DNA from: Paraphysomonas bandaiensis
Lineage: Eukaryota; Protista; Chrysophyceae
Length of the DNA stretch: 64,000 bases
Direction: 5' to 3'
NCBI GenBank assembly: GCA_965644295.1
Contig: CBFFRP010000406.1
Location: forward strand, 372,001 to 436,000
Made by a program: the position numbers and the translations under genes. The notes beneath the pieces were generated by a model. That model was given only the letters and a program-made list of their open reading frames with translations, had not been told where the DNA came from and made no database searches. Below are positions 1 to 64,000 of this stretch, piece by piece (within the stretch, counting starts at the first letter, position 1; each line of letters begins with the position of its first letter).

Positions 1-3000
1 AGCGGTGCTGAGAATACGTGGAATCTCTTTCATCTGTACACTCTCTAAGTGCTGATTAGGATTACAATCAGTCTCTTCAATTGGCAGCGGATCGACTGCA
101 TTATCACGTAAAACTTTTACAAGGCCGCTGTCTTCGACGTTTTTCGCCAAGCACTTTCCTAGCATATTCATCGTTTTTGCCAAACCTTCAAGAACGCTTC
201 CAATTAATGGTAAACACTTATGTACAAAGCATTTGTCGCTCATACATCCATTACCCACTTCGCGACCATATTCACAATTGCAGTGTGAACTGTAAGCGGT
301 ATCTTGAAGTTTGAGATGATGAGAGAAATGAAGCAAGTTTTCTTGATCCAAATCGTCAGCGAACTCCTTATCGTTGTCAGTATCAATATGTTTATCAGCA
401 GCGTTGAATTCGTCCGGTGTGCCGTCGGCACATTTAACTGTCGTATGCTTTACATTACTCGTATCTGGGACATCTATTTCCGTACCGAACACCTGCTTCG
501 TGGCCTCTATACGTAATATAATACCATTGACCACAGTAGGCAGAGAAAATTCCGGTTGAAATCGGGTCGATACGACTTTAGCTGTAACAGCACCGCCATT
601 ACGTTCCAATCCATTTTCAATTGAGCGTGTAGTATCAGTATCGATATGCCCCGGTTGAGAAGTAGCCCAGTCTTCGACAGCATCCAGAGTCTGCTTACTT
701 CCACAACTGAACACACTCTTCAGAACCTGCGACACACTTATCGAATTCTTCCCTATCTTTTTGGGGGGGTTAGTTGCCTTAGATTTTTGGGGTCGCTCTT
801 TACTACTTTTGAATTTCTTAGATTTCTTTTCTCCACAGCAAGACACATGCGACAGCAATACCTTAAAAATATGTAGGTGGCAAGAAAGTTCATCGATGGC
901 GGCAGTGCTATTAACACGAAGAAAATGTACAGGATCAGTTCCTCTGCTAGAAAGCCTCTTCAGATCCGCAAAGGAATCAGAATCACGCTCCACGATCTTA
1001 TATAAAGCAGTCACCTTTCGCAAATACTCGTTCACGGCACCGCAGTGGTCAATATATTTTGCCACTAGCATCTCATAACGGCAGCACAGACACTCTGGTG
1101 CGTCACTACCAAGCTTATCAACATCCTCAGTGAGAATCGAGCTTACAACTGTATCAGTTGCTTTATCTAGATCGGACGCATAAAAAGCGTAGTCGAGTCT
1201 CCCTCCAGCTCGCATAAGATCAGCATCATCTCTTTGCAAGTGCTCTACGCGGTTGTGAATAGTGCGTAATAACTCTCCAATTGTATCATTATTGGCGGTG
1301 TTAGTTGATTTTATTTTACCAGGCTGATGAATATACAACGCTCTATCTAGAACTCCCTGCGCTAGCGAGCGTATACAGTGGTCATCAAAACTGCAAAGCT
1401 TGATATCAAACAGTCCACGAAATGATAGTAGCACATCAATCGCCTTCGAGATTCCATGTACATGTTTCTGCGTCGTCGCCATGTGTTTATCGACTACCTG
1501 TATATCTTGCGCTGACATTTTTAAGCTTTCTTTCATTTCATACACCAGTTTACGGTACTCTTGGTCGAGTTTCTTATTTTTCATATTGGTACTTGCATCC
1601 ATACGCAGGCACATATCCTCTGTAATTACAACTTGTCTTCGGACCATCACTGATATCTCCTGTGTGCCTTCCAAGAGTTCTCCTAATGCTTCCTGTACTA
1701 TTCCGTGCATTGTCTCAGAAAGCTGTTCCATGTCAAAAATTTTCGCAAGCAAAGGCACATCCGACCGGCGTTTGCGTGATACACTTCGAACAAGTTTTAT
1801 GATTCCCGCCACTTCTTCATTCCCACAGACACATGCATGCATGAGGTCGACGCACTGCATAGCAATCTCTAACGGAGCATCATGATCTCGTTGCAAACTT
1901 CGTAAGCGATTAATTGCAATAAAAACATTTCTGAATGCGTTGTTAATATATAGCGTCGTCAAGAGCCAATTCCCTTGACACTGCTGGAGCTGTGTAGTTG
2001 ACGACTTCATACTTGCATACACTCCATTCAGTGCGGGCGTCGGGCATAATTGCGACATGATCACCACTTTGTCTTTCGACTTGTAAGTTTTGTACATCTC
2101 ATATGCACAATGAAGTCCTTTTGACAAACCTTCTAATAAATCGCCGTCGACTTTCATACATATGACACTTTTCACGCCACCCACAATGGTCTGGAAAAGC
2201 GCACCCTTGGCTTCATCCGTATGATCAACAGCTAGCTCATTCATAGTGGACGATAAATCCGAAACAATGAAAGAGCAGGGTGAATGCTGCTTGATTCTTA
2301 GGTTGCTGGTATAAGTGATAAGATCATCCATAATATCGTCGAACACATCTCGGCCATCCCCGACCACCATTGTTTGACTATAAAAAAGCATCACTACGAG
2401 CACTGTAAATACAGTCTTATTCATATGTACAACATAATATGCCTATGTATATGTAATTGTGTGGGTGAATTACTCTTGACATAGTATTATTAACTCCATA
2501 TTACCTGAGAGCTTGTAAAATATCTGCAGCTATTCGATGCAATGGATTAGTGATCCACACAGCTTCAGGATCCATATCGAAGTTTCCCGCTATTTGAAGC
2601 ACATCTATCAGACTCTTGAATAATAAGCATATATCAGTCCCTATCGTTGAGGGCGGAGCTCCAGTGTGTAACTGCCACGACCCGCCGATCACGTCATAAA
2701 GTGTATGTACGACTTCCTTCAGGGCACTCTTATTGCTTGGCTTTCGCCAACGCGATGCACGAGGCTCGACCCAAGCATTGATATCCTGTATAGCTTGATG
2801 CAGGGCGGAGACAGTGTTGACAGCATAGTCTAAGCCGATATGCTCTTCGCTTTCTGTTTCAGAGGCAGGAACACTCCTGGCAACTGCAATATGCTTATGC
2901 AGGTCATCTAATTTCTTCGAAAGGTGATGAAAATCCTTCTCAGGGCTTTCTTCATCACGCAATATACGTATACTAATTTGGTTTCCTTCCATGCTGACCG

Positions 3001-3016
3001 CATGATTGGCAGACAT
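1..3016 (-). CDS. Large unknown, probably helical/coiled-coil protein; exons 3016-2505 and 2377-<1, partial at window edge
   Basis: ATG at 3016 follows an in-frame TGA. Donor CAG|GTAA at 2505/2504 and acceptor TTTTTATAG at 2378 join in phase. The second exon reads open by hand for about 790 codons to base 1 and is absent from the supplied ORF track because it has no stop in the window. Confidence 0.8.
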
Positions 3017-3705
3017 CGTTATAAGTTTTCGACACAACGACCGCAATCAGATATTCGCTGCCAATGAGAGAAGCCTCACACAGTACTGTCTACAGCAATC
3101 CTCTTAAGTGTGCTATTCAACGCCAGTGAGTTAGATATTATGCAATGTGTGGTGCAGTGAAACGACCGTCACTGCACCTGCACTTCCCTTGTAAAGTACG
3201 TGGACAAAAGATATCTTTGCCTCCTCCCTCGACCACCAATACCACACACTGCATTCCTGGTTCGAAGTTTTTATTGGCCCGCATGTTATCGTGTGATCCC
3301 ATGATGACCCTTCCCACAATCTACGATACACAACCACCAATACACACAGACCGGGTCTCGTATATTACGGACTACAGCAGTATCCTGTTCCAGAACTACA
3401 GAATTCTCCAGCACATGCATGGCCGACACTTTTACGCATGTGGATGATATGTGATAACTACGAGTCGTACAAAAGTGGTGTATTTTATTGAATGACTCCT
3501 CAAAATGTTAAGTTTCCCAACATATATGTAGAAACCCTCCTATTTTATGCTGTTTGGCAGGATATTTCCAACAACATCTGTTTCTATCACTCCAAACATC
3601 CGTAAGGTGGACTATGCTGGCTGTATCATACATACATCATCCTGCCTGTCGATCCTGCCACAGGCTCAATTCTGATTTCATTCTTGCTTGTGAATATCGT
3701 GCGCT

Positions 3706-4453
3706 ATGATTAGTGATAGTTTGCGCCATAGCATCGAATCACTCACTGATTTTGATCAGTCGAATATCCATAAGATATATGATGAAGTAGCGGGAGATTA
3801 TGATAACATGATGCAGTTCATGGGGAGCCCCGACCCCTCTCAGTGTGCTGATCTTGTCAAGAGATTGTTTCCTTCTAAAGAGGATGTTTCTATTTTGGAT
3901 ATGGTGCGTTTCACACTGATATGATGTTACACACTGACTCAGAGTGTCCCACCGAATCATTAATCACGTGTTATTGTAGGGGTGCGGTACAGGTTTAGTG
4001 GCAAGTGAGTTGCTGGCAAGAGGATTTTACCAGAGTCAGCTTGTAGGGCTTGACGCCAGTCGTGGCATGCTTGATGTAGCCAAATCCAAGTCTCTCTATA
4101 TGGAATATGTGCATACCTTTCTGGGGCGACCACAAAACTTCCCTCCCTTTTTGAAAGACCGTTTTGGCATTGTTATTGCCACCGGTATTCTAGAGGAAGG
4201 GCATCTGGGTCCAATTGTTTTTATGGAGATGTTAATGGCAACGAAGATAGGCGGGTACGTCATATTTACGACTCGAGAAGCGTACCTCGAGAAGTTGGGT
4301 TATATGGCCTCCATTAAAAACCTAGAAAAATCTAATGCGTGGATAAAAGTATCCGAGTCGTCATTCCGAAGATACTATAATATTGAGGAAGGCAGCGCGA
4401 TTGGAGGGTTTTGGCCTGTTGATGCGGTGATTTTGGCCTATCAGAAACTCTGA
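3706..4453 (+). CDS. Class I SAM-dependent methyltransferase, METTL27/WBSCR27-like; intron 3904-3979
   Basis: Splicing ATG|GTGCGT...TTGTAG|GGG restores motif I ILDMGCGTGL. It is followed by LVGLDASRGML and GGYVIFTTR, with N-terminal IYDEVAGDYD. Confidence 0.85.
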
Positions 4454-4834
4454 TGTTCTATTGTCTTCTGTAATCTATCCACTCTTTTATTATCTAGCGG
4501 TATTGCTATATTCTTTTAAGTTACATATATTACTAAATTCGATATATTACCTACACAATAACTAAAATTCTATACTTTACTTACACAGTTGCTGAAGTTG
4601 TTCCTGTCGATTAGTTCTGAAATTTCGATACCCGATATGTATTGAAAGTACCACTTAGAAGAAATAATACAGTTACGCAGCTAGTCATATAACAGTTTAG
4701 TTTATGACATTATAATCAATTCAGGATTAAAATTCCCATCCTTGTTTTCTTTTCTATGTTGAGTATTGCGATATTGAGCTATGAAAAGCTTTATTATAAA
4801 ATTTTTGAATTATGCATTATTTAAACGCAAAATA

Positions 4835-5900
4835 TTTGATGTAGTTGAGAAACCACCTGGTATTTGTCCAAAATAACATATACGTATTCAAAAAACGGGT
4901 CCTTAAAGAAACATACTGCTCGATTGGTTGAATTACGCTATTTTCAGCGATGAGACATAGATGTAGAGAGCACATTTGTTCCGGCAGTTAAGTTCATAGC
5001 TGTTGGTCTAATTATGTTAGCATTTATAGATTTACGGAGATGGGTACATCAAGGATTTTCAGTTGTCTTAAATTTCGTCGATCTCTCTATAGTCTTGGGA
5101 ATTTCCCACGATTAAAGTGGGATACTATACAAGAATTTATTAAATCGTGGTTAAAACTTGCGTATTAGAACCATGCTTATATTATCATGTCATTTATATC
5201 GATTGCCCAACTAGATAAATCTACCACTGCGTATGCAGAGAAGATTCTTATTAGACATGAGGAGTTCCTTGGTACAGCTAACAAGACTACAAAATCCCCT
5301 CTATCAACAGTTGCCTCGAAACGCATCAACTCATCTCCGGAGAGGAGCTTCCACGTGACGTACAAATGGGTGTACTGAAGTTTACTGGGTGCCATGTGGT
5401 ATCTATCCATGAATACACACCCTGACATTGCATATGCTGTGGGCTTGTTGTCTCGTCATGCTGCTACAGGAAAGTAACTTTGGTTGCATGCAAATTAATC
5501 ATTAATCTATTACATTTCAGTATGTCAGGGGGATGCTTAAGAGAAAAAAGGAATCCGATATTATGGATCCACGTTCGATATGTGTATCTTCACTGATGTG
5601 TATTGGGCTGGAGATGTTATGCCTCAACATCATCAATGCAGAGTTGGGGATGTTGGTCAAACTGGTATTTCGACGGTGCGAGCACACTACATTTCTTTGG
5701 ATAGCCAGGAAATCCGGTATTTCATACAATATGTTCGACACAACATATACTATTCGTACTTGAACATGTAACTCCGGATGGACTTTTCAACACGGCTATA
5801 CACTGTATCATGTTGGTACTAGTGACGAAACTGCTGATATTTTTACCAAACTTCGTCTTGTTTCGTTTATGATAAGTATCGAAAGAGGTGTCCAGCCAAA
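4835..5900 (+). pseudogene. Decayed Ty1/copia reverse transcriptase-RNase H remnant
   Basis: Frameshifted fragments FDVVEKPPG, TARLV, LKFRRSLYSL, AYAEKILIRH, SLLGAMWYLSMNTHPDIAYAVGLLSRH, FTDVYWAGDV and ETADIFTK are colinear with the intact element at 33.4-38.9 kb. Confidence 0.85.
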
Positions 5901-6463
5901 GATCAGGAAAGTTCTACAAGGTACACGATCAAAATACAACCTACTAAGTTCATTGCCTGCAGTGAGGCTAGATAAAGCCGTACCATACGTCCACCAGATC
6001 GTTCCTGGTGGTTTTTGTGGTTGCGTATTCGTCAGTCATGTCTCATGATGTAAACATTCTATTCACAGCTTTGAATTGAGCAGTTAATATCTGTGTCGTA
6101 CTCTATATTATATATATATATATGAGACAGTATTATATATATGAGATAGTCCTGACAAATTGACATATATCGACTGTATACTGTATAAGACCATAACCAC
6201 GTAACAGCAGGTAAGTAGTTGAGATTGAATAAGTGTAGCAAATGTCAATGAACGATAAGTAATATTGATTATTATTTTACCAACGAATAGTGATATAGAG
6301 CGGGTTCAACGTTCAGATATCGAAGTAAAATATACACTTTTAAATTTAGAGTGCTGTAACCAAAGTTACTTTTAGTTTAAAGTGAATATATAATACCACC
6401 GTACTGGGCATTCTCACAGTAATGCCATGAAAGTGTATAAAAACAAAAGTAAACCACAAATTC

Positions 6464-9400
6464 TTACTGACATCCACTGTGATTGTCCCAGTAGTCATAT
6501 AAACTTTGTACATCATCTTTGGCGCTATACTTCGTTGCAACAATTCTTTTCATTTCATCGACAAACCTACATAACGATATAAGTGTCAAGAGCCAATCAC
6601 CAAAGTTTAATAGTAGGTACTGTAATATACATAAAAATAACAAAACCTTGCAGATATCTATATATAAGTACGCACAAACAGCAGCAAGAAGTTGATTATA
6701 CCTTGCATAAATATGTTTTCCTCCCGCCCCATTGCCATGTACAAGCGATACACATCGGAGTTCGCTTTCCCATACTTTATTCGCCGTTTGTATAGCAAAA
6801 ACACCGCTCAAGCCATCGAAATCAGAGGAGCGCAGCCCTAGCGTACACAAAAATATGTCATTCGTGTAGTCGATGGACATGATGTGGGGGTTTTGAGCAG
6901 CAAACAAACTGAAGAGTTGCTGGTCATCCTCCACCATTTTTATCATAGAGTTAGACTCTCGGAAAGTATATTCATACAACTCCCGCATCTATACAAGCAA
7001 AGGCTACCCATTAATTTATATGCCCGAAAAAATATAAGAAAAGTGCATACTCTATAAAAATGATATCTACATACAAAAGCAATAGGAAAAACCTATGCTC
7101 ACATTCTTCATGACACCAAATAATGGCATATATATCAACGAACCATATATATCGGCTTCCAATTTCACGTGTTCTATTACGACTACGTTACCAAATAACC
7201 CCTCAATTTACTTACCTGTTGTACCCTCCCCACCACGCAACCACCATTCAAATATTTCGGATACATGTCACTTTGATAATAAGTACTCTTATTCACATTT
7301 GTCGAAGTAGTACGGAAATTGGCCCACCCAACTGCGACATTCAATGAATATACAACGCCATGCACGTATACATAAATGTACAAGCTGCAATACGTAGGCA
7401 TGAATAATGACAAGCAATAAAATTCTCTACATGTGATATGCAGTATTCAGCACAATACCTGTTTGGGTAGGATAAGCATTATTTTCAGCGCAGTGTATAA
7501 TGGGAGTCGGGGATTCTTCCAAGCGCTGTCACACCAAAAAGTATGATAACAGTTTGAGAAAAATTAGCCCCAACATACCTTTCCAATATGCCGAATTGCT
7601 GGCATCAGAAGAACATCGTAGGCATCAAATATCACGACAACATCACTGTCATCCATAAGTTTATTATTCCTGAGCTCTTCAAGATAATATTCCATCCGGT
7701 CAGTAGTTGAGCTGTACGGTCTACCAACTCCAACCACCTAGAAAAAAATATTCAAAATACAAAGAGATCAATAGTTAGATTCGAAATAGCAAGGTTCATT
7801 TTTACAACCCAGCTTATGTGTATGATGCTTTACCATAGTACTATATTCATGGATAGGACTTCCTAATGAATGCAAATCGGCATCATAGGTATATTGTACA
7901 TACTAGCAGCATGACATACAGAGGCAGAAATCATACCGATAAGTTTACGCCTGCTATCATCGCCGACATTTTCAATGCCATAACTCTATCATCAATATAA
8001 GTTGCGCACGTCAAAAGCCACACCTTATGGCGGGTTTGCACAGTGCCATCACTACGAATGTCGTGCAACACATTCAGGTTCCGTTTTTGTTCATCCCAAG
8101 TCTTTCGGTACGCCTGTACAGTAGAATATAACGGAGGCTCCAGACTATCTAGCAGCCATGTCACAGATTCTCTATAGAGACCTATTGCACATGCATACGT
8201 TAAAATCAATTATATGCAAAGTAAGAGTTACAAAAAAATATCTCATACAAAGAATACACTTGTTGTGTAAACAACGCTATGTATAGAACGATAAGTACTG
8301 CGTTCTACAATTCATTTAAATTGCATATATATACTGTTACAGTCAATTGTATATAATTATAAATATACGTATATAATGTAGACACCGTTCAACTTTACGA
8401 AATTATTCATCTGCCCAACCTAAATTGTGGTATATTTCACTCGTAACATGATAGATTAAATAGGGTTGGGTATATCTTGCTCGCGGTCGGTGCTCTGGGT
8501 CATTAAAATATGCATCCGCCAAGATGTATTGACTATATATCCAGTGCAATTTCTCCAACGTTTCTAGCGCAGTGAGCTTTTCATCAAGTGGAGTAATGCC
8601 ATCTGTTAGTGATAGTCTCCGAACAGTCTGTATAAAATGACCAGCCAAGAATTAGTATTGATGCACAGTATGGATAGCAAGAATACTACTCGTCGGACTT
8701 CTAATTAACAATACTCACTGTTGCAGCTGAGTGTCCTTAATTCCGCATATACACAAACCTACTTTCTACACTTACCGCACTGTAGAAAGAGTTAAAAAAT
8801 ATATCGCCTTGAAACCCTAAAAGGCCTAATACATATACGTGGGTGGAAAACAATGCATTTAAGTTTCCCGATAAGGAGAGCTCTCGGAGACAGTCAACAG
8901 TGGCCTGCATTGTACACCGTTTACAAAAGTTAACGAATATCTCTACGCTATGGTAATACGTATACAATCGCATTAAAGCACAATTCTTCAATAAATTTCA
9001 AATACACAAGTTTATAAAGACAGCATATCTCCTTCGGTCCAATTAAAACTGTTCATATCACTCGAAAAGATACATAAGCTTACCTCTGTCAGCTCCAGCG
9101 ATGAGAATTGCGTCTGGTTCATAACATTGAAATACTGATAACAACTCGTAGAAGAAGTCGTATACTGTCTATTTCGCGATGGTAATTGGTACAAATTCTG
9201 ACTAGAGCTTTTTCGCATATCAAACACATTCAGTGTCGTGTCTATCGCTATTACTGTTGGACAGGGGAAATCCGAAGGCAAGCAATACAATTGGCTCCTA
9301 GAAATATCGATGTATGACAGCAGACTGGATACTATTCCGACTTCAGATACCCCATATAAAGGGTGGGACAGAACTCTGTACAGCATAGTTTTTATTTCAT

Positions 9401-11709
9401 AGGCGTAACCGATGAAGGATCGCAAATCTACGGCACTACTACAAAAAGGGTCACAGACACGCGATGCAAACGTTAAAGGAGCCAGATGGCGCCTTGTGTC
9501 ATTGTAATATTGTTGTGCTGTCATGAATGGTCCAAATACTAAGCTTCCCTCCTGAGGAAGCTGCGCACTCCTCATTGCTTCAATTCCTAGAAAACACACC
9601 ACAATACTATGACTTGTGCTTTGACGACTGATCCACTGATCAAGAGTCAGCAGGAAGCTTCTTATACTTGGCAATTTCGATAATGGTATATTTCCAAACG
9701 AAGAAATAGCTGAATCATGTGCCATAAATATACCTGTCTCCGAGGACGGAAGAGGTACAATGTCAATATGCACATGCAGAGATGAACCAATGTGAGTGCG
9801 CCAGAGGTGTACTATCTTTTGTGCCTCAAGTAAATCTTTTTCTAAAACACCAGCAACAACTTGTGTGCTATACGTTTGAGCTTCCATACTATGACCCACA
9901 GGCTGTTGAATATGCGTCGTCCTATTATGTTGCACGCAAGGTCTGAATTGATGCTGAATAAATGCATGTGCCTGAGAGGAAATATCGGAGCGATTATAGT
10001 AAATGTCATACATATTCGCGCAAGTAAAATTCGTGGAAACGTCAGTGTGAAGCACATGTCCGAGGAAATCGAGTGTCATTCCAAGCAATTTAGAGTTTCC
10101 TCGAGGTAGATGTAGGCCGGCTTCCCTCGCGAGATCGATCAACATAGTTGCAAGTGTACATCTTACTTTTGTATATTGACATATCAGAAGGTCCTTGAAA
10201 GGATTGGAGTCACAAGACAAATTCACACGACCTGACGAAGATACTTCCATCACAGAAAAAACATCTGAGATAATATCTCGAATGAAAACGCCCCAATGAG
10301 ACGAAATGTGTAAGTCTATATGATGCTCAGTATTCTTTGGTATCACTGATTTGAATACAGTCTGCAATTCGTGTAGTTTACTGTCACTATCTTGAGGACT
10401 CTTTGTGGATATATTAAACAGGTGATGCCGAATTAACTTTTTCAAGTACTGTATATCATTTCCCCCATCATCGTGAGAACCCAGTGTCAACATATCATCC
10501 CCCCCAATCCATTTAACTACGAGTTTAAGAATACCATATTCCTGCTCTAAAAAGGTAGCCTGACCCTGATAAGTCGTCATAACGAATAGTAACTCCCCCC
10601 ATGTGGTGGGAATTGCGGGGGCAGCTGAAGTAATGCCCACAATATCGGAGATTCCCGTTGAGGAAATGTACACTAATTCTGAGTACACAGAGTAAGAATG
10701 TTACGTAAGACAATCTATACAAGTCATTCAGAAAATGATATCGACATGCAGCACACATGTACTTACGGGTGCACATATATCACAGCATATTCTCATAAAT
10801 ATGGAACGAACTATACTTACCGGAGTCCACAGACTCACCAGATACCCATTCCAAAAGCTCTTCCAGGCATATCATATTATCTAAACGACTTTTGATAGAG
10901 ACATTGCAGTGATCATTCATTTGAGGTACTCTGATGGCTTGATGAAGGATACATGGCGACGAAGTATTCAGCGCACTAGGGTACTGATGATCCGCCGTTG
11001 CAGCTCGAGCTAATACATTTGATGTAACACTCCAAATGTGTGCAATATAAACTCCATATTCAGTTCCACTACTTAAGGGTAAGTAATCCAATGAGCTCAA
11101 ACCACAGCGATCCATCCAATAGAATACTGATGATATATTCCCCTTCGACAAAGGCATCGAGAATGTAATCAATATAGATGTTTTCTTGGTCATGTATAAA
11201 TTCAAGGTGTGTTCAATAGCGGCGCATATTCTGTTCGAAATTAAACCGTTTGAAGCGAAATGTTGGCTATGAAGCATCTCGAAGTTGGTGAATACTCTTG
11301 CATCCAGTACCATGTCAGCAATCAATGGTATCACTGTGTGAATGTTGCTACAATCATTCTTCTCATTATAGCATTTATATACAGAAAATGTATTGCTTCG
11401 CGTCAAATCGCTTGATAGGGATAATAACTGGCGGGCATCAGCAGCACCGTGGAACTGAACAGCACTGGAAGACTTATTGACAGTAAGAATTGCATCTGAA
11501 ATAGAGTCTTCACACACATCGTGTGACCTATTAAACGAACTATAGCCCACAATGCGCACGATATCAGATTGATGACAAACGTTGCACTGATATGGGTCAT
11601 AATAGATGTGCAGAGGGCTTATAGCAGTAGAGGGCCATTGAATAGTGTGATGAGACTGTAAGGCAGTGTTCACTAAAGCAACAGTGGTGATAGTAAAGAG
11701 AATGGTCAT
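6464..11709 (-). CDS. Multi-exon secreted/Golgi protein with C-terminal PLOD/LH3-type (procollagen galactosyl/glucosyltransferase-like) GT-A domain
   Basis: Hydrophobic N-terminus MTILFTITTVALVNTAL. Exon 1 joins exon 2 in phase (intron 10820-10679). The 3' exons read WLLTCAT, VVVIFDAYDVLL (DxD), IIHCAENN, YLNGGCVVGR, DDQQLF and LVHGNG. Linkage of the middle exons (8.2-9.1 kb) into one gene is likely but not proven. Confidence 0.7.
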
Positions 11710-11942
11710 GGTAGCGGTGGAGCTGGCATGATGTCGTTAATGAGGATCAACACACTGCTCTGTTCCATGTATACGGCAGGCAGTGTTTCATATATACGGG
11801 CTCATGTAACCCGTTCATTATAGAAGCGTGTAGTATACACACATATATACACAGTGTGAGCTGTACGTATAGGTATACAGCAGTCTTAACTCCTCCATCA
11901 TTCCTCACATATGTATGTATATATATGCATCTATACAGCTCA

Positions 11943-12881
11943 ATGTCCATATCCAGCTATAGGTTTAATGGCAAAACACAACTGAGGCTATCTTTAACTA
12001 TTCTTATCACTGCACTAGTATTGGGCTTAACTAGTGGTGGCAAGCACAAGTCTCGCACTGGCTCGAACCATGCCAAATACTCCTCAGCAAGCTATAGTAG
12101 TAGCGATGCGTCCCCTGATTGCCTTAAGCTCCGTGATAAGTACAGAATTGGTAACTTATTTGATCCGGTGAAGAATAATCAGGAGGACATTCTCATGTTT
12201 ATGCATATACCAAAGAATGCGGGTGCCTTAATTGGGAAACATATGAATTCCAGGAGATTTATTGATCGAAGTCGGTTTACACACGCTGCGTGTCCTTGTT
12301 CCATTTGGCATGTGCCCCCGAGGTATTTCCGTGTACGTATGAACTACAGCACATCTCATCCGAACGAAGCCCAGCTCAATAACCCGTACCGTGTGGGCAA
12401 TAAAACTGTATTTTGTATCATACGCGATCCTGTTGATAAAGCACTTTCTGCATTTAAAATGAAAGCCCGAGATCAATTAAACTCACCGAGAATTGTGGAC
12501 ATGGCGAACACATTTTTGTCTGTGCCTCAGTTTAACAGCACCGGCCAGGACTGCCACTTGTATTCACAGTACAAATATGTTTGGGACGAAAACGGAGTCA
12601 AGACGTGTGATATTGCTTTGCGTTATGAAGAGGGGAATATATACGAGAAGTATAATAGCTTGGTACAAGCATTTCCGCGAAGTAATAACCCCCTAATTGC
12701 AGATACATCTCATGTTCAGTTATCGCACCATCAGGAATTAGTATACCCTTTTACTGTAGCCAATTTATCAACTGAAGTCATAGAATTGTTGCATCAGTAT
12801 TATTGGCCGGATATGTGTCTCTTTGGATACAATGTGTCAGTCTCAAAGCCTGACTGGTATAGTGATGACGACTTAGAGTAA
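11943..12881 (+). CDS. Golgi-type sulfotransferase (Sulfotransfer_2-like), N-terminal signal anchor
   Basis: 5'-PSB-like FMHIPKNAG, 3'-PB-like FCIIRDPVDKALSAF, then CHLYSQ, LRYEE and terminal YYWPDMCLFGY. Hydrophobic LSLTILITALVLGL near the start. Start codon choice is uncertain. Confidence 0.8.
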   Translation: MSISSYRFNGKTQLRLSLTILITALVLGLTSGGKHKSRTGSNHAKYSSASYSSSDASPDCLKLRDKYRIGNLFDPVKNNQEDILMFMHIPKNAGALIGKHMNSRRFIDRSRFTHAACPCSIWHVPPRYFRVRMNYSTSHPNEAQLNNPYRVGNKTVFCIIRDPVDKALSAFKMKARDQLNSPRIVDMANTFLSVPQFNSTGQDCHLYSQYKYVWDENGVKTCDIALRYEEGNIYEKYNSLVQAFPRSNNPLIADTSHVQLSHHQELVYPFTVANLSTEVIELLHQYYWPDMCLFGYNVSVSKPDWYSDDDLE

Positions 12882-13286
12882 GTTAGATGTTAAGCGTAAT
12901 CATCATCGAACGATGCATCCTAGTTTACTTTTTCAGTACTCGAATACGACACAGTTTGTATCATGCGATACAAGGTCGTCTTGATCTAGGCCTTAAAGAA
13001 TGACCTATCAGAATTTGACATGAGGACGGTTAAAACTTAAAACTTAGCCACTCAACAACCAATGTTATACCGCCTTTGATTATGATGTAGATGCTATATG
13101 TGCGTAAATATCACTTACCACGGAATTGAGTATGAACACTCATGGTGTTTTAACGTTTTAACTACGGGATTCAGTAAGCCCCTCTTGAAGTAGTTTCAAT
13201 AAAATACATTAGTTGAAACATGTGGTATGGTTGTATTCAATATCAAGTTTTGACATTGTGGATGATTGAAACTTATTAGCTGGAAC

Positions 13287-13652
13287 TTGTATACACTCAG
13301 TATTCAATTATTGAAATTATAATTAATATCTCGTAGGGTTCAATGTTATATAATATACATTACCGATATATATTACCCCTACCTTTTTCACCCTCACTAG
13401 AAACTAGAAATACCGTCTAGTCTGGTCACGACTAAATCATCATAGATTAGGAGGGGAAGATAAATGCATATTTTAATTTGTAGTTGATGCAAAAAGTACA
13501 AAGTACAACATGTAGAATACATAAAGTACAATAGTATTACTGGATAATATATACACATCTATATATAACCCAAAATTCTCTAGCCTTCTTCATCTTAAAG
13601 TCATTGTATACACTCAATACTCAATTATTGAAGTTATAATTAATATCTCGTA
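13287..13652. repeat. Pair of 49-bp direct repeats (13287-13335 and 13604-13652)
   Basis: TTGTATACACTCA...TTATAATTAATATCTCGTA, 46/49 identical. Confidence 0.85.
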
Positions 13653-14342
13653 TAATTAAAGTCATTAATCATTGTTTTCATTGTCACTCTTTCGTTTCTG
13701 TTGAAATATTTTTTATAGCAGTGACATATCATCTTATTGTAGTATGCTCTAGTTGTTGGTTCATAGTTCATAGGTCCAAGAACTACAATAATCAATAAGT
13801 CAAACATACAATGTATACAACCATAGAATACACAACAGAAAGGTAATACGAGAAAGGATAAAATAATTAGAGAGCAGGTTATAGAAGTCACAACTACTTG
13901 TGTTCTGGATTAATTAAAAATATATATGTGACACTCGAGAAAAGTTTGTGTTTAATTTCGCACTGTAGACCTAAACATCTAAACAGCACCAAAAAAATAA
14001 TACGTAAACTTTGATAGTTTCGTAATTAGACTTGATTGGTTATATTTATTAGACTTGTTAGTAAACACAGAATTTACACTCAAACCTGTACAACATGCTG
14101 TTTACTTACCGAGTACGCGTCCTAATTAGTCTTATCTATTAAGAAAATAAACAAGACAAATTCAAATAAACTAAATTTTCAAAAGAGCTATTTACAGCAG
14201 ATATCAACAGGGAAGTATTCACAACAATTAGTAGTCATTTACAATTTCAATGCACAAAAAGGACAATCAAACTTACTTCGCTTCTACCAGTATGAAACTA
14301 TGGACTCCACGGAGTATGAAATGCATATTGACAAACGATAAA

Positions 14343-15440
14343 CTATGAACTGGGAGAAGCATTACTGCCCTCTTTGTTTCGAATATACCATTCTCTCAGC
14401 TGCGCAGTTGAAAGACCACCAGCAGCCACATCGAAGTCGTTCAATGATGACATTGTGGAGATGGCATTAAGATGGTGAGAATGGACCGTTACTGAATCAC
14501 CGGCAGTAACTTCTACTACCGCATCGCCTGCAGTATTAGTCGTAGGTTGAATATTGCTACTGGATTTACTGGCCACTTCGGACTGATTTACCATCGGCTC
14601 TCGTAATTCATCAATACTACTCTTACATTTTTGAGGGGTATCACGTGCTGTTGACATTGTGTGCCGACGAGAATTAATAGCATTGTGTACAGGTGTCTCC
14701 ACACTCGTGCGTAATACAGGGGTACTCATGGTTGAAATTTTTCTACTGCTACTTTTCGGACGCTGTGAAGTAGAGCAGCGAGATTTTTTCTTGACGTTCT
14801 GTTGAGTTGGAGTGGACTGTTGCTGAATAGGAGGTAGTGCATTAGACACTTCAATATTAGGTACCCACACAGAGTACGCCCATCGATCCAAAGACAAAAT
14901 GGACTTAAATATTTTGGATGGCAGACATTTCTGAAATAAGGTATATCCTGCAATAACTTTGTCCATATCGGGATTAGAAAATTTTTGTACTTCTTGGGCC
15001 AGAGATTCTGGCACTGTGACAGGGTCTTTGGGTTTACCCGTAGACAAAGGAAGTAAAAAAACATTTCGACGAAACACGGCGAAATTGAAATATTTGCGAA
15101 GCGGCGACGAATTTACGAATTCGGTGCTTTTGATCATTTCCAACAGGTAGTCGCCATTCAGCAACGTAGGACGTTTGACTTTAACAAACATTTTCTGCCA
15201 CTCTATTATTTGCTCCAGAACGTCAAAAGTAATTTCCCTAATCTCATTTAACAACCGCATACCCGCAAGAATATTTTCATTGTCAAACGACTTCCGCTTT
15301 TCGCTTATCGCCTTGTCGAGCTCTTGGTACTGAGACAGCAGCATTTCTCTTACCGTTGTAAGCTCAACGAGACGAAACTCAAGGTCATGATTCTTCGTTT
15401 TCTGAATATATACAGCTGTTTTGGAAGGCTTCCCATTCAT
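14343..15440 (-). CDS. Hypothetical protein, helical N-terminal domain plus Ser/Thr-rich disordered tail; may have an upstream exon
   Basis: 365-codon ORF with protein-like composition. Confidence 0.7.
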   Translation of the reverse strand: MNGKPSKTAVYIQKTKNHDLEFRLVELTTVREMLLSQYQELDKAISEKRKSFDNENILAGMRLLNEIREITFDVLEQIIEWQKMFVKVKRPTLLNGDYLLEMIKSTEFVNSSPLRKYFNFAVFRRNVFLLPLSTGKPKDPVTVPESLAQEVQKFSNPDMDKVIAGYTLFQKCLPSKIFKSILSLDRWAYSVWVPNIEVSNALPPIQQQSTPTQQNVKKKSRCSTSQRPKSSSRKISTMSTPVLRTSVETPVHNAINSRRHTMSTARDTPQKCKSSIDELREPMVNQSEVASKSSSNIQPTTNTAGDAVVEVTAGDSVTVHSHHLNAISTMSSLNDFDVAAGGLSTAQLREWYIRNKEGSNASPSS

Positions 15441-16946
15441 ATTGGGCGTCAGAGCCTATAACTCCAGAGCGCTCTTCAAATGACGACTGAATTCAGTATT
15501 AACGAATATAATGAAGATTGTCAATGGAAGAATATAACGCACAGGCATTTACATTCATCTTCATTCTTCCTGCATGAGAGTATAACCCCATTGGTAATGT
15601 TTTGTGCACCCCATGTGTAGATGTGTAGATGTGTAGTTAATGTGGCAACAGGTTCAGAACTACAGCAATAACTGCTAGGTATCTGCGTATACATGTATAT
15701 ACACTACTATATACGTTGTAGGATTCCTACAAGCATCATAGTCTAATCTACTGTATTTCAGCAGTTATACGGCAATGTACAGCAGTACTCTCTCTATTTT
15801 GGTGTTGGCTGCCATGCATATCCATATGCGGTATGGATATCTAGATATGAGAAACGAGGGCATTGAACATCCAACACTCACACTTCGCTCTTATCCTCAT
15901 CATGGATTTGACACCACTGACGAAGTCTAATTAGAAGTGCGTCACAGAAGCTGAAGAAGTTTCTCCAGCAGTGACAATATAACAATCACAGATATAATGC
16001 TTCAGAAGAAGCAGGAATCAGAATAGGAAGGAACGTTCCGAATATGCGGAATCGTATCTTACTTATCTATAGAGGAAAAGCAAGCAGAATCCGTCCCTTT
16101 ATAGAAGGCAAGTATGGGGTCAAATAATAATTTACTATGGAAGAGGAAGAATACGATGAGGTCAATGACGTCACATCGACCATCAACTGCACTATCGACT
16201 ATAACTGAAACAATTGGACTCGCAGAGCAGCTATTGGTTTAGACTACGTGTTTCATGGCTACATGGGTATCTGTGACCTGAACGTACACTGGCGGTGGGG
16301 TTTGCGCGTATTTTGGAACGGCAACAATCTCTACTAATAACTAACATAGCATTTCTTTTGACGCTTGAGGCTTGCTGCTGTTGTTAGTCATTACTCTGGT
16401 TTTGATGCGATCATTGCACAACAAACTAATATGATACGGAGCAGAGGATCCTCTGAATCCACTCGGAAGAAGACCCAGACAGTAAATTACACTGCCATCA
16501 ATTCTTCGGCCATCATCGTTGCTTAATATACTGTATAAATACAGAGTATAATTACTTTGCTTAGTTGTGTACTGCAGCTTCTTTCGACTTTGTGGGAAAA
16601 TAGTTTTTATGAATGTTTTCTAGGTGAAATATGCATATTTTCAATGATTTTTTTAGAGTTTTTGTGTATATGAGCACTGTACGTTGCTATATGAATACTC
16701 AGGAAACTATTCTCTAACTCTAGAGAGCATTGAAGATAATAAACAGAGTTACCACAAAGTACCTGTATAGTTGCATGAAGATTGTTGTCTAGTATTGTTT
16801 AGAGTTTCTTCGGAGTGTAGAAGAGGTAGTACATTTTATCTTAAAATCACTCAGTTCTATACATAGTATATAGCAGTATGGGATGCAATTAGCGGTCCAT
16901 TAATGGTTACTGGTAGTCCAGTTCCCGGGAATAATAATTAGACTAA

Positions 16947-18661
16947 ACCATAGTCTGTAACCATAGTCTGTAACCAATGATATAAAATTGAATTATTACT
17001 ACACTGAGTAAACCAATCACGGTACCCCTCTATTCTATAGTTTCTTTAGATAGAGTATCAGCATGTGTGTACATTTCGCTAGCTAATGCGTTACAGAAAC
17101 TATAATAATCAATACTATTTGTATCTATCGAACGAATATTACAATACGCATGGAATGTATTTTGCAGAACACAGCCGAACGCAAACGAGCTAAACTTTCC
17201 TCTTTCGCCTAGATGCCCTCCACCACCATGCCGATGAGGCCATATCCTCTCTTTAATCTGTAAATTGAATACACCACATGCTGCAAACATCTTACCATAG
17301 TCGGAGCACACAGGCAGAGAATTGGTGGTAGACCTCGTAGGTGATCTATGATAAGCATTGGACAAGGCGGTATATTTCTTGCCATCCTTCGTATAAGAAT
17401 GAACTATGAGTTCTTTACGCTGTTGATTCCACAGCCCATTCCACTGTCCTCGTATATTGACACCTTCACGAACTTTACGAGTGAGTGCTTGGAAGCGCTG
17501 TGGATTCACAGCCCCGATATATTTCACTTTCTTCCTTGCAAGTCCCTCTCGTGCAGCTTCATCAAGATAATACGAGTCGAATACAAGAACAGTGCTACTC
17601 ATTCGTGTAGAATTAAAAGAGTGTATGATTTTGCCCCAGTGTTCCACTACAGCGCTGACAGGTATAGACTCTCCTAGATCAGCTATGGCATCATGCAACC
17701 ACATGTCCAGCATGTATGCGTGTTTATTGGAGAGCTTCACACACAACTCATACACCCATTCGTTCAGGCTTCATATAAACTACTCTTATATTAGGACTAT
17801 AGCCTATAAATCACTTGTTAACAGTAATATTCAATTGATCGATATACACACCTGAAAAATGCAGCAACTTCTCATCGCCAGCTACAACATTGCCAATACC
17901 ACGTAAATAGATCTAAAATTATGAGAAAACTGCTTGGAATATCGACTATCAAATAAAAAATTCGTTGTCACAATTTCCATGAAGCGTATGCCCAGAGAAT
18001 CAATCCTTGGATAACAATCCTTAAAGTGGTCTCGTTACCATATAAGTTGCTCACGCAATGGTCGCGAATGACGTAATACACCTCTTGGGGCATGTTGTTC
18101 TCCATAAATTCGAATCCAAATTGCAAGAAGCTTATATATAGAACACAATGAAAGCAAAATTACTGATCCACAGTCATATCTCAAGTCGACAGGGTCAATA
18201 TCCTGGGCAATTTTCGTCACAAGGGATACTGTAACAAAACGCAAGAATATCTTGAGGAAGCTGGCAGTGCGAAAATTAAACGTAGGGTATCGATCTGCAT
18301 CAACCGTATGAGGCAGATGGAATGACTCATTGGCCGAATCAATTGGTCTCCAACGCCCAGTGATCTCTATTTCCTGAGCACGCTCTGAGCTTCTTGTCGC
18401 GTCATCTTCATCGTTGCAAAGAGAACCTGATTTGCGCTTTCGAAATGCCGTGTTAAACTATGAGTGAATGGAGAATATAATGAACGTACCAGCACATTCA
18501 TTTGACCTGCAATTCGCTGACTCAACACTGTGATATGAAGTGTGAAGTGTGAATCACATTGTCTGATTTCGACTGATTTTATGACAGTTATTTTATGTAT
18601 GAAAATCGACGTTATTTTCAGTTTTTTAAAAAATTTTTTCAGTATGGTTGCAGACTATGGT
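16947..18661 (-). mobile_element. piggyBac-like DNA transposon, defective
   Basis: 17-bp TIRs ACCATAGTCTGTAACCA / TGGTTGCAGACTATGGT (16/17), flanked by CTAA (16943-16946) and TTAA (18662-18665). Contains a transposase remnant. Confidence 0.8.
17030..17755 (-). pseudogene. piggyBac-family transposase, C-terminal fragment
   Basis: VLVFDSYY...YIGAV resembles the DNxF/Y...GT motif, and DYGKMFAACG resembles YNxxMGGVD. The upstream coding region is broken by stops. Confidence 0.7.
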
Positions 18662-19241
18662 TTAATGTAAATGGAATTAATGACAAATGTCCCGGAAATT
18701 ATAATGGCATTACCATTAATGTCATTGCCATTAACGGTACCAGGCCCTGTTATTAGGTTGTTAGCATTTGTCTCTAGCAGGTAACTGACGCAATTTAACT
18801 GAAAAATATAGTATATATTGAAGCTATTATGTATGGAGAAGATATTGGGAATTGGTGGTTGCTGCTCTGCAACAACAATACAACGTCACTAATTTACTAT
18901 CTTTTCTAAGATATTTCAGCAAGTACCCAATCTTACAAAACTTAACTTAAATATCTTCCTTCGTTAGAATGATGACATCAATAATCCCAAGCGCATAATT
19001 ACTATGACAATAAACTGATAACATTTCTGCGCAAATCAATAGTTCCTACTACTATCTTAATACTTATGGCAGTATTGAATTCAAATAACAAGCCAACATA
19101 CTTGCTTGCTAAAAGTTTCTTTACTATAATAGCTCGTATAATCGCTCCAACAAGTCAGTATCATTACCTTCCGTATGTGGTACTTAGTATATCGCATAGT
19201 CGCAGAGTAACAATGGTGATGATAATGTATGTGCTGACTCC

Positions 19242-22200
19242 TTACACAAGGTTAATCTTAAATTTCGCTGGACCGGGTTTACCAGTTGACGATCCTTTGG
19301 AACTAGTTTTGGTACCCTTCCGCACCATGTCAATATTTTTCGAGAGGCGGTTGGAAGACATTGATGGAAGTGGAGCTACAATGGATGTGTAAACTTGATT
19401 AGCCAATGAAAGCGTCGCTTGGGAAGTTTCATAGGCTGAAGGGTCTCCGCCATCCACATCACATACCTACCAATGAAATTAAAAGACGCCGACACATATA
19501 TGCCAAAGATAGTGTACGTCGAAAATATACACACATGTTCATATATTTCTAATCTTATAGATATTATATCACTACGCCCGAACGTACCAAAGCCATTTTG
19601 CCACTGGTCGATAAGCACGGTTGCAATACATATGTCAATTTGGTATTACGGTACGGAATATGAGCTTGTCGTTTGCTGATAGCATTGAAAATGTCCAAAA
19701 AACACTGCAGGCTTCTAGATTGCGAGATTTTTTCCACACCACCCAAGTGCCCCAAAGTAAAGTGACCAGAAACGTTTTCGGAACCCCTTGTGCCTGTGAT
19801 GTGAAGAGCAAAAAGGAAATGCGCAACGGATTCAGAACTCTGAGAAGTAAAACCATTGCGGACTTGGCTTGCTATCGCGGATATCTAAAAAATAAAATAA
19901 GAGCAAACCAATCTTTATACGTATATTTCAATTGTAAACTATAGTGTCGATGAATGCGTGTGCGTATCCCAATGTAATGATTTCAACCTGTTCATTATCT
20001 CGAAGATTTAAGGTAATTTTGGTAATATTGGTGATCGACACACTACCATCTGCATTCTTCTTAATCTCGTGTGCACTATCGTTCCCCATATTTCCACCAA
20101 ACATGTCCTATAATTCAGAAATCTTAAAAATCGTGTCTAGTACATTTATTCCCTTCGCATTGGCATGTCACACTAGAGGTGTACACGCTATGTACTTTTC
20201 ATTCGTACTACCATAAACATCTACATATATACCTGAATTACTTCTTCGTGTATCCTAATAAAACTCACATGGGCTTCATACATTGCCCCGCTGTCGACAC
20301 TTCGCAGTTTACCTACACAGAACAGCAGGATAAGGACAATACGCAACCAATCATGTTAACATATCAACTAGAGACTGAAAATATTGAATCTTCATATCCA
20401 AAATGGTTTTGAATATATTGGGAAGAGCATGTATACATATACAATACTACTACATTGTACATGCGCAGCTCACCAATTGCAGTGTCCAGTAATATGTATA
20501 GCAACCCGGAGTCAGGGCTCTTAGAAGTTCCAAATATTATGTCTGCGCGCTTAGAGCTGGTCTGTTCATTCCATTAGTAAGGGTTTCTATTATTTTTTAC
20601 ATAGCTCGTTTGTAGTATTAAGCATGACAAAGAACTCACCTGGCCACATGAGAGCACAGCCGCATGATGACCAGAAATTGAATGATCGAGGCACTCATCC
20701 AATGATACGGCAAGTTGAGACGGTAAGTCTAACTCATTCGCATTCAACACCTGTCAAAGAGATATGTTAAACTACATATAAAATTCGAATATGCACGAAT
20801 AATATATATACACTATCATGTGTATTGCAGTTCATACATAGTATTAAGAAAGTGCAATGTACACCTTATCATATATAAACTTATGCACAGCTTGTTCCGA
20901 TGCTCCATTAGTAGCCTCGCCTGTATCTATACTTCCACTAGCAGTTACTTTGAGAGACATACCATCACTCAATAGCTTCATAAAGGGAATAGCTTCAGAA
21001 GTGCGCGATGACTTCGATACCGCAGCATCTGTGTAACCAGAAATGAAATCAGAAACAAACACATAGTAGACTATACTGAAGTATAATATTCCGATGTTAT
21101 ATTAACAGTATAGTGAGTCAAAGCTGCTACAATATTCGAATAGGCAACATATTGCAGTGCGTAAGTCATTCAAATAGGCACCATACATACCTCTGACACA
21201 AACATACACCCTTATCCAGTACATAGCATTTCCTCGCGCCTCGTTGAGGGATATTTGCGCCTTTCTGGTCTCCGCTTGCCATTCCACAATAGTATTTTCT
21301 AACTCCCACAATGCTGACTTTGGTGTGCTTGCTGATGCGGTAGCCATTCGTCCAGAGCGGTATTCATCGAGTTGCTTCTCTAACTTCGATTTCTCAACGA
21401 CCACTTCCTCAAGTTGCCTTCTAGAAAGCTCCATCTCTTCTTCAACCTATATAATGAGCTGAATTAGCATGCAAAAGTAGAAGCCACAGAGTATAACCAC
21501 TGTACTACGCACCTGTTCCGACAGTTTGTTCCACTCCGCTTCAGCGGCAAGTCTATTTTGCTGCTCCTGTCGTGCTCTTTCCTCAGCCTCTTTTCTCAAA
21601 CTTTTCTCCACTACATATATAATGGATCAATATTTTCATTGGTATATGCAGAATCACACACGAGCGATAATTTTTTTCCTCACCTTCATCTCCACTTTTT
21701 TCGTCTAACAACTTCCTCAACATCTCAATTTCCTTACTTTGTCTGGATAACTGCTCATTCTTCCGATGTATTTCATCGTATAATCCCTGCATCACTTTTT
21801 CCATTGCTTGGATGTCGTTGGAAGAACCAGGGGCTAAGTTGACATCATGTGTAGAGCCGCTTTGCTCCAGACGACTTTTTAAGTTGGAGTTTTCAGCTTT
21901 CAAATCTTTGAGCTTTTTCCTCGTCTCACTACAAGAAAAGCGTTTAGAATACGAATACAGTACCACAGAGTTTATCATGGAGTGCACATCAATATGTTAT
22001 ATTCCACAAAACTATGGCAGTACCTCAACTCTTCCCACAGAGAGTTCGTTCTCTTCGCATCCATGTTCATCTGCGCCAGTTCTTCTCCTGACCCTCCGAG
22101 CATACTACTTAGCTCCTTCAATTCCAACGCCTGCTCCTGCATAAGTACACGAAAACAAGAGTAATCAAACAATGGTAAGTGCAGTCCATATGAGGGATTA

Positions 22201-23037
22201 TAAATTTTATAGACAAGACATGAACAATGGTAAGTCAACATTAGTTTTATCCACGCTAGTGATCCCAGTTGCACATTTGCTACCTGTATCTTCTTTTCTT
22301 TGGCTTCTACTTCAGCTTTGAAGGCTCTCCGCTCCTTGTCTTTGGCAGCCAATCTCAGTTTCATAACCCTAAATATAAAGCGGTTACATTAAAATAACAT
22401 TTCTTGAATCAATAGATCTATCTTACTTCAGATCATCCTCTAACTTATCAGCACGCGAAGACGAGTCCTCTAAATGAGCCGACTTCTGCTGTAATTGGAA
22501 CAAAATATTCATACTTTGCTGTAGCTCTTGAGATGCCGTTATTGTGGCATCCTTGTAGCGCTCTTCGATCAAGACACATTTCTCCCGCAAAGTGATAATT
22601 TCTTCCGACTGTGTTTTGAGAACAGTCTTCAGCTCCTGAATCAAAGGGTTCTGATTGCTAGTATCAGCTAGATTACGCTGCGAAGCCATACTGCTTGAAG
22701 CAGTGGCACTCGAACTACCCAGAATCTTTTGTATATCATCCTGAGAATATGAAAAATGGTTCTCAAACAAATCGTCGAGTTTATTGTAACCGGATTTCAA
22801 ATTTCGCGCAGATGAAGCACTCGGCAAATGTCTATTCGAAGTTGCCAAGTGTCGAGGAGAGCTCCTTCGAGGGGAGGCCGACCGAGTTAATGAATTCGAG
22901 CTACGCCCTACACTGGTTAAATTATTCGTCGACCGACTAAACAACGATGATCGGGAATTGCGGGTTTTAGACATGGCAGAAGGGGGGTCCTGCAGCATCT
23001 CTTGCTCCACCTGAAGCTTTCGCATGTTGCTTGCCAT
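19242..23037 (-). CDS. Kinesin-14-like protein (N-terminal tail, coiled coil, C-terminal motor-homology domain) with degenerate ATP-binding motifs; more than 10 exons
   Basis: Neck LNEARGNAMYWIR (cf. LxELKGNIRVFCR), FIYDK|V, GHHAAVLSCGQ|TSSKRAD, VSFIRIHEEVIQ|DMF, HEIKKNADGSVSITNIT, HIPYRNTKLTYVLQPCLSTSGK and ETSQATLSLANQV, all in kinesin order. Confidence 0.85.
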
Positions 23038-23576
23038 AACTAATAATTAAATTACAAATATAACCCCATTATAATAGATATCTAAAACATATTGTCTTAA
23101 CAGCACTCAGATGACCATATATTAATAAAGCTACATGGTAGCATCATTAATTCCGGTCATTGATTTACCGCAAGCAGCCTCACAGTATAACTCTCGTCAG
23201 AATCTTATCATTAAAAGCTGCACTCCGGCTGCTGTATATGCATATATCGACGTACAAAAATCAAGAAAAAAAATCAACACTCTGAGACAAAATGAGAAGA
23301 GGGGATCCAGTCTCCCACTTCAAATAGGCCTTCACCACTGGGGTATCTTGTGAGGCCAGTTTTGGCAAACTGAATTTTTTGCGAAACTGCTTTGTTTTAT
23401 ATAAGATTTCAGCAAGTAACACGAACGCACAGTTGCGGCGTGGTAGCTCTAAGATTATATACTGACAGGCAGTGTCCAAACTTGTGGTATAAACCAAAGC
23501 TAGATAGTGTATGCATGCTCAGCTCATTATAACGCCTGTTTATTAAATATTGCGATTTGGTCTGCCATAAACTGAC

Positions 23577-24827
23577 ATGAACGAAGGCGATTTCTACTCC
23601 TCTAAGGTAAGCGACGAATTAGTAGCTGTGTGGTATTTTGTGTTACACTCATTGACGTCGACTCTTATGACGCATTTACTGTATCTTGTAGCGTGCGTTT
23701 CCCCTGGACTCTCGTACTGTATGGGTCGAGCAGCAACTTTGTCAGTCCGTTGTTCTTCCTCGTGATAATTTATATCTTGGCCCCGGCGAATATGACCCAA
23801 TTATTCCATCAGAACATATTACATCACCAGTCATGAGGCCTCCCACCACAGCAGATGATTTTCATCCCTATAGAGGCTCCTTATCTGGTATTTTACAATT
23901 ACATAGAGATAGTTACATATGGGTCTTTACTTCTATCTTTTTGTACCATTTTTCTTATGGAGCTGGACTCCAATTTACTCGACTTAGACTTTAATACAAT
24001 ATAAGCGTCATGATGTTCTTTTTCGCTCGGTTATGCTTATTGTGAATGCTATTGCGTAATTGTTATGATATGTGACTTCACTCAGCTCTGTTTTATATGT
24101 ATACAATTTAGAACCATACTAATTGGAAACTATCACAGGAACCCGTCGTCGAAGAGGAAAAGAGAAGCGACCCTACACTATGTCAAGTGATAATGGAGGC
24201 TTATCGTGCACACGTTCAGAGTTTGCTTCCATTTTCCACGACCACGACAAGCGTGTTCCAATAGACCCTTCGAGAAGATATTTTATATCACAGACACCTC
24301 TCCTCCCACCTGACCCATTCCTTTCTAAAAAGAATTTTCACGATGGACCACACCGGCCGGTGACAGTGAAAATAGCTCAAGCCAAGTACCAGCGTCCTCC
24401 TACAGTTGAAGCCGGGCCAGATTATGAACCGATGTATAACTCCAAACAAATACGTAGCGTTCCTAAACTTGGAAAGATGCCGAAAGCTAAGCGACCTGAA
24501 GCATTTCCTCCTCCTCCAGATTTCTCACTTCGCGAAGAAGAACTGGCTGCCCGATCGAAACAGATACAGAAACTTCCCTCCCATTCACAAGGCAGCAGTG
24601 TTCGTCCAGCTCCAGCCAAATTGAGATCTAGTCGTAGCATTCCCAAGTTTGATGCAACTTGCTACGAGAAGCAGCGCAAGGCAGCCCCACCCGACTTAAC
24701 TCCGTCGTTTGTTAATCGCCAAGCCAAAGTGGGTATATTTGGTAAAGTAACACTAAAGCCTCAGAGTTATCAGTCGACGTTTGTTCCGTCAGCATTGGGG
24801 GTACGATTGAAGAGAAATTCTATGTAA
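23577..24827 (+). CDS. Basic Pro-rich protein with SHIPPO/ODF3-like GPGxY motif; exons 23577-23606, 23692-23887, 24139-24827
   Basis: Three exons join in phase via GT-AG introns. Motifs LGPGEYDP and AGPDYEP. The gene is well supported, the family call is tentative. Confidence 0.6.
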
Positions 24828-25175
24828 ATAAAATATGAGTAATCTGTGTGCGTGGTGATGAAATACTATAGAATATTTCTTTCTTTTACAATGTATATGA
24901 CGAGTCCGTAATTAAGTGGTGAAGGTATAGTCTGTTAACTCTATAGGTGATAGCAAGCCAGCAAGTTCATCGTCGTATGTAGCAGATACGTTGATATACC
25001 GTTATACACCATGTGTGAAGTGCAAGAGCTGACAACTATAAACATGCCAAGTGCCAACCCATTTGCAAAATTGCTAGTGCTAAAACGGGGAAGAGAGTTT
25101 CCTTCGGAAAGAAATGTAATACGATATATGTAAAATGATATGACATCACATGGTTCGTAAATTGTTAAGTATATA

Positions 25176-25223
25176 ACTTACTTCTATTCACACTTAGTAG
25201 CAACTTACTATACTTCACTTACT
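25176..25223. repeat. 48-bp dispersed repeat, copy 1 (copy 2 at 60075-60122)
   Basis: ACTTACTTCTATTCACACTTAGTA(G/A)CAACTTACTATACTTCACTTACT, 47/48 identical. Confidence 0.85.
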
Positions 25224-26142
25224 ATTATATATCTATAACTTTGGTATAAACAGTTTACAATTGAGCTCACAATCTCACAACGCAATAAAAAGTTGAAAAA
25301 ATATATAAGTTTCAAAAAACTAATATGAGATTACTAACAAACTTAGATGTGAATACAAGATAATTTTAAAAAAATACATATTTATTATTATATATCTGGT
25401 ATTCACTTCATGTTTGTTAATCTTTGGATAATATCAACACTTTCAAAATCGGATAACATATTATTTCTTCCAACATGTTAAATATCCGATTAGGCTACTC
25501 CCTTTTTAATAGCACTGCTCACAGCCACTTTCTCACCAGTGATACTCTGTCCTGTCCTGGCATATTGCAGTATCTTGCTCCCTCGGCAAACCACTCCACT
25601 GAAATTCCGAATATAACCTCGTAACTTCACACAGCTGTTTTCATTTTCGCCAAACAAAAGTATTGTTAGTAAGCGTACAGATTGCGTGCTATGTGAATGA
25701 GCGATGAGATTAATACAACTGACACACAGCTGTACACGTGTACATCAGCCCAAAAGCTGTGATGACAGATATGTTGGTGCTCAATTCCACACCTCGCAGA
25801 TCCTGATGACTGGAAGTTGGGGCTATGATACACATGATTCCAATTTTCGTCATATGGATATGTGGTGCCTGCGGACCAACACTGCCTGTATGGTATCCTC
25901 CTGTGCATATCTATAGGAATACCTACTCCTGTGTACGTATGTCATGTTCAGAAAAGCTTGGAAATCCTTGTTTTTATGTTCCATTCTCTTGAAAATATAG
26001 AGCCAGAACGGTAGTTAGCACTGTATTAGCAATTGTATTCACATCTCCACATCACTCCTGCCACAGTCGTGTGCTGGGAGTTGGTTCTATTCATATCAGT
26101 CTACATTTTAATCTAATCGCCGAACTCATCAGAAATATTAAT

Positions 26143-27789
26143 ATGCAATACGCTTTTCGTCCAGGTGGTGCTACTCGCGACGATGCCGTACCGGTGATTG
26201 CTGTTCCTATGTAATTGTTGTTTATATTAATATTATATATAGCCTTTAGTCTCATTTAAAGCGGGAAAATGCATCCTCGAGCAACAGCCCGAAGGTGATT
26301 TTCTCGTCACTCCTGACCGTAGTTCAGGCACTATCGTTTTGAAAAAAGGGAATGATAATTTAATGCATTTCAAGTGGTTAGACAGGTCAACCGGCGTTCC
26401 GGTCGATGACTTCCTCGTCTTCCCCGGGGAGGTGCAATTTAAACGAGTCCGCACCGGCAAGTCGTCGGATCGCGTGTATGTGCTTAAATGGCGTGCTGGT
26501 GACCGTCGGTTACTGTTCTGGATGCAAGATAAAGATTCCAGTGAGGACACGGAAAATGCCAAAAAAATAAATACCTTTATCAACGATCCCAATGCCCAAC
26601 AAGAAAGCGGTGCAAGTGCCTCCGGAAGAAACAATTTCATGTCTCAAATGCTCAGGTAAGGCGCTTCAATTTCAAATTTGATAGTATAGTTATATATCTC
26701 GATTATCTGATCCCCGTGCTTACTTTTCCCTACTTCGTTGATGTAATTGTGGGTACATGCAGAATGAACCAGCCCCAGTCTTCTGGAAGCCAGCCGCAAC
26801 ATTCCAATGTATTTGGACTGGATTTCGGACGTATCATGCAGGACATCCAAACTGGTCAAAGTGGTGTCCCCAACGCTGCAGGCAGTAGTAGTAACACCTC
26901 TAGAGGAGGGCAAGATGGAATGGGCACTGCTACTCCACAAACACCACAACAGTGAGTAGAATACGCAATATGCTATGAATTATACTATATAGGTTGTAGT
27001 GTGTCGTGTACCCTGTCATATTTGCCCTTACCTTTTGCTTATGGGGCACGCTACTTTTATTGTGCGCACCATCTAAGTAGTTGCTCTGATATTACTATCT
27101 AAGCACTCTTGCGCAGAGCCAGCAGTTCTGGCGTGCTTTCTGCCGAAGCTTTACAGCAAGCTATGGCAGGTATAAGTACCGGTCAATCCGATACTGGCAA
27201 TCAGTCTGCACCTACTGATATTCGTCGGGTATTGAATGCTGAGGCGGTAATTAACACAGGGATTCTCGACGACCCTGAAGGTACACAATGTACTGTATTA
27301 GTGTACCCTGTATGATGTCACTTTATACGGTACTATTACTCGTTTCATTATAAACCTAGCCAATTCACGTGGTTTACTAATAACTCTAATATTATCGCAG
27401 TTCGTCGAACTCTAATTTCATATTTGCCTGAGTCACAGCAGTCCGACGCTGCACTTATGGAAAATCTGCGCAGCCCTCAATTTCAGCAGGCGCTCGACTC
27501 TCTCAGCAATGCGCTGCAGTCAGAAAACTTTAACACTGTTATGGCCAACATGGGGATCGACCCAGCTCCAGGGATGGACCACCTGGTATGTCGTATAAAT
27601 ACTGCTTCGTACATAATAATATGACATTTGACTGTACTATACGTAATCATATGTGTATAGATGAGAGGTGATGCAATTGGAGCGTTTCTTGCAGCTGCAA
27701 ACGCAGTCAACCGAAACCAAACAGAGGATTCCACGAATACTAATACAGCTGATGGTGACTCTGAGACCAAAATGGACGAATCGAATTAA
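26143..27789 (+). CDS. RPN13: Proteasomal ubiquitin receptor Rpn13/ADRM1, multi-exon
   Basis: Pru domain LVSFKAGK...VTPD...HFKWLDR...DDFLVFPGE...RVYVLKW...LLFWMQD. C-terminal UCH37-binding region LRSPQFQQALDSLSNALQS. Confidence 0.93.
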
Positions 27790-29682
27790 ATGAGTGCGTG
27801 GTCTGGCTAGTGCGTAGAGACTGCTTGCTGCTAATAAATACTTATCATTGATTTCATTTTATACTATGTAACAAGCTACGCACTGTGTTATCATTTTATA
27901 TATATTTAACACTATCAATGGACGGATTGTTGATAGGATCACCTTTCAACAAATTTATGGCTAAATTAACTATTCAGTGAGAGATAGTAAAAGATATTGA
28001 GATGAAGAGAAGACTTACTACCTAAAGAATAAAGCCTAATACGTAATAGGATGATAGTGAGACACAACTGCAAGGAGCATTTATTAAGATTCATTTATTC
28101 ACAGATATCTCATAACGCGTGAATACAAAATGCAATATCTATATACTATATACAATGAAATATCATTTGACTGAATAATTACCAGACTATATAAAATACG
28201 CGACTGTAAAAGTTAAGCTAATGTGTGTAGTGCAAACGCCATGTTCAAACGTGTCTTGTCATCATACTATTAGGTCTTATCCTTCATGTGAAGTTTATAT
28301 AATCAATCCTTTTCTTGTAATTATACGAAGTGTATCTTTAATTAAATACTAAGACTAGCTCTAAATCTTATTTGCACTGGGTCCAATCACGTACCAGCAT
28401 ATCTTGTATAGTCACGTATCTTATTGTAAAGATAACACTTCTCGTGAAACGCCAACTCTATAATACCCGATCATTTTACGTATGTGATGTATTGCCCTCC
28501 TAGGAAGCCCCCTGACTCACCAAAAGTGTCTTTTATAACGAGAAATAAGCAACTTTTTAAAACAACATCATTCTCAAACATAACAATCATAATATATTTA
28601 TCATATATAACGTAGTTTATTTCGAATAAATTGCGAAAATCAATCAGAAAGCACCAAGCAAGGAAACCCAAGCAGAGAGCAGTGCTTAATGCAATTCAGA
28701 AAAGAATTGCCAATATCTCTGACATGTTGAACATGCTTGGTGCTACCAGGAGCATGAATTTCGTAGTTTGAGAACGTTTTTGTACTTCGTAGAAAACTGC
28801 TCACACGTTCTTTCAGTCATGTATTTGACAAAGACGGTTAGTATTCTACGGGTGACCTCATATATTCAGTTCCCTCTGATAACAAGAAGTGCTATACAAT
28901 GATGGCAACAACGAATACTTCCTCGTTCCCCCTTGAACACAATGCCTATATAGTAAACCTCATTGCTCGTATGCCAAATGATTCCGAAGTTGAAAATCAA
29001 GGTGCATGTTTGATGTACACTGGGGTATCTGAGACGTCATGTTCAGTACTCTCCTACAAAGAAAAAGACCACAGCACCGTAACTGTATTAGAAGTTTCAC
29101 ATGTCTGTTGGCAGGTTACATGTCAAAATCGCTTTGCGGATCTCCTAAAGTTGTCATATTAGAGGTCTCTATGACATTACTAATGAGGGACATCAACCTT
29201 ATAGTCTCACTCAGGAGTTATCCGTACTAGGAGGCACGTCAGTAATAGGCGGCCTAAATTACTACTAGTACGAAGCTTCGACACACAGCAATGCAATACG
29301 ACTAAGTTTCACTCACACAGTTTGCTTTAATGATTTCTCAGTAGATGCCTCACCATAATAGAGTCAGTTCTGTTTAGCAATACTGTACATGGCGCTGGAC
29401 ATGCTCCATCAACGAGTGAAGAAGCAGCTTCAAGATATTCATGATAATAATGCTGAGATCTAGATATTTTTAAAAAAGGGGTTTCTTACAGGAAGAAAGT
29501 GCTAAATCCCTATTTTTTACTAGCCTCCAGTTGAAAAACTCTCCACTTTTGCGCACAGCAGCGATCATTCTCTTCATGCACAAGTAGCTCCACAGTGTTG
29601 CCAGGGACTGTAGCTTCAGCATGAAGTAGAGAGGTGTGCTGTCCTTTATCTCCTTATAAGAACACAGTGATTATTAAAACAA

Positions 29683-32196
29683 ATGGCCACTTCATATTCA
29701 GACCGATTAAAGAATTTTGCATCCGCGATAATAGCGGAAGACATGAGTGATGGCGTATTGGAGAAGCAACAGCAGTTGTTTGGACCGTGTGTTAGGAATA
29801 AACTGCCTGTAGACACTGTGTCCAAACCAGGAAAATGTATATTCTTTTCTCAATTGATTGAGACGCGTGGAGATATTGGAGTAAAAATTTACAAGAAGTG
29901 TTGTGCATGTTATTCGTCTGACTCACAAGACCAGGCTATTTTTGCTTCTTCTGCAGCGTCAGGAACTGGAAAGACTCACGGGGTGTACGCAGCTGGAAAG
30001 CATATGTTTTCTCTAGTTATAAGAGTCGGAACTTCAAGCGACGAAATTAATGGCGGAGCAGTACTTAGTTCACCATGGGAGGAACTTGTCAAAACCATTA
30101 CAGCTATTAGGGAGTATTACTTGCGTCAAAATGAGGTGGATGGTGTGCCTGTCAGTTTCGAAAAGTGCAAAGAATGTGCTCATTATGCGTATACTTGTAT
30201 TAAGCTGCTAGTTTCTTGCTACATGGCAGTGTCGATTGATGCTCTCCGCTTGGTAACGTCGCCGTCTTTATCAGAAGCACAACAGAGGGAATTTCTGTTG
30301 AGCTTCCACAGAAATTGCATATCCGAGGATTTGGTGCGAGAACGGTTCCTTTGCGAATTGGATTTCCATCGCAATTCCTACACCAGTGAATGCCACCTTC
30401 TCGATGCTGAGTCTGTGAACAATTTTTGCAATGGGTTGGAGATGAGTTTTAGTCAACAAGTTTTAATCTGCTTTGATGAAATCCCTGCACTCAAGGACTA
30501 CTTTCCGAAGCTTTTCATTGACTCTGATACCTATTTGAAGAATGACGAACCTGAGCCCGGAGATGCTAGCATTCACAGAGGGCTTTTGTATGCAGTTGCC
30601 TGTTGTATGGTGTCTCTATCAAATTCCACGAAATGGTCAATGCTTATGACGGGCACATCATTTTCCTTAACCCAATTATCTTGCTCGGGCCAGGGTTTGT
30701 CGCCAGTACGTGGGTGTGTGGAGGCGGTTTCCCCTGACAAAATTTTGGATGTGTCGGATATGCAGGCCTTGTTGCAATATTACTTCAACCTATCCGATGG
30801 GACGCTGGAGGATGTTGCTGTTGTGTCTATGCTCAAGAGATGTTGTGGTCGTCCCCATATTTTCGTGAACATTGTGTTGAAAAGAATCTTCGATACACTT
30901 CTTTTTTTGAAATGCAAAGTGGATGAGGTTGGTGTGGAGCTACTATTGGGTTCGTGGACTGATTTTGTCGCAAATATGCAAAGCGTATACCAACGTTTGT
31001 TTCGCAACTTGCTGAGTATTTCTCCGCGACTGCTCCCTCACGGCAGTAATGGCTCCACGAAGTCTTTGGCGCCTCTACTTCTTTCAGCACTTCTCTTCAA
31101 TAAAGGTATTATGAATCTTCCAGATGATGATGTTGTTGCTGAAGCAATTCGTTGCAGTATCATCCCGGTTTCGTCCTCTATGGGAGGCAAGTGGGTGGAT
31201 ATAACAGCCGAACCTATTGTAGAGGAGGCGTTGCGGAAAGTGCTTGTACAGATGGCTGATGACAAGAAAGAAATCATAATGCGTTTGGTTCTGAGTGGAG
31301 TAAAATGCCAGGACAAAGGCATCACAGCTGAAACTGCCTTTACCTATTTTTTGGTATTGTGCTCTTTTGTGAATATCCAGAAGCAGCGACCCAATCTATT
31401 GTCCGGACTGATCGCCCCCTTTTTCGAAAATATTCATCAGCAACCACCTCAGCTCTCCGCCTTTACTTGTGAGGTTACCACGTTGGTGGATATGTCTGGT
31501 TGGGCAGCGGAGGGAAACTGTTTTCTGCGCAGGTTCGTCAAAGAGGATGGATCGTACGACACCTCTATACTGCTCGTCAATATTCCTATCACTGCTGGGG
31601 TAGATGTAGCGTTTTTGGTTGTAAACAAGAGTGCTCCACTTAACTCTCCACTCCGCACAAGACTAGTTGCTTTGCAGCTGAAAAACCGTAAGAAGGGTCA
31701 ACTGAAGTCTGCCTTGTTGACTATTCACTCTGGTACTCAATATATGACGAATAAGCAACGTGAGTATGCGATACACAACGCGACTCGAACTCCCAGAGAT
31801 GCCGAGGAAGATTGGCTTAATAAATTTCCTAGAAGTGATTCTGGGGGTATCGATTTCTTAGAGTGGAATGATTATCAAAACCAGTTCGCAGCAAATCACC
31901 CAGTGCTATGTAACAAATGGATTCGAATTGCTGTCTTTGCCCAGCCCATACATGATGCTATTTACAACTTTCTGCAAGATTTTCCGAGTAGCATTAGTAG
32001 CTTATATCGCCAAGTCAATATCGATGAAGGCATTACAGGAAGTACAGTGTCCAATAGCGAGGGAGCGAAGTTAGACGATCATAGTGACTACGCAGATGAC
32101 GAAGAGGAAGAAGTGGACGACCCAGAGGTCAAACGATTGGAGGTTGCGGCGGATAGCAGTCCTGTTGTGGTGCTGACAATGAACTCCAAGAATTAG
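29683..32196 (+). CDS. Intronless P-loop NTPase plus PD-(D/E)xK-like nuclease protein of Crinkler (CR-NTPase/CR-REase) architecture
   Basis: Walker A ASGTGKT, Walker B VLICFDE, LMTGT and CCGRPH. C-terminal GITAE...AGVDVAFLV...VALQLK (E-D-QxK). Confidence 0.7.
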   Translation: MATSYSDRLKNFASAIIAEDMSDGVLEKQQQLFGPCVRNKLPVDTVSKPGKCIFFSQLIETRGDIGVKIYKKCCACYSSDSQDQAIFASSAASGTGKTHGVYAAGKHMFSLVIRVGTSSDEINGGAVLSSPWEELVKTITAIREYYLRQNEVDGVPVSFEKCKECAHYAYTCIKLLVSCYMAVSIDALRLVTSPSLSEAQQREFLLSFHRNCISEDLVRERFLCELDFHRNSYTSECHLLDAESVNNFCNGLEMSFSQQVLICFDEIPALKDYFPKLFIDSDTYLKNDEPEPGDASIHRGLLYAVACCMVSLSNSTKWSMLMTGTSFSLTQLSCSGQGLSPVRGCVEAVSPDKILDVSDMQALLQYYFNLSDGTLEDVAVVSMLKRCCGRPHIFVNIVLKRIFDTLLFLKCKVDEVGVELLLGSWTDFVANMQSVYQRLFRNLLSISPRLLPHGSNGSTKSLAPLLLSALLFNKGIMNLPDDDVVAEAIRCSIIPVSSSMGGKWVDITAEPIVEEALRKVLVQMADDKKEIIMRLVLSGVKCQDKGITAETAFTYFLVLCSFVNIQKQRPNLLSGLIAPFFENIHQQPPQLSAFTCEVTTLVDMSGWAAEGNCFLRRFVKEDGSYDTSILLVNIPITAGVDVAFLVVNKSAPLNSPLRTRLVALQLKNRKKGQLKSALLTIHSGTQYMTNKQREYAIHNATRTPRDAEEDWLNKFPRSDSGGIDFLEWNDYQNQFAANHPVLCNKWIRIAVFAQPIHDAIYNFLQDFPSSISSLYRQVNIDEGITGSTVSNSEGAKLDDHSDYADDEEEEVDDPEVKRLEVAADSSPVVVLTMNSKN

Positions 32197-33404
32197 CTCA
32201 CGGAAAAATTTCGATCAGATTTCATTGATAGCACTAGTGCTAACCTGTATCTTCCCAACTCTAAGAATATAATCCCATATTTCGACCATCTAACCGTTTC
32301 TGCTGTGCGAGGGGCGCAATGCATCTCCGAAAATATGCCACCTGTATTTTGATATCGTCTTTCCTTAAATGTAAATATAGTCGGGGACATTCCGGTTTAG
32401 TCACCAGTATTTTCCAGATATTGAATTTATTTTTTCCATTCAAAAATGATTTTAAGCGTTTCCCAACTCTCCATCTCGTTTCGTATAATTCTTTTGTACT
32501 CTAATGAATCGAAATTATTCTTGACATAAATTTTCACTATTCGAGGAATTGTAGAAGCATGTATGTAAAATATGGAGTCATTTCAATCAGTAAGAAGTCA
32601 AGGATTTATTACTGATTACTGATTCAGCAATTACTGCGCGAAGTATTCAGTTGGAGGGATGTTCGATTGACTTTTCGTCAGGTGAAAGATTCTTTATGTT
32701 GAATTTTGCTGGTCTTCAGCAAACAATTAAAAGCTGTATTCATAAGATATTCGAATATTATTTATGACCGTCACTTGAAGCATATAGCACTTGAAAACAT
32801 GAATCAATGAAATGTTATGACATTTCGTCAGATACTAAACTCTAAACTGAAATACTTTGACTGTATAAAATAGAGTCTTCCACTAGCCACTAATGGGTGC
32901 CGGCTTTCAACGCCTACTGCTAAATAACAAGACTTTCAATATATAAAATAGAGTCTGGTAGCCATTAATGGCCCACCAATGGGTGCCCAAGCATATTTCA
33001 ATAATTCGCAACAGTAAATAATCATTTCAACCTCGTAATTGTTTTAATACAAGTAACTGTTTTAATTGTTTTAATGATGACTGCCGTTGTTGCATGCATG
33101 TTGTTATATAACAGCATTTTTGTGAAAATCCAATCGGCTTTATGTATATCATTATTTAATTAATCAGCAATATCAAGTTACTGCACGAGTGCTCTTTGAT
33201 GATTTGTGCTGGCAATTGAGAACTCTAAAGAATGCGAGTAAGCTCCGTAAGAAATTTATGCACAGCAGTCAGTCAAGATACCAGCAGGTCGGATTCCACA
33301 TTTGTAGTGATGACCGCTATTTGCATCCATCTGGCCACTTGCTATCATGCGGATTTGGTTCTACTGTATTAAGTCTAATTCCAAGTGAAACGTCAAGCTG
33401 GTAC

Positions 33405-33725
33405 TATTGACTAAAGACCATTTTCAGATGATTAAGATCGTTGTAAGAGAAGTTTAAGTTAGTCAAACTAGATAGATTACTTTATTATGATTGTATACAC
33501 AATTGTGTGTGTTGTCATGTAGCACATGTCAACAACATGATAAATTATTTCGTTCATGTTAACCACTGCTCAACTTCCGTATCTTGAATCGTCATGATAT
33601 AATACTTCAGTTTCACAGTTATAGCTATATAGCACCTTTTGACTATTGACTACGTATTACTGTTTTTCACATTGTATTTAACGTATTCTACAGTACTATC
33701 TTAGAGAACCATACGTATTCCAACA
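33405..33725 (-). repeat. 3' LTR
   Basis: Identical by eye to 38594-38914. On the element strand it reads TGTTGG...TCAATA and contains TATATA and AATAAA. Confidence 0.97.
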
Positions 33726-33734
33726 CTCCTCCTC
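33726..33734 (-). promoter_or_regulatory. Polypurine tract GAGGAGGAG
   Basis: Purine run directly abutting the 3' LTR on the element strand. Confidence 0.85.
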
Positions 33735-33891
33735 AATGTAGAAACGAGTAATCGTCATTATACTGCAGCTATATATATCATCTAGTCATCTTAGGATAAA
33801 ACGGATGTGAAAATCTTCATAAAGATACTGTGAACATCACACTTCGCTGTAACACAGTTATGTGGGATTCTTACCCACTAAAAACACACCC

Positions 33892-36800
33892 TTAACCTTT
33901 CTTGAACCGCTTCTTCTGATTCTTCTCAACTTCATTTGAAATGCTCCTCTTTTCCCCTGTGATAGTTTCTTCATGGAGTTTAAAGAGCTTTGTAGATAAC
34001 GCTTTTGTAAATATGTCGGCCGCCATATCCTTAGTCGATACATGAATCAATCTGGCTGTAGGAAACCTTCCATTTACGTGTTCCCGAACCCAGTGGTACT
34101 TTATCTGAATATGTTTTGATCTTTTGTGATAGACTGGATTTTCTGACAGATCTTTTGCACTCTTGCTGTCCATGAAGAATGGGGTTGGCTTCGTCAATGC
34201 GAGTCCTAGCTCTCGTAACACCCCCCGTAGCCACACCAGTTCTTGCATGGCCGCATATTCAGCCATATACTCGGACTCCATACTGGAAGTTGCAACTGTA
34301 GTCTGCAGTTTGGACTGCCATGCGATTGCTCCAGCACATAAGAATACAATATAACCGGTAGTTGAACGTCTCGTTAGTATATCACCTGCCCAGTCCGCAT
34401 CACTAAATACATGTAAATCAAACTTACTCCCACTGAATTTGATTCCTTTGCTGGTGGTGCCTCTCAAATATTTCAATAAATGAATAGCTAAACGACACGA
34501 TGCGTATGTAGGATTACTGCTGTATCTCGATAGTAATCCGATTGCATAGGCGAGATCTGGTCTTGTGTGGAGTGCGAGATACAGGATTGCTCCAATAATA
34601 CTACGATACGGAAATTTTGAGACCCAGTCCTCCTGTTCTGATGTAAGTTCCCGTTCTGCAGCTAGTAGTTCTTGTGCATTTGATGGCAACGGAGCTTCCT
34701 TATTCTTTCTACTGTTTCCCATGACATGGTTGAATTTCTGAATCACTTTCTCCGCATACTGTGATTGATCTAGTTTGAACCAGTCTTCGCCTCTCGTGAT
34801 TCGAATATTTAGGAAACTTTGGCACTCTCCCATGTCCCTCATTTCAAACGTTTGGCAGAACTTGTTCTTGACAAAAACAAGGAATTCAAAATCCACAGAT
34901 GCGATTATGATGTCATCTACATACAGGAGTAATAACGTAAGTTTGCCTTGGTGCCAACGATAATATAAGCAGGTATCTAACACGCATGATCTAAACTGCA
35001 TTGACTTTATGAATTTATCGATGTGGCGATTCCACTGACGCGGTGAGGCTCGTAAACCATATAGTGCTTTGATGAGTTTAAAACACCATCCATTGCTGAG
35101 CTCCTCATCTGGAGGTGGGTACATGTAGACATCTTCATCTAAATTTGCATAACAAAATGCAGAACTGACATCAAGCTGGTGTACATGCATATGGAACATA
35201 AAAGCAATTGCAATCACGAGCCTGATAGTTATCCCTTTGACAACCGGTGCAAATGTAGATGGCTCCTCCTCAGTTTTCTCCTGAAGATTTCCTAGTGCGA
35301 CTAGTCGAGCTTTATACTTCTGTATGTTGCCTAGTATGTCACGCTTGAGTTTGTGAACATACTTACATCTGATTAATTTGACCCCAGATGGTCGACGTAC
35401 TATCTTCAAAACGCCTCTTCGTAAAAGAGCTTTCTTCTCTATTCGTCTGGCTGTTCTCCATTCTTCCGCTTGAGGGGACCTCTCCGCCTCTAGAAAACTG
35501 TTCGGTTCATGGACGTGTTTATTCTCAGTACTCTCCTCTGAATCCATGACATTTACATCGGCATCCATTACCTCTATCATGTTAATTTCTCCTAACACTG
35601 AAGCATTAGCTAGCCTCCTCCGTAAACGCTTACGTTTCTCTGCATCCCTTTTAGATACTCTCTGTAGGGTATTAGTACTGTTAGAATTTATAGTATCAGT
35701 ATATTCAGGTACTCCCTGTTTTACTGCTCGATCAGGTTCTCCCTGAGCTGCATCTGCATCAAGTACTCCTTGAGTCATATCTTCATCAGGTGCTCCCTGA
35801 CTAATACCATGGTTAACTAGCTGCTCCTGATGGCTCTCAGGTGCTGGGATAGTGGACGTACTCCGTCCATCAGTGGTACTAGAAGCGTCCCTCGTTCCCG
35901 TATATCCCGTGTATCCAGGCGTATTCCTTGTCATTACCTGAACATCTTCTATATGTATGGGTACCTTCTGCTCAATGTGGGTTCTCCCCGCAGTTACAAG
36001 TGACCGATAACCAACAATGACACCCTTTCTTTCTACCACTCTGGTGGTCTTGTACAACAGCCCGTCTTCATCGTCTATGTGAAAAGTCTTCACGAGATGC
36101 TGATAATCATTCACCGTCTTTGGTCTAGGTGCTGTTCGTACTCGAAGAGCGTCGATTTCTGCGTAATATTCTTCGGTGCGGGAAGGTATACTCTCATCTG
36201 TGAGTATGTGTACACACGTAATTACCTTATCGGTTGCTGGGAGATACACCTGGTATCCAACTTTATCTTCCGAATATCCCACTAGGTATCCAATCTTTGA
36301 TTTATCGTCCCAGTCCTTTCGCCTGTCCGCCTTAGGTGTCAATATATAAGTTTTGCACCCCCATACTCTAAAATATTTCAAACTGGGTGGCTGACCCGTG
36401 ACATACTCATATGGGGACATGTATCCTCTGTCCGTCCTTGTAGGGAGTCTGATCAGTGTATAGCGAGCAGCATGATACGCGTCTAACCAGAATGGAACCG
36501 GTAGGCCTGACTGCAACAACATCGCCAACGCCATCTCTGATGCAGTCCTGAATTTTCGCTCCTCTACTGCATTCATTTCCGGACTATCTGTTGAAGACCA
36601 AGTATGTTTGTAGCAGCCTTGTGATCTCAAATAGCTCCTAAGTTCTTGATTTATGAGTTCTCCAGCTCCATCAGCGTGGTAGTGGTCCACTCTCAGCTTA
36701 TATTGCCTAATCTCTCCTTCGAACACCTCTCTAAAAAACTGAATCACTTCTTCTTTAGTACGCTGGTTTACGCCTTTTACCCAGAACATCCTACTCGGGT

Positions 36801-38610
36801 GATGAGTTAGTTTGATCACGTAGCGCTCATCACCTCGAGCGGGAGTATTCAGAAATACTTGCACATCAGCCGATATGTCCGGCTTGACATCCGTATCCTC
36901 CTTTGTGTGAAACGAAACTCTCGTAATCTTTGATCTGGCACATATGCTACAGAGACAAGATTTTTTTAATGCAGTCTTCGATAGGTGCTTCCTCTGCAGA
37001 TTTGAGCCCGTGAACAACATCCTTCTATGTGCCTCCGTTAGAGCCCCTTTGTTGAAATGGCCCATTCTCCTATGCAGCAGTTCCAGCTCGTCCTCACCAG
37101 TCCTATCGCTAAGATTTACTTCACAATTACTCGGTGTAGACACATCTGGAAGCTCCAACAGCTGCTGAGTTGGAACTGCAGTCATTCCATTTTTCATGGG
37201 TCCCTCCAGTACCAGCTCACCGGTATTACAGTCATAAATTTGGATCCCATACCACACCGTGAATCGATAGCCCATTTCGTTCAGCTTACGTCCGGAGCAC
37301 AGGCATCGATTGATCTGATCTGAAATTTCTATGTCTCTCCATGCTCCACGGGAACCCACACTTGTGATATGAATCTCTGATCCCTTCTTAGATCCGTTTA
37401 TCACCTTTGATGTATTCATATGAGTGTCAAGCATGGTCACATCATTCATCAAGAACATTGATGATGAACAGCATGTATCTATGTATGTATAGTGTTCAGC
37501 AGTACCAATCATACAACATGTGTCACTTTTATCATATATATCAACAGCACAGTCATAAAGCATATTCGCTTCGGACTCCGAGTCAGACTCGGTTCCTCCT
37601 CTGCGGATATTCTCGAATGTGAAAACCTTCCCAGATTTCTGGGGTTTCTTGGTCTTTCCAGTCGAATTTCGGGGACATTCGTTCGCGCGATGGTTTTTGG
37701 ATTTGCATACTCTGCATCCTGTATATTCCTTACTGCCCGGTCTTTGTCCCTTCGTTTCCCCCTTTTTCTTCCTACATTGTTCTGTATTATGATTGTGTAT
37801 TATACCTTTCTTCGAGCAATAAGTGCACTTCCTCTTTGTAGATACTCTCTCTTTCTTTCGAGGCTTTTCAATATGATTCAGCTCCTCCGTGCTCTTGCGC
37901 TTCTTCTCTATGATTTTCCTCCCATACTTGGTGTCGTCGAACTGTTCGATACGTTTGGATAGCAATTCATATGGTACATCATCGGGCATTAAATACAGGG
38001 CATAATTCAAACCGTCATATTCATCACTGATAATTCCCTCCTTCAGCCTACTAATTTTTGATTCTTCCGTTACCGTTTGGTTATGCGCCTGAAGTTCACG
38101 AAGAAGCAGCTCAAAACGCAGTACATACTCTTTCGCGGTCTCCCCTGGCTTCATCTCGAATGATCCAAACTGAGCAAGCAGAGCACTAATCTTGTTTTGT
38201 GTTCCCCCTTCAAAACACGATTTAAGAGTGCTAACCATCTCTCTGGCGCTGAACTTATTAACTCTTCCTTCAGCTGCCTTGAACTCCTTGTGCTTCAGAT
38301 GAAACTTCTGCAGCGCCTTCGGAGATCGCTTCACCGCCTCTCTGCAGTATGAGTAGGCAATTGCATTCGCCTTCCAATACTTGTCCACCGCTTCTTTGTA
38401 GGACTTGGTCTCAAGACTATTCAGGGGTTGAATTCCGAAATCCTCTTCCTCTGGTGGCCTTTCTAGAGCCACCTCACTCTGCTCCTTTCTCATAAGGAAC
38501 GTCTCAAAGTCTTCGATCCATTGTTCAACGTTGCTCTCGTCGAACCATGGAACATCAGCTCTATCCTCCTTCTCTCCTCCGCATTCGCTACCATATTGAC
38601 TAAAGACCAT
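33892..38610 (-). CDS. Copia Gag-Pol polyprotein
   Basis: Gag with knuckles CTYC-x8-H-x4-C and CRVCKSKNHRANEC; protease YIDTCCS; integrase HRRMGH...CSIC, ISADV, HADGAGE, NAVEER; RT YKARLVA, QLDVSSAF, LYGLRASPRQW, YVDD; RNase H FSDADWAG, ADIFTKAL. The first ATG is at 38610. Confidence 0.97.
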   Translation of the reverse strand: MVFSQYGSECGGEKEDRADVPWFDESNVEQWIEDFETFLMRKEQSEVALERPPEEEDFGIQPLNSLETKSYKEAVDKYWKANAIAYSYCREAVKRSPKALQKFHLKHKEFKAAEGRVNKFSAREMVSTLKSCFEGGTQNKISALLAQFGSFEMKPGETAKEYVLRFELLLRELQAHNQTVTEESKISRLKEGIISDEYDGLNYALYLMPDDVPYELLSKRIEQFDDTKYGRKIIEKKRKSTEELNHIEKPRKKERVSTKRKCTYCSKKGIIHNHNTEQCRKKKGETKGQRPGSKEYTGCRVCKSKNHRANECPRNSTGKTKKPQKSGKVFTFENIRRGGTESDSESEANMLYDCAVDIYDKSDTCCMIGTAEHYTYIDTCCSSSMFLMNDVTMLDTHMNTSKVINGSKKGSEIHITSVGSRGAWRDIEISDQINRCLCSGRKLNEMGYRFTVWYGIQIYDCNTGELVLEGPMKNGMTAVPTQQLLELPDVSTPSNCEVNLSDRTGEDELELLHRRMGHFNKGALTEAHRRMLFTGSNLQRKHLSKTALKKSCLCSICARSKITRVSFHTKEDTDVKPDISADVQVFLNTPARGDERYVIKLTHHPSRMFWVKGVNQRTKEEVIQFFREVFEGEIRQYKLRVDHYHADGAGELINQELRSYLRSQGCYKHTWSSTDSPEMNAVEERKFRTASEMALAMLLQSGLPVPFWLDAYHAARYTLIRLPTRTDRGYMSPYEYVTGQPPSLKYFRVWGCKTYILTPKADRRKDWDDKSKIGYLVGYSEDKVGYQVYLPATDKVITCVHILTDESIPSRTEEYYAEIDALRVRTAPRPKTVNDYQHLVKTFHIDDEDGLLYKTTRVVERKGVIVGYRSLVTAGRTHIEQKVPIHIEDVQVMTRNTPGYTGYTGTRDASSTTDGRSTSTIPAPESHQEQLVNHGISQGAPDEDMTQGVLDADAAQGEPDRAVKQGVPEYTDTINSNSTNTLQRVSKRDAEKRKRLRRRLANASVLGEINMIEVMDADVNVMDSEESTENKHVHEPNSFLEAERSPQAEEWRTARRIEKKALLRRGVLKIVRRPSGVKLIRCKYVHKLKRDILGNIQKYKARLVALGNLQEKTEEEPSTFAPVVKGITIRLVIAIAFMFHMHVHQLDVSSAFCYANLDEDVYMYPPPDEELSNGWCFKLIKALYGLRASPRQWNRHIDKFIKSMQFRSCVLDTCLYYRWHQGKLTLLLLYVDDIIIASVDFEFLVFVKNKFCQTFEMRDMGECQSFLNIRITRGEDWFKLDQSQYAEKVIQKFNHVMGNSRKNKEAPLPSNAQELLAAERELTSEQEDWVSKFPYRSIIGAILYLALHTRPDLAYAIGLLSRYSSNPTYASCRLAIHLLKYLRGTTSKGIKFSGSKFDLHVFSDADWAGDILTRRSTTGYIVFLCAGAIAWQSKLQTTVATSSMESEYMAEYAAMQELVWLRGVLRELGLALTKPTPFFMDSKSAKDLSENPVYHKRSKHIQIKYHWVREHVNGRFPTARLIHVSTKDMAADIFTKALSTKLFKLHEETITGEKRSISNEVEKNQKKRFKKG
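38581..38593 (-). promoter_or_regulatory. Primer-binding site TGGTAGCG..., compatible with an initiator-Met tRNA 3' end
   Basis: Directly follows the 5' LTR. TGGTAGCG is also the start of the yeast Ty1 PBS. The host tRNA sequence is not available here. Confidence 0.75.
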
Positions 38611-38914
38611 TTTCAGATGATTAAGATCGTTGTAAGAGAAGTTTAAGTTAGTCAAACTAGATAGATTACTTTATTATGATTGTATACACAATTGTGTGTG
38701 TTGTCATGTAGCACATGTCAACAACATGATAAATTATTTCGTTCATGTTAACCACTGCTCAACTTCCGTATCTTGAATCGTCATGATATAATACTTCAGT
38801 TTCACAGTTATAGCTATATAGCACCTTTTGACTATTGACTACGTATTACTGTTTTTCACATTGTATTTAACGTATTCTACAGTACTATCTTAGAGAACCA
38901 TACGTATTCCAACA
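38594..38914 (-). repeat. 5' LTR
   Basis: Identical to 33405-33725 and followed by the PBS. Confidence 0.97.
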
Positions 38915-39840
38915 GGTACAATTACCGGATGACTTGAAATTCTTCCAATGTGTGTCAATATAGAAGAACACCAGCGGCCTCGACAAGGTTCGTACTTATG
39001 TTTCACGAACTCGTCACAAGACTCCCGACTGTCGAGCGTCATCTAGGCAACAATGCTGCTATTTTTCATAACGCTGCTTCGAAAAGGCAGTCGTAAAGAT
39101 TAAATATGGCAACAAAGCCTTTTTTTACGCGGACGTCAAACGTCAAAGCATTGAATTAGTAGCAGTTGAGCTAATTTATAGATACTTGAGTACGTAGTGT
39201 TGTATCAATTGAATTGCAATTAATTTCAATTAATGAATTGGGACAGCAAGTAATAATTTCAATTAGAATTGACTTCAACCTGCGTCAATTAATTGTTACG
39301 CAGCCCTGCTCACCATTCAAATATATCTATAGTTGATATGGCTACTTCATATAACACTGTTTGTAGATACCTTATTATACAATTAATGGCTATAATTCAA
39401 AACCTTAGAAATGCAGCTTCTAATTGCTAATAATAAGACATTCACTACTTGTCAATTTATCGCATAAAATAACATGAAATGAGTTTAACAAAGAAGTGTA
39501 CTTATTACATACTGATGATCGCTAAATCAAAAGAAAATACATACACATAAGCGCCTATATTGTAATAACTCTTTACAAGCCTACTAGGAAACTAACACAG
39601 AAATCTTATCGATCAATGACATACGAAAACTGTAACAACGCAAGCACTGGTAGTGCATCTAGTGTCGTCTTTCATGAAACACATAGCAACATGGACCAAG
39701 AAGAGGGGTAAAAAAAAGTACCGATAAAAACACGGCAAAACACAATACGAGAGGGAAGGAGTGCACAGAATCACAGGTCTATTGTAAACAGGACTCATTT
39801 GTACATCTCCATGTAACTCTAATATCACTGCAACATACAT

Positions 39841-40362
39841 TCACAAAGTGCGACGAGCATTCGCAAATTCGATGATGCAATATTTAGAAGGCAGTATGGC
39901 TTTTGAAAAGGAAATGAATCTGCCGAGGAGAGATTTCTGTTTCTGTAATTTGGTTTCACAGCTTCTGATAGCAGTTTTCCACGCATCCATGTGATTTAGT
40001 TGAGGAGGGAGAAGTCTGCAAACTTGCTCAATATGAAGAAAAGCATGCTGTTGTGACATAGCTTTCTCGGGCATGTGAAGCATAACATATGAGAGCAGGT
40101 CGGATGATGCACCTTCGGATAATGATAACGAAAAATTGCTCTCCAACTGGCTCTTGAGGTCAAAATCCTCTGCAGAATGAAAGCACGCATCGCATAGAAA
40201 CACTAATATTGCATCTCGCTCTCGAGGAGGTAGGCGAGATAATCCCAAGAGAGTTTGATACAAGACCCGCACGTTAGCTATGTCTCTATAATCTGAATAC
40301 TTGAAAGGGGTTTGTTTGGTCATTTCAAGATAGAAACAGCTGTAGTAGTAAACACGCAACAC
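39841..40362 (-). CDS. Hypothetical protein, last exon or gene fragment
   Basis: 173-codon ORF. Possible upstream exons to about 40790 could not be joined convincingly. Confidence 0.4.
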   Translation of the reverse strand: MLRVYYYSCFYLEMTKQTPFKYSDYRDIANVRVLYQTLLGLSRLPPRERDAILVFLCDACFHSAEDFDLKSQLESNFSLSLSEGASSDLLSYVMLHMPEKAMSQQHAFLHIEQVCRLLPPQLNHMDAWKTAIRSCETKLQKQKSLLGRFISFSKAILPSKYCIIEFANARRTL

Positions 40363-41441
40363 ACTGAAGTGAGCTTTAGATCTAGCCCTTGTTCATATAG
40401 GGTAATATTGACATAGGTGTAATGGCCTGGAGATGATAATGGAAACTACAGACAGCATGAGGCTGCGTTGCGTCTATTGATCTGGTTGCTGGGACTGCTC
40501 TCCATCACATATCTATATATACACATACATACGTGTGACTGGAACTCTATAGAAGCTCATGCGAGGGATGGAAGGGAAGACCTCGTACTCACCAGCACCA
40601 GATACTAGGTGTAACCGTTGAAAGTCATACTCACGAGCACCAGATCCAGTACCGCCATACAGTATTCCACTGTATTTCGCCTCTATCACTCCACAGTAGC
40701 AGTGTATTCAGTGGATAGAAGTACGCATAGGTATACTCTGAAGTGTCCACTGGTCTCTTCATTCATATCCGTATGATCGGCCATGATATCGCAGGTGGAA
40801 GAGACTTGTTGCTAGCTCATGATGATTGCTCCTTATCAGGAGGATTGTTTACAAGGCATGCATCTCCTTTACTGAATTTATGACTGACTTCAGAGCATCA
40901 GCGTATCAGTATATATATTTGCCATAGTGCTACAGCCAGGCGTCAGTATTTAGAAAGTAAATACACCATAATTAGTTTTAAAAAACTAGTACCTGGCAAA
41001 GCTATTACAGTCCCTTATACCACAGGCGCTCACAATCGAAAGCTTCAATTATTTGGCTATATTTTTATTGAATAAGTGGTGGAGTTAGAGATATATAGAA
41101 CGATGTATTGGATAGCGCAGCCTTCGACAAAGAGCCAGCGGAATTGCCAAGGAGATCTCCTGATCTTAGACTGAGAGATTTGAATTACTGACAATATTTT
41201 GATTTAATTCTTTGGCTTGCCAACGAGGTCTCCTGATCTTAGACTGATTAGGATAACTGATAAAATTCTGATTATTACTAGTGGATCATGCACGAGTAAG
41301 TAGGGATCATGCACGAGCAACGTATCTATTAAACCATATTTTACTTGAAGATATGTTGCGTTAAACTCTTTCTCAACTAAAAGTATGCATTTACATCACA
41401 TATCGCTGAGATGTGAGTTGTGTATATATGCTTCCTGCATT

Positions 41442-42632
41442 TAGTATGAGATATATGATATATTATTCAACCTAGTCAATTTGGTTGAATTTCCTAGTCA
41501 TACTATTTTCGGTGTAAAAACCTAGTCAAAGCAATAAATGACTCAACCTAGCCAATTATAGTATTAAACCTAGTCGTTCTGATATCCATTGATTACACAT
41601 TGTGACTGTCTAAGATACCCGCACACACCACACAACATATTGATGATTCGGAGAGCATCACAACAAACATAGCAATTAATTCATATATGCATATCTAATA
41701 TCTACTTAACAGTGTATGTGTATGCACTATCTATATAGCTATATAGCTTATTAGTGTACGATGGGTCCCTTATTCAGTGTTATTAGGAGGAAGAGTGGTC
41801 AGTGAAGCTGTGCTGTGGACATAACCCCATGAATATACAGACACCTGGAGAGCTTCATACGCTATGAGTGAGATCGCTTATCTTCCTTCACTTCACTTCA
41901 CGACAAGCGACTTGTTGAATGAGCGACTGCATTGGCTTCCAGGAGGGCATGAATACCCCATGTTTTCAGACCGATTAAGAAAAAAGAGGGGTTTTCATGA
42001 TGTCACAAAGTCTGTATATTTGTAGAAACAACATCACTGAAATGGACTGCCTCTCCAGGAGCAGATCAAACGATGAGGAGTCTGTCGTACAGTGTACAGT
42101 AGAGCCCTTTAATCTCTCTGCCACGGGATGGATCACTGGCAGTCTCCCTAAATAGTCTCTTGATGCTCCGGTTGTGAGCTGTACACTGCAGTGGTTAACT
42201 CTACACTGCAGTGGTTGTGAGCTGTTATCGTCAGGAAACATTATTGTGAAGCTCCATTATGCCTGACAGAATTTGCAGTAGTCCTTGCAATAATTCGAGT
42301 ACTTGGAGATGTGTATATGCTTGGATAGGTGCTGGTATACAAGAGCGAGAAAGTGATTCGATGGCTGCGTCGGTTCTCTGATGCCCCTGATGAGATATTT
42401 GTCCATCCTAAGATACGATGCTGAAATATATGATGTACATTGCATGCATGCAACGTTTGCTAGAGTATGCTCCCACGTTTGACTAGGTGAATACCCTATT
42501 CCACCTAGTCAACCTATAGTCATTGTAAAGTTAAAAATTAAATTATTATTTAATGACTAGGTTTTTACACCAATTTTGGTGTGACTAGGAAATTCCACTA
42601 AATTGACTACGTCGAAAAATAGATCCCATCTA
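41442..42632. mobile_element. Non-autonomous TIR element (about 1.2 kb) with CCTAGTCA subterminal repeats
   Basis: About 75-bp imperfect inverted repeats (41461-41538 vs 42543-42620). At least 10 CCTAGTCA/TGACTAGG-like motifs cluster at both ends. No TSD recognised. Confidence 0.7.
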
Positions 42633-42641
42633 GTATTAATG

Positions 42642-42937
42642 TATTGGCTATTGAACATATTTAATTGCCTTGATCGTGAACGGAAAGATAAGTTGTTAGA
42701 CTAGATAGATTATTATTATTGCATAGGCAAATTTGCATTGTCGTTTAAAACACATCAACAGCATAATTCTATACTTCTTTCGTAACAACCTCTGATCACT
42801 TCCGTATCTTGAATCGTCATGATACTTCAGTTTCACAGTTATAGCTGCATAGTAATTTTGACTACATATTTCAGCTTTTCGTATTGTATTTAATGTATAC
42901 TACAGTTATATCTTAGGGAAACATACGTACACCAACA
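42642..42937 (-). mobile_element. Solo LTR of a diverged sister family of the intact copia
   Basis: Shares ACTAGATAGATTA, ACTTCCGTATCTTGAATCGTCATGATA, TACTTCAGTTTCACAGTTATAGCT and CATACGTA..CCAACA with the intact LTR. Perfect 5-bp TSD TAATG (42637-42641 and 42938-42942). Confidence 0.93.
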
Positions 42938-43227
42938 TAATGCCTCCTAGACAGTTCATACCTTATGACGCTGACATGTAGAGCACGTACTACGATATCA
43001 AGGCTGGTACACATTCCACATTCCACACTGTGTTACAGGCTTCACTAAATAACTTATTCGTATTATACATTATACATTACATACTCTCATGTATAACATA
43101 GAGGAAATATTCTGAACTGAAATACTGATTAAAAACTCTAAAATATATCACAACTAAAAAAATGTGGTCGCCATTAGCAAGGGTACATAAATAACATATT
43201 CAAACCTAAAGCAACGAAAGATTCTCA

Positions 43228-43875
43228 TCATGGCCAGAAACATTTCTCTGATGGTGCATAAATCGTAACCATCTCCAGTTCTTCTGGTAGATGATATTGT
43301 TGTTGTTTCTCACCATCCAAGTTGAGTGTAGACAAATCGCTACAGCAAAGGGAAGTCTGGGAAGGCGCCCTACAATTGGGCATCAGAATTATGAGAAAAA
43401 GAAAATTCAAGCTCCAAGCACCAGTGGTACATACATGAGCTCCCATTTTCTCCTTCTGGCAGTTTAAACAAAAAGCCATCAGTGGTGAATAAAGAGCAGC
43501 TTTCGTTATCATGATGCATGATAGCGTTATAAAGCACATCAATATCATCACTATGCCCTTTACTAACTATTTCCTCAATTAAGTCAGCATTAATACTTTC
43601 GATTCGGCGACGTGGCAATCCATTATCAGTTATATGTTCTGTTTTTCGTTTGGAGGAAGATGACCTCCACACTTGTGAACAACTGTATGGTGTGTATAAT
43701 TACCACATGTCAATTCTATTTCAATGTTAACGCAATCGCACCTGTTTCCCTTTCCGTATATTTCTTCAGAATACTTGGGATTCATTACATTTCCACAGGT
43801 TGGTGTCCCCAGTCTCCGTGTTAACTCAGCCGGAGCACAATCATCATGAAAATCATTACTTTCATACGAGTTCAT
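43228..43875 (-). CDS. Small hypothetical protein, probably spliced
   Basis: Adjacent ORF segments 43875-43795 and about 43690-43375 with plausible splice sites. The 3' end is uncertain. Confidence 0.45.
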
Positions 43876-44541
43876 TTACTTCTGTAGCAAAAACTGGGGA
43901 TTCTCAACATCTCCAACTAAGGCACACTGAAGAAAGAGGGCTTATCCGTCACTGATAACGTGGCGATTAGTATGGTATGGTACGGTACAATGATACATAG
44001 TCAGTGAATATGCAAAAGATTCGTACATTGAATCAATGGGCTACTATTCCTATTCAATTACTAGTAGGATACTCAAGTTACTATTGAGGAGGATACACTT
44101 CTACTTCGACTTCATCCTGACGTATGCAATATCTAGATATCCATGAATATCCGGACATGCGATCAATAGAGTGAAAGTTAAGTTGAAAGTGAATGATACC
44201 TTCAACGTGTGCACACTCCATCCACGAAGACTGACAAGACTGAAAAAAAAACAGACAATTCTCCACAAAAATACAGACTACGAAGGAATTCCTAGCTATG
44301 TATTCTGTAGGGATAGGATTGGAATGAGATATCTAGCTCTCAAAACGGTGTTTTTTATCCCAGGCTGCAATAAAACCCAATATTTTCATACTTGATATCT
44401 GGATATTGCAAGAGGTGACCGTTTAAAAAAAACAGAGTTTGTTGACTGCATTGATCATCCACACCTTCTTGGGAATCTTGATGGAGGGTATGTAGAATGT
44501 AGCTGCTCCACGAAAAGAGACAAAAAGTCACCAATAGTGCA

Positions 44542-47003
44542 ATGTGTGATGAGGTGCTTCTTGCTGCTGGCTGGTCTCCTAGTTCCCTTGCGAAAGCGAT
44601 GTCGCCAGTCCATTCTGATAACTTGCACACTGGAGTTCAACTGCATTCTTCGAATAGTCTGGAATTAAGTGAAGCAGTAAACCATGATAAACTACTTAAG
44701 AATGCAGGGTGGTCGATGACAGATTTACTTTCAGCTCTGTCTCCTCAGCACTCAGGTACTAAGCGCCCCACAATGTATCGCACACCGAAGAGTAGCAGTG
44801 AAAAAGTGAATCGCCCCAAGAAGTGCATAGATACAAAAAGTACGCCGAAAACAGATGAAAATACTGTTGTAGACTTAACAACGCCTCCAATTCTCCGCCA
44901 TAGTGCTCCAGTTAATCATGAAAATGACATGGATCGCCTTTCAAGCACACTCTCACAACAGTCAATCAGTGGAAAAAATATATTACCGAAAGAAAATAAA
45001 TTAATTTGCACAGAAACTACATCTGATGTTGTTGAATCGTATGAAAGATATTTGGATGAACCTCTTCCCAACGGCTGGCGTTTGTATGACTTTCAGAAAG
45101 AAGCGGTGAAAAGATGTCTGCGTCCAGAGCGAAGTATATTAGCATTAGATATGGGGTTAGGTACAAACATAAATTAATGAGATTCGTGTACTAACTTTCA
45201 ATATAGGAAAGACAGTTATATCACTTGTTTGGGCTAAGATATTATGTACGAAATATCGACATGATAATTTCAAAGTTGTCGTTATTGCGCCCTGTACTCT
45301 GATCCCGCTGTGGACTCGAGAGGCTACCGCAATGGGATTCGTTTGCCAGAACAATGACAACTTTTCAAGAGGAAACGTATGTTCTGAGACAAGACCTAGT
45401 ATGATATTATATTCATGGGCTAAAATTCCTTCTGTGCATACTGTTTTACAACTGAATAGCCACTCTGTCAACAGCTGTTCGAAATATTTGCTCATATGTG
45501 ACGAGGCCCATGCCATGCAATCGCTTCAAAGTCAGAGAACACGGGCGTCGTTGGATCTATGTTTGCATAAACTGTGTGCTGGTCTTATTTTAGCAACTGG
45601 AACACCCATGAAGAACGGTAGACCAGTAAATATTATTCCACTCCTCATTGGCATTCGGCATCCGATAGTAAAAAATAAGTTGGAATTCGAGAAGCGGTAC
45701 TGCAATGCACGTAAGACCAGATATTGTAACTGGGACACGTCAGGAGCTACACATTTAGAGGAGTTACAACAAAAGATTGGTCAATCCTTGATTAGAATGA
45801 CAAAGGTATGTGCACAGTATCTATGTTTCATCCCCAATTCGATGTGCATTAGGAGGAGTGCTTAAAGGATCTTCCTCCCCTTTTACGCGCACGTGTGTGC
45901 ATTGAATTGCCCCAATCTGTTTTGGATGAGTACAATCGTATTATCTCGCAGTATAAAGCTGACAAAGCACGAGGAAGCAAACGATCATCCAGTGGACTGG
46001 AAATGATGGCAGAACTAAGACAGCTCACTTCTTCTGCGAAGGTATATCTATGTTTCTGCTGCCCTTGAAATAATTTTGATCAAGGTTTCGCACGTTGTCG
46101 GCTTTGTGAAAGAATTGCTAAACAAAAATTTTTCTCCCATCGTAATCTTTGTTTGGTTTCGAGAAACAGCACTAAAATTAGTAAGAAAACTATCAGAAGA
46201 AAGCGTAAACAGTAGTAGATGTGACGCTAATTTACGTTGTGCCTATATCAGTGGTGATATCACAAACCAACAGGTAAGTGACAAATATCATGTTATTTAT
46301 TAATCACTAATCACTGTATAATAAAATAGGCAAGACAAGGCATTGTTGACTCTTTTCAGAATGGGAATTTAGATGTTGTTGTGTGTACATTTGGTGTTGG
46401 TAGTACCGGTCTCACTCTGACTCGAAGTAACACAGTAGTTCTTCTTGATAGGCCATGGACCCCCGGGGATGCGAGACAGGTATAAATTTATGCGATACTA
46501 TTAAAATAACGTTCTCCAATAAGGCTGAGGATCGCGTTAGAAGAATTGGACAAACTGCTTCAGAAGTAAAGAGCTATTGGATAGCTGGATTCGATATAGA
46601 TGATTCACTAGATAAACTATTGCAAAAGAAAAATTCAAACTCTGACAAAGTTATTTCCGGTGAATCTCTGCATTTTTGTTAGAATATATATCACTCATTT
46701 ACTATTAGGTGATACAACATCCGCAAATTGGTTTCAAGATATACCTCCTATGGATAGGCAGTGTCTCCCTGACAGAAGAATGAACCGAGCCCATTTTTAT
46801 TCCTTAAATAAATTTGGGAACAAAAAAGAAGACAGCATATCTCAGTGTAGAGGTAACCTGTTATTATTATACACGTTGTTGCGTTAATGTAACTACACAA
46901 AGGTACTCAGCATGTATGGTGTGGAAGATATGACAACGACGAGAATACTTTAAGTGTAGAATCCAGTATTATGAAAACTGTTCTTAGAGAGATTGTTGGC
47001 TAA
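44542..47003 (+). CDS. SNF2-family ATPase, SMARCAL1/ZRANB3-like, multi-exon
   Basis: LYDFQKEAV, ILALDMGLG|KT, ICDEAH, LATGTPMKNGRP, GLTLTRSNTVVLLDRPWTPG and Q|AEDRVRRIGQ. Introns include 45161-45206, 46042-46084 and 46480-46523. The 3' end is approximate. Confidence 0.9.
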
Positions 47004-47746
47004 CTTGTTTCAACATTAAAATAATATACATGTATAAAGTGTTACGTAATCATATGAGTACATACATTTACCAAAACTAGGAATATTATTATGAGTAGAA
47101 TGTAAAAGTTACTTACTCTGGTCATGCCTATTGAAATATAAACAGAAGAACAACCGATGTAATTATATACGAAGATATTTAGATGCATAATAATGAATAG
47201 AAAATGACTGTAGAAATGGAAACTGAAGTACTTTGAAATATGTTGTATACGTTGACAAAACATCCTTACCTTTGTTAAGCACATAAAAATCTGTTCAATT
47301 TACAATAACAAGTGCAAATCCGACTTTTACAATATTTAATATTAGAGCTACATATGTACCGTGGTCCAGTTATTGTTCACATTGAAATATTGAATCATGC
47401 GTGCACTCATCAGTAACTGAATTTACTGCCTTTATAACTCTATACAGCCGTTACAACTACTTGTTGATTTCACCGAATACACACTGTTAACTCACTTCAA
47501 TTGAACAATACATATCTAGCACACAGCAGAATTCAAGACACAGTATTCCTTTAGGTTGGCTTTGGCAGCGTTATTGTTTTGTATGATTGTACACAATGGT
47601 AAGGTTCTATTTACGTAGAACTCTTCAGCAAATTATTTCTGAAATGTTTTCTGCATTTGCTCCTAGCCTATGAAATATGAAAATATTTCAAAATATTTTA
47701 CTGTAGTGATAGAAATGAGTTATTATACATAATTGTACAGCTACCA

Positions 47747-50700
47747 TTAGGTATGTAATTTGAGGGGTGCTTCACACAAAGTTGGCCTGTACTTAGGTAA
47801 ATTTCTAATAACCGTTAATGATCGTGAATTTAGAGAAGTGGCTTCATACATATCCGAAGATGTTTCATCAAACGATAACTGCTTGATCATTCGCTGCTCA
47901 CGTTGTACTGAACTGTTCACATATGCTTCGTCTTTTAACTGCATAGTCAGTGAAGTTTTCTTTTGATATTTTCCCTCTTTCGGCTCTTCTATTATTGGCT
48001 CACCTGATTCAATGCCTATACCACGCTTGAAGAGTTTAATTTCAGTGACATAGGATTCCGGATCACTCTGCGCTCTGTGTGATACACCTTGGTATATTCT
48101 ATTCGACATCAAAAGTATTCTCGTTACAAGTTCTTGTTGGCGCCGCATTAATGGACAATTAGCAGCAACCTGTCGTTCCATTTGACTTCGCTGGCAGTCA
48201 AAATAGGTTTGCATTCTTAGTAATGTTTCTGTTGGCGTTAAACCGTACAACCTTCCTAACAAGCAACCACATATCATTCCAGCCCGACCATTTCCATCGC
48301 TACTATATATATATAAGCACTCGCCGTTCCATAGCATCTGCTCGAGTTTCCACAACACAGCAATTACATGATCAAAAGGTGGTAATGAGTTATGAAGGAA
48401 AGGAAATGCTTGCCATGAAGCAGTCGTTGGGAGTTTGGACGCAGCTTTCTTAGTTGTTTCGATTTCTTCCTGCAATATTGATTTTTTAGCCTTTAGACGC
48501 AGTTTTTCTTTTCGTTGGCGTTCGATACGCTTCAATTTCTCAGAATTCGAGGACGTATTACTCGTCTCTATGTTGGCATAATCTTCTAGTTGAATATTTT
48601 TATCTTCCACCATCAAAGTTAAGCTTCCAATGTGATGGTGAAGAGCCATTCGCGTTTCCTTGTGGCAATACTCGACCCTTTCTTTAATCGGCATATGAAG
48701 AGAGTCATCATGCATCATCGTTCTCTTTTCCTGCTTGATCAATTCTTCCTCTTCTTCTGCAGTCATAAGAGAAACGAATGAGTTCAGGCCTACAAGTAAC
48801 AGCTGTGAAACTGCATCTACTCGAGTATGAATGACAGAATCAACAGGCCCTTTCGCCCTAGCTTTTCCGATCGGAAGTCTGCCCATCGCTAATCGCCCTG
48901 GAATAACCCAGTTACTATGATCTGTAGGACCTTCAACTCGAGCACGGAAAGTGTTGTATTTCTGATGCTCAAGCGATGAGTGTTTAGCAGATTTACCGAC
49001 AGGAGTGTTTTTATTTTTTATCACCAAATCGGGCAATTGCATTAGGTCGGGCAGTCGCCTGTCTCCTGTAAAGCCTACAGAGGGGTGCCACGGCGGCGGT
49101 GCAGCACCACTATCGCTCTCCTCTCGGTGAAGTCCCATTGGCATTGAATTTATATGAAACCTAGAATCATCCGATGGGTCTGCATCCGCACCATTGCCTA
49201 AACAATCACGAGGAGGGTGCATCAGACAGGTCCCTAATTTATTATGAAGATCTTGGTGCATAGCTCGCGTTTTCTCAATCAAACCCACTCTTCCGACTTT
49301 CTCTGGTTTACTTCCTTTCTCCACATCATATGACGCCCAGTGAGTAACTTGTAAATCAGCCTCTTTGAAACGCATAACGACGTCATTCCAACGTTTGAAA
49401 CTATCTTTCAAAAAAGTCATTCGATTTTTCTGAGCCACACGCACAAATCTTGACACCGCGATTCTAAGTGCTTTCCCATATGCATTAATATCTCTGATAT
49501 TAGAAAAGTAAATCTTGTTGTCCATTGTAACAGCACCAGGTGTGTCACGAGAACAGTAGTTGAACTTCTTGTGCACTTCCAGCCAGCGTTTGTGAGCAGC
49601 CTCTTGAGATAAATTTATCAACTCTTGAAGACGAAACTGGAAAAAATATTAATAAGAAATACTAATTCACATTATATGCTACTTACACGGCACAACCATC
49701 TGCGAACCATTGCTTGAATACGAACTGCATTCTCAGTTTGTATACGCACTTTCTCGTTCAAATTCCAACGCCACCACTTATGTAGAGCCCATAACTGCCA
49801 GTTATTAAACATTGCTGCAAACCTCTTGGTGAGCGCATTCCGAATATTTTCCTTCTTTTTCAGCAACATTAATTTCAGTCTGTCACTGGGTTTAATTAAA
49901 CTATCTTCCGGCATTATAAGTATATGACTTCGCCGTTCCAGTAAAGGAAGCTCAGAAGAACTGTCATAGTACATATGAGACAGTGCTGCTCTCACTTCCT
50001 CAATATAGCTGTAAGCCGCAACCACACCATCAAGGGTTCGACGAGATGCAACCGCATTTGGTAAAGATTTAGCACGAAGCTCTTCTATTGTTGGTTTTCG
50101 AGTAGATTGAAGCTGCGATATTTGTCTGCCGATAGTTCTAGCGGTTGGCCCAGTGTGGTCATTAGAGGTATTAGCCTTACTCTTAGCTACTTTAGAGGCA
50201 CCGTCATTGATTGTTGAAACACTGTTTGCATCACTTTCTTCATCGATAGCACCAGCAGAGGACTCGTCTTCACCCACCCTAGGTGACCCGTCTCCACCAA
50301 AGCCCATTGGAATTGAAGGGTTAAGATGACGCTTTGGCCCATGGTCTCTTATATACTTCGCTTTTCTCAAACGCCTGTCAATTCGATTTGCCATTACCCG
50401 TTCAGACCCCAAAGACGTATATTCTACACCTTCCAGAATGGGTAAGTGCTTTCTCGATACAATATCAGCTAACTTCTGTTTATCCTCTTTATCCTCTTCA
50501 AGAGCCTCGTCATCAAATCGATCGTCACGTTCCAATCGACGCAATATGTCTGGCGTCACGACACCAAGATATCTGATGACGTACCAAGTTATAGCACCAC
50601 CATTTCCCCGAATTAAAGTCGGGGCAGAATCTCCATTTCGAAAATCCCAATCCGACTCAACACTCCCGTATACGTCTTTTCCAGTGTGGGGATCTTTATA

Positions 50701-51327
50701 CACTAGTACATCGCCCCTTTTGTACAGCATATGTTTCCGAGGTTTATTTAACTCCAACGATAAAACGGTATTCGTTGCTAGTGAACAAGGCTTTGACACA
50801 TCTCTCACCTGAGCCATATCTCTCTCATAGAAGTCATGATCAGGCATCACAAAGGAATTGTCAGGAACAATGCGGCTCGTATCACCTGCACGTATCGGGC
50901 GGATCATTTTATCAACTTCGTGCGGATGCAGCTCTTTCCCAAAATTCAGTCGCTCGTGGCACAACACATAACATTTCGAACAAAATACTTGGTCACATGC
51001 TTCACATTTTACTTCACTTAAACTTGTTTCACATTCTTCACAAATAAGATCAGGAACAGCTTCAATTTCTGCCTTCTTGGTCTTGTATCTGATGCCATTG
51101 CAAACAATTTCAATCTCACCATTCTCTGCCTGCTTGGCAACTTCTTTTTCTATTTGCTCTGGATCTGGTTCGGCTTGCTCATATAAGCCTATCCTAGGAT
51201 CAGAGATAACTTCGCTTTCCTTCTCTTCCTGAGCATTTCCATCAGCAGACTTAATAAGAGGTCGCTGTATAGGGGGGAAAATAGGCTCATAGCTATAGCG
51301 TTTAGGAGATCTTACTCGACCAAACAT
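47747..51327 (-). CDS. 1176-aa protein with B-box zinc finger, IQ motif and PTP/dual-specificity phosphatase-like domain lacking the catalytic Cys; intron 49637-49686
   Basis: CEEC...CEAC...FCSKC...CH...H; IQAMVRRWLCR; SNWVIPGRLAMG and LYIYSSDGNGRAG. The two ORFs join in frame via CGT|GTAAGT...TTCCAG|TTT. Confidence 0.85.
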
Positions 51328-51910
51328 GACTTACAATGAAGTAGAGAAGAGCTATAAATCAGACATACACTCGCACAAGAGACGATTCGATAGACATGAG
51401 CGTCATACAGAGTGCGATGAGAGAACTAACTCCCTCTCATACAGACAGAAGCAATGAGACAATCAGATGTTTTTCTTTCAGTAATCACACTACAATCTAG
51501 CTATATATACGTCGATGGAATCAATCCTCTGAGCTACACACTGCTTCGCTAGAGTCGGAGGAGGTGCTGAAATTAACCGCTCTGGGGCGGTCTGTGTCAT
51601 ATTATGGTGGTTTTTAGCACACCGGTTGCTGGAAATAGGATTTTCCCATACTATATTGATGGTTTCTTTGGAAAATGGCTGGTTTGAAGAAGGTCTCGTA
51701 TAAATATGTGTATTTTTGCTGTGTAAAACTGACATCTTGTAAGGTACTACAGTTGAATACAACGCAGAACATGCATACATGTGAGGGTTTCTCCTGCCAC
51801 TTTAAGTACAGTCAGTGGTGTTATATATCCTGCCGTGATTTAGCCATCGCACTGCATAGTATTCTACCGTGATCAGTATACCGAGTTAGAATCTGTGATT
51901 GTATAGAGCT

Positions 51911-52796
51911 ATGCCGAGTGGTTCGAGCAATGATGCCGATAGTCTGGCAAGAAGCTCAATCGAGGTCTCTGAAGCACTAGATATGTTTTTAAAGGAGCGC
52001 CAAGATGCTTCAAGTGCGCAAGATAAAGCGTATAAATTATATGAAGCAGAAATGAACTACATAATCAGTGAAGCGAATGAGGAGGAGAGAAAGACAGCGT
52101 ACGGTATATTTTTTGTATTTCACTGTTCTTATGGGGTGTTGTAGGCCTGATGTCGTAGTAGATCACAACATATTACGCCATATACATGCAACCGGAGAAG
52201 AACCGCAGCGATATGAAGCTGGATCTAGCCTGAATACTGCGTCTCTGTCATCTGATTCCGGTATGGTTACCAAAGTGGACTCATCACTCACTGGAGGGGA
52301 ATCGCACTTACTGTTCAAGCGGGAACCTCCTTCCGAAGCTGAAAAAATTGCTATCCGTGAAGAAATGTTTGATTTTTTTGACCAGTCACGATTGGCAGAG
52401 TCTGAATTGGTGCGATTATTATGAACTCAACTATGTTATTTGTAATCGCTGTATATAGCTGGATTCAGTAGACGAGATCTTAGGAAAAGAAGATGCGAAG
52501 CCATCACAGTCGTTGGATGCACTTTATGACATGCAAACACGAAATTTTGGCATGCTGATGAATTATTTGGACGAGTACCAGCCACGACCTTTCATGAAAG
52601 CTTGGTACTGTTTATCTATACGCCTGTTATGCCTCATAATACTTTTCCCAGGGGGAATGATCCTGAGTACGTGGCGCTCAGTCGAAAGTATGGACTTAAA
52701 GGTGGAGAGAAAACAAATGTTCGTTCCACTTTTGCGACATTTAAGCACAGCAATAGGATAAAGAGGGCATCATCCCCTGAGCAGGTCAATCGTTAG
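51911..52796 (+). CDS. Hypothetical protein, about 4 exons
   Basis: Successive ORF segments separated by short GT-AG introns near 52103-52144, 52410-52458 and 52605-52651. Confidence 0.65.
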
Positions 52797-54544
52797 TGCG
52801 CCGAATATATGCAATTACATTTAAATTTTGGTATCGTGTTGATAAGTAACCGTGGAGATTCCACATATCATTAAATGGTATTGAGGATGCGTGTTGAATT
52901 TGAAATTTCTTTATGCCTCGAATTTATGAATGTTGGGCCGTCAAGGATGTATACAAATTAGGTTGCCAAGTGCAGTAGAAGATAGCAATTAAATGTTAAT
53001 TATATTGTGCATTATGGAAAGAACTCGGATTTTACACAGAGAATGAGGAAGATTGTTATTGGTGTAATCTAGTCTGTGTGGTAGACGACATATTAAGCAT
53101 ATTGAAGAATGATACTTAAGCTTCTTTCTAAAACGGAGGCACGGAGTAATTGCTGAGTACTCTTAGGAGAGACGGAGAGATGTTGTTTTGTGGTTTTGCA
53201 TATCAGCAAGCACCATTTTTCATTACTTGCCATAGCTTCAATAGATTGTTATGGTTGTCTGTTGCAAACAACTACTAACTACCAGAAATAAAATGCCAAT
53301 AAGCCACAAGCACGTATTTCTACAGTGAATCTCAAATCTCGAAGGACTACTCCAGCACCATATCAGTTCTCTTGTAGGTTAACCTCACTCTTACTTTCCA
53401 TATTCCGGATTAAAGGAGACTCACCTTCAATTAGTTCAAAGCCACAAAGTCCTCACCCCTCATTATTATGGTACCTTCATTTATTATTGTAGAATAAAGC
53501 ACAAGAGGGGGTGTAATTATACCTTATATATAATATATAGTGACCGGTCAACCAGAACTTTGCAGGCAAAATAATAACCGCAACCAAATTGCGTGGAACT
53601 GTGTATGCTTGTGTCCTCCGTTATTGCTTGCAAACGTGCTAGAAGTAGCGCAGATAACCGTTTAATACTAACTTATATATAGTTTAATATTTTCTCATCA
53701 ATACATTATAACTATATCCTCTTCACTATGAGTATATCGACTATTACAAAACACACCATAAATCGAACTAAAGTCAATTTTTTCAAGTATTCACCGGGTT
53801 TGGTGATCACATCACATCACATCGACTGGAGATGACCCGGTCAACCAGCACCTGTATCAGTGTATATCCGCAGGAAGTCTCATCAGTGTATTGGGGGAAT
53901 ACTATATTACTACGATCAACTGTGTTCTCCAGGTACAGAGAGTACGCAGTGTAGACAGGCAGCATAGGTAGATATATGCTTGAGTTGCATCCATCTTATG
54001 CCAATGCTACGAAGTCGTAGCTACATCTCCACATGGACGGTTCGTGTACAGTACTCTGTATGTATGTGTGTGCAGGATGCGAGAAAGATCCACTGGGAAT
54101 CCTACACTACAGTATGCAATCCTGCGTATGGTATACCGGTATACCATGGTATACGGTGGTACACTGAGGGCTGGTCACAGACGATATTTTTGCGCAGATA
54201 TGTCGCATGAAGTGAGTTCTGGTCGTACAGGGGTATACGGTATACGGTACGTACAGCAGAGTACTGCTGTATATGTATGTAACTTCCTTCTGTCAATGCC
54301 TATGAGAACAAGCCTGTGTATTCACCGCCATGAGCTGTGCAGCTATGCATGTATAGATACTGGCCCATGCACTGTACTGCCTGTTCTTACAGAGGCATCA
54401 CTGGAGTACCTTCGTGTCTATGAATAATTCCTTTTACACACTACAGCGCCAGATGTACCCATGTCTAGAGCTCATAAACTAATTGAATTAAGGTCAGAGG
54501 TCACCATGGAGGATACGGCTCATTAAACTAATAGCTTTTGAAGA

Positions 54545-57500
54545 TGGACGTTAATGATTCGATGGATTATTCAGATCTAATTGACGATTTGGACAATGAG
54601 TTAAATGGAGAGTGTGACTCACCTGGAAGTGATTGTCAAGTGAAAGATATCGTCGAGGAGATTGATTACACCAAGATTCCCCCTCAGGCTTTTCTTGAGC
54701 GCCTCAGTCGTCGAGGACAGTTGTTAACTGAAATACGAAATGCGTATCTTCGTGATGTGATTGCACTTAAGCATTTACTGGAAGAGCTGCTCACTGGCGA
54801 CGAAAGGGCATCCATATTAAACCAGTGGAAGAGCAGCGTTCCAAGCTTAGATCTTCGCCAGCATTTTATGCTGTACTCCCCGGGTGAGACGTCTATGGAT
54901 GTTCTCCCTTGTAATACATGTGGAGGAAGTGTTGAAGTTGTGCATCATGACAGCTCTGAAATCGAGGAACTGTCGAAGGCACTCTCACACATGGACAAGA
55001 ACAAGGAGGAGTTACGAGTGATCATCGCCACCAAAAACAACCAGCTTGAATTCGCAGAAAGACAATTAGAAGAGTTTAAAGTAAAATACAAAGACGAGGT
55101 GTGCCGTGTGTTTTAACACTTGTGTAATTCTGAAATATATATCACAGAAACGAGTACTCTATAATCAAATGAAGGAGCTTCGAGCAGAGAGTGCATCTCT
55201 GATCAGTCAAAACGAGCACCTGCAGTCCATGAATCAGACTCTTCGAGCGGAAAACATTGAATTTAAGCTAGTCACCAAAGACACGGCTGTTCTTCGAGAT
55301 GTGCTGGTGAAAACAGAGACGGAAAATAATACTCTCAAAGTGGAACTAAAGCAGGTCGAGGAGTCACTCATAGATGCACGAAAGCAAATTCGACTACAAG
55401 CTGACAAAATCAATAACCTGGTATATAGTAGTTTCGTTTACACCACAGTAATTAACTGGTATAATTTCTAAACTTACGCAGGCAGAAAGCTGCAGCTCTC
55501 TGTCGAATCAAGTGGCTGAATTGACCCCTGAGTTGGAGCTTGCGAGGGAGTTGACTCTCAAGCACAAGGAGAGTTCGGATTCCTTTCAGAAAAGGAATGC
55601 GAAGCTTCAATTTCTACTAGAATCATCTCGGCGCGAAGTGGAGAGTCTGCAGGTAACTACAGTGGTATTTATTGTAACCATGACTGATTATGGCGCACAA
55701 CCTTGCAGGGAATGAAAAGCAGTATAGAGATGGACTATCAGTCTCTTCAGGAGCAGACTACTTCTGAGATGGACTCTCTTGAGAGCATGGTTGATACACT
55801 TAGGGAAGAACGAGAGGTGATATGGAAGTCGTAACTAATATATATAAAAGTTTTTGCTGGAACACAGGTGCTCAACACATCTCTTACGGAAACCAGGGAC
55901 TTCTTGACAAATACCATCCAGGAGAAAGAGCATCTCGAGCAGGAAGTAAGTACACTGCGTACAACATGCGATAATTTTCGCGGGGAAGTTTCTCGGGCCA
56001 AGCAACAAGCTACCCAGCTGTCAGACTGCCGTACAAAGATTGAACAACTTACTTCTAAACTCGAAACGGCAACAACTAATGCGAACAAGCATCAGCAACG
56101 GGCACACATAGCTGAAGAAAAAAATCTCCAGCTAGAGCAGGATCTAATAGCTACAAAGGAGGCACTTAAAGCAGCAGAAGAAGCATTAGAGAAAGAGAGA
56201 GAGAAGAATACTCAATCACAAACCCAGATAGCTGATCCTGGAAGGAATCTTAAAGCCACTACTCTTCGCAGGGCCAGTGTGAAAGTTAGAGCAGCCGCCA
56301 GTACGCGGTTGAGAAGTATGCGAGCTCCAATAAAGAATGGAGAACTTGTTGCGGGTGATTCTCAGTCAGACACGGCTACAGAGAGTAAGATTGAGTCGAT
56401 TACCAATGTTGAGAACGAGATTACTACTGACGTAGAAGCTCCAGAAGTGACTAAAATCCATGAGCCGGTATCGAAATCGAGACGCGCTTCGAGAAATCAT
56501 CCGCAGGCAGAAGTCACTCAAGATAGTACAGAAAGCAATGGTGCTACAACAGAGAAAGTTGAATTGGTAAACACTGTAAAATATAAACCAGTGAATAAGA
56601 AACGCGGTAAGGCGAAATCGTCCACGCCGTCTTCAACTCGCCACAAGGCTTTGAATAATTCTGCAGCGAAGAGAGAGAAATCCAGTAAGGCCATTGCAGA
56701 GCGAAACGACCCATATTCTACTGCTGCTGTTGCAGACAGTTTTACTCCACCTTCGGGTGAAGTGCAAGGAGGTGATCATGATGGTACAGATACTGCTTCT
56801 GTTCGTGAAGTGATGGAGATGGAACTCTGCTCACCTGCAGTTAACCAAGACATAATGAAGGAGGCAAGAATATCAGATCAATTCAGTGAGAGCGAAAATA
56901 TGTCTCTTCATTCTGAATCTGAGAGTTCAGCAAGTGAATACGCTAGCGAAAGCTCTGAAGCCGAATCAAGTGATGTGCTTGATGAACTTTCACCAAGAGA
57001 GAGCAAGTGGTCCCTCCTGAAAACGATAGCGAGTTCCAAACGACTCACACGTTTAGCGACACTAAGCGAAGACGACCAAACACCAATGGATGATCCTAAA
57101 GTTGTGCTGTCGAAAACAGCTTCCAAGTTATGCAAAGATGCGAGTCTTGCAGAGGCAGTGGGGATGGACACCAGTACACTTGAATCTTTGAAGGTGCTAT
57201 CCGGAAAAGATATGGCGAATGACACAGAGTCTAGTGATAGCGAATGTTCTGATGATGAAGAAGATGAACTTGAATCTGAAATGTCTGCAGAAATAGCCAA
57301 AACATGGGGCTTATTTACGAAAGCTATAAGGGACACACTTGCAGAGAACTTAGAAGAAGAGTTGGTGACAACAGTGCTACATGTGCTGGCGCCAACCACA
57401 ATAGAATTTTCTTCGTTAATGGCAAAGTGCACTATGGTAGGGGTGATTATGCTTTTTATTGTATTTTATGATCATTGTGGTCAACTCAGGGATTGTGGAG

Positions 57501-59359
57501 AGCAATGAAGATTTCAAAAAAAAGCTCTGATTTGTACTGTAAGCTAGGGAAGATGTACGACATAGTGAAGCCGTGCCTTGGGGGTAGGGCTGATCTTGAC
57601 GATGTCGAGGATGTAAGCTGATATTTAAAAATAATTGATGTATTAGTAAAATGATATTAACAGGCTAAGGCGATGTTAAAAAATAGACAGAAATTAGAAG
57701 CTAAGAAAGAAGACTGGATGATGCCGTACAAGATGAACAAGGAACTGATACATGCGCTGAACTCTCAGGTGTTTGATGAATGTACGTCCAAGCACACAGA
57801 GTCGATGCCTGCGCATTATTTCGGATTTGACCCTGCCGTTCGACCTGTAAGTTTTACTCTTTTTGGAAGTAACATGATAACAAAATTTCGTAGTTTAAAT
57901 TTGAAGTAGCGTTAGCAACTATATGCCAGTTCAAAGACTATAGTGATGTAATGATTGACGAAGTCGATAAATGCTTGTATCGACTTTTTATGGACTGGGT
58001 AGATAGTAAAGTTATTGCTACACAGACCGAGGACATGGAATCTTCATCAACTGAAGTTAGGATTGCGAATCTACAAAACCGCTTGACAGCTGCTGAAAGA
58101 GATGCTTATGACGCGTCGTGCGAATTGGAAGAAGCCAAGCAAAAGATGGAAGAAATGTCTACAGCTGTCAAGAGAGCAACAGAATACAAGGAGCGCAATG
58201 TATACTTAGGAGCTACACTGAAAGATACCACTAAGTCTCTAGAAGAATTGACAGAGAAACACAACAAGTTACTCGACGATTGGAAGGCTCTAAAGGTATT
58301 TGCTCAAGATCAACAATAAGTATTAATAGAATGACTGTGTACACAAAGGGAAACCACGAGAAGTTATGTGAAAAGCTGGCCCGCGTGTCAAGCTTGAACG
58401 ATAGTAGAGGCAAAAAGCTTGAAGAGTTGGAAGCGTCATTGACACGAGAGAAAGAGATGCATTCCACAGCAGCGGAAGGTCTCGCTGAGTTGAAGGAAAG
58501 CGAGAGGGCCCGCCTCAATGACCTCGAGACTAAAACAACACAGTGTTATCCGATTAGCGATGATGTAGCCACTCAGACTGATTTTATCGTCCCGGCGGTA
58601 ATTCAGAACACTTCGTATTTCAACCACAAATGATTTGTATTTTCAGCTATCTCTACGACATCGGAGCTCCACTGATATTTCTCGTAATATCGGTGCATCG
58701 AATAAAAAGGTGTTTTTTCCTGTGGTGACTCCTGGATCAGCGGGTGGTTCTGCATCATTGAGTGAGGATTTCCCTGAAGGGTCTTTGTCGCTTGATATCA
58801 CGGATGCAACAATAACAAGTTGGAGTGCAATTGACTACACCGATTTTGATGATAGGTAGGCGATGGTATATGTGATGGTATACCGAATGTATAACCTTGT
58901 AAGGCACAGTGCGAGTGGGTTCGAGTCTCCTAGGGAGGACAAGGAAGCGGCGGTTACAATGCTTCCGAGTGTTCGAGTACGGGGATCGAGAAGTAATGAC
59001 GCGCTCTTCAGATCGCAGTGGACAGGCTCTCCGACTGGTGTTCCGGTCCAGCATTCTTCTCCGATTAAAAACAGAAGTCCCAATTCTCCGATTAAAAACA
59101 ACAGCCCCAATTCTCCGATTAAGATAGATGTTGTGCGCCCTAGAGGTAGTTGATTTATGGTATATATGCAGAGGCATAACATTTCATTTCAGGTGACAAA
59201 TGGGGTTCGTCGTCCAGTATCAGGGCATATCCAAGGACACCCCCACATACATCTCATTACAGCCGCCACTACGCCACATACAGTCCTGATGAGTCTTCTC
59301 CTGTAAGGCGATTGAATAGTCCAATTCAGCTTTCGAGAAAATCTCTACAAACAAGATAA
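54545..59359 (+). CDS. Large multi-exon coiled-coil protein with N-terminal PCxxCGG motif and acidic/Ser-rich linker
   Basis: Chain of E/K/L-rich ORF segments joined by short GT-AG introns. The last exon 59193-59359 is in phase and ends in TAA. Confidence 0.8.
59056..59123 (+). repeat. Coding 27-bp tandem repeat (about 2.5 copies), SPIKNxSPN
   Basis: TTCTCCGATTAA recurs three times with 27-bp period. Confidence 0.85.
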
Positions 59360-60074
59360 TGTGACTGTGCGTGGGTTTACACTGAAAATTTGAATTTGTG
59401 TTTTTTTATGAGAACGTGGCGTGTCTGCCTCTGCTAAGCAGTTCTACATTTGATGTTGAATTCATGTGTCGTATGCTTTTCAAGACACTATATGTGTAGT
59501 ATTATTGTGCTGTGTTTGTGCCCGTTTCACGAATTTTGCAGATCATCAAAATTTAAGTAATATTGACAATAGGATTATATACATGCGGAAGTGGCATACT
59601 ATTCAAGTTGAATTATAGTTTATTGTGTTCATTATTCGATCTAATAATTTGTAGCGAGAATAACACTTCAAGTAGTAAAAGTTCGGGTTTCATCCCCTTC
59701 ACCGGGATCGGACATTTGGGCATACCCCCGCCACAATAGAGCAATAGAGGCTATCAGATTATGACATAATTAAATGGTAAAGACTTTGGTGTTGTAAAAT
59801 GCAATTTACTGAATGTTGTAATTATACATCCAATGCTTGAATTATAATTTATAATCAATAATCAATCTCACTTATTATTCATTGTCAACTTTAATTCATG
59901 TTGTCCCAGCTACATATACTATGTTTCACTACTATGTTTCCTATCAAGTTCATGTAATACTGTTAATGAACACTCTTCAAGTAATACATTAGAACTACAG
60001 CTCAACAATGACGAGATATAGTGGCTATATTTCAATTGTATCAACTACAAAATTATGTTACGAAACTTAGTAAC

Positions 60075-60122
60075 ACTTACTTCTATTCACACTTAGTAAC
60101 AACTTACTATACTTCACTTACT
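60075..60122. repeat. 48-bp dispersed repeat, copy 2
   Basis: 47/48 identical to 25176-25223. Confidence 0.85.
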
Positions 60123-60315
60123 TATTATTATAGTAATATATTATATATTCTATATTGCTTTGTTTACGTTTATTCCATCTCACGCTATAGTAATATATAT
60201 ATCCATTAATATCGAGGCAGAAAGATAACTTACAGTAAATTGAGTATATAGTATCTCTATTGCGGAGTTGCTGTCAAAACTCTGAGGTTATTTCGAATAT
60301 GTTAGTAGTTACAGT

Positions 60316-60411
60316 CAGGGCCTGGTAACTATTTATGGTCCATTAATGGTAGTCCAGTTCCCGGTTCCCGGCAATTATAATGGTATTACCATTAACGGCT
60401 ACCAGGCCCTG
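60316..60411. mobile_element. 96-bp hAT-type MITE
   Basis: Perfect 12-bp TIR CAGGGCCTGGTA/TACCAGGCCCTG and 8-bp TSD GTTACAGT/GTTAAAGT (7/8). Confidence 0.9.
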
Positions 60412-60779
60412 GTTAAAGTCAAGTAAACTGTGTCCAATCTAGAAGTATAAAATATTAGCTGGGAATTTCAATTAACGAAACGTTGAATATCAATAATAAA
60501 CCCTTCGGCATTTTTCTTAGAAATCGCGTGATCAGTAATAAAATGCTAGATTTTGGTAAGTCAACTGGCCCTGAGAAAAACACAAGATTGACATTGCAAA
60601 AGCGTTGCCAATATATGTCGCAACTTCTATGCTACACATCACACATATTACCACTACATCAAATGTTACCAAACATACAAGGTGCGTAGGACTCTTGTAC
60701 CACGTATATGACTTCAAGAATTTAGACATCTCTCACGGAAACATGCCCAGAACATTCCGTATCAAACTACACAAGATAC

Positions 60780-61856
60780 AAATTACGAGTGCGAACCCTT
60801 CAAGGGTAACAACATACAACATTACATACATGTAACATCACACATACACTTACTATTTCTGTAAACTGCTTCTTGCCAGAAATGTCCACAGCAGCGCGCA
60901 AGCTTCTGATTTCTTCAGGACGTAGGTGATCTTTCGATTCTCGCAAACTAGTTTCAAACAGAAACACATAACAAAAACTCACTAGTACTAAATGCTACTT
61001 ACAGCTCAACGATATAATCATCCAACTGTTCTTTAGATGCACCTGTGGACTCATCCCAATTCATGTCCCATGATACTTGCATGGTTCCTCCATACTCAAC
61101 AGGTATCTGATCAGCATCAATATGCTCCAAAACACTAGGAAGAAAATCCTTCCCTAAAATCATGAACTTTTCACTTGTTCGCGCATCAATAAATGGCTTA
61201 AATATTGCATACAGAGCAGGAAAATACCACGGACAATTGATGATGATGAGCTTGTGTAACCTTTCCGGAAAATAATTTTGGTCGATGTCAAGTATCTGAC
61301 GAATGTATCGGATACTTTCCATATCTAGCGATATGCTTACATGGCTCATGTCATTGACAACGATGCATTTCTGAATGTCTTTACCGAATTTCTCTGAAGC
61401 ATATTTGTATCGACTCGAGAAAATGTTGTTGCTTAGGACATGATACTGTACAAGTTCGTCAACAGTAAAATGCTGTAAAACTGTGGGAAAATAAGACTGA
61501 ACTCTTCCTGTTTGTTCCCAGTAGATAGGATACCCCTCTTTGCTGAAGCCCTGATGAGCAACTGGAAATAGATTGCCATGCGGGTGTGCGTCTAGATAAG
61601 AGGGAGTCGCAAGTAATGTCAGTGGACTGAGAGGGATGTTATGTAAAGGAAGAGGATCCATCAGTGTGTGTCTCCACTCATACCACTTTAAAACCATCTC
61701 CGATGCCTTGTCGATGCTACCTGCTCTCGCTCGAAGGAACCGCACGCAGTCTCCATCACTCAGAGCGCCGCTGATCTTACTTCCCACTGCATCTCTCAGG
61801 TCTGATATGTATGGCCTGTGGGCAGCGCTGTCATTGGTGAACACAGGATGAGACAT
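60780..61856 (-). CDS. SEC14/CRAL-TRIO lipid-binding protein
   Basis: CRAL-TRIO_N DGDCVRFLRAR...ASEMVLKWYEWR, then GFSKEGYPIYWE, QNYFPERLHKLIIINCPWYF and QIPVEYGG. Small 3' exon(s) below 61000, so the end is approximate. Confidence 0.9.
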
Positions 61857-62218
61857 GTTTACTGATACGTATGAATCACTGATAGCTGAGGATGCGACGC
61901 TGTTAATGGAGCTGCTGAGGGGATCGCGCTGCGCTGGGATGACTGCGTGTGTCTGTTTATACACTGCAGTGTATCCACCATAGCGGAATACGTAAAGTAC
62001 AGGAAATCATAGGGATCGTAGCCCGTTTAATACTTCATCCGGTCGAAGGATATATTATATCCAATGAGAGAAATTTAAACGACAACACTGTCAATTCATT
62101 CGTCATAGTCCGTCACGGGACGGAGACGGTATTCTCTACCCGTACAGTCATCTGGCTGTGCTTCTATGCAGGTCGATCTCTACTTGTACCCAACACAGTC
62201 ATAGAGTTCGAACAGCAA

Positions 62219-63869
62219 TGGATGCCGCCCCCTATTCATCACAGTAGACTCATTCCCTGGCCCAGAGGCCCTTCAAGCATATCAGTGCTGTTTCTCCTCT
62301 GCGTTGTGATCGAATCAGTGCCGTATAATTCTCTGCTATCGTCTACTTTTACGAACACTGATCAGAGCTTTGAACTCTCTTATTTGGACGGGACTCGACT
62401 ATTCGGAAATATATGCAATGACGTGGTGAGTATAGGCGAATTCAAGTGTGTGACTAGCTTCGGATGTATATCTCCCCATCACGTAAACTTCCTCTTCTCG
62501 AGCGAGGCCAGTGGTATTCTCGGTATGGGTTTCGCCAGCAATGATAAAGGCATCGCCTCCACTAATTTGTTCCGAGCCATAACGAGTAATGCATCTTATC
62601 CATCTTCCCCACCTGAAAAAGTGTTTACTTTGGTGATCGACAAATATCTTGGGGGCGGAGTTCTGCAGCTAGGTGGATATGACTTGCATAACATCGGGGT
62701 TGATGTCAACCGGGCTTTTGATGTATATATCCTCAATGAATGTGATCAAAGTTATGTTGGTACAAAGTCTTCTATGGATTGCCCCTTCAAGCACTTTCGC
62801 GTGGCGATTGACTATTTGAAATTAGGTATGAATATGGTAGCATGTGTAGCTTTTGAACTTCTGATTGCTAACACTGATATATATATAGGAGGCCATGTTA
62901 TTTATGACAGTAGTACACTGGACAAGAAACTCACTGCAGTGGTGGACTCTGGAACTACTTGTCTGGTGCTTCCATCCAGGGCAGGGACTGAGAGGGTGTA
63001 TACAGGTGAAACCTCATTGTGTTTCACTGCTGTGGATCACACGCATACCGATTTCTTGTATATCTTCTCCGTATTTTAGGAATATTCTGGTTTTCATGAT
63101 GTGTCGTAGATGTGTACAAGTCCTTTTTGCAAAGATTGAGGTCTATTGGGGACTTGTCCACATCTAAGCCCTCTATCTATGTTGGAATTGGAGGCAGTGA
63201 AGTCGAAATACTCTTTGATACATATAGTCTTGCACTAAATTCGGAGAGCGCAGAATGGCTAGACCACGATGTGTACCACAGTTACCCTGTTGGGAGCGGT
63301 AACGGCACCATGTCTGATAACTCTGTGGACGATGGTCGCTACTATAGTCGTGCAGATGCCAAAAGTGATGCATACGCGTCGGATTCTCCACACCCTGTTT
63401 GCGTAATCACAGTTCCAGATTTTCCTGATTTATTTATCCTCGGAGATGTATTTATGCAGAATAGTGCCATTATTCATAACATGAGTGACCCTCAAAAACC
63501 CTTTATCACTATAATTCCTAGAATAGGGAGTACAAGCCGAATTCGAAACAGTCGACTCAATGAATTATCTCATTCAGAAACCCATGGCCTCGCATTGAAT
63601 CGGAATAGCTTGTCTAGTACAGGACCTGTTGTATCTCTATCGCTACAGCGACGAAATATATTGAAGAGAAACTTGATTGAACGGTTCTCTCGCGAAGCCA
63701 GTATGAATAATATTATAAAGAATAGAAGCACAACTTCTGACGTGATGTCATCAGTACGTCTTGAAGATATGATGGGCATCGAATATGTAGCAAGTATAGA
63801 AGTTGGAACCCCTCCTCAGAGAAACATTAGTATGATTGTGGACACGGGCTCAGGATCCATGGCTTTAAT
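62219..63869 (+). CDS. Pepsin-family (A1) aspartic protease-like protein, partial at right edge
   Basis: YNSLLSSTF, FELSYLDG, SGILGMGF, GVLQLGG, AVVDSGTT, FILGDVFM, then EYVASIEVGTPPQ...VDTGSG followed by a GTGAGT donor at 63870. Confidence 0.85.
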
Positions 63870-64000
63870 GTGAGTTGATATCGTTATATATAAAATTGCT
63901 CTGTTCATCTTATGCTATGCATGTGTATCAGCCGCGACTGCTATTGTCTGTTTTTTTGCTTATGATATCACCTGCTAATTATTGTCATGGCAGTACGGAG

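What the first reader, a model, noticed from the sequence alone, without database searches (positions are those of the whole stretch)
19242..21250. Candidate catalytically dead kinesin-14 (Vik1/Cik1-like pseudo-motor) outside yeasts
The neck, core strands and microtubule-binding L12/alpha5 segment (HIPYRNTKLTYVLQPCL) are retained in an intact, in-phase spliced gene. All three nucleotide motifs are eroded: P-loop GQTGSGKT reads GQ|TSSKRA (intron 20562-20639), switch I NxxSSRSH reads TSQSSESVAH, and switch II DLAGSE reads HLGGVE. The RxRP motif is also missing. In budding yeast such non-catalytic motor-homology subunits heterodimerise with Kar3. An independent protist version could be a regulatory partner or a static microtubule cross-linker.
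Basis: partly seen in the sequence, partly recalled or inferred. Interest (0 to 1): 0.72.

Follow-up and report, generated by a model that had tools for sequence, protein, structure and literature searches.

The report
Dead kinesin-14 motor in a chrysophyte
This marine protist makes a spliced, conserved protein built like a minus-end kinesin-14 motor whose ATP-binding motifs have all been lost, an origin of a "dead motor" subunit separate from the yeast Vik1/Cik1 and trypanosome KIN-B cases.

Summary
On the minus strand, 23037-19242, lies a 13-exon gene for an 830-aa protein. Its parts are a basic Ser-rich tail, about 300 aa of coiled coil, a kinesin-14 neck and a C-terminal kinesin motor domain. 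Intron-less contigs in four runs, one a marine polyA metatranscriptome, confirm all 12 introns, including the one inside the P-loop. The mRNA reads GQTSSKRA for GQTGSGKT, SESVAH for SSRSH, HLGGVE for DLAGSE and CVRD for RxRP. It keeps L12/alpha5 (HIPYRNTKLTY). It has also lost 14 residues of L11/alpha4.

The gene is not decaying. Relatives with the same losses form two clades, with conserved family-specific replacements and a conserved stalk. Population dN/dS in one clade is about 0.1-0.2.

A maximum-likelihood tree places the family, on a long stem, inside the kinesin-14 clade (100/100). It sits next to the genome's own intact kinesin-14 on contig C352.

So this is a kinesin-14-derived pseudo-motor, and I found no published description of the family. 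Pairing with a catalytic kinesin-14, as Vik1/Cik1 do, is plausible but untested: the one complex prediction gave no verdict.

The parts
19242..23037 (-). Whole coding region of the pseudo-kinesin gene: 13 exons, 830 codons plus stop. It is identical to database protein P0151 (MMETSP1103, Paraphysomonas transcript).
   Evidence: Exon model. All 12 introns are GT-AG, and each is skipped in intron-less contigs of runs X1, X2 and X5 (seven of them also in X9), with no mismatches. An in-frame stop lies just upstream of the ATG.
22427..23037 (-). Exon 1 (aa 1-204). It holds the basic Ser/Thr-rich N-terminal tail (aa 1-135, pI 10.6, one SPRR site) and the start of the coiled-coil stalk.
   Evidence: A conserved stalk block starts at about aa 165 and aligns with residues 1-135 of clade-B protein P0014.
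21513..22368 (-). Exons 2-5 (22368-22284, 22136-22024, 21928-21684, 21610-21513): coiled-coil stalk, aa 204-384. It includes the family-invariant Trp378.
21191..21446 (-). Exon 6 (aa 385-470): distal stalk, a short break, the kinesin-14 neck helix (aa 430-457, 21311-21228), the neck-motor junction with a family-specific 4-residue insertion, strand beta1, and CVR(D) in place of the RxRP adenine motif.
   Evidence: Alignment with 65 canonical kinesin-14 motors. hhalign of the stalk/neck profile against the stalk of the genome's catalytic kinesin-14: probability 93.9%, E 1.6e-7.
20865..21028 (-). Exon 7 (aa 470-524): the N-terminal lobe of the motor, up to the FxFD-type strand (KFIYDK).
20544..20645 (-). 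Degenerate P-loop GQ|TSSKRA (aa 560-567), split by intron 20562-20639. Against GQTGSGKT the changes are G4S, G6K, K7R and T8A.
   Evidence: The RNA joint 20561 to 20640 is seen in X1, X2 and X5. Column-by-column comparison.
20233..20312 (-). Exon 10 (aa 591-617). The beta4 strand reads FIRIHEE in place of canonical EIYNE. Arg at the E position is invariant in all six family members.
19988..20107 (-). Exon 11 (aa 618-657): the beta5/L8 region (HEIKKNADGSVSITN). It is strongly conserved within the family and is a microtubule-facing element in kinesins.
   Evidence: Family invariants H, DGS and TN. The donor at 19988 is set by RNA.
19588..19884 (-). Exon 12 (aa 658-756). It holds degenerate switch I (19848-19819), degenerate switch II (19755-19729), a 14-residue deletion of L11 and the alpha4 N-terminus, the alpha4 remnant (19719-19672), and intact L12/alpha5 (19662-19612).
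   Evidence: It is the only exon that hits Pfam Kinesin on its own (E 3.9e-9). The Kar3 alignment shows the 14-residue gap.
19242..19466 (-). Exon 13 (aa 757-830 plus stop): the last strand and helix alpha6 of the motor, then a basic Lys-rich C-terminal tail (aa 791-830, pI 11.3). The tail's end, KFKINLV, is echoed by KMKLNLL in orthologue P0152.

Best explanation
The gene encodes a non-catalytic paralogue of kinesin-14: a pseudo-motor.

Shown:
- It is transcribed and spliced.
- It descends from the kinesin-14 lineage that also gave the genome's intact kinesin-14 on contig C352.
- It has lost the Walker-A lysine and threonine, the switch I arginine and serines, the switch II aspartate and the RxRP motif.
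- It belongs to a conserved family under purifying selection.

Inferred:
- The head cannot bind or hydrolyse Mg-ATP the way kinesins do, so any microtubule contact it makes is not gated by nucleotide. That contact would run through the conserved L8, the alpha4 remnant, L12/alpha5 and the basic C-terminal tail.
- The conserved neck and stalk make it a dimer.
- My preferred mechanism, at about 0.4 on its own terms, is that it pairs through neck and stalk with the catalytic kinesin-14. It would then act as the second, passive head that tethers or positions the active one, as Vik1 and Cik1 do for Kar3.

The confidence given here (0.8) is for the core claim (a conserved, expressed, non-catalytic kinesin-14 derivative), not for the choice of partner.
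For: - Expression and splicing: intron-less contigs in X1, X2, X5 (a polyA marine metatranscriptome) and X9, with no mismatches. The join equals P0151.
- Kinesin fold and ancestry: PF00225 at 78 bits. The best solved relatives by sequence are Kar3, E 5e-17. The AF2 model has pLDDT 89.6 and matches kinesin motor domains at Z 32-34 and TM 0.7-0.75.
- Tree: the family is monophyletic (100/100). It lies inside the kinesin-14 side of a 100/100 split against 27 other kinesins (26 of this genome and Chlamydomonas P0171), in a 96/80 subclade with C352.
- Motif loss: only 42 of the 96 columns that are at least 90% conserved in 65 kinesin-14 motors are kept; canonical rows keep a median of 94. All 31 other kinesin loci checked in this genome keep DLAGSE and 29 keep SSRSH; every P-loop that was recovered (19) is GxxxxGKT.
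- Constraint: orthologues P0152, P0014, P0013, P0005 and P0168 share the losses, family-specific invariant replacements and a conserved stalk. dN/dS is 0.09-0.21 among five population variants of the clade-B gene.
- Partner idea: neck and proximal stalk are still homologous to those of C352. Clade-B proteins lack the basic N-terminal tail, so a homodimer would have no second kind of microtubule site. Published precedents are Kar3-Cik1/Vik1 (PMC4338441) and KIN-A:KIN-B (PMC10987093).
Against: - There is no biochemical evidence of any kind.
- Microtubule binding by the head is not assured. L11 and the first half of alpha4 are deleted in this lineage. In trypanosome KIN-B, loss of alpha4-L12 residues goes with failure of the motor domain to reach the spindle (PMC10987093).
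- Heterodimerisation is unsupported by any test here. The stalks differ in length, about 320 aa against about 500 aa.
- The dN/dS values rest on 3-12 synonymous differences per pair, and on clade B rather than on this gene.
- Clade-B members keep NKT in the P-loop and ELAG in switch II, so residual nucleotide binding in the family's ancestor, or in that clade, cannot be excluded.
Confidence: 0.8

Rival explanations
1. It is a homodimeric, non-motile microtubule-associated protein. Two dead heads plus basic N- and C-terminal tails would bundle, cross-link or brake microtubules without any catalytic partner, for example in the spindle or the flagellar roots.
For: The neck and stalk are kept. The N-tail is basic (pI 10.6) and so is the C-tail (pI 11.3). 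L8 and L12/alpha5 are conserved. From general knowledge, kinesin heads that cannot bind nucleotide behave like rigor mutants and hold microtubules tightly.
Against: Clade-B orthologues start directly at the conserved stalk block and have no basic N-tail. A tail-plus-head cross-linker therefore cannot be the conserved function of the family. The stalk is conserved beyond a heptad pattern, including an invariant Trp, which suggests a specific partner. No test of self-association was run.
Confidence: 0.3
2. It is still an enzyme. The head binds and hydrolyses nucleotide with a non-canonical pocket, for example with Arg566 standing in for the Walker lysine, and it moves or depolymerises microtubules.
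For: The P-loop has the canonical length and keeps G-Q-T, with a basic residue at the lysine position. The switch II Gly and Glu are kept. Clade-B relatives keep N-K-T and E-L-A-G.
Against: Four motifs are hit at once in this gene: G6K, K7R and T8A in the P-loop, the Arg and Ser of switch I, D to H in switch II, and RxRP to CVRD. The L11/alpha4 element that couples microtubule binding to the ATPase is deleted. From general knowledge, single changes at several of these positions already abolish kinesin ATPase.
Confidence: 0.07
3. It is a decaying or non-functional duplicate that happens still to be transcribed.
For: The family sits on a long stem of 1.46 changes per site, and more than half of the conserved kinesin-14 positions are lost.
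Against: The 830-codon frame is intact across 13 exons and all splice sites are used. Orthologues in two clades, 31-43% identical, keep the frame, the fold elements and family-specific invariant residues. dN/dS is 0.09-0.21 in clade B. The gene is single-copy in the genome.
Confidence: 0.03
4. It is a scaffold that no longer touches microtubules. The kinesin fold would be reused as a protein-protein interaction module, as proposed for trypanosome KIN-B, and the stalk would bind cargo.
For: L11 and alpha4 are truncated. The motor domain is acidic overall, pI 6.05. The KIN-B precedent is in PMC10987093.
Against: The best-conserved block of the whole family is exactly the alpha4 remnant plus L12/alpha5 (RSLQC...ISKRQxHIPYRNxKxTYxLQP), together with L8. 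From general knowledge of kinesin-tubulin structures, these are the tubulin-facing elements.
Confidence: 0.15

Closest known systems
Vik1 and Cik1 of budding yeasts, the non-catalytic partners of the kinesin-14 Kar3
   Same: The domain order is coiled coil followed by a C-terminal kinesin-fold domain with no working nucleotide site. The likely origin is a kinesin-14. They are published as a passive second head that binds microtubules (PMC4338441, PMC3384419).
   Different: The protist protein is still a kinesin by sequence: Pfam 78 bits, and Kar3 as the best solved relative. No Vik1 or Cik1 chain appeared among the rows shown: the best 60 by sequence and the best 50 in each fold list. It arose separately, inside a stramenopile kinesin-14 lineage. 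Heterodimerisation is unproven here.
KIN-B of Trypanosoma brucei, the inactive partner of KIN-A in the chromosomal passenger complex
   Same: [quoted passage not shown] It forms a parallel coiled-coil heterodimer with an active kinesin, in a protist (PMC10987093).
   Different: KIN-B has an N-terminal motor of an orphan family. It has also lost many alpha4-L12 residues, and its motor domain does not go to the spindle. The chrysophyte protein is a C-terminal, kinesin-14-type motor that keeps L12/alpha5.
Catalytic kinesin-14 motors (Kar3, Ncd, KIFC1; in this genome the gene on contig C352)
   Same: They share the tail-stalk-neck-C-terminal motor plan and a homologous neck (RELE...RK.H.L.QEL[KR]G). 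The family is placed inside their clade.
   Different: All four nucleotide motifs are lost. Four residues are inserted between the neck glycine and beta1, and 14 residues of L11/alpha4 are deleted. Motor identity is only 24-28%, and 42 of 96 conserved positions are kept.

Membership tests
Kinesin superfamily (Pfam PF00225 motor domain) | A significant match to the motor-domain profile over most of its length | tested here: met
   P0151 scores 78.1 bits, E 8e-22, over residues 505-781 and profile positions 28-324 of 327; the cut-off is 29.3. The AF2 model matches kinesin motors at Z 32-34.
Kinesin superfamily (as an ATPase) | Walker A P-loop GxxxxGK[ST], switch I SSRSH, switch II DxxGxE and the RxRP adenine motif | tested here: not met
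   The gene reads GQTSSKRA, SESVAH, HLGGVE and CVRD. This is fixed in the mRNA, and no hidden exon could restore the motifs.
Kinesin-14 | C-terminal motor preceded directly by a coiled-coil neck with the conserved junction (..ELKGNIRV..) | tested here: met
   The motor lies at aa 456-790 of 830. The neck, aa 430-457, ends in ..EARGN, followed by a 4-residue insertion before IRV. Neck and stalk are homologous to those of the C352 kinesin-14: hhalign probability 93.9%.
Kinesin-14 | Phylogenetic placement inside the kinesin-14 clade | tested here: met
   Tree made with IQ-TREE, model LG+C20+F+G4, 53 rows. The split of kinesin-14 plus the pseudo family against 27 other kinesins (26 of this genome and Chlamydomonas P0171) has support 100/100, and the subclade with C352 has 96/80. 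Caveats: the stem is long, and the reference kinesin-14 rows were picked from the query's own best hits.
Kinesin-14 | Minus-end-directed, ATP-driven motility | not testable with these tools
   This needs a motility assay. The sequence argues against any ATP-driven activity.
Vik1/Cik1 type of non-catalytic subunit | Kinesin-fold domain without a nucleotide-binding site, at the C-terminal end of a coiled coil | tested here: met
Vik1/Cik1 type of non-catalytic subunit | Heterodimer with a catalytic kinesin-14 through the coiled coil | tested here: inconclusive
   The one complex prediction (C352 stalk/neck with P0151 residues 320-472) ended with no verdict. Only homology of the necks is shown.
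Vik1/Cik1 type of non-catalytic subunit | Common descent with yeast Vik1/Cik1 | tested here: inconclusive
   No Vik1 or Cik1 chain is among the 60 sequence rows or the 50 fold rows shown, and the lists are cut there. The tree puts the origin inside a protist kinesin-14 lineage, which favours an independent origin.

The most novel reading that the evidence does not exclude
Stramenopile protists evolved their own Vik1/Cik1-style system: a dead kinesin-14 head that pairs with the catalytic kinesin-14. Unlike the yeast case, sequence-traceable stages of 'motor death' survive. Clade B still has NKT and ELAG and a full-length L11. Clade A, which includes this gene, has lost the Walker lysine and threonine and the switch II aspartate, and has deleted L11 and half of alpha4. 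This would show step by step how a motor head becomes a passive microtubule-binding subunit.
Probability: 0.35. Interest if true: 0.75.

Novelty: new variant of a known kind. Interest (0 to 1): 0.58.

Why it matters
Non-catalytic kinesin heads are known from two places only: budding-yeast Vik1/Cik1 and trypanosome KIN-B. In yeast the sequence trail back to a motor has been erased.

Here a third, independent case is still alignable with its catalytic parent. It exists in two clades at different stages of loss, and it is expressed in the sea. That gives kinesin mechanists a natural series for three questions:
- Which elements a passive head must keep. Here these are L8, the end of alpha4, L12/alpha5 and the neck.
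- Which elements it can lose. Here these are motifs N1-N4 and L11.
- Whether pairing one live head with one dead head is a recurrent solution for kinesin-14.

It also flags an unannotated family. Its members carry only automatic labels such as 'kinesin family protein C1' or 'hypothetical protein', and those labels would mislead functional inference in protist transcriptomes.

Tried and rejected
- Exon-by-exon Pfam: only exon 12 scores on its own. The whole-protein result came from database protein P0151, not from a hand-joined model.
- My first donor for intron 11 (19940, GTTTAC) was wrong. RNA uses 19988.
- Word-index protein searches found few relatives: the query alone, then seven hits. The exhaustive HMMER search with exon 12 was what found the family.
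- The metagenome-contig scan with the family alignment gave only three weak loci.
- The Atlas look-up returned generic kinesin clusters.
- The attempt to name the organism of clade B through its TFIIH-p62-like neighbour returned only unnamed environmental proteins. The taxon stays unknown.
- Complex prediction of the C352 stalk/neck with P0151 residues 320-472 gave no verdict. It is evidence neither way.
- Fold searches cannot tell kinesin families apart: Eg5, KIF15, KCBP, Ncd and Kar3 are all tied.
- The neighbouring genes in the window give no functional hint.
- A pseudogene reading was rejected (see rival explanations).
- Alternative splicing that would restore the motifs was rejected.
I re-ran the same step with residue numbers only.
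Full report
**Observation**

The minus strand between 23037 and 19242 carries one gene. Six-frame reading and splice-site inspection gave 13 in-phase exons with GT-AG introns. Public runs were laid on 19200-23100. Single intron-less contigs of 2930 nt (X1), 2957 nt (X2) and 2243 nt (X5, a polyA marine metatranscriptome) match the window without a mismatch; shorter contigs of X9 do the same. Together they skip all 12 introns.

One of my donors was wrong: exon 11 ends at 19988, not 19940.

The RNA-confirmed join translates letter for letter to database protein P0151 (830 aa). P0001 is the same protein from Met5. P0001's source name gives MMETSP1103, TAXON_ID 36769, which is the chrysophyte genus Paraphysomonas.

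Exons were searched by reference, and all whole-protein work used P0151 or P0001, which the searches themselves returned. The join was made only inside local scripts, from window coordinates, to check identity.

**What the protein looks like**

- aa 1-135: a basic Ser/Thr-rich tail, pI 10.6.
- aa 136-429: coiled-coil stalk.
- aa 430-457: neck helix.
- aa 456-790: kinesin motor domain.
- aa 791-830: a basic Lys-rich tail, pI 11.3.

Pfam finds PF00225 at 78 bits, over residues 505-781. Among the separate exons, only exon 12 scores. The best solved relatives by sequence are Kar3 motor domains, E 5e-17. A Chlamydomonas axonemal kinesin-like protein, Ncd, KIFC3, KCBP and KIFC1 come next, and kinesin-1 scores lower.

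An AlphaFold2 model built on a 71-sequence alignment is confident: pLDDT 89.6, pTM 0.89. It superposes on many catalytic kinesin motors at TM 0.7-0.75 and Z 32-34. The fold is therefore kinesin, but fold alone does not pick a family.

**The motifs**

I aligned the protein with 65 canonical kinesin-14 motors taken from the exhaustive search.

| Element | Canonical kinesin-14 | This gene |
|---|---|---|
| P-loop | GQTGSGKT | GQTSSKRA |
| Switch I | SSRSH | SESVAH |
| Switch II | DLAGSE | HLGGVE |
| Adenine motif | RVRP | CVRD |
| beta4 | EIYNE | IRIHEE |
| L12/alpha5 | HvPyRNSKLTyLlqp | HIPYRNTKLTYVLQP |

Other changes:
- Four residues are inserted between the neck glycine and beta1.
- 14 residues of L11 and the N-terminal half of alpha4 are missing. 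This is also seen in the HMMER alignment with Kar3.
- The end of alpha4 (SRSLQCFLDIF) and the L8 region are kept.

Of the 96 columns that are at least 90% conserved in the canonical set, this protein keeps 42. Canonical rows keep a median of 94 and a minimum of 51.

The 31 highest-scoring other kinesin loci of the same genome all keep DLAGSE, and 29 of them keep SSRSH. Every P-loop that was recovered (19 loci) is GxxxxGKT. No frame of the gene region hides canonical motifs.

**Not a decaying gene**

An exhaustive HMMER search of 1.84 billion representatives with exon 12 returned the gene's own product first. Next came a small set of proteins that share the degenerate motifs, ahead of hundreds of canonical C-terminal-motor kinesins.

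Cluster members and a profile search brought the set to the following:
- P0152: 610 aa, from another MMETSP culture.
- P0014 and its 15 near-identical relatives: 760 aa.
- P0013, P0005 and P0168.
- Fragments P0002-P0004, P0011 and P0153.

They fall into two clades.
- Clade A comprises this gene and P0152, and by their motifs also the fragments P0003 and P0004. It has the short L11 and H or V at the switch II aspartate position.
- Clade B (P0014, P0013, P0005, P0168, P0011) keeps a long L11, N-K-T in the P-loop (GQTAGNKT in P0168) and ELAG in switch II. It has lost switch I and RxRP.

All six full-length motor sequences share invariant family-specific replacements. Examples are Arg at the E of EIYNE and Gln in the alpha4 SLS motif. 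They also share a block, RS.QC...ISKRQ.HIPYRN.K.TY.LQP, that is the best-conserved part of the family.

The stalk is conserved too. It has an invariant Trp, and an N-terminal stalk block is shared between P0151 (about aa 165-300) and P0014 (aa 1-135). Clade-B proteins have no basic N-terminal tail.

The clade-B gene is intronless on compact metagenome contigs. Five population variants give pairwise dN/dS of 0.09-0.21 for the nine pairs that differ in protein; L044 and L045 encode the same protein. These values rest on few differences.

In this genome the gene is single-copy.

**Ancestry**

I built a maximum-likelihood tree of 53 rows with IQ-TREE (model LG+C20+F+G4, ultrafast bootstrap and SH-aLRT). 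The rows were:
- the six family members;
- 18 randomly drawn canonical kinesin-14 hits;
- 28 kinesin motor domains of this genome, assembled from HMM hits;
- one Chlamydomonas kinesin.

The family comes out monophyletic (100/100) on a long stem of 1.46 changes per site. It lies on the kinesin-14 side of a 100/100 split against 27 other kinesins (26 of this genome and Chlamydomonas P0171). Within that side it sits in a 96/80 subclade that holds the genome's own kinesin-14 on contig C352.

The C352 gene has a basic tail, about 500 aa of coiled coil, the neck ELRGNVRVFARVRP, and intact GQTGSGKT, SSRSH and DLAGSE. It is also the best paralogue by direct search: 37% identity, E 1.4e-15. Its neck and proximal stalk align with the family's stalk profile at hhalign probability 93.9%.

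Two caveats apply. The stem is long. The reference kinesin-14 rows were chosen from the query's own best hits.

**Mechanism**

Shown: the protein is an expressed, conserved kinesin-14 derivative that lacks every residue class kinesins use to bind Mg-ATP and to sense the gamma-phosphate.

Inferred: it has no ATPase. Any microtubule binding is nucleotide-independent and runs through L8, the alpha4 remnant, L12/alpha5 and the basic C-tail. It dimerises through the neck and stalk.

I favour, at about 0.4, a heterodimer with the catalytic kinesin-14, as Kar3 forms with Vik1 or Cik1 (PMC4338441) and KIN-A with KIN-B (PMC10987093). The reasons are:
- the necks are still homologous;
- the stalk is conserved beyond heptads;
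- clade B lacks a tail that a homodimeric cross-linker would need.

A homodimeric static microtubule-associated protein (about 0.3) and a scaffold that no longer binds microtubules (about 0.15) remain open. The L11/alpha4 deletion makes head-microtubule binding uncertain.

The one complex prediction I could run gave no verdict and counts for nothing.

**Comparison and novelty**

The protein works, at most, like Vik1/Cik1. It is not their relative in any way I could detect, and it arose inside a protist kinesin-14 lineage.

Searches of the paper library found the yeast and trypanosome cases, but nothing on a stramenopile or chrysophyte pseudo-kinesin, and no paper combining Paraphysomonas, genome and kinesin.

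I rate it a new variant of a known kind. It is of real interest to kinesin specialists because the loss is sequence-traceable and staged across two clades, but it is functionally untested.

Noticed in passing
G000 contig C352, about 3200-6700, minus strand (locus L049): This is an intact catalytic kinesin-14 gene. It has a basic Ser-rich tail, about 500 aa of coiled coil, the neck ELRGNVRVFARVRP and canonical GQTGSGKT, SSRSH and DLAGSE. It is the closest paralogue of the pseudo-motor and the obvious candidate partner.
   Followed up: partly
L044:1344-3626, L045-L048 and L050:825-2177 (metagenome contigs): The clade-B pseudo-kinesin genes are intronless on compact contigs. In both L044 and L050 they keep the same downstream neighbour, a TFIIH-p62-like gene (PH_TFIIH/BSD). 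The organism could not be named: only unnamed environmental hits were found.
   Followed up: partly
Own-genome kinesin loci L004/L005, L016/L019, L025/L026 and L003/L012: These kinesin loci come as near-identical pairs on different contigs, with terminal branches of 0-0.1 in the tree. They are recent duplicates or uncollapsed haplotypes in the assembly.
   Followed up: no
G000 contigs C291:~127600-128600 and C373:~201300-202400 (L040, L028): Two very similar kinesins have a kinesin-14-like junction (..AKGNIQV.. then CRTRPP), intact nucleotide motifs and a coiled coil after the motor. They look like a second kinesin-14 type with an internal motor.
   Followed up: no
P0151 aa 456-462 (window 21233-21210) and the same place in all orthologues: A 4-residue insertion ending in an aromatic residue (AMYW, STYH, PSFS, PGFS) sits between the neck glycine and strand beta1. 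In Ncd this is the junction that sets the direction of movement. It is a hallmark of the family, and its effect is unknown.
   Followed up: no
If true, this protist has more than one pseudo-kinesin. I did not look at it.
   Followed up: no
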